Shown: positions 1-41,380, counted from the stretch's first letter. The stretch: DNA of 41,380 nucleotides from an uncultured Myxococcales bacterium (GCA_964469485.1 CAYXZP010000005.1:1-41380); one strand, 5' to 3'. Notes: a model not told the origin generated them from the letters alone. A program made the numbers and translations.

Positions 1-1186
1 GGTCCTTGGGAAGCCCCAGCACCCGCTGGGCGATTATCGAGCGCTGTATCTCGCTTGTGCCGGCGGCGATCGTGCGCCCGCGCGAGTACAGATAAAGATG
101 CGGCCAGCGGCCGCCCTCCGGCGCCAATGGGTCCGCGGCGCTCAGCTGCCCGTAGGGGCCGACGGCCGCCATAGCGGTCTCGAGCATGCGCTGGAACATC
201 TCCGACCAGAACAGCTTCTCGATCGATCCCTCGGGTCCCGGACGGCCGCCGCGCAGCTGGCCCGTGAGGTGGCGAAGGGCGGTAAGCCTCAGTGCCTCGC
301 TCTCGATGTAGGCCTGCGCCACGCGCTGGCGTATGACCGGGTCATCGGCGGGCCGGCGGCCGTCCGGGCCGGCGCGGCCGGCCATGGCGATGAGATCGTC
401 GAGGGCCACACGCGACTGGAGTTGGCGTTGGAAGGTGAGCGTCGCCCTCTCGTACATGAGCATGGCAACCGCCATCGTCCAGCCGTCGTTCTCGCGTCCC
501 ACGAGATCGTCGACGGGCACCTCGGCGCCATCGAAGAATATTTCGTTGAACTCGCGCTCGCCGTTCATCTGCGTGAGAGGCCTGACCTCGATGCCCGCCT
601 GACGCATGTCAACGACCATCAGACTTAGCCCCCGATGCTTTGGCGCCTCGGTGTCGGTGCGGGCAAGCAACATGCACAGGTCCGCGTACTGCGCATAGCT
701 TGTCCACACCTTCTGGCCGCTCAGCCTGTAACGGTCCCCTTGCCGGACGGCCCGTGTGCTGACGGCGGCCAGGTCGCTGCCCGCGCCGGGCTCGCTGAAA
801 CCCTGGCACCATATTTTTTCGGCTGTGAGGATCGGCTCGAGGTAGCGCTTCTTTTGTGCCTCGCTGCCGTGGTCGATCAGCAAGGGGCCGACCATGGAAA
901 GAGCCAGCAGGTTGACGAGTTGCGGTGAGCCGCTCGTGGCCAGTTCTTCCTGGAAAATTATCTGTTCGATGAGGCCGGCACCGCGCCCACCGTACTCGCG
1001 CGGCCAGTGCACGCCGCACCAACCGCCGTCGTAAAGACAGCGCTGCCAGCGGCGGCCAGCCGCGACGCGCTCGTCGAGCGTTCCTTCTTCGACCGGCGGG
1101 ATGTCGCCGCCCCGCTTGGCCTCGGCGAGCCAGTGGCGCAGTTCGTCGCGAAAGACCCGCTCGCTTTCGTTGTAGGAAAAATCCAT
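1..1186 (-). CDS. Acyl-CoA dehydrogenase (FadE26/FadE29-like, FAD-motif-bearing subunit type); stop codon lies just beyond the left edge
   Basis: Not in the ORF track because there is no stop in the window; translated by hand from ATG at 1186: MDFSYNESERVFRDELRHWL...WPREYGGRG...WCQGFSEPGAGSDL...GQKVWTS...EFNEIFFD...LMYER...TIAAGTSEIQRSIIAQRVLGLPKD. ATG overlaps the TGA of the upstream ADH (TGATG). Confidence 0.92.
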   Translation of the reverse strand, partial: MDFSYNESERVFRDELRHWLAEAKRGGDIPPVEEGTLDERVAAGRRWQRCLYDGGWCGVHWPREYGGRGAGLIEQIIFQEELATSGSPQLVNLLALSMVGPLLIDHGSEAQKKRYLEPILTAEKIWCQGFSEPGAGSDLAAVSTRAVRQGDRYRLSGQKVWTSYAQYADLCMLLARTDTEAPKHRGLSLMVVDMRQAGIEVRPLTQMNGEREFNEIFFDGAEVPVDDLVGRENDGWTMAVAMLMYERATLTFQRQLQSRVALDDLIAMAGRAGPDGRRPADDPVIRQRVAQAYIESEALRLTALRHLTGQLRGGRPGPEGSIEKLFWSEMFQRMLETAMAAVGPYGQLSAADPLAPEGGRWPHLYLYSRGRTIAAGTSEIQRSIIAQRVLGLPKD

Positions 1187-2130
1187 CAGGTGACCTCTAG
1201 CAGGACCTTGCGGGTGCCGCGGGCCGCGGCGCGCTCGAAGGCGCCCTCGCCGTCCGCCAACGCAAAGCGCGCATCTACAAGCGGGGCGGTGGTGACCCGG
1301 CCCGCGGCCAGCCATTCGAGCCCCGTTCGTATGTCGCCGCAGCGGGAACCGACGAGATTGATCTCGTTTATCACGACCGGCGCCAGGTCCACGTCGTGGC
1401 TGCCGGCGACCGTGGTCTTCAACACCAGCGTTCCGCGCGGCTCGGTCCAGCCGATGGCCGAACGCAAACCGTCAGGAGAACCGCTCGCCTCCACGACCAG
1501 CGGATAGGACGCGTGTGCCGGCGCGCCGGCGCGCACACGCACACCCCGGTCCTCTATCCACTCGAGCGAGTCCGTGTGGTGTCCGAGCAGCTCCACCTCC
1601 GATCCCTCGGCCGCCAACACCTGGGCCACCAAGGGACCCAGCTTGCCATCGCCGATGACAAGGGCCGGCATCGGTTCGACCCGTCCCAGCTGTTCGAATA
1701 TCTCGCAGGCCGCGGCAAGGGGCTCGGCGAAGACGGCCTCCTCATCGGCAAGTTCGTCGGGCACCTCGACGAGATTCTCCTCCGGCACCAAGAACTGCTC
1801 GGCCATGGCGCCGTCGGCGCCGTCTATTCCGAGCACCCTGCGGTCGGGGCAGTGGCGGCCGAGCCCGCGCCCGCAAAAGGTGCACTTGCCGCAGGCAAAG
1901 TTTATGCCGCCCACAACGCGGCGTCCGGCAAGCCGGCCCTCGGAGGCGACACCCACGAATTCGTGACCGAGCACCCCAGTAAAGGCCATGTAACCGCGCG
2001 AAAGCTCGAGGTCGGTACGGCAGATGCCCGCAAGGCTGGTGCCGACACGCACATAGCCTTCGCGGTGCTCCGGTTCGGCGCGGCCGCTATCTACCGCAGC
2101 CCGCCTGCCGTCGTATACGAAGGCCAGCAC
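1186..2130 (-). CDS. Zinc-dependent alcohol dehydrogenase (MDR family)
   Basis: GIC-R-TD and GHEFVG catalytic Zn motifs, structural Zn CGKCTFC...HC, EPLAAA, Rossmann GDGKLG; GTG start. Confidence 0.9.
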   Translation of the reverse strand: MLAFVYDGRRAAVDSGRAEPEHREGYVRVGTSLAGICRTDLELSRGYMAFTGVLGHEFVGVASEGRLAGRRVVGGINFACGKCTFCGRGLGRHCPDRRVLGIDGADGAMAEQFLVPEENLVEVPDELADEEAVFAEPLAAACEIFEQLGRVEPMPALVIGDGKLGPLVAQVLAAEGSEVELLGHHTDSLEWIEDRGVRVRAGAPAHASYPLVVEASGSPDGLRSAIGWTEPRGTLVLKTTVAGSHDVDLAPVVINEINLVGSRCGDIRTGLEWLAAGRVTTAPLVDARFALADGEGAFERAAARGTRKVLLEVT

Positions 2131-2170
2131 GGCCCGGCTTCTAGCAGCCCCGCCGCCCGAGGGCTATTTC

Positions 2171-2199
2171 TTGCAACCGGACCGGCAAGGGGTTCTAAT
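2171..2199 (+). promoter_or_regulatory. Putative sigma70-type promoter for the uORF/CNNM transcript
   Basis: TTGCAA (2171-2176), 17 bp spacer, TCTAAT (2194-2199) in the divergent intergenic gap. Confidence 0.5.
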
Positions 2200-2210
2200 C
2201 ACCAGAGTAG

Positions 2211-2285
2211 ATGAGCGACCCCGACCAACCTCCGTCGCCAGGGCGGCAGGAGGACCCCCACTTCGATAAGGTGACCATTAGGTGA
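2211..2285 (+). CDS. Possible 24-aa Pro-rich leader peptide (uORF) MSDPDQPPSPGRQEDPHFDKVTIR
   Basis: ATG 11 nt after the predicted -10; its TGA (2283-2285) overlaps the GTG start (2282-2284) of the CNNM gene as GTGA. Confidence 0.35.
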   Translation: MSDPDQPPSPGRQEDPHFDKVTIR

Positions 2286-3619
2286 GTCCCGCCACGGCAT
2301 TGGCCGTGGCGCTGGCGCTCGTCTTTGTGAACGCCTGTTTCGTCGCGGCCGAATACGCATTCGTCACCGTGCGCCGCAGCCGCGTGGAAACACTGGTGCG
2401 CGGTGGAAGCCGGCGTGCGCGCGTGCTGGCCACGATCATCGATGACCTCGACCCTCACGTCTCGGCCATACAGCTGGCCATAACCTCGGCCGGGCTTGCC
2501 ATCGGTTGGCTCGGCGAGCCGGCCGTGGCCGCAGCCATAGGGTCCTTGTTCGCGGCTGTCGGCCTCGGCTCGCCCGTACTGCTTCACACGGTGTCCTTCG
2601 TGCTGGCCTTTGCCGCCATCACCGCAGTGGTGGTCGTGCTCGGTGAACTCACGCCAAAGTTCCTGGGGCTGAGGCGAACCGAATCGGTGGCCATCTGGAT
2701 GGCCCAGCCCGTGCGCCTGTTCGCCACCGTCACGGGCCCGGTCCTCAAGCTGCTCACCGGCAGTGCATCGCTCGTCCTGAGGCTCATCGGTGTCGGCCCA
2801 TCGAGCGAGGACGAGGCCGGCATGGATTCCGACGAGCTGCGGATCTTCCTGTCGCAGCTTACCAGCCGCGGACGCATCTCGCGCGCCAAGCGCAAGCTCA
2901 TCGAGAACATCTTCGATTTCTCCGAACACACCGCCCGCCAGGTGATGGTGCCGCGCGACCAGATCGATCACCTCTCGCTCGAACGCCCGGTCGAAGAGAA
3001 CCTGGCTATCATCAAGAACACCGAGCACACCCGTTATCCGCTATGCGAGAGCGGGCTCGACGGCGTGGTCGGCATGATACACATCAAAGACCTGTTCCAT
3101 CGCGGCAACCAGATACAGAATTCCGAGGACCTGCGCATGGTCCAGCACGAGATGTTGTTCGTGCCCGAGTCACAGTCGCTCGACATACTGCACCGTCTGT
3201 TCCAGCGAAGGCGCGCCCACATGGCCGTCGTGGTCGACGAGTACGGGGTGCCAACGGGTCTGGTTACCCTCGAGGACGTGCTCGAAGAATTGGTCGGCGA
3301 GATACAGGACGAGTTCGACGAGGACGAGAAGCCGCAGATCATATTCGGCGCCGACGGGGTCCAGGTCGACGGCATGCTTCTCATCGAAGACCTCTGCCGC
3401 GAACTTAACATCGAGCTGGAACTAGAAGGCGTGGACGTCGAGACGGTGGGCGGTTACACGACCAATGTGCTCGGCAAGATCGCCCGCGAAGGCGATCGCT
3501 TCAACATCGCCAACTACTCGGGGCTGGTTACCGAGATGCGGGGCCGGCGTGTTTCGCGCGTGCTGTTGAACCGCAAGAGCGAAGATGCCGGCCAGGACAG
3601 CTCGGCCGGCGTTCAGTAG
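2282..3619 (+). CDS. CNNM/CorB-TlyC (hemolysin C family) membrane protein: DUF21 + CBS pair + CorC_HlyC domain; probable Mg2+/Co2+ transport
   Basis: NACFVAAEYAFV, QLAIT...GWLGEP, VLGELTPK, VMVPR, HTRYP, VVDEYG...GLVTLEDVLEELVGEIQDEFD, C-terminal CorC-like VDG...ETVGG. Confidence 0.92.
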   Translation: MSPATALAVALALVFVNACFVAAEYAFVTVRRSRVETLVRGGSRRARVLATIIDDLDPHVSAIQLAITSAGLAIGWLGEPAVAAAIGSLFAAVGLGSPVLLHTVSFVLAFAAITAVVVVLGELTPKFLGLRRTESVAIWMAQPVRLFATVTGPVLKLLTGSASLVLRLIGVGPSSEDEAGMDSDELRIFLSQLTSRGRISRAKRKLIENIFDFSEHTARQVMVPRDQIDHLSLERPVEENLAIIKNTEHTRYPLCESGLDGVVGMIHIKDLFHRGNQIQNSEDLRMVQHEMLFVPESQSLDILHRLFQRRRAHMAVVVDEYGVPTGLVTLEDVLEELVGEIQDEFDEDEKPQIIFGADGVQVDGMLLIEDLCRELNIELELEGVDVETVGGYTTNVLGKIAREGDRFNIANYSGLVTEMRGRRVSRVLLNRKSEDAGQDSSAGVQ

Positions 3620-4818
3620 TTCCGTCCCACGAACCAGAACACACCGAGGGCCAGAACCGCGGCGGAGCCAAGCTCGGCCACAAGACGGCCGTGCGGCCCG
3701 CGCCTCAGTGCAAGGCCGAGTAGCGGCCAAGCCAGGACCACGAAGCCCAGCTGGCCGAGTTCCACACCGACGTTGAAACCGGCAAGGGCCGAGCCGAGGT
3801 AGTCCTGGGGAAGACCGCCCTCGGTCAGCGCGCCGGCGAAACCAAAGCCGTGGGCAAGCCCGAAAGCGGTGGCCACCCACCAGCGCATGCGGCCCGGGCG
3901 CGGGCTTCGCTGGAGAATGCCGAAGTAGCAAAAGGCGAACAGCGCCAGGCCGCCCAGAACCGGCCAGGCCAGGCGCCCCGCGCCAAGCGCGGCCGCCACG
4001 GCAACAAGCGCGACCGTCCCCGAAACGGCGAGCGACTCCGTGCGGCGACGCCCGCCCGTGAGCCAGATGTTCTCGGCAGCCACCAAGGCGATCGAAAGAC
4101 CGATCACCGCCTCGACGGCGGCCACATCGGTGCGCACCATGCCGAGCACGGCTAGGGCCAGCGTGATGCTGTGACCGACCGTGAAGCCGGTGACTAGAGC
4201 GGCGGTCTCGCCCAGGGTCATCCCGATAAGAAGGAGCGCCACCAAAAAGGCCAGATGGTCGTAGCCCGTAAGAATATGCTCGAGACCCACCGACAAGTAA
4301 GAACCGAAGGCCTCGGTACGACTTGTGCCGCCCGTGTCGTGCGAGCCGCCGAACGTGAAGGGCTCGTCGGTGGCGGCAAGAACGGCCTCCAGCCGGGAGC
4401 CATCGGCGTCGATGCTTGCGAAGTGGAGGTGGCGGGGTGCGGTCTCGACGAGCAAGGAGCTGGCGAGCCGCAGTGGCCGGTCCGGGCCGCAGTCGAGGTC
4501 CCACTCGAAGCGCTCGAAGCCGCGGGTTGCCGCCAAGCGGCGGACCGGACCGCGCTGGCGGCAGGCTTGCTGTCCGGCCAAGAGCCGTAGCCTGGAGGCG
4601 AGGTAGCCGTGAAGGGCCTGCTCACGGGCGGGGCCGGAAAGCGGCAGGCGGGCCAGGTCGCGAGCAGCAAGGCGCAGGGCTACCCGCGCCGTGGCCCCGT
4701 CCACGGCCCACTGCGAGTAGGAATAGCTTCGCTCGTGGCCGAAGGCCTGGCCGCCTGACAGCACCGAGCACAGCGCGGCGGCGGCAAGGGCGGCAAGCCT
4801 GAGCTGCCGCTTGGTCAC
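3613..4818 (-). CDS. HupE/UreJ family protein (long form with N-terminal exported domain)
   Basis: Signal peptide ending AFG-H; GLEHILTGYDHLAFL, TGFTVGHSITL, FGLAHGFGFA, FNVGVELGQL motifs and several TM helices. Confidence 0.88.
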   Translation of the reverse strand: MTKRQLRLAALAAAALCSVLSGGQAFGHERSYSYSQWAVDGATARVALRLAARDLARLPLSGPAREQALHGYLASRLRLLAGQQACRQRGPVRRLAATRGFERFEWDLDCGPDRPLRLASSLLVETAPRHLHFASIDADGSRLEAVLAATDEPFTFGGSHDTGGTSRTEAFGSYLSVGLEHILTGYDHLAFLVALLLIGMTLGETAALVTGFTVGHSITLALAVLGMVRTDVAAVEAVIGLSIALVAAENIWLTGGRRRTESLAVSGTVALVAVAAALGAGRLAWPVLGGLALFAFCYFGILQRSPRPGRMRWWVATAFGLAHGFGFAGALTEGGLPQDYLGSALAGFNVGVELGQLGFVVLAWPLLGLALRRGPHGRLVAELGSAAVLALGVFWFVGRNY

Positions 4819-5678
4819 CGGGCGCGCGCGTCCTCGTCAAACACGAGAACCTCGTAGCTCCTGCGAAGACCGCGCAGGTAAGCTTTGACGGCGTTCTCTC
4901 CGGCCCGCCGCCTGTACTCGGCCAGGACCTGGGCGCGCAGTCCCTCGAGAGAGGGGGCCTCGGGTTCCTCGCGCCCGAGCAGGACCAGGACGCGATAGCC
5001 TCCGCTGACACGCACCGGCTCGCTGACCTGGCCCGCTTCCATCAAAAGCAATGTGCGCGCCGCGGTGGGGCCCAGGTAATCGCGAAGTTTGACCGGCGTA
5101 AGATAAGCATCAGGCAGCAGCAGGCCCGATGGGTCACCGGCGGATGCGGCAACATCGGCGAGCCTTTCCTCTCCGCTCCGTAGCCGGCCGGCCAGCTCGC
5201 GGGCGCGCTCGAGCGAGGTCTCGCCGGCGCGAACGAAGACCTGCCCGACACGTAGGCGAGCCGGGTTGGAGAACAGGTCGCGGTTGGCGTCGAAGAAGCC
5301 GCGCAGCTCGGCCTGCGAAGGCTCGGCGTCCTCATAAGGAGCGACCACCGAGCGGATGACGGCTTGGACCAGATCGCTTCTTATGCGCGGGTCGCGGTCG
5401 GCAAGGCCGAGGTCGAGGGCGCGAGCGACGAGCAACTGCTCGTCGATCAAGCGTTCGAGCACACGGCCGCGGTCGCTCTCGCGCCCGCCTCGTTCGGATG
5501 CCATGGCCGCGACCAGACGGTCGACATCGGCGCGCGCGATCTCACGGCCGGCAACCCTGGCGGCAACCTCCGGCCGCGGCTTCGCGCCCCCGAACTCAAA
5601 GGAAAGTCCGAGTCCGGAACCCGCGGCAGCCAGTCCCAGCAAGGAGCCGGCCACGAGAAGGATGCTCGAGCGGGACAT
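4815..5678 (-). CDS. PpiC/SurA-like peptidyl-prolyl isomerase / foldase
   Basis: Start moved to ATG 5678 (MSRSSILLVAG, N-terminal anchor); VAARVAGREI, LIDEQLL..RALDLGL, GQVSEPVRVSGGYRVL. GTGA overlap with the HupE gene. Confidence 0.78.
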   Translation of the reverse strand: MSRSSILLVAGSLLGLAAAGSGLGLSFEFGGAKPRPEVAARVAGREIARADVDRLVAAMASERGGRESDRGRVLERLIDEQLLVARALDLGLADRDPRIRSDLVQAVIRSVVAPYEDAEPSQAELRGFFDANRDLFSNPARLRVGQVFVRAGETSLERARELAGRLRSGEERLADVAASAGDPSGLLLPDAYLTPVKLRDYLGPTAARTLLLMEAGQVSEPVRVSGGYRVLVLLGREEPEAPSLEGLRAQVLAEYRRRAGENAVKAYLRGLRRSYEVLVFDEDARAR

Positions 5679-5691
5679 GGTCGTCTTCAGG

Positions 5692-7878
5692 CTAACTGGC
5701 CGGCGGACGCACGAATATCGGCGAGGACCAGGCGCGCGGTTCATCCTCGGCCAGGCAGTCCTCGTCAATGTCCATTGAAAAACAAGGATCGACGGACACG
5801 CAGTTGCCGTCGCCGTCGTAGCTGCAGCGGAGCCCGCCGGCGTTGATCATTGCCATGGGCTCCTCGATGGCACGGGCATAGTAAATGGACTCGCGGGCGC
5901 CGGCGACGAACTCATCGTCGCGGAAGACGGCCACGCAACCCTCCCTGGAACCATCGCATTGGTGGACCCGCCAGGGATCGTCGATGAGGTCACGAATACG
6001 CTCGCCTGGTCTTTCCTGCGGACGTATACGCACGACCTCGATGCGGGTTATGAGGCGGCGACGCCCACCCGGGTTGTAGCACTCGCCGCGGCAAAGCCAC
6101 TCGAGACGCTCGGGGCCCAGGGCGTTGAGCGAATACTCGGGGCAGCCGGGTTTCTGTTCGAAACTGCCGGCGGCACGCACTCTGAACGCGGGGGGCTCAG
6201 ACATTAGGGCCTCGCTTCCCATCGGCGCCTCTCCCTCTGGGCCGTTCATGAGATCGAACCACAGCAGAGTGCGGCCTCCGCTGGTGCCGTATACCTCGCG
6301 GTGCTCGAGCGCCTCCCATATCGCATCGCGGCCGCGCCCCACGGCGTGTACGGCCACCAGTCCTCCGGTGACGAAGAAGGAGGTCGCCCGCTCGCGTTCG
6401 GCCAGTTGCGCGACCGGCCCATGGTCGGTGTTGCGGTCCCAAGGTATGGGCTCGTCCGTGGCCGCAACCGGCTTGCCGGCGATCAGCTCGACGGAGGCCT
6501 CGTTGGCCGGACCGCGCGACTCCGTCATCTGCGGACGGTCGTATTCCTTATAACCGGTGCCCGGCCGGGCCGTGTGTATGTCGCTCGAGGCTATGAACCC
6601 GAAGCGGAAGCGACGCTTGTCGCCGGGCACGTCGAAATTGGTAAGCGCCATGGCGTACTGGGCCGAGCTGCGCGGGCGGTAGTTGAAGGCTCCCTGGAAG
6701 CAGTCGCGGCACTGGGCGCAATCGAGCCACTCGTCCGTATGCGCGCCGGGAACGGTAAGGTGGCCACGCAAGCCGGCGTCCAGATAATAGCGACGCGCAT
6801 CGCGCACCCTGCGCTCACACTCATCGGCCGGCGCATCTGCGCATCGCGAACGGATTATCTCTCCGGCCTGCCAGCAGCATGGCAGATAGTCGGGCCGTGG
6901 CTCGGGGCAGACCGCCGCGCCGTCGGCGTCGACGTCGTACTCCAGCCAGTCGCGGTATTCCTCGGAGTTACCGTGCCCCGAAAAGACCTCGATCAGGGTT
7001 TGCAAGGCCGGGTCGTGCTGCTCGCGCGTGAGCTGCTTGTCGATACTGCTGCCCGGAGGACTGTATATGCCCCAGGTGGTTCCGTGCGGGATGACTATGG
7101 CCTCGTGTCCCCATTGGGCCAGCTTCTCAAACAAGACGCCGGGATCCTCGGCCACCTCTATGCAGTCGACCGGAAGCTCGCGCGTGTCGATGCCTTCCTG
7201 GCAATAGGGAACCGCCGCAACCTCGTCCTGGTAGTGACCGAAGTCCAGATAGCGATCGAAGTTGGACAGATCGTAGAGCGGGATCAGCATGCGCTGCCAC
7301 CAGGGCATCGGTGCGAGCGCAAAGTTCAAAAGGTCTCGGGGGGCGGCGATCGGGCGGGCCGGTATGCGCTCCTCGTCGGTGTGTCTCAGGACGACGTTCT
7401 TGTGTCCATAGTGGTTGCCGGGGCTGCGCCCGGACTGCGTCCACTCCCAACCGAGAAAGGAGACGAGGTCGGGGTTGTCGGGATCACCGGCGACCTCGTT
7501 GCAACGACGTATCGCCTCCTTGGTCTCGGCCCAGTGCTCGGGGGTGATACCGGTGGCATGATCGTTGATCGACCAGAAGTCGAGGTCCGAGCAGAAACGG
7601 GCAAAATCGCAGGCGTCGGCCGGCGGGTGCACGCCTTCGCCCTGTATGATGGGCAGGCTGAGAGCGAAGGCATCGGGCGAAAATGCCGTGTGAACGTGAA
7701 GATCACCGAACAGTATCTGCTTGGCCGCAGCCCCGCCTTGGCTCGAGCTGCGCGCGGCGACCACCTCGGCCGGTAGCCTTGCCGCGCTCGGCTGACCCGG
7801 GCCTATATGCTCACCCTGACAGGCCGCCAGCGCCGTCGCCGAGGCGATGGCCGTTGCAAGGCTGGCGAGCTTCCTCAA
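5692..7878 (-). CDS. DUF3604-family lipoprotein (PHP-like metallohydrolase fold)
   Basis: Lipobox ALAA-C at residue 20; FGDLHVHT, INDH, GWEWT, IPHG, SSDIHTARPG, REVYGTSG, YYARAIE, RAWSSPIF; TTG start directly abuts the ACAD stop. Confidence 0.82.
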   Translation of the reverse strand: MRKLASLATAIASATALAACQGEHIGPGQPSAARLPAEVVAARSSSQGGAAAKQILFGDLHVHTAFSPDAFALSLPIIQGEGVHPPADACDFARFCSDLDFWSINDHATGITPEHWAETKEAIRRCNEVAGDPDNPDLVSFLGWEWTQSGRSPGNHYGHKNVVLRHTDEERIPARPIAAPRDLLNFALAPMPWWQRMLIPLYDLSNFDRYLDFGHYQDEVAAVPYCQEGIDTRELPVDCIEVAEDPGVLFEKLAQWGHEAIVIPHGTTWGIYSPPGSSIDKQLTREQHDPALQTLIEVFSGHGNSEEYRDWLEYDVDADGAAVCPEPRPDYLPCCWQAGEIIRSRCADAPADECERRVRDARRYYLDAGLRGHLTVPGAHTDEWLDCAQCRDCFQGAFNYRPRSSAQYAMALTNFDVPGDKRRFRFGFIASSDIHTARPGTGYKEYDRPQMTESRGPANEASVELIAGKPVAATDEPIPWDRNTDHGPVAQLAERERATSFFVTGGLVAVHAVGRGRDAIWEALEHREVYGTSGGRTLLWFDLMNGPEGEAPMGSEALMSEPPAFRVRAAGSFEQKPGCPEYSLNALGPERLEWLCRGECYNPGGRRRLITRIEVVRIRPQERPGERIRDLIDDPWRVHQCDGSREGCVAVFRDDEFVAGARESIYYARAIEEPMAMINAGGLRCSYDGDGNCVSVDPCFSMDIDEDCLAEDEPRAWSSPIFVRPPAS

Positions 7879-9015
7879 CTAAGCAGCCCCCGGTCCCATG
7901 AGCGCACGCGCGGCCTGCTCGCGGTTCCAGACAGGGTCACCGAAGGCGGCCTCGGAGGCCTTGGCGCGTTTGTAGTAAAGATGGAGGTCCGCCTCCCAGG
8001 TAAATCCCATGCCGCCGTGTATCTGTATGCCCTCACCGGCGATACGAGAGAAAGCCTCCGAGCAGTAGGCCTTGGCAAGACACGCCGACGGGTGGGCCCC
8101 GGGTTCGCGGTTGTCTACGGCCCAGGCGGCGTAATAGACGGCCGAGCGTGCGCTCTCGAGCATGACGTACATATCGGCCAGCTTGTGCTGTATGGCTTGA
8201 AAGCTGCCTATGGGGCGGTCGAACTGTTGGCGTGTCTTGGCGTAGTCCGTGCTCATCTCGAGCACCGCGGCGGCCGCCCCGCAGCTCTCGGCCGAGATGG
8301 CCACGCGCGCCACATCGAAGATCCCGACCAGTAGCGTCTCTGCCGGCTGGCCGCTCGCCAGGACGTCACCCGCTGCGACCGTGACATCGTCGAGGTCGAG
8401 CTGTCCCACACTGCGGCTCTCATCAACGTAGGGTATGTCGCGTATGGCCAGCCCGCTGGCACGACGCGCTACCATGGCCAGGACCAGGCTCGAATCCGGC
8501 AAGCGGGCGGTGACGACGAAGTGGTCGGCCCGGCCGGCGTCGGGAACGAACAGCTTGGTGCCCGCCAATCGAAGCCCGCCGTCGCTTTCCTGCGCAGCGC
8601 AAGAGATCAGTTCGGGATCCCAACCACCGTTTTCCTCAACAGTGGCAAGCGTGGCCGTGACCTGCCCGCTTACCAGGCCGGCAAGCAAACGTTCCTTGAG
8701 GGCCTCGTTCGGGCTGCGCGCCACGAACAGGGAAGCCACGGCCGTCGAGGCGAGCAGGGCACCGGGCATCAGGACCCGCCCCGACTCCTCGAGCACCAGC
8801 GCCATGTCGACCAGGCCGAGTCCGGAACCGCCCCAGCTATCGTCGTGGATGAGGCCGGGCCAGCCAAGCGCCGAGGCCTGCTCCCACAGCGCAGCCACTA
8901 GGCCGGTGTCGCCGTCGGCCACACCACGCACCTTTTCCATCGGACATTCCTTGCTCAGGAAGTCACGCGCGCTTTGGCGCAATAGTTCCTGCTCTTGGCT
9001 CAAGCGAACGTCCAT
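7879..9015 (-). CDS. Acyl-CoA dehydrogenase (FadE27/FadE28-like partner-subunit type)
   Basis: Start moved to ATG 9015 (MDVRLSQEQELLRQSARDFL); YAKTRQQFDRPIGSFQAIQHKLADM, IQIHGGMGFTWE; lacks the SEP..GSD motif. Confidence 0.9.
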   Translation of the reverse strand: MDVRLSQEQELLRQSARDFLSKECPMEKVRGVADGDTGLVAALWEQASALGWPGLIHDDSWGGSGLGLVDMALVLEESGRVLMPGALLASTAVASLFVARSPNEALKERLLAGLVSGQVTATLATVEENGGWDPELISCAAQESDGGLRLAGTKLFVPDAGRADHFVVTARLPDSSLVLAMVARRASGLAIRDIPYVDESRSVGQLDLDDVTVAAGDVLASGQPAETLLVGIFDVARVAISAESCGAAAAVLEMSTDYAKTRQQFDRPIGSFQAIQHKLADMYVMLESARSAVYYAAWAVDNREPGAHPSACLAKAYCSEAFSRIAGEGIQIHGGMGFTWEADLHLYYKRAKASEAAFGDPVWNREQAARALMGPGAA

Positions 9016-9058
9016 GGACAGCTTCTGGTCGCCGGGATGGGGCTTCGCTTTCTCAGAA

Positions 9059-9077
9059 ATCTGACATATCGTCAAAT
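9059..9077. promoter_or_regulatory. Palindromic operator ATCTGAC-N5-GTCAAAT (site 1)
   Basis: atctgacatatcgtcaaat lies between the divergent ACAD and TetR genes; 16/19 identical to the site at 30476. Confidence 0.68.
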
Positions 9078-9094
9078 ATCCCTGGGGATACTTC

Positions 9095-9739
9095 GTGACC
9101 ACGAGATCGACTGCGGCTTTTGCGCAGACAGGCAGGAAGCTCGGCCCGCGCGCGCTCAAGACACGTGCGCGCCTTCTCGACGCCACCGCCGAGTTGCTCC
9201 AGGAACGAAGCGTGCTCGAGCTGTCGGCCGCGGAGATAGCGCGCAAGGTCAGCACCTCACCGGCGACCTTCTACCACTACTTCAAGGACGTAGAGGAGGT
9301 GGCCCTTGCCCTTGCCGAGCGCGCGGCGGCCGAGATGCCGGCCATACTCCAACTCGTCAAAGGCCCCTGGCAGGGGCCCGAGGGATTGGAGACCGCCCGC
9401 AAGATCGTGCGCGCCTTCGTCGACCATTGGGACAAGCACCACGCCGTCCTCCAGCTCAGGAACTTGGCCGCCGACCGCGGCGATGTTCGCTTCATCCGTG
9501 TAAGACGCGACGCTCTCGGCCCCTTTCTCGACCGTCTGGCCCAAGCCGTCGCCGCGGCCAAGGCGGAAGGCCATATCGCGGCCGACGTGCATCCCTACGT
9601 GGCGGCGGCATCGATCGGCTCCATGCTCGAACGCCTGGCGGCCTACCACAGCGACCTTGAACGTTTCGATGTAGGACGCACCGATGTCATCGAGACCTGC
9701 GCCCAAGTATTCCATCAGATAGTCACCGGCCGGCCCTGA
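9095..9739 (+). CDS. TetR/AcrR family transcriptional regulator
   Basis: TRARLLDA...LSAAEIARKVSTSPATFYHYFKDVEE helix-turn-helix; 214 aa; divergent from the ACAD. Confidence 0.92.
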   Translation: MTTRSTAAFAQTGRKLGPRALKTRARLLDATAELLQERSVLELSAAEIARKVSTSPATFYHYFKDVEEVALALAERAAAEMPAILQLVKGPWQGPEGLETARKIVRAFVDHWDKHHAVLQLRNLAADRGDVRFIRVRRDALGPFLDRLAQAVAAAKAEGHIAADVHPYVAAASIGSMLERLAAYHSDLERFDVGRTDVIETCAQVFHQIVTGRP

Positions 9740-9759
9740 ACCAGACAAGGATCCCCGTA

Positions 9760-11427
9760 GTGCGAAGCATCGATGACATAGAGCGCGAGCTCTTGGCCCC
9801 GGGCGGCGCCTTCGAGACCACGACCGGCGAGGTGATGGGCGAATCGATGGCGGTCTTCAAGAACCGTCCCGGCTCGCTGCGCCAGGTTCTCGAGAACTCG
9901 GCCGGCTTCGGTGAGGCTGAATACCTCGTCTGCGATGATCTGAGGATAAGTTTCGCCGAGCACGCCGGCTTGGTGGCCGCCGTCGCCGAGGTCTTCCGCC
10001 GCGACTACGCCATCGGCAAGGGTGACCGCGTCGCCATACTGGCGGCCAACTGTCCGGAGTGGATCGTATGTTTCTGGGCCGCTCTGTCTTTGGGGGCCAT
10101 CGCCACGGGTCTCAACGGCTGGTGGGTCCGCGACGAGATCATGTACGGGCTTGGCGACTCGGAGCCCAAGTTGCTCATCGGCGACCGCAAACGCCTCGAC
10201 CGTATCGAGGGGGAAAAGCTCCCATGTCCCACGATCGAGATCGAGAGCGCCTTTCCCGAACTCTGGCAGCGCTATCCTGAGGCCGAACTCCCAGCGCTAG
10301 AGATCGCCGAGGACGACGCGGCGACCATCCTTTATACTAGCGGCACCACGGGACGGCCCAAGGGGGCCGTGTCCACACACGGCAACATTGTCGCGATGAC
10401 GCAGGTGCAGATGTTCCACGGAATACGCGCGTTGATGTGGAACAGCGACAAAGCGGCCCACGGCGCGGGACTTGCCAGCACGATGCTCTGCAACACGCCG
10501 CTCTTCCACGTATCCGGGCTTTTCGCCGCCGGGGTGACCATGCTGGCCGGCGGCGTGAAGACGGTGTGGACGCGCGGACGCTTCGACCCGGTCAAGGTTC
10601 TCGAACTTATCCAAGCCGAGAAGGTCACCAACTGGGGCCCCATGGGCACGATGCTCCACCGCACCCTCAACCATCCGGACCTGGACAGGTACGACCTATC
10701 CACGATCCAGAATCTCGGAACGGGCGGGGCGCCTCTCAGCCCCGGGTTGCAAGCCAGGATGCGCGAGGCCTTCCCGAACGCGCGCGACTACATAAGCGTC
10801 GGATACGGACTGACCGAGTCCACCGCACTTGCGAGCACGATCTTCGGCGAGGACCTCGAGAAGCATCCGGATTCGGTCGGCCGCCCCCTGCCGACCGTCG
10901 CCGTCGAGATACGCGACGGCCGTGGCCGGGCGCTCCCCGAGGGCGAGGAAGGGGAGATCTGCATGAGGAGCCCGCTCGTCATGAAGGAGTACTGGCGCCG
11001 TCCCGAGGAAACGGCCGAAATCATCGGGCCCGGCCGCTGGCTTCGTACCGGGGATATAGGCCGGCTAGACGACGGACGCCTCTACATAGCCACGCGCAAA
11101 CGCGACCTCATCCTGCGCGGCGCCGAGAACATCTATCCCGTCGAGATCGAGCAGTGCCTCGAAGCACACCCGGCGGTCGACGAGGCCGCCGTAATAGGCG
11201 TCGACCACGAGGAACTCGGACAGGAGGTGAAGGCCGTGGTCGTCTTGGCAGAGGGGGCCGGGGCCACGGCCGAGGAGCTCGGCGCGTGGACCGCCGAGCG
11301 CCTTGCCTACTACAAGGTGCCCGCCCACTGGGACCTGCGCAAAGAACGGCTGCCGAGAAACGCCACCGGCAAGGTCCTCAAAAAGTTGCTCGAAGAGGGC
11401 GGCCAAAGCGCCTTTATCGACGACTAG
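9760..11427 (+). CDS. Long-chain fatty acid-CoA ligase / class I adenylate-forming enzyme
   Basis: YTSGTTGRPKG, PLFHV, GYGLTE, RTGDIG, RKRDLILRGAENIYP, PRNATGKV. Confidence 0.93.
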   Translation: MRSIDDIERELLAPGGAFETTTGEVMGESMAVFKNRPGSLRQVLENSAGFGEAEYLVCDDLRISFAEHAGLVAAVAEVFRRDYAIGKGDRVAILAANCPEWIVCFWAALSLGAIATGLNGWWVRDEIMYGLGDSEPKLLIGDRKRLDRIEGEKLPCPTIEIESAFPELWQRYPEAELPALEIAEDDAATILYTSGTTGRPKGAVSTHGNIVAMTQVQMFHGIRALMWNSDKAAHGAGLASTMLCNTPLFHVSGLFAAGVTMLAGGVKTVWTRGRFDPVKVLELIQAEKVTNWGPMGTMLHRTLNHPDLDRYDLSTIQNLGTGGAPLSPGLQARMREAFPNARDYISVGYGLTESTALASTIFGEDLEKHPDSVGRPLPTVAVEIRDGRGRALPEGEEGEICMRSPLVMKEYWRRPEETAEIIGPGRWLRTGDIGRLDDGRLYIATRKRDLILRGAENIYPVEIEQCLEAHPAVDEAAVIGVDHEELGQEVKAVVVLAEGAGATAEELGAWTAERLAYYKVPAHWDLRKERLPRNATGKVLKKLLEEGGQSAFIDD

Positions 11428-11453
11428 CCCCCAAAAGGGTGGGTCCCGGCCTG

Positions 11454-11483
11454 TTGACGAACCCCTGCCCACGGGGTCAGATT
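11454..11483 (+). promoter_or_regulatory. Possible promoter of the secreted-protein cluster
   Basis: TTGACG (11454-11459), 18 bp spacer, CAGATT (11478-11483); the -10 match is weak. Confidence 0.3.
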
Positions 11484-11510
11484 GGAGACCTGGGCTAGGG
11501 CAGACCGGGT

Positions 11511-13418
11511 GTGATGGCAGGAACTTTCCTAAGAGCGATAGCGTGCGTCCTAATACTGGGCCTCACGGCCGGTCCGGCCCTGGCTCAGACCACCGACGAT
11601 TACCTCTGCTACAAATCGAAGGTCAGCAAGGGCACGACCAAGTTCTCCAAGGTGAACAGTCTATCGGTCACCGATTTTCTCGAGTCTGGATCCGTCGATG
11701 TAAAGAAACCCAAACTGGTCTGCGCGCCGGCCTCGGCCGACGGACAAGCGGACGACGCCGACACCCATCTAGCTGCGTACTCGGCCAAGGTCGGGCGCAA
11801 CTCGGCCAAGCACACCCGCCTCGACGATTTTCGCGTTGCCACCGAGTTGGGCGTGATGTTCCTCAACACCATAAAGGGACACCTCTTGCTGGTACCCGCC
11901 GCGGTCGACCAGAGTGCGGCCGTGGCCGCCCCCGACCCGGCCTCCCACACGGTCGATGCCTTTCGGTGCTACAAGACCAAGAAGCCCAAGGGTTTCAAAA
12001 AGATCCGGTCCCACACCGCCAACGACTGGATGAGCGGCACGCGCAGCTACGACCTGAGCAAGCCCTCGCACTTCTGTCCGCCGGCCAACATCAACGGTGA
12101 GAGCCTCGTGGACGCTGACTCGCATTTGGTCTGTTACAAGGCCAAGGCGTCAAAAGGGCAGGCCCGTCACCAACCGCTGGCCGGCCTTCACACCAACGAA
12201 CGTTTCGGCCCGCTCCAGCTCGATACCAAGAAGGAGGCACTGTTGTGCATGCCGACCACGGCCGTCCAGGGCTGCGGCGATGCGGTCTTACAAGAAGGCG
12301 AACAGTGCGACGACGGCAATAAGAATTCGGGCGACGGTTGCAGCGCCGGGTGTCAGTCGGAGCTTCCGCTCACGATCAAGGTCGTCAACATGAACATCCT
12401 GCACGATATCACCCAGGGCAACGTCGGCTTTGAACAGATAAACGACCGCTTGACCCTTCTTGCCGACGAGTTGGCGGCGGCCGATCCCGACATCGTAACG
12501 ATGCAAGAGGTCGTGCTGGGGGTAAGCGACGCCGCCCGGCGTGTCACCGACGACCTGGCCGAGCGTTACGGAATGGCCTATCACTACGTGAGCTATGGCG
12601 CGACGGTGGGCAACGCCGTGTTTAGCCGCTGGCCCGTCGTGCTCGAGGAGGTCACGCGCCTGCCGACCCCGGAAACCGTGGAGTATCACCCCGACCGGCG
12701 CTTCGCCGCCCGCGCGGTCGTCAGCTCCCCCATCGGACCGCTCGATGTCTACTCGATGCACATGTGTGCGGGCAGCATTGGCTGCAACCCGGCCGCCCGC
12801 GTCGTTCAGATGGGTGAGTTCATCGACTTCGTCGAGGCCACCCACACGAGCCGTCACCCGGCCATTGTGGGCGGCGATTTCAATTCGCGCCATGGCAGCA
12901 GCCCGGATGCCAATCCGACGAGCGGGCCGGCCATGCAGGCCATGCTCGACCAGGGCTGGTGGCCGGTCTTCGACGGCTCCGATGCCCCCTGCAACCCGCC
13001 CGGCGACCGTTCGGGTTGCACCGACAACATCGACGACCTGACGGTGGCCGCCGACACGGCCGAGCGTCGTATCGACAACATCCTTCTTGTCGCCGGTTCG
13101 GCTTCCAGCAGTGAGGGCCCGGCCACGGCTGCAGCCGAACTGGGCCCGACCTCGCGTTTTGGCGACCAAGCGCTGGCCGACCCCAACCCACGCTGCGTGT
13201 TCACGCCGCGCGACTATTGCCAGGACAACTTCGACTGCGGCCTTCTCGAGCCGCAGGTCTATTGCTCCCGCAACGACTTCTGCCAGACCATCATTGCGTG
13301 CGCCGAGGACAGCGATTGTCCGAGCGAGACCTACGGTGAGATGGTCTGCGGCACCACGCTGTGGATATCCGACCACGTCGGCGTTCAGACCACGATCATC
13401 ATCGAGGACGGCAACTGA
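11511..13418 (+). CDS. Secreted multidomain protein: duplicated Cys/Lys-rich domain + myxococcal Cys-rich repeat + endonuclease/exonuclease/phosphatase (EEP) domain
   Basis: Signal peptide (ALA-Q); CGDAVLQEGEQCDDGNKNSGDGCSAGC; EEP motifs NMNI, MQEV, GNAVFSRWP, GGDFN, RIDNI, SDHVGV. Start is GTG 11511 or ATG 11514. Confidence 0.8.
   Translation: MMAGTFLRAIACVLILGLTAGPALAQTTDDYLCYKSKVSKGTTKFSKVNSLSVTDFLESGSVDVKKPKLVCAPASADGQADDADTHLAAYSAKVGRNSAKHTRLDDFRVATELGVMFLNTIKGHLLLVPAAVDQSAAVAAPDPASHTVDAFRCYKTKKPKGFKKIRSHTANDWMSGTRSYDLSKPSHFCPPANINGESLVDADSHLVCYKAKASKGQARHQPLAGLHTNERFGPLQLDTKKEALLCMPTTAVQGCGDAVLQEGEQCDDGNKNSGDGCSAGCQSELPLTIKVVNMNILHDITQGNVGFEQINDRLTLLADELAAADPDIVTMQEVVLGVSDAARRVTDDLAERYGMAYHYVSYGATVGNAVFSRWPVVLEEVTRLPTPETVEYHPDRRFAARAVVSSPIGPLDVYSMHMCAGSIGCNPAARVVQMGEFIDFVEATHTSRHPAIVGGDFNSRHGSSPDANPTSGPAMQAMLDQGWWPVFDGSDAPCNPPGDRSGCTDNIDDLTVAADTAERRIDNILLVAGSASSSEGPATAAAELGPTSRFGDQALADPNPRCVFTPRDYCQDNFDCGLLEPQVYCSRNDFCQTIIACAEDSDCPSETYGEMVCGTTLWISDHVGVQTTIIIEDGN
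12273..12362 (+). repeat. Single myxococcal-type cysteine-rich repeat (CGDG..EQCDDGN..GDGCS..C)
   Basis: Protein motif CGDAVLQEGEQCDDGNKNSGDGCSAGCQSE. Confidence 0.8.
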
Positions 13419-13420
13419 CG

Positions 13421-15067
13421 GTGAATCGTTTCCCGGCGCTGGCGGCGGCCTTTGTGGCCGCGTTCTTTATCTGTGGCACCGATGCCGGAGCCGCTATAGA
13501 CGGCGAGACCCTTTGCCGGGTGAAGAAGCTCACGGCCTGCGCCAGACGGACCAAGGCCGAGTTGGGGTGTCACGCCAAGGCGATGAGGAAAGGAGCCGCC
13601 GTCGACCAGTCCTGTCTAGACAAGGCCGCCACCAAGTTCGGCAAGGCCATGACCAAGGCCGAGGCTCGGACCGCTTGCGGGCGCCCCGGCACGGCCGCCA
13701 CCGCGGGCGCGAAGATAGACGCCTACACGGCCGCCACGCTGGCCGCGGTGCCGGGGACGGCCAAGTGCAGCCAGACCAAGCTCAAGGCGACGGCCAAGAC
13801 CGCGATGAAGCTGTTGAAGGCCGTGGCCAAGAACGACAAGAAGCCGAGCGTGGCCAGGTTCTCCCGCGGCTTTGCCAAGGCGAAGGCCGCGCTTGTCAGG
13901 GTCTTCGCCAAGGCCGACGCCAAGGGCGGTTGCCAGGTGACCGGCGACGGCGTCGCAATGGTGGACGCCACCGATGCCTTCGTGGAGAACCTCGTCGACC
14001 TGCCCGCGCCCGATTGTCCCGCCCAGTTGCTCTACGGATCCGAAGGTAACCGGTTGCGCCGTTATGACGTCGATACCATCGGCAGCGGCAACCAGCTCGA
14101 CGACATCTTGATCGAACGCGCAGCCATCGACCCGAACGGCCGCGACATCAACGGCCAGATCTGTGCCATTCCCGGCGGCGGTTTCGTGGCCGGCGAGGAC
14201 ACCGGCCAACCCCACCCGCCGGCCGGCTGGGGCGTGTTCGACGCCGACGGCGACCAGGTCGGGAAGCTCACGCCGACCTACCAGGCCGGCCACGACCCAC
14301 CCGAACCCTTCGGTTGCTCGGTCGGCCCCGGCGGGCACCTTTTCACATCATCGCTGGGCAACCAGGCCTCGGGCGCCTTCACCGGCCAGCTCATCATGTG
14401 GTTCCCGCCCTACGACGGGTTCCCCGGCCAACCCGGCGAGTATCCCGGTACGGACGCGACCAGCCAGAACTTCTGCAAGCTGGCGACCAACTTGGGTACG
14501 GCCGGGAGCGTGACAACGGACTCCGGCGGCAATGTCTACGTCACGGCCGCACGTAGCCTGACGGTATGGAAGTTCGCGCCGCCCTTTCCGACATCGGCCG
14601 ACGGGGCCGGCGGCTGCGGCGCAACCGACGCCACGGGGTCGCCGGCGGCCGACGAGGTCGACGTATCGGTCTTTGTGGGCGCAGCCAACGTCGGTACCGC
14701 GACCGGCATCGTGCAGGCGGCCGGCGGCAACTTCTACGTGGCCGGGGTACTGACCGGCCTCATTGCCGAGTTCACGCCCGGCGGCGACTTCGTCCGGCAG
14801 ATACTCGAACCGCCCGCGGGCGAGACCGAGTTGCCGCTTTCGACCGGACATCCCCAGGGCCTCGCCATCGACTGCAAAGGCAATCTATACTTCGCCGACA
14901 TGGCCCTCGTTAACGACAATGGCAACCTCGGGCCCGGCCCCGACGGCAAGGTGCGCCGCATCAGCTTCGACCTTGCCGGCAACACCAAGAAGGTCGAGGT
15001 TGTAAAGAGCGGGCTCGCCTACCCGGACGGGCTCGGCATCATGCCCGGAGACCTCGAGGGCAACTGA
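13421..15067 (+). CDS. Secreted protein: Lys/Ala/Cys-rich helical domain + NHL/SMP-30-like beta-propeller
   Basis: Start moved to GTG 13421, 2 nt after the previous stop; signal peptide; propeller blades PFGCSVGPGGHLF, TTDSGGNVYVT, AAGGNFYVA, PQGLAIDCKGNLYFAD, GLAYPDGLGI. Confidence 0.72.
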   Translation: MNRFPALAAAFVAAFFICGTDAGAAIDGETLCRVKKLTACARRTKAELGCHAKAMRKGAAVDQSCLDKAATKFGKAMTKAEARTACGRPGTAATAGAKIDAYTAATLAAVPGTAKCSQTKLKATAKTAMKLLKAVAKNDKKPSVARFSRGFAKAKAALVRVFAKADAKGGCQVTGDGVAMVDATDAFVENLVDLPAPDCPAQLLYGSEGNRLRRYDVDTIGSGNQLDDILIERAAIDPNGRDINGQICAIPGGGFVAGEDTGQPHPPAGWGVFDADGDQVGKLTPTYQAGHDPPEPFGCSVGPGGHLFTSSLGNQASGAFTGQLIMWFPPYDGFPGQPGEYPGTDATSQNFCKLATNLGTAGSVTTDSGGNVYVTAARSLTVWKFAPPFPTSADGAGGCGATDATGSPAADEVDVSVFVGAANVGTATGIVQAAGGNFYVAGVLTGLIAEFTPGGDFVRQILEPPAGETELPLSTGHPQGLAIDCKGNLYFADMALVNDNGNLGPGPDGKVRRISFDLAGNTKKVEVVKSGLAYPDGLGIMPGDLEGN

Positions 15068-15068
15068 C

Positions 15069-17252
15069 ATGGCCCGCCGCTTCCTCGCCACCCTGCTGGC
15101 GGCCACGCTGACACTGGCCGCCTCGCCCGTGGCCGCCGACGATTGGCCGACCTATGCGGGTGGCCCGCGCCGATTGTTCTTCAACCCGGCCGAGACCAGC
15201 GTGAACCCGGACAACGTCCACCGGCTGCGCACCAAGTGGACCCTGCTGGCGGGGGCCATAGTGACGGCCTCGCCGTCGGTCGTAACGGTCGATGTCCCCG
15301 GAGAGGGCAGCCAAAAGATCGCCTACATACAGTCCTGGGACGGGCTGCTCTACGCGGTTCGTGTTGCCGACGGCACGCCGCTTTGGACCTTCACTACGTC
15401 TCACCACCCGGGAGCCTCCTATCCGGGCGCCGCCTCTGTGCACGTGGAGGATATCGGAGGCGAGCTGACCGTACTCTTTGGTGCCGGCGAGGTCTTTTAC
15501 TCGCTATCGGCTGTGACGGGCCAGGAGAACTGGCGTTTTACGGCCGGCACCGGCTGTGACGACGGCCCGGGACTTTGCGGGTTCGCCAACGAGAGGAACG
15601 AGATCGAGTCCTCGCCCATAGTCGCCGACGGCAAGGTCTTCTTCGGCATGGACGTCAACGACGTTGAGACCGGCAAGGGCGGCTTCTACGCCCTCGACGT
15701 CGATGACGGCCGGCTGGCCTGGTTCTTCGACCTCGAGAGCGGCGCCACATGCCGGCCGGACCCGGGCGACGATATCCGCCGCTTTGACGGTTACCACAGC
15801 GAAGCCGAACTGGCGCTGCCGGCGGATTTTCTGGCCACCCGCGCCGGCTGCGCCTTCGACCGCAGTTCCACGGGCTGCGGTAACGTTTGGTCCTCGCCGG
15901 CCCTCGACGAGGCCCGCGGTATGATCTTCTTCGCGTCGAGCAACTGCGACACCGACAACGACCCGACCACGACCATGCCGGCCGGACCCATGCCGCCCTA
16001 TGACGAGGCGGTGGTGGCGATCGACCTCGACGGCACTCCGGCCTGGCGCTGGCGCCCGCGCGAGGTCGACAACGACGACCTGGCCTTCGGCGCCGTGCCC
16101 AACCTGTTCAGCATCGAGGTAGGCGGCAGCTCGCGCGAGGTGCTCGGCATAGGGAACAAGGACGGTTTTTACTACGTTCTCGACCGCGACGGCATAAACG
16201 AGACAAGCGGTGTCGCGTGGAACGACGCCGACCCGAGTTTTCTTCCTTACTGGAAAACCCAGGTCGTACCGGGCGGCGAAATAGGCGGTATCCCCGCCAC
16301 GGCCTCCGTAGATGAGGACGAGCGGCGGATATACTTCAGCACCGCACCGGGCACCAACCCGGTGGCACCCCAACAACCGACCGTTCACTCGCTAGACATG
16401 GATACGGGCGATATCGTCTGGACCAACTCGGCCGACGGATTCGCCGATGCCAGTTTCGCGCCCACGAGCGCGGTACCGGGCCTGGTGTTCATCGGCAGCG
16501 TCGTCGAGAAGGGGCTGCGGATCTACGACAGCGCGACCGGCGAGAAACTTGCCTCACCGTACGTCGGTTTCGGGATCGCCTCGGCGGCGGCCGTCGTCGA
16601 CGGTACCGTCATGCTCGGTCACGGCACCGGGGAACTGGTCGCCGACCGCAGCGAACCCTCCGACATCGTGGCCCGCCTGCCGTCGCGATTGACGGCTCTT
16701 TGCGTGGTGGGAAACCCGGGTTGCCGCACGGTGGTCAAGGGCAAGAAGCTGATTATGAAGGACCGCGCGGGCGATGCTTCCAAGAGACGGCTTGTGGCGC
16801 TGTCCAAGGACCGCACGGCCATTGTGGCCCCCGAACCGGGTTCGGCAGCCGACCCCACCGTCGTGGGCGCAAGCCTCGTCATCAAGAACCCGGCAAGCGG
16901 CGAGAACCAGACCTTCGAGCTACCGGCCCCGGCCTGGAAGGGAGGCGGCCGGCCAGCCGGCGCCAAGGGCTACAAATACAAGGACGGCGCCGGTGTGAAC
17001 GGACCCTGCAAGAAAGCCGTCATCAGACCCGGCAAGATGCTCAAGGTCTCGTGCAGGGGAGCGGGCATCAGCTTCGACCTCGACGAGAACTCGCAGGGCT
17101 CGCTCGCCGTGAGGCTCGCCTTCGGCAACGAGGCCGGCGTCGAACAGTGCATGCTCTTCGGCGGCGATGTCTCACGTGACATTGGGACACTGCTAAGGAG
17201 TTCGGGGCTGTTCAAGGCCAAGGGTGCCCCGGCGCCGGCCACCTGTCGGTGA
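15069..17252 (+). CDS. Secreted PQQ-like (BamB/quinoprotein-type) beta-propeller with Lys/Cys-rich C-terminal domain
   Basis: Signal peptide; DWPTYAG...LRTKW, SPSV, YAV..ADG..LWTF, SSPIVADGKVFFG, WSSPALD, GNKDGFYYVLDR, LDMDTGDIVW repeats; no CxxCH. Confidence 0.78.
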   Translation: MARRFLATLLAATLTLAASPVAADDWPTYAGGPRRLFFNPAETSVNPDNVHRLRTKWTLLAGAIVTASPSVVTVDVPGEGSQKIAYIQSWDGLLYAVRVADGTPLWTFTTSHHPGASYPGAASVHVEDIGGELTVLFGAGEVFYSLSAVTGQENWRFTAGTGCDDGPGLCGFANERNEIESSPIVADGKVFFGMDVNDVETGKGGFYALDVDDGRLAWFFDLESGATCRPDPGDDIRRFDGYHSEAELALPADFLATRAGCAFDRSSTGCGNVWSSPALDEARGMIFFASSNCDTDNDPTTTMPAGPMPPYDEAVVAIDLDGTPAWRWRPREVDNDDLAFGAVPNLFSIEVGGSSREVLGIGNKDGFYYVLDRDGINETSGVAWNDADPSFLPYWKTQVVPGGEIGGIPATASVDEDERRIYFSTAPGTNPVAPQQPTVHSLDMDTGDIVWTNSADGFADASFAPTSAVPGLVFIGSVVEKGLRIYDSATGEKLASPYVGFGIASAAAVVDGTVMLGHGTGELVADRSEPSDIVARLPSRLTALCVVGNPGCRTVVKGKKLIMKDRAGDASKRRLVALSKDRTAIVAPEPGSAADPTVVGASLVIKNPASGENQTFELPAPAWKGGGRPAGAKGYKYKDGAGVNGPCKKAVIRPGKMLKVSCRGAGISFDLDENSQGSLAVRLAFGNEAGVEQCMLFGGDVSRDIGTLLRSSGLFKAKGAPAPATCR

Positions 17253-17272
17253 CCGCCCGGACAAAGAAAGCA

Positions 17273-17300
17273 CCGTTGCCCCCCTGTCGGGGGGGCACGG
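17273..17300. terminator. GC-rich hairpin after the PQQ-propeller gene (possible terminator or mRNA stabiliser)
   Basis: ccgt-t-gcccccct-gtc-gggggggc-acgg; the A-rich tract (acaaagaaag) is on its 5' side, so the U-tract is on the minus strand. Confidence 0.5.
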
Positions 17301-17343
17301 ACGCCCTCAGAGCCCTTTCCCAGCCTGCGCGGCGGCAGGCCAC

Positions 17344-17373
17344 TTGACGCATCGTCAACCGAGGGTTTAGGCT
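17344..17373 (+). promoter_or_regulatory. Promoter TTGACG-N18-TAGGCT with palindromic operator TTGAC-N5-GTCAA (site 2) overlapping the -35
   Basis: ttgacgcatcgtcaa at 17344-17358; TAGGCT at 17368-17373; GGGGAGG RBS before ATG 17401. Confidence 0.6.
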
Positions 17374-17400
17374 TGGACGATAAGCTGGGGAGGACGCACG

Positions 17401-18063
17401 ATGAGAAGTCTTAGTCTGTTGGCCACCATTGCGCTGTTGATCGCAACCACGTCGGTACCGGCATGGGCCGGTAGGTCGAAGGTGTTGGCAAGCCTGGTCC
17501 CGACCACCAATGGTACAGAGATGGTGGATACCAACGATGACGGTATTGACGATACCATGGTCGCTGTCGGCACCATCTCTGCAAAGAGCAAGTTTATCAT
17601 CAAGAGCAACGGGCTCATGAAGGGCCTGCTCAAGGACATCACGGACGACAGCGGCAATCCCGTCACAACCGACGGGTCGTACAAAGCCAGCGGCACGCTT
17701 ACGGGAGACGAGTACGTCATCGTGATCAGCGGTAAGTTCTTTGCCATGGACGTGGACTATGCTTTCGTGCTCGGGGTCGAGGCCAAGAAAGGCAAAGGCG
17801 CCACCAAGCTCGACGGCTCGAGCATGTTCGGCCTTATACCGGAAGGCGCGCACCGAGCCTCCTCGGTTGATTCCATACGTGCCTACGGTCCCATAGGCGC
17901 CGAGAACATCGACGGCTGCCAGAACATACTCGATGCCAACGGCACCATTCTGTACCCGGACACGACGCCCAACTTCTGCATCGGACAACAGGCCGGCGAA
18001 CCCTACCCGACCGCACCGACCGTCCGTATGATCGGCGCCGGCGGAATGCTCATCGACGGCTGA
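17401..18063 (+). CDS. Hypothetical secreted protein with DxNxDG Ca-binding-like loop
   Basis: Good RBS, signal peptide (AWA-G), DTNDDGIDD; no family recognised. Confidence 0.75.
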   Translation: MRSLSLLATIALLIATTSVPAWAGRSKVLASLVPTTNGTEMVDTNDDGIDDTMVAVGTISAKSKFIIKSNGLMKGLLKDITDDSGNPVTTDGSYKASGTLTGDEYVIVISGKFFAMDVDYAFVLGVEAKKGKGATKLDGSSMFGLIPEGAHRASSVDSIRAYGPIGAENIDGCQNILDANGTILYPDTTPNFCIGQQAGEPYPTAPTVRMIGAGGMLIDG

Positions 18064-18086
18064 GATCACCCAGAGGGGAAGTTATC

Positions 18087-19691
18087 ATGAGCCCAGCGAG
18101 CGGCCAGGCAAGCGGGGCGCTCCTTCTCGCCGCGGCCTTTTTGCTCGCGGCCCCGGCCCACGCCGAGATCAGCGTCGAGGAACGGACCTTCGTCGACAGC
18201 AGCCGCTCGACGCCCGCCAACGGGAACTACCAGGGCGCGCCCGACCGCACCCTTCCGACGCTCGTGTGGACGCCCGACAGTTCGTGCACGGCGAGCGGAC
18301 GCTGCCAGCCCTACCCCTTGTTGCTCATGGCCCACGGCATGTCGGGACTGCCCGAAGCTTTCGATGCCTTCGCGCGCACGATGGCCGAGGGCGGATACGT
18401 GGTCGCCGCGCCGGCCTTTCCGCTAACCAACGCCGATGCGCCCGGTGGTTCGCAAAGCGGCTTCCCCGACACTGTTCGCCAACCCGATGATCTGGTCTTC
18501 GTCGCGGCCCGCTTGCAGGCGGCAACGGCCGACCCGGCCGACAGCCTGTACGGGCGCATCGACGCTGCTTCGGTCTCGGCGCTCGGGGTATCGCTCGGCG
18601 GTTCCACGGTCGAGGCCCTGGCGCACACAGACTGCTGCGACGCTCTCGAACTGGACGCCGCCGTGTTGGCCGGAACCTACACGGGGATACTGCAGATGTT
18701 CGGCGGGCAGCTGCACTCGGATGGCCCGACCACGCTGGTGCTGCACGGCACGGCCGATGAGCTCATCCCCTTCTCGACCGTACCCGGACTTCTCCGGATT
18801 CTGCCGGTCCCACGCTTCTTGGTCGGCATAAAGGACGCCGAGCACGACGACTATGTGGACAGCCAGACCGAACCCGCCACTGCCGGTCGCGCCGCGGCTG
18901 AGCTTGCCACGCTTGCCCTCCTCGACTGGAAGGTCCGCGGCGAGGAAACGCCTTTCACCGACGCCATGGAATCGCTGGCCGGCCAGGACCATACGGTGGT
19001 CATAGAGCAGTGCCTGGCCGCCGGCGGCGACTGCGCGCCGGCCTGCACGGCTGTTGCCTGGAGCCAGACGCCGGCCTCGCCCCCCGACCAGCGTCCCTCG
19101 CGCGCGATGGTCAAGGTCAGGGGACTCGACCGGCCCGGGCGGGCCAAGCTGGTAGCCAAGGGATTCTTCAACCCGGCCGGCGGCACCGGTGCCGTGGACC
19201 CGGCAGCCGACGGCATACACCTCCGCCTGGGCCTCAACGGCGAGGTCGTATACGACGTCAACGTACCGGCCGGCCCGCTTTGTTCCTCACGAGGGGGCTG
19301 GACGGTCAAGAGCGGCGCCAAGCCGGTGTGGAAGTATCGCAATCGTTCTGGTGCCGTCGGGCCGCTTTGCGCCGAGGGTAGCGCCAAGGGTTTGGCAACG
19401 GTCGTCGTAAAGGATCTCCGTGCCACCTCCAAAAACGCGTTCCGTTACACCGTCAAGGTAAAGAAGACGGTGCTTGCCGGGACCGCCGCGGCCCCGTTGA
19501 CCGAGGTCAGCCTGGCCTTCGTGATGTCGGCCCAAGCCGAGCTCGGCATCCCATCGGCCGCGGCCGCGGCCGGGCACTGCGCCGTCGACCTCACCACCGG
19601 AGACCCCATCGCCGGGGCCGCGCCAAAGCCTTTTTGCAGCGTGAAAACTGCGGGCGCCGCTCTCAGCGCGATCTTCTGTAAAGGCCTCTAG
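18087..19691 (+). CDS. Secreted alpha/beta hydrolase (chlorophyllase/dienelactone hydrolase-like) with Lys/Cys-rich C-terminal domain
   Basis: Signal peptide (AHA-E); YPLLLMAHG, GYVVAAP, nucleophile elbow GVSLGG, HGTADELIP (Asp), AEHDD (His). Confidence 0.82.
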   Translation: MSPASGQASGALLLAAAFLLAAPAHAEISVEERTFVDSSRSTPANGNYQGAPDRTLPTLVWTPDSSCTASGRCQPYPLLLMAHGMSGLPEAFDAFARTMAEGGYVVAAPAFPLTNADAPGGSQSGFPDTVRQPDDLVFVAARLQAATADPADSLYGRIDAASVSALGVSLGGSTVEALAHTDCCDALELDAAVLAGTYTGILQMFGGQLHSDGPTTLVLHGTADELIPFSTVPGLLRILPVPRFLVGIKDAEHDDYVDSQTEPATAGRAAAELATLALLDWKVRGEETPFTDAMESLAGQDHTVVIEQCLAAGGDCAPACTAVAWSQTPASPPDQRPSRAMVKVRGLDRPGRAKLVAKGFFNPAGGTGAVDPAADGIHLRLGLNGEVVYDVNVPAGPLCSSRGGWTVKSGAKPVWKYRNRSGAVGPLCAEGSAKGLATVVVKDLRATSKNAFRYTVKVKKTVLAGTAAAPLTEVSLAFVMSAQAELGIPSAAAAAGHCAVDLTTGDPIAGAAPKPFCSVKTAGAALSAIFCKGL

Positions 19692-20476
19692 CCCGTAGCG
19701 CGCTTGACACCGGCCCGGAAAAGGCCGGGCAGGAGCGCCTTGACGAGATAGGCGCCGGCGAGGGCGCGCGGATAGGTGATCGTGCGCTTGCCGCGTGCGA
19801 GCGCACCGATGGCCGCGTCGGCCAGCTGCGAGGCCTCGACCATAGAGCGCCTGGCGGCCCACGGCATCGCGGCCAGCGCCTCCTCGTCGAAGAAATCGGT
19901 TCGGACCGTGCCCGGGCAGACCGTCAGAACGTGGACGCCGGCCTCTTCGACCTCGACCGACAGCGATTCGGCAAGGCCGACGGTCGCAAACTTGGTGGCC
20001 GCGTAGCCGCTCTCACCCGGCGGCGCGATGCGGCCGGCCACCGAGGCCATGAAGACCAGCCAGCCCGAGCGCCGCTCCACCATCGAAGGCAGCAATGCCT
20101 TGGTCCAGTAAAGCGAACCGAAGTAGTTGGTCCGCATCATGCGCTCCATGTCGTCGAGTTCCCAGGCCAGCAAGCTTCGGTGGCGCCCGTAACCGGCGTT
20201 GTTGACCAAAAGGTCTACCTTGCCAAACTTCTCTATGGCGAAGGCCGCCGAGGCCTCGACCGCACGGCGGTCCGAGACGTCACAGGGGAGGACCAGCGCC
20301 CGGCCACCGCCGGCCTCTATATCGGCGGCCAGTTCTTCGAGAAGTTCGCTGCGGCGAGCTACCAGGGCGACCTGTGCGCCACGCGCGGCGATGCGAAGGG
20401 CCAGCTCGCGGCCTATGCCGCTCGATGCCCCCGTAACGACGGCCCCAAGGCCTTGGTAGCTCTTTAGCTTCGACAC
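19688..20476 (-). CDS. Short-chain dehydrogenase/reductase (SDR)
   Basis: Start moved to GTG 20476; VVTGASSGIG, NNAG, YAATK; its stop overlaps the convergent hydrolase stop (CTAG). Confidence 0.9.
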   Translation of the reverse strand: MSKLKSYQGLGAVVTGASSGIGRELALRIAARGAQVALVARRSELLEELAADIEAGGGRALVLPCDVSDRRAVEASAAFAIEKFGKVDLLVNNAGYGRHRSLLAWELDDMERMMRTNYFGSLYWTKALLPSMVERRSGWLVFMASVAGRIAPPGESGYAATKFATVGLAESLSVEVEEAGVHVLTVCPGTVRTDFFDEEALAAMPWAARRSMVEASQLADAAIGALARGKRTITYPRALAGAYLVKALLPGLFRAGVKRATG

Positions 20477-20480
20477 GATC

Positions 20481-21251
20481 TCAGAGTTCGTAGCCGCCGC
20501 CGGGCGCGCGTTTCCAAGCGCCGGCGGCGTGGTTACCGCCGTCCACGTGGATGACGGTCCCGGTGATAAAGCGCGAGGCGTCGCTGGCCAGGAACAGAGC
20601 CGCCTGAGCGACGTCCTCCGGCCGGCCCTCGTAGGGCAGCGGGCGCGGTATCTCGGCCGGCCCGTACTGCTCGAGACCGGGCGTGGGAATGGCGTCGGGA
20701 GCAATGGCGTTGACCCGGATGCTGCGGCCGGCAAGCTCGAGGGCAAGGGTCTTGGCGAGGTTCTCCTGTGCGGCCTTCATCGCGGAATAAATTGCGTAGC
20801 CCGGGCCGGCCCGGTGAGCCTCTATGGAGGTGATGTTGATTATGGAGCCGCCGCCCTCGGGCATCAGCGGAACCACCGCGCGTATCATCGCCGTCACGCT
20901 CGTGAAGTTCTCGCGAACGAGCGCGTCCTCGCCCTTTTCGTTGACGTCCATGAAGTCGGCAACGAAGCCGCCGCCGGCGTTGTTCACCAGAACGTCGAGT
21001 TTGCCCGCCTCGGCGGCCGTCTCGGCGACAAAGGCGGCCGTGGCCTCGCCGTCGCGAACATCGAGCAGGGCCACGATCGCTTTGCGGCCACACGCTTCTA
21101 TGTCCGTTGCCGTGGCACGGAGCCCATCGGCGTCGCGGTCGCAGATGGCAAGGTCGGCGCCGGCCTCGGCGAAGAGCCGGGCTATGGCCGCGCCTATGCC
21201 CTGGGCTGCGCCCGTGACCAGCGCGGTTCGTTCTTTGAGTGACAGTTCCAT
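20481..21251 (-). CDS. Short-chain dehydrogenase/reductase (SDR)
   Basis: Start moved to ATG 21251; LVTGAAQGIG, NNAG, YSAMK, IRVNAIAP, FITG..IHVDGG. Confidence 0.92.
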   Translation of the reverse strand: MELSLKERTALVTGAAQGIGAAIARLFAEAGADLAICDRDADGLRATATDIEACGRKAIVALLDVRDGEATAAFVAETAAEAGKLDVLVNNAGGGFVADFMDVNEKGEDALVRENFTSVTAMIRAVVPLMPEGGGSIINITSIEAHRAGPGYAIYSAMKAAQENLAKTLALELAGRSIRVNAIAPDAIPTPGLEQYGPAEIPRPLPYEGRPEDVAQAALFLASDASRFITGTVIHVDGGNHAAGAWKRAPGGGYEL

Positions 21252-21253
21252 GG

Positions 21254-21281
21254 TTGCGTTGTGCGACGCGGAGGCTATCAT
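21254..21281 (+). promoter_or_regulatory. Possible promoter for the thiolase-DUF35-amidohydrolase operon
   Basis: TTGCGT (21254-21259), 16 bp spacer, TATCAT (21276-21281) in the divergent gap. Confidence 0.33.
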
Positions 21282-21329
21282 GCCCTCGCGGATGCGTCAC
21301 GCCGGCAGCTGTGGCAATCTTCACCACTC

Positions 21330-22535
21330 GTGGCCGAGCGTCTGACAGACTGGGGACGGGCAACCGAGTTCGACAACATCCGGGGCCGGGTCGCGATCTG
21401 CGGCATAGGCGAGGCCGACCACAGCAAGGCTTCGGGACGAAGCTCGGAGGAGATAGCCGCCGAAGCCATAGGGCGGGCCATAGATGACGCCGGCCTCGAG
21501 CCGGCCGACATAGACGGCATCATGTTCCCCGGCGGCATGGCAGAGGCCTTCGATGCCCCGGCCTTCCACCGCGCCTTCGGAACCGACCATGAGATGTTCG
21601 AGTCCGGCCGCGGCGGCGCCATGGTCTGGGCTGCGACCGCGCCGGCCGTGGCCGCACGCGCGCTGGCCGATGGAAAGGCCCGTTACATCGTAAACGCCTT
21701 CGCCGTGGCCTGGGCCAGTGAGCGCTCGAACATGACGGGCGGACCCGGGCAGTTTCACGCCGGCGATGTCTTCAAAGCCAATCTCGAGGCGCCCTTCGGT
21801 TGGTTCCCGCAACCGGTCTACTTCGCGACCATCGCGCGCCGGCACATGCACGAGTTCGGAACCACCGAGGAACAACTCGGTGCGATCGCGGTAACATGCC
21901 GGCGCCACGCCAACCTCACCCCTTCGGCCGTGATGCACGAAAGGAAGCTCACGCTTGCCGAGTACATGTCACGACCCATGCTGGCCGACCCGCTGCGGGT
22001 GGAGGACTGCTGTCTGATCTCGGACGGGGGGGCGGCCTTCATCATGACGACGGCCGAAAGGGCCCGCGATCTACGCCAGCCGGCGGCGATAGTGGAGGGC
22101 ATCGGCGAGGGCGTCTCCGACACGGGTCTTTACTGGGGCCAGCAGCCGGCCTTCACCTCCACCCCGCAGGTGTTCTCGGCACCGGCGGCCTTCCGTATGG
22201 CCGGAATAGCGCCCGGCGATGTCGATGTCCTGGCCCTCTATGATCCCTTCACGATAGTCGCCCTCCTGCAGATCGAGGACATGGGTTTTTGCGACAAGGG
22301 CGAGGCCGGGACTCTGGCAGACTCGGGCGCCCTCGACTTCGACTCGGGCCGTCTTCCCTATAACACCCACGGCGGTCTGCTCTCGCACGCTTACGTGCTC
22401 GGAAGCGCCCACGTCGTCGAGCTGGTCCGCCAGCTGCGCGGCCAGGCCCGGGCCCAGGTCGACGGCGCCCGTCTTGCCGTCTACGGCGGCTACACCGGCC
22501 ATCTGGCGAGCACGCTGGTGCTCGGGAGAGCCTAA
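21330..22535 (+). CDS. Thiolase-fold protein, Ltp2/SCP-x aldolase-like (no N-domain catalytic Cys)
   Basis: VAICGIG, DCCLISDGG, LYDPFT, NTHGGLLSHAYVLG; start at GTG 21330 is uncertain. Confidence 0.85.
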   Translation: MAERLTDWGRATEFDNIRGRVAICGIGEADHSKASGRSSEEIAAEAIGRAIDDAGLEPADIDGIMFPGGMAEAFDAPAFHRAFGTDHEMFESGRGGAMVWAATAPAVAARALADGKARYIVNAFAVAWASERSNMTGGPGQFHAGDVFKANLEAPFGWFPQPVYFATIARRHMHEFGTTEEQLGAIAVTCRRHANLTPSAVMHERKLTLAEYMSRPMLADPLRVEDCCLISDGGAAFIMTTAERARDLRQPAAIVEGIGEGVSDTGLYWGQQPAFTSTPQVFSAPAAFRMAGIAPGDVDVLALYDPFTIVALLQIEDMGFCDKGEAGTLADSGALDFDSGRLPYNTHGGLLSHAYVLGSAHVVELVRQLRGQARAQVDGARLAVYGGYTGHLASTLVLGRA

Positions 22536-22961
22536 GTGGCCTTTCCGCTGCCGGACACCGATGCGCCGGAAACCCGCGAGTTCTGGGCGGCGGCTGCCCA
22601 AAGCAGGCTCGTGGTCCCGCGCTGCAACGGCTGCGGCAAGTGGAACTGGTACCCACGTGAGGCCTGTACGGGATGCGGCGGGACCGAGATGCCGTGGACA
22701 GAGGCCAGCGGGCGCGGACGTCTGTTCTCGTGGACGGTTGTCCGCCACCGCCTACTTGCGGCCTACCAACCCATGATCCCCTACACCACCGGGATCGTGA
22801 CGCTCGAGGAGGACGAGACCGTTAGAATAGTAACGACCATAGTCGACGCCGACCCGGACGATCTTCTGATCGGCATAGACATGTGCGTGGTGTTCCGACC
22901 GCTTGCGATCGATGGCGCCGCGGACGGGCTGCTTGCCCCAATGTTCGCCCCCGCGCTATAG
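22536..22961 (+). CDS. Zn-ribbon + OB-fold protein (DUF35 / ChsH2-C-like)
   Basis: EFWAAA...RCNGCG...YPREACTGC, SGRGRLFSWTV, PY..GIVTLEE; abuts the thiolase stop. Confidence 0.9.
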   Translation: MAFPLPDTDAPETREFWAAAAQSRLVVPRCNGCGKWNWYPREACTGCGGTEMPWTEASGRGRLFSWTVVRHRLLAAYQPMIPYTTGIVTLEEDETVRIVTTIVDADPDDLLIGIDMCVVFRPLAIDGAADGLLAPMFAPAL

Positions 22962-22968
22962 GACGCAG

Positions 22969-24153
22969 GTGGACGGACTCTTTCGCGACTACGCCAGCAT
23001 CGATTACCCCATCATCGATTCCGACTCGCACGTGAACGAGCCGGCCGATCTGTGGCAGCAGAGCGTTCCGGCCTCTCTCAAGCAGCGCGCCCCGCGCGTA
23101 GAAAGTGGCGAGAACGGAGACATCTGGGTATTCGACAACGGTCGGGAGAAGTGGCCCTTGGGGCTTACGGCCGTGGCCGGACTCAGCTACTTCGACTACC
23201 GGGTGACCGGGCTCACCTACGACACCATCCGGCCGGGCAGCTTCGACACCGAGGCCCGTCTCAAGGACATGGACGCCGACGGCATCCACGCCCAAGTGCT
23301 CTATCCGAGCATCACGCTCAAGGGCGCGCGCATCTACGGGGACGACCGTGAGCTGCAGCTGGCCTGCGTCGAGGCCTACAACGATTGGCTGTTGTCATTT
23401 TGCGGGGGCTCGGCCGGCCGCCTCATACCCCAGGCCATCATCCCGACCACCGGCATAGAGGACGCCTGCCGAACGCTCGAAACAGCGATGAAGAAGGGGC
23501 ATCGCGGCGTCGTGATCTCGGCCTTTCCCAACGGCAGCCTCGACCCCCTCGAAGAGGATGACCGTTTCTGGTCACTGGCCGAGGAGGGCCGGGTGCCCAT
23601 CGCCGTTCACATCGGCGGCTTCATCCGCGAGGACCTCACCAAGCGCCGCAAGATGACCTGGACCTCGCTTGCCTTCGTCGGTATGGCCGCGCTCACCAAG
23701 GCCGGTGGTCAGACACTGCCGGCGGTCTGCGACATCCTGTTCTCGGGTATCTTCGAAAAGCACCCCGCTCTCGAAATAGTGCTGGTCGAGTCCAACATCG
23801 GTTGGATACCGAGCCTGCTCGAACAGTCCGACGACATGTTCATGCGCTTCCGTTGGTACACCGGGGCCGTCGAGGAGCAGACCGAGATGCCGAGCGAGAT
23901 CTTCCGCCGTAACTTCTGGGCCACCTTCATGATCGACACCGTCGGCATGGACCTGCTCCACCGCATGAACGTGCGACACCTGATGTGGTCGACCGACTAC
24001 CCGCACAGCGGCACCGACTGGCCCAACTCGCGGCTCACCATCGAACGGGTGTTCCGCGACGTGCCCGACGAGGACGTCAAGCTCATGCTCCACACCAACT
24101 GCAAGGAAATCTACGGGCTCGACCACATTCCCGGCACGCGCAACGGCGCCTGA
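22969..24153 (+). CDS. Amidohydrolase_2 family protein
   Basis: Start moved to GTG 22969; IIDSDSHVNEP, RLKDMDADGIHAQVLYP, AYNDW, HIG, ESNIGWIP, WSTDYPH. Confidence 0.88.
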   Translation: MDGLFRDYASIDYPIIDSDSHVNEPADLWQQSVPASLKQRAPRVESGENGDIWVFDNGREKWPLGLTAVAGLSYFDYRVTGLTYDTIRPGSFDTEARLKDMDADGIHAQVLYPSITLKGARIYGDDRELQLACVEAYNDWLLSFCGGSAGRLIPQAIIPTTGIEDACRTLETAMKKGHRGVVISAFPNGSLDPLEEDDRFWSLAEEGRVPIAVHIGGFIREDLTKRRKMTWTSLAFVGMAALTKAGGQTLPAVCDILFSGIFEKHPALEIVLVESNIGWIPSLLEQSDDMFMRFRWYTGAVEEQTEMPSEIFRRNFWATFMIDTVGMDLLHRMNVRHLMWSTDYPHSGTDWPNSRLTIERVFRDVPDEDVKLMLHTNCKEIYGLDHIPGTRNGA

Positions 24154-24162
24154 CCGGGCCTG

Positions 24163-25239
24163 CTAGACCAGGCCGTAAAAGCGTGAGGCGTTCGTACCGA
24201 GTATCGCCGCCCTTGTGTCTTCGTCGATGTCGCTGCGCTTGCGAAGCGGGCGGGAGCTTTCGGGAAACTCGCTGTCCCAGTGGGGGTAGTCGCTGGCGTA
24301 CATGATGAAGTCACGGCCAAGTTCCTCGACGACGGCCGGTAGCATCGCCTCCTCGGGCTCGCAGCTGACCCATATCTGTCCGCGCTCCAAGTATTCCCGC
24401 GGCGGACGCTTCCAACCGCGCTCTATCCAGTCGCCACGCTTTTCGAAGTGCTCGTGCATGCGCTCGAGGAAGTAAGGCGCCCAACTTACACCCGCCTCCA
24501 GAAAGGCCACGCGGAGCCCCGGGTGGCGTTCGAACACACCGCCGCTCACCAGCGCCGTCATCGCGGTCATCTGGTCGAAGGGAAAGCTGATGCAGTGCAC
24601 CTGTATGTAGTTGTCGAAACGGTCCACGCCGATCTTGGGCAGGTGTACCCCCGGCGCACCGTGGATGCCGAGCGGCAGGTCGAGCTCGGCGGCGGCGCGG
24701 TAGAAGGAATCGAGGTCGGCGTGGTCGAGGTTACGCACCTTGAGGGCCGGCGGTACCATGACCGCGACCAGGCCCGCTTCCTTGATGCCGGCGAGCATCG
24801 CCACCGAACGGTCCACGTCCTCGATGGGAACCACCCCGACGCCGAACAGACGGCCCTTCGAATCACGGCACCAGTCGGCGACGAAACCGTTGTAGAGCGT
24901 GGCGAACTCGGCCGCGAAACCGGCGTCCTCGAAGCCCGGGATGGCGATACCGAGGCTGGGGTAGAGCACCATACGGTCTATGCCCTCGCGGTCGGCATCG
25001 CCGAGCATGCCCGCCACCGTCGTCGGGTCGATACCGTCGGCGGTATTCAGCGAATTGGCCGGTGGGCAACCGGCACCCGGACCCGTGGGCTCGGGGTAGC
25101 GGCGCCCCTCGATGGTGATGCCGGGCATGCCGCCGTCAGCCTCGGCAATGCGGACCTTGTCGGGCCAGCGCTCGAGGGCTTGGATGGCGAACGGGGCGCC
25201 CTCGATCATGTGGGCATCGGCGTCGACTACCAGTGCCAC
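24163..25239 (-). CDS. Amidohydrolase_2 family protein
   Basis: VVDADAHMIE, EGIDRMVLYPS, YNGF, GVFERHPGLRVAFLEAG, ASDYPHWD. Confidence 0.88.
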   Translation of the reverse strand: MALVVDADAHMIEGAPFAIQALERWPDKVRIAEADGGMPGITIEGRRYPEPTGPGAGCPPANSLNTADGIDPTTVAGMLGDADREGIDRMVLYPSLGIAIPGFEDAGFAAEFATLYNGFVADWCRDSKGRLFGVGVVPIEDVDRSVAMLAGIKEAGLVAVMVPPALKVRNLDHADLDSFYRAAAELDLPLGIHGAPGVHLPKIGVDRFDNYIQVHCISFPFDQMTAMTALVSGGVFERHPGLRVAFLEAGVSWAPYFLERMHEHFEKRGDWIERGWKRPPREYLERGQIWVSCEPEEAMLPAVVEELGRDFIMYASDYPHWDSEFPESSRPLRKRSDIDEDTRAAILGTNASRFYGLV

Positions 25240-25241
25240 GT

Positions 25242-26972
25242 TCAGGCCGAAGCGCGCACCGTCTCGGTATCGGTCCCCGACCTGAGTACACGGCCCTCCC
25301 GCTCACCGGTAAGCTCGCCCGCGCGCACGGCCTCCGTGCCGCCGACGATGACATGCTCGATGCCGTCGGCCTCGGCGTAGAGGCGGGCGGCGTCGGCGGG
25401 CAGGTCCGAGCGGGTGTGCAGCTCGCGGGGACCTATGGTCTCGGGGTCGAAGACGCAGACATCCGCGGTCCAACCCTCGGCCAGACGGCCGCGACCTTTG
25501 AGACCGTAGAGGCGGGCCGGCACATCGGTCAGCTGGCGCACCGCGTCCTCGAGACCGATAAGACCTCTGTCGCGACGGCCCGGGCCGAGCAGCGCGGTCG
25601 GGCAAGCGAAGGTGTCTATCATGTCGAGGTGCGCACCGGCATCCGAGCCACCGACCACGACACGCTCGTCTTGCCACACCTCGGCGCGAAGTTTCCAGCT
25701 CTCCTCATCGTCGCCGGGTATGAACGGCGAGAACGATGTCCGCATGTCCTCGTCCAGCGAGAGGTCGCAGAACATGTCGAAAGGCGTCTTGCCGCGTTCG
25801 GCGGCGACCTCGCCGAGATTGCGGCCGGTAAGACCTTCGTTGCCCGCGTTGAAGGTCTCGGCGATGGTCATGTTCTCCCAGATCGCCAGGAAACCGATGG
25901 GGCCGGCCTCGGGCGACTTGGCGCCGGCCTCGAGACGCTGGCGGGTGCCGGGGTCGGCGAAGGCCCGGCGGCGCTCGTCCATGGGGAGTGCGAGCACGGG
26001 AGCCCACTCGGGAAGAACATCAAAGATAAAACCGCTGGTAAGGTTGAGGCGCAGCGACATTGTCTGCGGAAGGCTGAGCGCAACGACCCGTCCGCCGTTG
26101 GCCGCGGCGTAATCGGATGCCTCGAGCTGTCGGCGGTACATGTCGGGCATGAAGGACTGCACCGTAAGAACGTTCCAGTTGAGCGGACGGTCGGCCTCGC
26201 GAGACATCGAGGCCATGAGGGCCTGTATATCCTCACTGAACTCACCGACCGCGGGTATGAACTCGAGCGTGGTGCCCTCGTGCCGACCGGTGACGCGGCA
26301 AAGTCTGAGCAGTTCCTCGGGCTCTGCATGGCGTGAGGGCACGGGCTGGCCGTCGCCGTCGTTGTGGGTGGGAGCCCAGGTCGAGGAGAACCCGAGCCCG
26401 CCGCCATCGAGCGACTCGCCGAGCAGCGTCTCCATGGCCACAAGATCATCCTCGGTGGCCTTGCCTCCCACCGAACGCTCGCCCATTACGGCGCGCCGGA
26501 TGGCGCAGTGCCCGACCAGGAAGCCGGCGTTTATCGAAATGTTGCCCTCGAGCGCGTCGAGATAGTCGGCGAAGCTCCGCCAGTCCCAGGGACAGCCCTC
26601 GCGCAGGCTCTCCAGCGGCATACCTTCAACACGGGCGAGCATGTTCATGAGATAGTCGCCGCTGTCGTCGGTCAGCGGCGCGATGCTGAAGCCGCAGTTG
26701 CCACCCACCACGGTCGTCACGCCGTGGATCGAGGACGGGGTAAGGCCGCCGTCCCAGAAGACCTGGGCGTCGTAATGGGTGTGTATGTCGACGAAGCCGG
26801 GGGCCACGACCAGTCCCGTGGCATCGATGGTCTTGGCGGCGCCGTCCTTTATTTCGCCTATGGCGACTATGCGGCCGCCGGCAATCCCCAGATCGGCCGG
26901 GCGGCCGGCCGCACCGGTGCCGTCGATGACGGTGCCTCCTTTTATGACGCAGTCGAGCACGGGAGCCGGCAT
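25242..26972 (-). CDS. N-acyl-D-amino-acid deacylase family amidohydrolase (amidohydro_3)
   Basis: Start moved to ATG 26972; IKGGTVIDGTG, PGFVDIHTHYD, GVTTVVGGNCG, GSDAGAH, RGRLAEGWTADVCVFDP. Confidence 0.88.
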   Translation of the reverse strand: MPAPVLDCVIKGGTVIDGTGAAGRPADLGIAGGRIVAIGEIKDGAAKTIDATGLVVAPGFVDIHTHYDAQVFWDGGLTPSSIHGVTTVVGGNCGFSIAPLTDDSGDYLMNMLARVEGMPLESLREGCPWDWRSFADYLDALEGNISINAGFLVGHCAIRRAVMGERSVGGKATEDDLVAMETLLGESLDGGGLGFSSTWAPTHNDGDGQPVPSRHAEPEELLRLCRVTGRHEGTTLEFIPAVGEFSEDIQALMASMSREADRPLNWNVLTVQSFMPDMYRRQLEASDYAAANGGRVVALSLPQTMSLRLNLTSGFIFDVLPEWAPVLALPMDERRRAFADPGTRQRLEAGAKSPEAGPIGFLAIWENMTIAETFNAGNEGLTGRNLGEVAAERGKTPFDMFCDLSLDEDMRTSFSPFIPGDDEESWKLRAEVWQDERVVVGGSDAGAHLDMIDTFACPTALLGPGRRDRGLIGLEDAVRQLTDVPARLYGLKGRGRLAEGWTADVCVFDPETIGPRELHTRSDLPADAARLYAEADGIEHVIVGGTEAVRAGELTGEREGRVLRSGTDTETVRASA

Positions 26973-27056
26973 CGTGATTTCTCGGCCATAGTCAGTCAAG
27001 TCCGCTGGACTCACCGCCCCGCGGCATACAACCTTGCCGGCCTCGAAGTTGGCCGA

Positions 27057-27860
27057 ATGGACCTGGGACTCAAAGACGCGGCCGTCGTGGTAAGCGGCGG
27101 CAGCAAGGGCATGGGGCGGGCCGCGGCCGAGTCCTTTGCCGCCGAGGGCGCACGGGTGGCCGTGCTGGCCCGTGGCCAGGCCGCCCTGGACCAGACCGTG
27201 GCCCACCTGGCCGAGCTTGGCAGTCCCGACGCGGTCGGCCTGAGCGTCGACCTGCACGACAGCGCCGCGGTCGAGGCCGCTTTCGACGAGCTTGGCGCGC
27301 GCTGGGGCCAGCTAAACGCCCTGGTCAACGCCGCCGGCCCCGGAAGTGCCGGCCCGTTCGAGGCATTGGACGACCAGGCCTGGCTCGAAACCTTCGAGAT
27401 GGGAACCATGAGCGCGGTGCGCACGGTGCGGGCCGCAGTTCCCTGGCTAAAAAAGGCCGCCTGGGCACGCATCGTCAATCTGGCCGCCTATTCGGTGAGA
27501 CGCCAAAGCCCCGGCCTTGTCGCCTACACCGCGGCCAAGGCGGCGCTTACCAGCGTATCGAAGAACCTTGCGCGCAGTCTTGCCGCCGACGGCATAAGTG
27601 TGAACACGGTGAGCCCGGGCATGTTCATGTCCGACAGTCTTACCGCGTACCTCGAGTCTGTGGCCCAGGCCAAGGGCATCGACCCCCATGACCCCGGCGA
27701 CGCCCACCGCGTGATGGTCGAAGAGTACGGCGGCGCGGTCGATATGGGACGGGCAGGGCTACCCTCTGAGATAGGACCGGTCATCGTCTTTCTGGCCTCC
27801 AAGGCCAACAGTTACATGACCGGGGCCAATGTGAACGTGGACGGCGGCACCGATTTTTGA
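27057..27860 (+). CDS. Short-chain dehydrogenase/reductase (SDR)
   Basis: Start moved to ATG 27057; MDLGLKD..VVSGGSKGMG, YTAAK, VNTVSPG, YMTGANVNVDGG. Confidence 0.9.
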   Translation: MDLGLKDAAVVVSGGSKGMGRAAAESFAAEGARVAVLARGQAALDQTVAHLAELGSPDAVGLSVDLHDSAAVEAAFDELGARWGQLNALVNAAGPGSAGPFEALDDQAWLETFEMGTMSAVRTVRAAVPWLKKAAWARIVNLAAYSVRRQSPGLVAYTAAKAALTSVSKNLARSLAADGISVNTVSPGMFMSDSLTAYLESVAQAKGIDPHDPGDAHRVMVEEYGGAVDMGRAGLPSEIGPVIVFLASKANSYMTGANVNVDGGTDF

Positions 27861-28945
27861 TGTCCGAGCTGGCCGACACCCTCCTTTCGGGACGTTCTTG
27901 GGATGAGCTTTGCCAGGCGCTTCGTGAGGCCGGGCTCCAGGTCCTTGCAAGCGAGGACAGCGGTGACGGTCTCGACCGCGCCGAAGCATTGCGCTTGGTC
28001 TCGCGCCTGCTGCGCGGAGGGCTGGAGAACTTCGTCGAACACAACGACCCGGCCGCGCCACGGCTGGTATCGACCTGTCACGAAACGATAAAGATAGTGG
28101 CCGAGAACCCCGACAACAACTACCTTTCATCTGCCGTCAGCGCCGCCCATGACTACCGGGTCTGGGGCCGGCGCGGGACGGCCGCATGGCTGAGCTTCAA
28201 CACGCATGCCGGCGGCTTCGGAAGCGGGGGCCGGGGAACGGCCGCGGTAATGAACGGCCGCGACCTTGACACCGACGACGACGGAAGTTTCGAGCTGTTC
28301 TTGTCCAGCAACGAACGGTCCGGAAACTGGCTACGGCTCGACGAGGACAGCACCCACTTCATCGTTCGCGAGACGGTGGCCGACCCGGCAAGCGAAGAAC
28401 AAGCCGAGCTATCCATCGAACGGACCGACGGCGGTGGACCGCCGCCACCGGCCGACCCCGAGGAGTTAGCTCGTCAGATGGCCGCTGTCGGCCAGTACGT
28501 CGGTCTGGTCTCGGGTATGGCCGATGCTTGGGCCCGGGCCAACGCAGAGCGGCCCTTCGAGTTCGTCGACCTCGGTCCCGGGGCGGCCCTGGCCTATGCC
28601 GACCCTGAGATAATATTTCATCAAGCCTACTGGGAACTGGCCGACGACGAGGCCCTCCTGGTCGATGTCACACCGCCCGATTGCCAGTACTGGGGCTTTT
28701 GCCTTTACAACCGTTGGTTGGAATCGCTCGACTACCGTTATCACCCGATATCGCTCAACAAGCGCAGCGCACAACTCAGCGACGATGGCCGTCTCGGCAT
28801 CGCCGTGGCCGCCAAGGACCCCGGCCTCCCCGACCACCCCAACTGGCTCGACAGGGCCGGCCACCGCCGCGGGACCATCGGAGTGCGTTGGGTGGGAATG
28901 GGCGTCGAGGACGTGATACCTCAGTGCCGCGTCGTAAAGGTCTGA
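27860..28945 (+). CDS. DUF1214-like conserved hypothetical protein
   Basis: TGATG overlap with the SDR; W..LC..L..AG, DRAEALR, ENPDNNY, YRVWG.RG, DGSFEL, GNWL, W.LADDEAL, WLESLDY, DPG...NWLD.AGH..G...RW pattern recalled for this family. Confidence 0.65.
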   Translation: MSELADTLLSGRSWDELCQALREAGLQVLASEDSGDGLDRAEALRLVSRLLRGGLENFVEHNDPAAPRLVSTCHETIKIVAENPDNNYLSSAVSAAHDYRVWGRRGTAAWLSFNTHAGGFGSGGRGTAAVMNGRDLDTDDDGSFELFLSSNERSGNWLRLDEDSTHFIVRETVADPASEEQAELSIERTDGGGPPPPADPEELARQMAAVGQYVGLVSGMADAWARANAERPFEFVDLGPGAALAYADPEIIFHQAYWELADDEALLVDVTPPDCQYWGFCLYNRWLESLDYRYHPISLNKRSAQLSDDGRLGIAVAAKDPGLPDHPNWLDRAGHRRGTIGVRWVGMGVEDVIPQCRVVKV

Positions 28946-28959
28946 GACAAGGAAACGCG

Positions 28960-30441
28960 ATGAAGAACAAAGCCTACCAAATGTACATCGACGGCGTCTG
29001 GACCGAGGCGGCCTCCGGGCGGCGCTACGAGCTTCCCAACCCGGCCACCGAGGAGACCATCGCCTCGGTGCCCGACGCCGGCATAGACGACTTGCGGCGC
29101 GCCATAGAGGCCGCGCGCCGTGCTTTCGACGAGGGGCCCTGGCCGCGTTCATCGCGCCAAGAACGGGCCGAGATGATAGGCCGTCTCATCGAGGGGCTAG
29201 AGGCACGCAAGGAAGAGTTCCGCGAGGTACTGGTGGCCGCCCACGCCGCCGAGCACATCACCCACTTCGTACAGCTGGACACCCCGGTCGACCATCTACG
29301 GCTTTACCAACAACTGGCCCTCGACTTCGACCCGGCCCAGCCGATCACCGCCTCCAAGGCCATGACGCCCATGGGCGAGATAGACGTGGCCGGCATCGCC
29401 TACCGCCAACCGGTCGGGGTCTGCGGGCTGATACCGACCTGGAACTTCCCGCTCTACATAAGCGCCCAGAAGCTCGGCCCGCTGCTGGCCACCGGTTGCA
29501 CGGCGGTGGTAAAGCCTTCGCCCTTTGGTCCGCTCATCGACGTTATGCTGGCCGAGATTCTCGACGGCATCGGCCTACCCCCTGGCGTTGTGAACGTGGT
29601 GACCGGCCAGGGCCCCGAACTCGGCGCCGAGCTTACCGAGAGCCCCATGGTCGACAAGATCAGCTTCACCGGCTCCTGCGATGTCGGTAAGCGCGTGATG
29701 GCCGCGGCCGCGGGCACCCTCAAGCGGCTGCATCTAGAGCTTGGCGGCAAGTCGGCCCAGATAGTGCTCGACGATGCCGACCTCGACCTCCAATCGATGG
29801 TCGCTTCCTCGCCCTCCTACTTTCACGCCGGCCAGGGCTGCGCGATGAACACCCGGGTACTGGTCAGCCGCGGGCGCCACGACGAGCTGGTCGACAAGAT
29901 GACCGCCTTCGTCACCAATGTCGTAAAGGTCGGTGACCCCGCCGACCCCGATGTCATGCTGGGTCCGGTCATTAGGGCCGAACGCCGCGATGCCATCGAA
30001 GAGTACATAGATTCGGGCAAGACCGAAGGGGCCGAGCTTGCCACCGGCGGCCGGCGGCCGGCCCATCTGGCGCGCGGCTACTTCATCGAACCGACCATCT
30101 TCGCCAATGTCCGAAACGACATGCGCATCGCCCGCGAGGAAATCTTCGGGCCGGTGGTATCCGTCATCCCCTTCGACGACGAAGAGGACGCCATCCGCAT
30201 TGCCAACGATTCCGACTATGGTCTGTTCGGCGGCATCGCCACCGCACCGACACCGGAGGCCACCGAACACGCTCGCGAGATGGCCAAGCGTATCCGCACC
30301 GGCGGTATCTCGATAAACGGCGCCGTCAGTGTGGTCCATTCACCGTTTGGCGGTTTCAAGCAGTCGGGCCTTGGGCGCGAGGGCGGGATGTTCGGGATAC
30401 ACGAGTTCACCGAGGTCCAATCGATAAACTGGCCGGCCTGA
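28960..30441 (+). CDS. Aldehyde dehydrogenase (NAD(P)+)
   Basis: Start moved to ATG 28960 (AAGGA RBS); NPAT, WNFP, VKPS, FTGS, LELGGKS, AGQGC, EEIFGPV, PFGGFKQSGLGRE. Confidence 0.93.
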   Translation: MKNKAYQMYIDGVWTEAASGRRYELPNPATEETIASVPDAGIDDLRRAIEAARRAFDEGPWPRSSRQERAEMIGRLIEGLEARKEEFREVLVAAHAAEHITHFVQLDTPVDHLRLYQQLALDFDPAQPITASKAMTPMGEIDVAGIAYRQPVGVCGLIPTWNFPLYISAQKLGPLLATGCTAVVKPSPFGPLIDVMLAEILDGIGLPPGVVNVVTGQGPELGAELTESPMVDKISFTGSCDVGKRVMAAAAGTLKRLHLELGGKSAQIVLDDADLDLQSMVASSPSYFHAGQGCAMNTRVLVSRGRHDELVDKMTAFVTNVVKVGDPADPDVMLGPVIRAERRDAIEEYIDSGKTEGAELATGGRRPAHLARGYFIEPTIFANVRNDMRIAREEIFGPVVSVIPFDDEEDAIRIANDSDYGLFGGIATAPTPEATEHAREMAKRIRTGGISINGAVSVVHSPFGGFKQSGLGREGGMFGIHEFTEVQSINWPA

Positions 30442-30475
30442 GCCGGGGAGTGGACAGGCCCGGGACCGTCTGATT

Positions 30476-30494
30476 ATCTGACGAACCGTCAAAT
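30476..30494. promoter_or_regulatory. Palindromic operator ATCTGAC-N5-GTCAAAT (site 3), overlapping the amidohydrolase start
   Basis: atctgacgaaccgtcaaat; 16/19 identical to the 9059 site. Confidence 0.68.
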
Positions 30495-31806
30495 GATGAA
30501 TCTCGACGACATGATACTTGTCAGCGTCGACGACCATGTCGTCGAACCTCCCGATATGTTCGACGGGCGTTTGCCGGAAAAGTACAAGGACCGAGCCCCA
30601 CGGGTGGTACGCAAGAGCGACGGCTCCGACGTCTGGCTCTTTGAAGGCAACCAACTTCCCAACATCGGACTGAACGCCGTCGTCGGCCGCCCACCCAAAG
30701 AATACGGGGTCGAACCGACCGCCTACGACCAGATGCGCCCGGGCTGTTATGACATCGACGCACGAATCGGCGACATGAACGTCAACGGCGTACTGGCCTC
30801 GATGTGCTTCCCTTCTTTTCCGTCGTTCTGCGGCCAGCTGTTCGCCAACACCGAAGACAAAGCGATGGCGCTGGCCATGCTGCGCGCCTACAACGACTGG
30901 CACATCGACGGGTGGTGCGGGAGCTACCCCGGACGCTTCATCCCGCTGGCGCTGCCGGTGATGTGGGACGCCGGACTGATGGCCGAAGAGGTTCGGCGTT
31001 GCGCGGCCAAGGGCTGCCACGCGATGAGTTTTTCGGAAAATCCCGAAAAACTCGGCTTCCCCAGTCTCCACGACCCCTCTTGGGACCCGGTCTGGCAGGC
31101 CTGTTCGGACACTGCCACGGTGGTCTGCATCCACATCGGCTCGGCCGCCGGCATGAGCTTTACCTCGATGGACTCACCGGTGGACGTGATGATAACCGTC
31201 TCGCCCATGAACATTTTCGGTTGCGCGGCCGACCTTGTCTTCTCCAGCGTGCTGCGCCGCTTTCCCGACCTCAAGATCGCGCTTTCCGAAGGCGGCATAG
31301 GATGGATACCCTACTTCCTCGAACGCGTTGATTACGTCTACGAACACCACCACCAGTGGACCAATCAGGACTTCGGCGGGCGCCTGCCGAGCGACGTGTT
31401 CCGCGAACACATCATCACCTGTTTCATCGAGGACCCGGTCGGTGTAGCCGTGCGCGACAAGATAGGCGTGGACACTATGTGCTGGGAATGCGACTACCCG
31501 CATTCGGACACCACCTGGCCCGAGTCCCCCGAACGTCTGATGCGAAGTTTCGAAGGTGTAAGCGACGAGGACATTAACAAGATAACCCACGAAAACGCCC
31601 TCAGCGCCTTCGCGCTCGACCCCTTTGCCCACATTCCGCGCCAGCAATGCACCGTCGGTGCTTTGCGTGCCCAGGCCACCGAGGTCGACCTGAGTCTAAA
31701 GAGCGCGGGTGGGCACGCACCCACCGAGGACTCGGCCCGGCCGGTGACCTCCCAAGACATCGTCGACCAGTTGGCCACGGCCTTCTCCACCCCGGCCGAC
31801 CCCTAA
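30493..31806 (+). CDS. Amidohydrolase_2 family protein
   Basis: LVSVDDHVVEPP, MRPGCYD..ARI.DM, AYNDW, IHIGS, LSEGGIGWIP, WECDYPHSD. Confidence 0.9.
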   Translation: MMNLDDMILVSVDDHVVEPPDMFDGRLPEKYKDRAPRVVRKSDGSDVWLFEGNQLPNIGLNAVVGRPPKEYGVEPTAYDQMRPGCYDIDARIGDMNVNGVLASMCFPSFPSFCGQLFANTEDKAMALAMLRAYNDWHIDGWCGSYPGRFIPLALPVMWDAGLMAEEVRRCAAKGCHAMSFSENPEKLGFPSLHDPSWDPVWQACSDTATVVCIHIGSAAGMSFTSMDSPVDVMITVSPMNIFGCAADLVFSSVLRRFPDLKIALSEGGIGWIPYFLERVDYVYEHHHQWTNQDFGGRLPSDVFREHIITCFIEDPVGVAVRDKIGVDTMCWECDYPHSDTTWPESPERLMRSFEGVSDEDINKITHENALSAFALDPFAHIPRQQCTVGALRAQATEVDLSLKSAGGHAPTEDSARPVTSQDIVDQLATAFSTPADP

Positions 31807-31831
31807 GGCCGAATCGAAGAAAGGAGAACCA

Positions 31832-32581
31832 ATGCGCTTCAACAACAAGGTCGCCGTGGTGACCGGCTCGGGACAAGGAATAGGCGAAGCATATGCCAAA
31901 GGGCTGGCCGCTGAGGGTGCCGCGGTGGTCATAGCCGAACTAAACGAGGAACAGGGCCAGCGGGTGGCCTCCGAAATAGAGGCCTCGGGCGGACAGGCGC
32001 TGTTCGTAAGGACCGACGTCGCCGATGAGGAATCGACGGTCGCCATGGGAAAGGCGGCCACAGAGGCTTTCGGTGGCGTCGATTATCTGGTCAACAACGC
32101 GGCCATCTACAAGAGCATGGAGATGCACTCCATGCTCGACATGCCCATCGACTATTGGGACCGCTTCATGCGGGTGAACATGACCGGAGCACTGCTGGCC
32201 ACACGCGCAGTCTATGAATCCATGACCGAACGCGGCGGCGGTGCCATCGTCAACCAATCATCTACCGCAGCCTGGATGGCGGCGGGTTATTACGGTATCG
32301 CCAAGCTTGCCCTTCACGGTGTCACCCATTCGCTGGCCGCTGAGCTTGGTGGACGTAACATAAGGGTCAACGCCATCGCTCCGGGGCCGGTCGATACCGA
32401 GGCCACACGCACCGTGGTCCCCGATGGGATAATAGACGATATCGTGGGCGGCCTTCAGCTAAAGCGCGTGGGCCAACCCGAGGACATGGTTGGCACCTGC
32501 CTGTTCCTTTTGTCCGACGATGCCGCCTGGGTCACCGCCCAGATAGTGGCCGTCGACGGCGGCCAGATAATGCGCGCCTGA
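31832..32581 (+). CDS. Short-chain dehydrogenase/reductase (SDR)
   Basis: AAGGAG RBS; VVTGSGQGIG, NNAA, YGIAK, VNAIAPG, VDGG. Confidence 0.93.
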   Translation: MRFNNKVAVVTGSGQGIGEAYAKGLAAEGAAVVIAELNEEQGQRVASEIEASGGQALFVRTDVADEESTVAMGKAATEAFGGVDYLVNNAAIYKSMEMHSMLDMPIDYWDRFMRVNMTGALLATRAVYESMTERGGGAIVNQSSTAAWMAAGYYGIAKLALHGVTHSLAAELGGRNIRVNAIAPGPVDTEATRTVVPDGIIDDIVGGLQLKRVGQPEDMVGTCLFLLSDDAAWVTAQIVAVDGGQIMRA

Positions 32582-32596
32582 GGCCCTAGGGCCGCC

Positions 32597-33013
32597 GTGA
32601 GCAATAACCCGACCCGAATTCTTCCCCAACTCTTGCCGGAAAACGAGTTCTTCTGGACCGCCGGCGCCGATGGGCGGCTGCGGGTGCTTGGCTGCAGCGA
32701 TTGCGGCCATTACCTGCACCCGCCCGCGCCTCTTTGCCCAAAATGCATGGGCCGGAATCTGGCCCCCGAAGAGGTCTCGGGCAAGGCCGAGGTCATCACC
32801 TTCACTATCAACCACCAGCCTTGGATACCCGGCTTCGAGCCGCCATATGCAATAGCCATAGTCGAGCTTGCCGAACAGAAGGGACTGCGAGTGACGACCA
32901 ACATCGTCGGCTGTGAGCCCGACGAGGTCGCCATCGGCATGAAGGTGCAGGTCGTTTTCGAGGACGCGGGTCAAGGCGTGTTCCTTCCGCTGTTCGAACC
33001 GGAGGGCCGGTGA
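32597..33013 (+). CDS. Zn-ribbon + OB-fold protein (DUF35)
   Basis: FFWTAG...CSDCG..LHPP.PLCPKC, VSGKAEV.TFT, PYAIAIVELAEQ; GTGA overlap with the thiolase. Confidence 0.9.
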   Translation: MSNNPTRILPQLLPENEFFWTAGADGRLRVLGCSDCGHYLHPPAPLCPKCMGRNLAPEEVSGKAEVITFTINHQPWIPGFEPPYAIAIVELAEQKGLRVTTNIVGCEPDEVAIGMKVQVVFEDAGQGVFLPLFEPEGR

Positions 33014-34200
33014 GCGAGCGCTTCGAGGACCGGGTCGTCATATCCGGGCTCGGCCAATCCGATGTCGGCCGCCGCACGGGCCGCGACCCCCTGGCACTGA
33101 CCGTCGACGCCTGTCTGGGGGCCATCGAGGACGCCGGGCTCGAGCGTGACGACATAGACGGTCTTTCGACTTATCCCGGTATGGCCGTAGCCGCCGCGCC
33201 CGGTTTCAGCGGAGCAAGCGCCACGGACGTGCAAGAGGCGCTCCGGCTCAAGCTCAACTGGTTCACCGGCGGGCTCGAGATGCCCGGACAGCTCGGCTCC
33301 ATCGTCAACGCGGCCATGGCCGTGGCCACGGGGCTATGCCGCCACGTTCTATGTTTTCGGACCGTGTGGGAATCGACGGCCCAGGGCGGCGGGCCACGCA
33401 AGGGCATCGGCGTGGGCACTAGCGGTCCCTTCCGGGCCACCGGCCAGCAGCAGTGGACCCTTCCCTTCGGCGCAGCTTCGGCCGCCAATTGGATAGCGCT
33501 CATGGCCCAGCGCCATTTTCATGAATACGGAACCACCCGCGAGCAGTTGGCCTGGGTAGCGCTAAACGGACGGCGTCACGCCGCTCTCAACCCCGATGCC
33601 ATCTATCGCCAAGAGCTAACGATGGACGACTATATGTCGGCACGTATGATCTCGACGCCCTTCTGCCTTTACGACTGCGACGTTCCGGTGGATGCCAGTA
33701 CGGCCATCGTCGTCTCGTCGGCCGATACCGTGGCCGACCTGGCCCACTCGGTTCGCGTGGAGGCCGTGGGTACGGCCATCCATGACCGACCGAGCTGGGA
33801 CCAGTGGGGCGACCTCACGACCATGGCCGCGCGCGATGCGGCGGCCCAGATGTGGTCGCGTACTGATCTCGGGCCGGACGACATCGACGTGGCCGAACTC
33901 TACGACGGCTTCAGCTTCATAACGCTTGCCTGGTTGGAGGCCCTGGGCTTTTGCGACAAGGGCCAGGCCGGCCCCTTCATCGAGGGGGGCGAGCGCATCG
34001 CGCTCACCGGCCAACTGCCGCTCAACACACACGGCGGCCAGTTGTCGGCCGGACGTCTGCACGGTTACGGCTTCCTGCATGAGGCCTGCCTGCAGCTTCG
34101 CGGTGAGTGCGGCGCGCGCCAGGTGGCCAATCCCATGGTAGCTGTGGCGGCGGCCGGCGGCGGTCCGCTCGGCGCCAGCATCCTTGTAAGGCGCGACTGA
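33010..34200 (+). CDS. Thiolase-fold protein (SCP-x/Ltp-like, no N-domain catalytic Cys)
   Basis: VVISGLGQS, LYDCDVPVD, ELYDGFS, NTHGGQLSAGRLHG. Confidence 0.87.
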   Translation: MSERFEDRVVISGLGQSDVGRRTGRDPLALTVDACLGAIEDAGLERDDIDGLSTYPGMAVAAAPGFSGASATDVQEALRLKLNWFTGGLEMPGQLGSIVNAAMAVATGLCRHVLCFRTVWESTAQGGGPRKGIGVGTSGPFRATGQQQWTLPFGAASAANWIALMAQRHFHEYGTTREQLAWVALNGRRHAALNPDAIYRQELTMDDYMSARMISTPFCLYDCDVPVDASTAIVVSSADTVADLAHSVRVEAVGTAIHDRPSWDQWGDLTTMAARDAAAQMWSRTDLGPDDIDVAELYDGFSFITLAWLEALGFCDKGQAGPFIEGGERIALTGQLPLNTHGGQLSAGRLHGYGFLHEACLQLRGECGARQVANPMVAVAAAGGGPLGASILVRRD

Positions 34201-34206
34201 CCGGCC

Positions 34207-35148
34207 TCAGACCGAGACCGGATAGAACTGCTTGGCCCAGGCCCTGAGCTGGCCGATGGGTCCGTCGGCCTCGCACAAGGCCGGATGTTCCAGGTGTATC
34301 TTGTTCTCCCAGATCGGCATGTCCTGCCCGTACTGCCGTTCTATCTCGGCGATGAAGGCGTCGCCGACAGCGCTCGTGGCCGCCGCGTCGTCTCCTTTCT
34401 TGACGCTGAAGCGGATGACCGTCTCATGGTCCTCCTCGTCTATGCAGGTGCCGGTTATGACCAGCAGCGTGTCGACGATGCCGCTAAACCGGGTAACCCC
34501 GAGCCCGAAGCCGTGTGATTCCACCGTCAGCCTTCCCTCGACCGGTCCCTGGGGCGTGGTGAAGGGAATGCCCGAACGGATACGGAATATGTGTCCGTCG
34601 GTCTCGGCCTCCGTCGTGGTCGGGCTCGGGGTCCCGTGAACGTACTGGAAGTGGGCCGGGTCGACGATGTTCTCCATCTGTTCCTGCGGATGCGAGCGCA
34701 CGCGGAAGCGGCGCAACACCGGACGTGTCCACTCCTCGGAACCGAACTCGGGCAGCTCGGGGACCTCCCAGCTCGGCGGCTGGCCGCCCGAGTGGTACCA
34801 GGTCATGACGGTGCCGTTCTTCTCGGTGACCGGCCAGGCCTTGATGGACGCCTTGGCCGGGATGCGCTTGGCATAGGGTATCTCTACGCATCTGCCCTCG
34901 CCGTCATAGAGCCAGGCATGAAAAGGACAACGTATGCAGTCGCCCTCGACCTTGCCGCCATGGCCGAGATGGGCACCGAGATGGCAGCAATGCGCGTCCA
35001 TGACGTGGGCCCGCCCTTCCTCGCCTCGGAACAGCACCACGTCGCGGCCGAAATAACGGCCGGCCCGCACCTCGCCCGTGGCTAGCTCGTCGCTCTCGCA
35101 CACACGGAACCAACCGTGGGGCATGGGAAGCGGAATGCGCTGGCTCAT
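34207..35148 (-). CDS. Rieske non-heme iron oxygenase, KshA / cholesterol 7-desaturase-like
   Basis: Start moved to ATG 35148 (ATGA overlap); GWF, Rieske CCHLGAH...CPFHAW, mononuclear Fe ENIVDPAHFQYVH and QDMPIWENK. Confidence 0.88.
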   Translation of the reverse strand: MSQRIPLPMPHGWFRVCESDELATGEVRAGRYFGRDVVLFRGEEGRAHVMDAHCCHLGAHLGHGGKVEGDCIRCPFHAWLYDGEGRCVEIPYAKRIPAKASIKAWPVTEKNGTVMTWYHSGGQPPSWEVPELPEFGSEEWTRPVLRRFRVRSHPQEQMENIVDPAHFQYVHGTPSPTTTEAETDGHIFRIRSGIPFTTPQGPVEGRLTVESHGFGLGVTRFSGIVDTLLVITGTCIDEEDHETVIRFSVKKGDDAAATSAVGDAFIAEIERQYGQDMPIWENKIHLEHPALCEADGPIGQLRAWAKQFYPVSV

Positions 35149-36287
35149 GAGCGTTCCTTGCCGAGCACGGTGACGGCCGCCACCGCCGCCTGACCGCCGA
35201 GATTGTGGGCCAGCCCCAAGCGGGCGTCCTTCACTTGGCGCTCGCCACACCCGCCGCGCAACTGCTCGGTGACCTCGTAGATCATCCTCACGCCGGTGGC
35301 GCCTATCGGGTGGCCAAAGGACTTGAGCCCGCCCGAGGGGTTGACGGGTTTTTCACCGTCGAGCGCGAAGCGAAACTCTTCGGCGGCCCGCCCGCCCTGG
35401 CCGCGCTCGCAGAAACCGAGGTCCTCGTAGTTGAGTATCTCGGTGATCGTGAAGCAGTCGTGGGTCTCGGCCAGGTCTATGTCGGCGGCCGTCACGCCGG
35501 CCTGTTCGTAGGCCTGGGCGGCCGCGATGCGGGTGCTCTTGAAACCATCGTAGGCAAAGCCGGGGTCGAACTGCGGCCGTCCGTAGGAAACCGACAGGCC
35601 GAGACCCTTTATATAAACAGGGTCCTTTGCGAACTCGCGGGCCAGTTCGGCCTTGCACAGGACAACGGCGGCCGCACCGTCGGTGGTCGGACAGCAATCG
35701 AAGAGCCCCAGCGGCGCGTAGACCATGGGCGCACCGAGCACCTTGTCCTCGCTTACCTCCATGCGGAGGTGCGCCTTCGGGTTCTTGGCGCCGTTGGCAT
35801 GGTTCTTTATGGCGACCTTGGCGAGCGTCGACTTGTCGGCCCCGTGGTCGACGAAGTAACGGTTGGCCGTCATCGCGAACACGTGCGGGGCCTCGCCGTT
35901 GTCTATCACCGGGTGCGGCGCCGGCAGCCCGCCCATCATCATGTCCTTCATCTTTTCGAAACCGAGCGCGAGGACCACGTCGTACATGCCGGCGGCCACC
36001 GCGAAGGCGGCGTTACGGACGGCCTCCATGCCCGAGGCGCAGTAGTTTTCAACACGGGTGATCGGGATGTCGGTGAGCTTCAAGGGATCGGACAGCGCGT
36101 TGCCCGACATCGCGCTCGACAGCGTCCCCACCCAGGCGGCCTCTATGCGGTCGGGTCCCACGCCGGCGTCGGCCATGGCCGCCAGACCGGCCTCGACAAC
36201 GAGATCCTCGGCCGAACGTTCGAACAACTCTCCGAACTTCGTGCAAGCGGCGCCGACAACGGCGACTTTGTCCCTTATGTCACTCAC
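35145..36287 (-). CDS. Acetyl-CoA acetyltransferase (archaeal/SCP2-type thiolase, catalytic Cys present)
   Basis: Start moved to GTG 36287; RVENYCASG, KNH.NG..NPKAH, DCCPTTDGAAA, ETHDCFT, GHPIGATG, HNLGG. Confidence 0.9.
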   Translation of the reverse strand: MSDIRDKVAVVGAACTKFGELFERSAEDLVVEAGLAAMADAGVGPDRIEAAWVGTLSSAMSGNALSDPLKLTDIPITRVENYCASGMEAVRNAAFAVAAGMYDVVLALGFEKMKDMMMGGLPAPHPVIDNGEAPHVFAMTANRYFVDHGADKSTLAKVAIKNHANGAKNPKAHLRMEVSEDKVLGAPMVYAPLGLFDCCPTTDGAAAVVLCKAELAREFAKDPVYIKGLGLSVSYGRPQFDPGFAYDGFKSTRIAAAQAYEQAGVTAADIDLAETHDCFTITEILNYEDLGFCERGQGGRAAEEFRFALDGEKPVNPSGGLKSFGHPIGATGVRMIYEVTEQLRGGCGERQVKDARLGLAHNLGGQAAVAAVTVLGKERS

Positions 36288-37704
36288 TATTGTCCCCCTT
36301 GCCATTGCGCGCCGGGCGGGCCTTCCAGAAGTAGTTGTGCATGCCACCCTCGTCGTGATGGAGGCGGAAGACCAACTCGACCGGCATTCCGATCGACACC
36401 TCGCCGGTACCGACGTCCGTCATCTGGCCGAAGAAACGCGCTCCGCCGTCGAGTTCGACCACGGCCTCGATCATCGGCGGGTCCGGGTGCGGGAACACGT
36501 GGTTCTCGTAAAAGGTAAAGACCCGTCCCTGCCGCGGCAGCAGTGTCTCTTCGAGTCCGCCGGCATAGGCGCAAGCAACGCACACACGATCGAGCGGGAA
36601 TTGCAGTGCCCCGCACTCGGGACACTTGCCGCCGCAAAGCTCGAGTATCTCGCGGCGGTCGCGGAACAGGACCGAGGCCGATGAATTGTCCATGTTCATA
36701 TAGCCGCGCTTTACCAGCCCGCGAAAACGTTCGTACTTTCCATAGTTCTCGAGCGGGCGTTTCATCTCTATCTGGCTGGCCACGCTCGGTTGCGGGCGCG
36801 CCGAGGCGACCCCTTTGCCGACCTTGAAGATCATTGCGTCGGCACCGTCACCGTAAACGGCCCACAGGATGAGGCTCCCCGCTTCGGCCTTCTCCAACGC
36901 GGAGGCCAAGAGCAGCAAAGGTTGGGCGGCTCCGGTATCGCCGGCGACCATCCAAAGCGTGTCCTCGACCTGCGACATCGGATCGAAACCGAGTGTGGCC
37001 GCCAGGCCCATCGCCAGTTTCGGGTTGGGCCCGCAGATGACGGCGCGCCCTATGTCCTTGGGCTCCACACCGGCCCCGGCCATCACCTGGCCTATGACCT
37101 CGGGCATCACACGCCCGTAGCCGAGCTTGGCATCGAGCGAGCCGGGAAAGCCTTCGACATAGTCGGCCGAGTCGCGGCGCCAAGTGCCGTGGAACTCCTC
37201 GGAGATAGAAGCGCGTGCGACCGGCACCAAGCCGTCCTTGCCCGAGTCGATCACTACCGCCGCGCCGGCGTCCCCCGAGCTTTGCTCGTCGAAGGAGTCC
37301 GGACTTGCCGCTCTGACCTCGCCGGCCGCCACCAAGACACGGGCGGCGCTTCCGGATTCGACGAGATCGAAAGCCGTCATGACGGCGCCCGAGGCGGCCC
37401 GCAAAGTGGTTGAAAGATCCAGCGTGCGGGCACCCGGACCGGCGCCGACCACGGTGGCAAGTGTCGCGGCCACCGATTTCTGACGATAGGGAGAGGTCGT
37501 CGAGGCGAACAGCACCGCGTCCAGAGAGGCGCCGTCGGCCGACGCGGCCAGCGCGGCCGAAACGGCCATCGTAAGCGAGTCCTCGTCGAAGTTGGCCACG
37601 GTCCGTTCACCCGGCATGGCGTGCCCGCCCCACTGGCGGGCCATGACCTCGCGCGGCATGCGGTAGGCCGGCAGATACGCGGCGTAGGAACTTATCGAGG
37701 GCAT
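36280..37704 (-). CDS. HMG-CoA-synthase-like domain fused to a C-terminal Zn-ribbon/OB-fold (DUF35)
   Basis: YAAYLPAYR, ERTVANFDEDSLTMAV, GDAGAA, AGDTGAA, YGDGADA; C-terminal CPECGALQFP..VCVAC, GRVFTF, YFWKARP; 8-nt overlap with the thiolase start. Confidence 0.85.
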   Translation of the reverse strand: MPSISSYAAYLPAYRMPREVMARQWGGHAMPGERTVANFDEDSLTMAVSAALAASADGASLDAVLFASTTSPYRQKSVAATLATVVGAGPGARTLDLSTTLRAASGAVMTAFDLVESGSAARVLVAAGEVRAASPDSFDEQSSGDAGAAVVIDSGKDGLVPVARASISEEFHGTWRRDSADYVEGFPGSLDAKLGYGRVMPEVIGQVMAGAGVEPKDIGRAVICGPNPKLAMGLAATLGFDPMSQVEDTLWMVAGDTGAAQPLLLLASALEKAEAGSLILWAVYGDGADAMIFKVGKGVASARPQPSVASQIEMKRPLENYGKYERFRGLVKRGYMNMDNSSASVLFRDRREILELCGGKCPECGALQFPLDRVCVACAYAGGLEETLLPRQGRVFTFYENHVFPHPDPPMIEAVVELDGGARFFGQMTDVGTGEVSIGMPVELVFRLHHDEGGMHNYFWKARPARNGKGDNSE

Positions 37705-37732
37705 CTGGGACTTTTAGCCTGCACGCCCGGCC

Positions 37733-37762
37733 TTGACACATCTGCCCGGGCCGGAATATGAT
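37733..37762 (+). promoter_or_regulatory. Sigma70-type promoter of the TetR-oxidoreductase operon
   Basis: TTGACA (37733-37738), 18 bp spacer, TATGAT (37757-37762). Confidence 0.7.
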
Positions 37763-37787
37763 TCTGGATATGGAGAATATCATTCTC
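37751..37787. promoter_or_regulatory. Tandem palindromic operators GAAT-N3-ATTC
   Basis: ccggaat-atg-attctgg (37751-37767) and gagaat-atc-attctc (37773-37787); centres 21 bp apart. Confidence 0.68.
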
Positions 37788-38444
37788 TACGCTTCTAGCA
37801 AGACCCCTCCCGCTGCGGGTTCGGTCGCTGAAAGGACCGTGGCCCGGGGGCTTTCCGGCCGCCTGATGGCCGCGCGCGAGGAAGTGGCCCGCCTGCTCGA
37901 GGCCGCCCGCGAGGCCATGCGCGAGACCGGCAGCGTGGACCCGCGCGTGAGCGACATCGTCGGCCGGGCCGGCTCCTCCAATCAGGCCTTCTACCGCCAT
38001 TTCCGTTCCAAGGACGAACTCCTTCTGGCCCTGCTCGACGACGGCCTGCGCGACCTGCTCGAACACATGGAGGCCCGCATGACAGAGGCCGCCACGGCGC
38101 GGGACAAAGTGGAACGTTGGATAGGCGCCATCGTACGCCAGGCCACCGACCGGCAGGCGGCCCGTGCCGCCCGTCCCTTCGTGGCCAACCGCGCCCGCCT
38201 GGCCGAACGCTTCCCGGACGAGGAACGCCGCTGCGCCGGCCTGCTCGTAGAACCCCTGGAACGGGCCATAAGGGAGGGGGTGACCGCGGGCGAGTTCGCC
38301 TCGGAAGATCCGCCCCACGACGCCGAGGCCATCTACCATCTGGCCATGGGCTGGATGCAGAGCCGTATGTTCGCCGAGCAAGCCGCCGCGGACGGTGACG
38401 TCGCCCGCCTGGCGGCCTTCGCGATGCGCGGCCTGGGAAACTGA
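37770..38444 (+). CDS. TetR/AcrR family transcriptional regulator
   Basis: RLLEAAR...PRVSDIVGRAGSSNQAFYRHFRSKDELLLA; ATG 37770 preferred because ATG 37758 lies inside the -10 element. Confidence 0.9.
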   Translation: MENIILYASSKTPPAAGSVAERTVARGLSGRLMAAREEVARLLEAAREAMRETGSVDPRVSDIVGRAGSSNQAFYRHFRSKDELLLALLDDGLRDLLEHMEARMTEAATARDKVERWIGAIVRQATDRQAARAARPFVANRARLAERFPDEERRCAGLLVEPLERAIREGVTAGEFASEDPPHDAEAIYHLAMGWMQSRMFAEQAAADGDVARLAAFAMRGLGN

Positions 38445-38448
38445 GGCC

Positions 38449-39012
38449 ATGGAACGCGAACTGATGCTCAACGGGATCGGCGGCCAGGGCGTGCAACTGG
38501 CCGCCCAGGTCTTGGCGCGCGCCGCCACCCGCGAGAACCGTTACGTGAGCATGTTCGGAGTCTACGAGGGCATGGTGCGCGGCGGCTCGACACAATCCAC
38601 GCTCGTGTTCGCCGACCGACCCATAGAGGCGCCCCCCATCGTGGCCAGGACCTGGTCGGCCATCGCGCTTCACAAACACGAGTTCGCCGGACTCGAGGCA
38701 AAGTTGCGTCCGGAAGGTTTCGTGCTCGTAAACGCCGACATCTTCGACTCGCCGCCGACCTGCAACCGCGCACGCGTGGCCGAACTGAGGGCCACCTCGA
38801 TGGCGGCCGAGCTCGGCAACCCCATGGCCGCGTCCATGATCATGGCTGGGGCCTATGCGCGGGCGACATCCCTGGTGGCCCTGCCGTCCCTGGTCGAGGC
38901 CATGAAGGAATCCATCCCCGCCTACAGAAGCCAACACATCGAACTCAACCAGCGCGCGCTCGCGGCGGGCTTCGACGCCGTTACCGAGTCGCTGCCGGCC
39001 TGGGAGAGCTGA
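38449..39012 (+). CDS. 2-oxoacid:acceptor oxidoreductase gamma subunit
   Basis: Start moved to ATG 38449; GIGGQGV, YEGMVRGG, ASMIMAGA, N.RAL..GF. Confidence 0.9.
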   Translation: MERELMLNGIGGQGVQLAAQVLARAATRENRYVSMFGVYEGMVRGGSTQSTLVFADRPIEAPPIVARTWSAIALHKHEFAGLEAKLRPEGFVLVNADIFDSPPTCNRARVAELRATSMAAELGNPMAASMIMAGAYARATSLVALPSLVEAMKESIPAYRSQHIELNQRALAAGFDAVTESLPAWES

Positions 39013-39267
39013 GTGCGCGCCGAGACCACACTGAGCCGCGGAACGGTGACCATAGCGGTGGAACGCTGCAAGGGTTGCGACCTTTGCATCCCGGCCTGTC
39101 CGCCCGAGGTGCTACGCATGTCCGAGGAGCGTAACTCGATAGGCTTCCGCTACCCCGAACTTTTACCCGGTTGCACGGGTTGCGGGGCCTGCTTGCTGGT
39201 CTGTCCCGACTTCTGCTTCGAGGTCTACAAGTACGACGAACCCGTCGACTGGGGAGCCAACCCATGA
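39013..39267 (+). CDS. 2[4Fe-4S] ferredoxin-like delta subunit
   Basis: CKGCDLCIPACP and CTGCGACLLVCP. Confidence 0.92.
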   Translation: MRAETTLSRGTVTIAVERCKGCDLCIPACPPEVLRMSEERNSIGFRYPELLPGCTGCGACLLVCPDFCFEVYKYDEPVDWGANP

Positions 39268-40334
39268 CAGAGCCCGGCCGGTTTCGTTTCATGGAGGGCT
39301 CCGAGGCCATGGCCGAGGCGGCGATCGCGGCCGGCTGCCGCTTCTTCGCCGGCTACCCGATGACCCCGTTCACCGAACTGTTGGAACATCTGGCGCGCCG
39401 CCTGCCCGAGGAAGGCGGCGTCTGTGTCAACGCCGAGAGCGAACTCGAGGCCGTCGGCATGGCTTGGGGCGCCGTGGCCACCGGCAACCGCGCGGCCACC
39501 GGCTCGACCGGGCAGGGCTTGGCGCTCATGCAGGAATCCTTTTCCGAGATCACGCGCGCCGAGCTGCCGCTGGTCATCTTCAACATGGCCCGTGGCCAGT
39601 CCGACTACTTCCAGGCCACCCGGGGGGGCGGCCACGGCGATTACCGGCACATAGTCCTGGCCCCCGCCGACATAGCCGAAGCTGTCGAGATGACACAGTT
39701 GGCCTTCCACCTGGCCGACAAATGGCTCAACCCCGTGCTTGTCTACGGCGACTACCTGCTCGCGCATACCAGCGAGGCCGTCAAGATAGACCGCGTGGAG
39801 TTCGGGCCGCTGCCCGACAAGCCCTGGAAGATAGACGGGCGCTTGGCCGGCTCGGGACGTTCGCGAAACGTCAACTCGCTAGGTTTCGAGAAGGGCGAGG
39901 CGGGCATCGACCCCGAGACCTTCTGGAAACGGCTTGCCGCCAAGCACGAGGCCATAGCCGAGGAGGAAGCCCTCATAGAGACGCTGTTCACCGAGGACGC
40001 CGAGCTTGTCGTGGTCGCCTTCGGAAGCATCGCCAAGTTCGTGCGCTACGTCGTAAAGGAACTGCGCGCCGAGGGCATAGCGGTCGGCTTCGTGCGGCCG
40101 ATAACCCTTTGGCCCTTCCCCTCCGAGGCCCTGGCCCGAGCCGTACGCGGCGCCGGCCGTGTGGCCGTGCTCGAACAGAACGCGGGCCAGATGATCGACG
40201 ACGTGCGCCTGGCCGTCCTCGGGGAGGCCCCCGTGGTCGGCATCGGCGAGATATCGACCGACCGCTCGGGGTTCGGGGTCGGCGCCATCCACGACGCCGA
40301 GTTCATCGCAGGCCGCATACGAGACACCCTATGA
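39264..40334 (+). CDS. 2-oxoacid:ferredoxin oxidoreductase alpha subunit (VorB-like)
   Basis: Start moved to ATG 39264 (ATGA overlap); GSEAMAEAA..AGC.FFAGYPMTP, AESE, GQGLALMQE, QSDYFQ..RGGGHGDY, RPITLWPFP, EQNAGQM. Confidence 0.9.
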   Translation: MTEPGRFRFMEGSEAMAEAAIAAGCRFFAGYPMTPFTELLEHLARRLPEEGGVCVNAESELEAVGMAWGAVATGNRAATGSTGQGLALMQESFSEITRAELPLVIFNMARGQSDYFQATRGGGHGDYRHIVLAPADIAEAVEMTQLAFHLADKWLNPVLVYGDYLLAHTSEAVKIDRVEFGPLPDKPWKIDGRLAGSGRSRNVNSLGFEKGEAGIDPETFWKRLAAKHEAIAEEEALIETLFTEDAELVVVAFGSIAKFVRYVVKELRAEGIAVGFVRPITLWPFPSEALARAVRGAGRVAVLEQNAGQMIDDVRLAVLGEAPVVGIGEISTDRSGFGVGAIHDAEFIAGRIRDTL

Positions 40335-41212
40335 GCCAGTCCACGATAGTCCCGACCGGCGCGCCGCCCGAACAGGCCGCCCGTCAGACAGGAGCCGAGA
40401 AGCCGCGGCTTCTGCTCTCCGAACAACACCATCTGTGTCCCGGTTGCGGCGAGCCGCTGGCCGTTCGCATGATGCTCGAGGCCATAGAGGAGGTCGGCAT
40501 GGCCGAGCACTCGGTCGGTGTGGTCGGCATAGGATGTTACACGACCTTCTCGGCCACCATGGACGTCGACGTCATCCAGGCCCTGCACGGGCGCGCCCCT
40601 TCGGTGGCCACAGGCGCCAAGCGGATGGTGCCCGATTCCCTGGTGTTCACGCTGCAGGGAGACGGCGATATGGTCAACGAAGGCCTCCAGGAGGTCGTCC
40701 ACACGGCCGCGCGCGGTGAGAACCTCACCTGCGTTCTCATAAACAACGGAGTGTTCGGGGAGACCGGCGGCCACATGACGGCAACCACCGTGGTCGGCCA
40801 GAGGACAAAGAACACGCTCGAGGGCCGCGACCCCGCCTACCACGGCCATCCGATCCTTATCGGCGACATACTGGCCGGACTCGAGGGAACCGCCTATGCC
40901 GCACGCGGCTCGGTGCATAACGCCGCCGGCGTGGCCGGCGCCAAGCGCATGTTCACGAAGGCCTTCGAGAGCCAGATGCGAGGGGAGGGTTTCTCCTTCG
41001 TTGAGATCCTTACCATGTGTCCCACCGGTTGGTTCGTACCCACGGCCGAGGGCCCCGGCTATCTCGACGATGTTCTGGCCGAGGTGCACCTGACCGGCGA
41101 CCTCAAGGTGGACGGCCGCGTTACCACGACCGAAGAGCGGCGGGCCGAGACGGCCCGCAACGCAGCCGAGTTCGACCGCATGACCCGGGCCGGCGGCGGC
41201 TCGGACGATTGA
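40331..41212 (+). CDS. 2-oxoacid:ferredoxin oxidoreductase beta (TPP-binding) subunit
   Basis: Start moved to ATG 40331 (ATGA overlap); CPGCG, GIGC, HGRA, TPP motif QGDGD...NNG, EILTMCPT. Confidence 0.92.
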   Translation: MSQSTIVPTGAPPEQAARQTGAEKPRLLLSEQHHLCPGCGEPLAVRMMLEAIEEVGMAEHSVGVVGIGCYTTFSATMDVDVIQALHGRAPSVATGAKRMVPDSLVFTLQGDGDMVNEGLQEVVHTAARGENLTCVLINNGVFGETGGHMTATTVVGQRTKNTLEGRDPAYHGHPILIGDILAGLEGTAYAARGSVHNAAGVAGAKRMFTKAFESQMRGEGFSFVEILTMCPTGWFVPTAEGPGYLDDVLAEVHLTGDLKVDGRVTTTEERRAETARNAAEFDRMTRAGGGSDD

Positions 41213-41380
41213 TGGCCGGAACGCTCGACGGGCGGCGCGCCTTCGTGGCCGGCGCGAGCCGCGGCATCGGACGCAACATCGCGCTGGCGCTGGCGCGCGA
41301 GGGCGCGGCGGTGGCCGTGGCCGCACGCAGCACCGAAGAAGGTAAGCCGGTGTATCAGGGTTTCTCGGAGAAAACTCATG
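41212..41380 (+). CDS. SDR family oxidoreductase, 5' part (runs off the right edge)
   Basis: TGATG overlap; MAGTLDGRRAFVAGASRGIGRNIALALAREGAAVAVAARS. Confidence 0.85.
   Translation, partial: MAGTLDGRRAFVAGASRGIGRNIALALAREGAAVAVAARSTEEGKPVYQGFSEKTH

Follow-up and report, generated by a model that had tools for sequence, protein, structure and literature searches.

A gene cluster in an uncultured marine member of the Binatia encodes putatively exported proteins that carry portable accessory modules

Gene layout, export signals, and conservation

Five neighboring genes in an uncultured marine bacterium of the class Binatia with a small genome raise the question of whether proteins that join unrelated cores to lysine-rich, cysteine-bearing modules are parts of one dedicated assembly or users of a domain type that is reused elsewhere. 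The genes, g1 to g5, lie on a 41,380-nucleotide stretch of DNA (the window) from a genome that is 94% complete. An earlier note, made from the sequence, had described five co-directional genes for secreted proteins, the first three separated by 2 and 1 nt. ORF calling on the plus strand between positions 11511 and 19691 confirmed this arrangement (Table 1), with secretion judged from signal peptides by reading. The remaining gaps measure 148 nt (g3 to g4) and 23 nt (g4 to g5). The GTG start of g2 lies 2 nt past the g1 stop (a longer g2 frame, from 13361, overlaps g1), and the ATG start of g3 lies 1 nt past the g2 stop. A G+C-rich hairpin inside the 148-nt spacer is a possible operon boundary between g3 and g4; lacking a T-run, it was not flagged in the terminator scan. 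The genes probably form two transcription units, g1-g2-g3 and g4-g5.

Table 1. Coordinates of the features of the locus. Export is as read from the N termini; module folds are as predicted.
Feature	Position	Strand	Description	Basis
g1	11511-13418	+	Exported EEP-family phosphoesterase with N-terminal Lys-rich module, 635 aa	ORF, PF03372
g1 module, part 1	11592-12260	+	DUF7450 repeats (CYK...LC.P units), Lys-rich	PF24247, 43.7-47.5 bits (cutoff 27)
g1 module, part 2	12270-12362	+	DUF4215/TIGR02232 cysteine-rich acidic repeat	
g1 EEP core	12381-13415	+	Acidic, Lys-free; Cys-rich insertion at ~13191-13349, ahead of final SDH motif	Alignment
g2	13421-15067	+	Exported, 548 aa; N-terminal helical module, probable NHL-type six-bladed propeller	GTG start
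M2 module (g2)	13493-14020	+	Tandem duplicate of a ~90-residue, 4-Cys, three-helix unit	
g3	15069-17252	+	Exported, 727 aa; PQQ-type eight-bladed propeller, beta module at the C terminus	ATG start
M3 module (g3)	16722-17249	+	~175 residues; motifs DPT..GA, LPA..W, GY.Y.D, LDE..QGS	
G+C-rich hairpin	17279-17295	+	Inside the g3-g4 spacer	
g4	17401-18063	+	Small exported protein, 220 aa, no known family	
g5	18087-19691	+	Exported alpha/beta-hydrolase with C-terminal beta module, 534 aa	
M3b module (g5)	19044-19688	+	Distant M3 homolog	

Read directly, each N terminus has a basic start, a hydrophobic run, and a putative cleavage site (ALA/Q, AGA/A, VAA/D, AWA/G, and AHA/E for g1 to g5 in order, with the cut at the slash), and we read all five as Sec type I signal peptides. 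The same direct reading of the termini of g1 to g5 found no lipobox conserved in orthologs, no second hydrophobic span, no LPXTG motif, and no PEP-CTERM tail, in agreement with the earlier note. The Cys of the g2 signal peptide is not retained in orthologs. Further, a lipobox-like start is present in only 8 of 135 proteins of the M2 family (see below), so these proteins are not generally anchored in a membrane. A Sec signal alone delivers a protein as far as the periplasm; the three secretins encoded in the genome could allow passage through the outer membrane.

Genes never co-located in relatives would have spoken against the earlier note; they are co-located. The cluster is complete in a sister genome, and g1 to g4 are kept in another family (G004 and G019), between ACAD and the same SDRs as in the window. 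In other relatives, g2-g3 and g4-g5 occur as separate pairs, which in one genome (G003) lie on different contigs. Full-length g2 orthologs were found in seven of 40 relatives, and g2 adjoins g3 in all but one of the seven (G011). The g4 protein has no Pfam or NCBIfam match and none of the three module types described below; its homologs occur in 12 of 41 genomes, adjoining orthologs of g3 or g5 (g3 in four genomes, g5 in one, and both in two). Upstream of the cluster, the window encodes ACAD, a TetR regulator, and an AMP-dependent ligase; downstream lie genes for two SDRs and a thiolase-like protein. Neither the TetR nor the ligase gene is part of the arrangement in G004 and G019, and a 19-kb stretch around g2-g3 in G003 has no match to the flanking CoA genes of the window.

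Cores of unrelated fold

Four of the proteins (g1, g2, g3, and g5) consist of an acidic core (net charge, -21 to -43) and a Lys-rich, Cys-bearing module, as the earlier note had proposed. The unrelated folds that it assigned to the cores (EEP, NHL/SMP-30 propeller, PQQ-like propeller, and alpha/beta hydrolase) also stood, the NHL-type propeller tentatively, with its Pfam match below threshold (19.2 versus 20 bits).

The g1 core matches PF03372 (EEP) with 55.5 bits against a cutoff of 24.5. The motifs N293/N295, E333, D456/N458, D522/N523, and D621/H622 are invariant in four of four orthologs, and we take them to be the catalytic Asn/Glu, DxN, D, and SDH motifs of the family. A PDB search with this core returned no match, and the choice of subfamily lies among nuclease, phospholipase C, and phosphatase. 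For g5, the triad S169 (in GVSLGG), D224, and H253 is invariant in five of five orthologs, and the ortholog profile matches chains of esterase 5yae, GlacPETase, a lipase, and PAF-AH (E, ~1e-5). All Pfam and NCBIfam matches on g5, the Pfam alpha/beta-hydrolase ones included, stay below cutoff. We accordingly read the g5 core as a Ser-Asp-His alpha/beta-hydrolase, carboxylesterase or lipase-like, and claim no narrower family. The conserved active-site motifs of both the g1 and g5 cores look intact.

The g2 core scores 19.2 to 19.3 bits against Pfam NHL, below the cutoff of 20, and its ortholog profile matches the PknD and Pizza NHL propellers (E, 2.6e-7 to 3e-6). An NHL match at an E value of ≤0.01 was found in two of six g2 orthologs and an SMP-30/SGL match (PF08450; E, 7e-4) in one of the six; the window's own g2 has no SMP-30/SGL match. 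The g3 core matches PF01011 with 96.2 bits (cutoff, 26.7) over profile positions 1 to 330 of 595, as an eight-bladed PQQ-type propeller, and has weak PDB matches to quinohaemoprotein alcohol dehydrogenases. A PQQ-type beside an NHL-type propeller gene recalls quinoprotein dehydrogenases and periplasmic lactonases; however, g3 falls far below the curated quinoprotein subfamilies of NCBIfam (66.7 versus 832.65, 64.4 versus 480.05, and 60 versus 650 bits), and the lactonase-type match is limited to the single g2 ortholog. Moreover, pqqC was not found in the genome (94% complete), although the same search matched no control genome either, and a search of the genome for pqqE gave only a subthreshold radical-SAM match. 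NHL propellers can be pure binding domains. PDB searches with the core domains found no close solved relatives.

Module families, their distribution, and their charge

The four bipartite proteins carry three types of module, 175 to 265 residues long. This count, also given in the earlier note, stands: the g3 and g5 modules (about 175 to 215 residues) belong to one superfamily, and alignments of M3 and M3b match each other with an hhalign probability of 97.4% (E, 1.6e-11; 135 columns). The modules had been described as unassignable to any characterized family. That is so for M2, M3, and M3b, none of which has a Pfam or NCBIfam match, but the g1 module belongs to both DUF7450 (PF24247; 43.7 bits on whole g1 and 47.5 bits on the N-terminal part alone) and DUF4215/TIGR02232 (TIGR02232, 41.7 bits; cutoff, 20.8), which are uncharacterized families. 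PF13948 scores 25.7 bits on whole g1 and 29.2 bits on the N-terminal part alone (cutoff, 27). These names have no recorded function, and a mention in the literature gives the function of DUF4215 as unknown. The g1 ortholog profile over the DUF4215 repeat region matches a segment of pappalysin-1 (E, 2.7e-5). No module matched a well-characterized domain; by the earlier note, such a match would have refuted its proposal. Two of the three module families (M2 and M3/M3b) are in no domain catalog searched.

The modules are autonomous folded domains, with M2 confidently predicted as a six-helix bundle (AF2 pLDDT, 88.3) and M3 as all beta (pLDDT, 91.9). Structure comparison, suggested by the earlier note, revealed no known family, since neither model had a Foldseek match at an E value of ≤0.001; none of M2, M3, and M3b had a clear PDB match, and the best VIA Z score for M3 was 5.5. 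The gross arrangement of M2, two tandem three-helix units, is that of PhoU-like six-helix bundles (2iiu; VIA Z, 8.3; rmsd, 6.5; 156 aligned), and Pfg27 gives a similar score (1n81; Z, 9.0; rmsd, 6.8; 161 aligned), but these Z values are within the chance range for helical bundles, identity is 6%, and no sequence relation was found. Further, M2 has eight conserved cysteines, which PhoU proteins lack, and PhoU proteins reside in the cytoplasm.

The modules are portable: they occur at either terminus and sometimes alone, and the domains beside them belong to more than 15 unrelated Pfam families. The M2 profile matched 3,740 cluster representatives at an E value of ≤0.001. Among the 150 best, M2 is N terminal in 136, where it directly follows the signal peptide, and C terminal only in 14; 54 have fewer than 80 residues outside M2, and some of these are possibly fragments. 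Of the top 110 representatives scanned, none had a Pfam match over the M2 part and 22 had an additional Pfam domain. M2 partners include CAP, GSDH, cupredoxin, FG-GAP, PHB esterase, PETase-like, trypsin-like, DUF11, NHL, and other domains, together with cytochrome c and sialidase (from precomputed domains). M3 is found with PQQ propellers, PI-PLC-like, PD40, beta-helix, YHYH, and DUF4215 domains, in many relatives immediately behind the signal peptide, and is present in 30 of 41 genomes (M3b in 16).

In the host genome itself, 12 reading frames (stop to stop) carry uncataloged modules (six M2, five M3, and one M3b), with PETase-like, RCC1, pentapeptide, pectin acetylesterase, and DUF4215 partners, and other DUF7450/DUF4215 copies occur in a CotH/lamin-tail protein and a 332-residue reading frame. 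The modules are therefore not single occurrences in the genome, whereas a single copy per genome would have spoken against the earlier note; the profiles and fusion counts that it had called for gave many unrelated fusions within a restricted lineage. The pairing of enzyme and module is retained in every ortholog recovered (44 to 75% identity). Named module matches come from Candidatus Binatia or Binatota, plus one labeled Deltaproteobacteria, and of 195 genomes sampled from the phylum outside the class Binatia, 4 gave weak M2 matches. The modules are thus lineage restricted, as the earlier note had suggested.

Lysine is strongly partitioned between the two parts of these proteins. The g1 core has no Lys in 345 residues (net charge, -31), and its four orthologs have 0 to 1 in 340 to 356; the g5 core has 0 to 2 in about 290 residues in five of five orthologs, and Lys is scarce in the g2 core. 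The modules of g1, g2, g3, and g5 contain 14 to 29 Lys, the exception being one g5 ortholog with 5. GC3 is 0.80 to 0.89 in modules and cores alike. The earlier description of the modules as basic applies to g2 (+17), g3 (+14), and g5 (+14) but not to g1, whose whole module (residues 26 to 290; 25 Lys and 10 Cys) is Lys-rich and nearly neutral (+3). All 14 M2, M3, and M3b segments in the genome are net positive, with the remainder of each reading frame net negative. It is important to note that net positive charge is not constant within the module families: among 134 M2 domains it runs from -15 to +15 and is negative in 29, and for M3 it spans -2 to +14. Given these ranges and the near-neutral g1 module, a purely electrostatic tether cannot be the general mechanism.

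Possible roles of the modules

By analogy with modular exoenzymes, our preferred reading, held with moderate confidence, is that the locus is a conserved cluster of five Sec-exported proteins, four of them bipartite, whose modules are portable, noncatalytic binding or tethering domains. Each of the four joins a divergent enzyme or propeller core to a Lys-rich, putatively noncatalytic accessory domain that can form disulfides. The three families of such domains recur in Binatia on exported proteins of very diverse kinds. Acting like carbohydrate-binding or other tethering modules, these domains may hold the enzyme on its substrate or on a polyanionic matrix, such as the envelope of the cell itself, exopolymer, or particles, and the enzyme and its products would then not be lost by diffusion. 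Carbohydrate-binding modules and the substrate-binding domains of PHA depolymerases are alike in being autonomous, in occurring at either end beside many unrelated catalytic domains, and in being kept in orthologs; the predicted all-beta fold of M3 is a further likeness to binding modules of exoenzymes. The present modules differ in having no sequence or clear structural match to a cataloged module, and the all-helical bundle of M2 and the strong Lys bias are unusual. Against this reading, the extracellular location of g1 to g5 is putative, with only Sec signals and no recognized outer-membrane targeting feature, as is an enzymatic role for the g2 and g3 propellers. Moreover, the tight, conserved g1-g2-g3 linkage hints at more functional coupling than would be expected of independent enzymes with generic handles.

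That the five proteins instead stay in the periplasm, with the modules as stabilizing or partner-docking domains (for redox partners or chaperones) and no surface display, seems to us unlikely. Their Sec signal peptides ask for nothing more, disulfide-rich domains suit the oxidizing periplasm, PQQ-type propellers are typically periplasmic, and M2 occurs on the typically periplasmic cytochrome c, cupredoxin, and glucose/sorbosone dehydrogenase. However, its PETase-like, PHB-depolymerase esterase, trypsin-like, CAP, FG-GAP, and DUF11 partners are typically extracellular or adhesion type, and the secretins and the rarity of lipobox-like starts among M2 proteins also weigh against confinement to the periplasm.

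Tethering is compatible with a catabolic role, itself doubtful, in which g1 to g5 would serve as a front end: fatty acids or alcohols set free from lipids or polyesters would pass to the products of the neighboring acyl-CoA ligase, acyl-CoA dehydrogenase, SDR, and thiolase-like genes. Because a phosphoesterase and a lipase-like esterase stand beside acyl-CoA genes, lipid-like or polyester substrates may be proposed, and this is the weakest step of our scheme. The flanking genes, the placement of g1 to g4 between ACAD and the same SDRs in G004 and G019, and the resemblance of g5 to lipase, PAF-AH, and PETase are consistent with it, and enzymes of the phospholipase C and sphingomyelinase types belong to the EEP family. 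In contrast, G003 keeps g2-g3 without matching CoA flanks in the 19-kb stretch around the pair and g4-g5 on another contig, the TetR and ligase genes are missing in G004 and G019, and CoA-metabolism genes fill so much of the window that chance adjacency is expected. No substrate can be assigned to any core. Of the earlier suggestion that these enzymes feed the flanking CoA pathways, only partly conserved synteny stands.

The dedicated five-gene docking system of the earlier note fared worse, and we regard it as improbable. The modules would dock to a scaffold, to each other, or to g4 in the manner of cohesin and dockerin, forming a multienzyme complex at the surface. In its favor, the five genes form a conserved cluster, g4 keeps beside a gene bearing an M3-type module, and the near-pure tandem M2 proteins, some of them possibly fragments, could be scaffolds. 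Cohesin-dockerin systems (PF00963 and PF00404) resemble this proposal in using a portable module to position enzymes outside the cell. Dockerin_1 exceeds its cutoff at three further sites of the genome, and two of these sites lie within 1.5 kb of a reading frame with a module. Yet the modules here are 175 to 265 residues long, against ~60 residues for calcium-binding dockerins; cohesin PF00963 was not found in the genome (94% complete), and none of g1 to g5 reaches the dockerin cutoff. The g4 ortholog profile gave one weak dockerin match (E, 0.0034) to a single Asp-rich loop that is peculiar to this genus. The uniformly positive charge of the modules in the genome argues against mutual binding, and their presence on at least 12 other genes scattered over the genome, with unrelated partners, argues against a dedicated system. 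The search for co-occurring secretion or sorting genes, another check that had been proposed, found the three secretins but no sorting signal, scaffold, or cohesin.

Still less probable is that the modules act as intramolecular chaperones or as inhibitory pro-pieces removed after export, since the position of M2, and often M3, straight behind the signal peptide and the opposite charges of module and core, which could favor an intramolecular complex, are outweighed by C-terminal occurrences (M2 in 14 of the 150 best representatives; M3-type modules in g3 and g5), tandem copies, near stand-alone proteins, and modules on nonenzymes such as pentapeptide and RCC1 repeat proteins, and to our knowledge specific pro-domains do not serve more than 15 unrelated folds with one domain type.

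Portable binding or tethering domains remain the preferred reading. The occurrence of the modules on a wide variety of unrelated exported proteins suggests general-purpose handles of the exported proteome of Binatia rather than parts of one five-protein machine.

The five genes and their predicted cores

The source genome spans 2.2 Mb in 135 contigs and is 94% complete, and the window is its contig C5. Labeled relatives of the window's proteins came from Candidatus Binatia or Binatota, with Deltaproteobacteria in one case, and the sequencing runs containing this stretch were DNA runs labeled marine or brine metagenome only. The five consecutive genes (g1 to g5) are separated by gaps of 2, 1, 148, and 23 nt. 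Promoter and terminator scans gave counts at shuffled expectation (2 versus 0.9 and 7 versus 6.4, respectively), and thus the split of transcription into g1-g2-g3 and g4-g5 is based on spacing only.

Coordinates of the genes, cores, and other features mentioned in the text
Feature	Sequence	Coordinates	Strand	Remark
g1	window	11511-13418	+	635 aa
g1 DUF4215 repeat	window	12270-12362		
g1 EEP core	window	12381-13415		345 residues
g2	window	13421-15067	+	548 aa; GTG start (extending the frame back to 13361 would make it overlap g1)
g3	window	15069-17252	+	727 aa
G+C-rich hairpin without T-run	window	17279-17295	+	inside the 148-nt g3-g4 spacer
g4	window	17401-18063	+	220 aa
g5	window	18087-19691	+	534 aa
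g5 hydrolase core	window	18165-19043		293 residues
DUF3604 frame	window	5692-7878	-	728 residues; upstream of acyl-CoA dehydrogenase
First SDR frame	window	19688-20746	-	overlaps second SDR frame as listed
Second SDR frame	window	20481-21281	-	
Dockerin_1 domain	source genome, C36	10561-10716		above Pfam cutoff
Dockerin_1 domain	source genome, C29	6169-6312		above Pfam cutoff
Dockerin_1 domain	source genome, C62	5990-6139		above Pfam cutoff
Module-bearing frame	source genome, C36	9246-10424		
Module-bearing frame	source genome, C29	7611-9977		
Second g4 paralogue	G008, C14	57618-58136		away from the cluster
g2 propeller matched without M2	G034, C1	241987-243013		two overlapping frames

Direct reading of the sequence placed type I signal peptides at all five N termini, and the same reading of the termini found no conserved lipobox, LPXTG, or PEP-CTERM in g1 to g5. 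Three secretins are encoded in the source genome and make export past the periplasm possible. A periplasmic location is the other possibility.

The g1 core belongs to the EEP family (PF03372, 55.5 bits; cutoff, 24.5). Four orthologues keep its N/E, DFN, IDN, and SDH motifs unchanged, and a Cys-rich insertion lies ahead of the last of these motifs. A profile of the orthologues found no solved EEP relative in the PDB; its sole match was pappalysin-1, via the Cys-rich DUF4215 repeat, which aligned with part of the human pappalysin-1 structures (E, 2.7e-5). For g2, the Pfam NHL score was below the cutoff (19.2 bits; cutoff, 20), the orthologue profile matched PknD and the designed "Pizza" NHL propellers (E, 2.6e-7), and SMP-30/SGL was matched in one of six orthologues. 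The g3 core is a PQQ-type propeller (PF01011, 96.2 bits) that fell far below every curated quinoprotein subfamily score. pqqC was not found in the source genome, and the same search found none in any control genome either. The Ser-Asp-His triad of g5 is invariant in five orthologues, and by profile g5 resembles esterases, PETase, lipases, and PAF acetylhydrolase at an E of about 1e-5. Single-sequence searches returned no PDB relatives of the g1, g2, and g5 cores.

No family was matched by g4, the one protein of the five without a module. Its profile gave a single weak dockerin match (group I; E, 0.0034), which stems from one Asp-rich loop present only in this genus. This loop, of the D.NDDG.DD type, occupies residues 41 to 52 approximately, where the remaining g4 homologues show either a gap or an insert rich in Cys. 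A predicted complex of g4 with mature g5 scored 0.00 in a run without controls in which the fold of the partner was uncertain, and this speaks neither for nor against an interaction. Among the genes flanking the cluster, the first SDR frame probably has its start downstream of that of the longest frame, given a Pfam match only from residue 102 onward.

Module families and their distribution

The g1 module (type 1; residues 28 to 284 approximately) consists of DUF7450 and a DUF4215/TIGR02232 repeat, both named yet uncharacterized. No mention of DUF7450 was found in the literature searched, and a preprint that mentions DUF4215 states there that its function is unknown. The N-terminal module of g2 (M2; residues 25 to 200) is a tandem duplicate of a unit of about 90 residues with four conserved cysteines and the end motif KAE.KGGC..GD, and it was modeled by AlphaFold2 as a six-helix bundle (pLDDT, 88.3). 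By structure prediction, the C-terminal module of g3 (M3; residues 552 to 727) is all beta (pLDDT, 91.9).

Pfam and NCBIfam contain neither M2 nor M3, and no clear relative of either turned up in the PDB. Nothing credible was found for M2 in Pfam or NCBIfam, and M3 had no Pfam match; in Foldseek searches against the PDB, neither model matched anything at an E of ≤0.001. The M2 profile had a single marginal match among PDB sequences (E, 0.0043). In a VIA-align structure comparison with 48,161 chains, the best match of M2 was Pfg27 (Z, 9.0; rmsd, 6.8; 161 aligned), with the PhoU-like structure 2iiu also listed (Z, 8.3), and that of M3 was the mouse ZP2 ZP-N domains (Z, 5.5; rmsd, 4.1; 104 aligned). 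Both best scores fall among those that the tool states can arise by chance (for M2, among helical bundles). Lack of a fold match for these predicted models does not prove that the folds are new.

The g3 module and the C-terminal module of g5 (M3b; residues 320 to 534) were not significantly similar by BLASTP (E, 0.16), and it is the hhalign comparison of profiles of their relatives (probability, 97.4%; E, 1.6e-11; 135 columns) that shows them to be distant homologues. DUF7450 gave an hhalign probability of 0.2 to 0.3% against M3 or M3b, a comparison of a single sequence with a profile and hence of low power. The earlier note had counted three module types, and this was right: M3 and M3b form one superfamily by hhalign, and M2 and type 1 make up the other two.

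A profile search of the stop-to-stop reading frames of the source genome found M2 in six frames, M3 in five, and M3b in one, and DUF7450 occurs in two further places. Partners of the modules in this genome include a PETase-like hydrolase, two RCC1 propellers, a pentapeptide-repeat protein, a pectin acetylesterase, DUF4215 together with unassigned sequence, and a CotH/lamin-tail protein. Dockerin_1 domains occur at three places in the same genome; at two of these, a module-bearing frame lies no more than 1.5 kb away. Across 41 genomes (the source genome and its 40 nearest sampled relatives), the g2 query was matched in 29, with full-length orthologues in seven; most of the other matches span the M2 part only, in frames of 161 to 1,623 residues. 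M3 was matched in 30 of the 41 genomes and M3b in 16. Elsewhere, the partners of M3 include PI-PLC-like, PD40, beta-helix, and YHYH domains, and its matches in the ESM Atlas are Binatota clusters only.

Among 1.84 billion representatives, the M2 profile matched 3,740 proteins at an E of ≤0.001 and 2,075 at an E of ≤1e-10. Within the best 150, 136 had M2 at the N terminus and 14 at the C terminus only, at least two M2 stretches were matched in 51, and fewer than 80 residues lay outside M2 in 54, some of which may be fragments. The median was 8 Cys per domain. A lipobox pattern fit 8 of 135 M2 proteins. Another Pfam domain was present in 22 of the 110 representatives scanned from the best 150, and none of the 110 had its best listed Pfam stretch over the M2 region. 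The partners include CAP, GSDH, cupredoxin, FG-GAP, PHB esterase, PETase-like, trypsin-like, DUF11, Lcl_C, NHL, and DUF5122 domains, among others. Five of the best-scoring representatives (P0021, P0023, P0026, P0029, and P0030) have about 370 aa, two M2 stretches, and no Pfam family, and they may be module-only proteins.

In a sample of the phylum, M2 was found at an E of ≤1e-5 in 7 of 201 genomes, including three of six inside the class. The four of 195 outside the class (G064, G104, G139, and G201) belong to one family and had one match each, all weak (E, 4e-6 to 7e-10). Of the suggestion in the earlier note, the lineage restriction of the modules is supported, as is their occurrence in many copies per genome and in fusions to unrelated enzymes.

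Lysine content of cores and modules

Lysine is nearly missing from two of the cores. The g1 EEP core is free of lysine (orthologues, 0 to 1 in 340 to 356 residues; four of four), and just 2 occur in the g5 hydrolase core (orthologues, 0 to 2 in about 290 residues; five of five); this scarcity also holds in orthologues from other families. The g2 propeller has 3 to 8 Lys in about 350 residues in all six orthologues. The modules contain 14 to 29 Lys each, except for one g5 orthologue with 5, as counted in 16 copies (four of g1, six of g2, five of g5, and the window copy only of g3). The modules of g1 and g2 have Lys:Arg ratios of about 3:1 to 27:1 and those of g3 and g5 ratios of about 1.1:1 to 1.4:1, and Arg predominates in the 5-Lys g5 orthologue. 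Since third-position G+C (0.80 to 0.89) is similar in modules and cores, the lysine bias lies at the protein level and is not a sign of foreign DNA.

In the source genome, each of the 14 M2, M3, and M3b segments carries a net positive charge, and what remains of its frame carries a net negative one. More broadly, net charge varies across the module families: it ranges from -15 to +15 in M2 (median, +4; positive in 101 of 134 domains) and from -2 to +14 in M3, and the g1 module is about neutral. Lysine richness, more than basicity, is therefore the conserved trait. The division between acidic cores and Lys-rich modules that had been noted earlier is real and sharper than first stated, and near-Lys-free g1 and g5 cores beside Lys-enriched modules constitute a simple, testable compositional signature.

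Conservation of the cluster and the role of the modules

The cluster is conserved to different extents among relatives. In a genome of the same genus (G001), g1 to g5 are all present with the same flanks as in the window, and two genomes of another family (G004 and G019) have ACAD, g1-g2-g3-g4, and the SDRs. By coordinates, g2-g3-g4 are adjacent in G008 and G016; the g5 orthologue is on another contig in G016 and G019. In G003, g2 and g3 adjoin at one locus and g4 and g5 at another, and in G011, g2 is alone and g3 and g4 are about 4 kb apart. G002, of the same family and 97% complete, has no match to g2, g4, or M3b. The module was kept in every orthologue recovered. G008 also has a second g4 paralogue, and a class-level relative, G034, has a g2-like copy that is either module-less or frameshifted. 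The conserved linkage, especially of the pairs g2-g3 and g4-g5, which move together, suggests that the enzymes cooperate.

These results fit an interpretation of the modules as portable, noncatalytic accessory domains of a lineage-expanded exported proteome. By this reading they are analogous in role to the binding modules of modular exoenzymes, and binding to a polyanionic matrix or to the substrate would be the mechanism that we favor. The five genes could conceivably also serve the neighboring acyl-CoA genes as a front end for lipids or polyesters, a possible but tenuous reading. We consider it quite improbable that a lysine-directed reaction acts on the handle alone, so that enzymes are displayed on the cell through three interchangeable Lys-rich families. 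Such a reaction could cross-link the handle enzymatically to a component of the envelope or exopolymer, or it could consist of dense, multivalent salt bridges, and it would be confined to the handle because the g1 and g5 cores offer almost no lysine (the g2 core is merely Lys-poor) and the handles offer many. If true, such display would be unlike sortase, PEP-CTERM, T9SS, or cohesin-dockerin systems, and a whole repertoire of exported Binatia enzymes would be held on the cell by Lys-rich domain families. For a purpose-built assembly of the five proteins, as proposed in the earlier note, we found no support: the modules are scattered across the source genome, a search of that genome found no cohesin, and no sorting signal was seen.

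Binatia are widespread and uncultured, and methylotrophy and alkane degradation have been proposed as their roles (PMC8262859); in its main text, that paper uses neither "secreted" nor "extracellular." Among the matches listed, none by title or abstract concerned exported modular proteins of Binatota or Binatia, and nothing relevant was listed for Binatota with secreted and cysteine-rich. With the modules read as portable accessory domains, our analysis shows that Binatia assemble much of their exported proteome from a small set of portable domains, of which one uncatalogued family (M2) amounts to thousands of sequence clusters. Naming and modeling the module families would improve the annotation of hundreds of "hypothetical" exported proteins, and the module ligands, once found, would show how Binatia retain exoenzymes in sea water.
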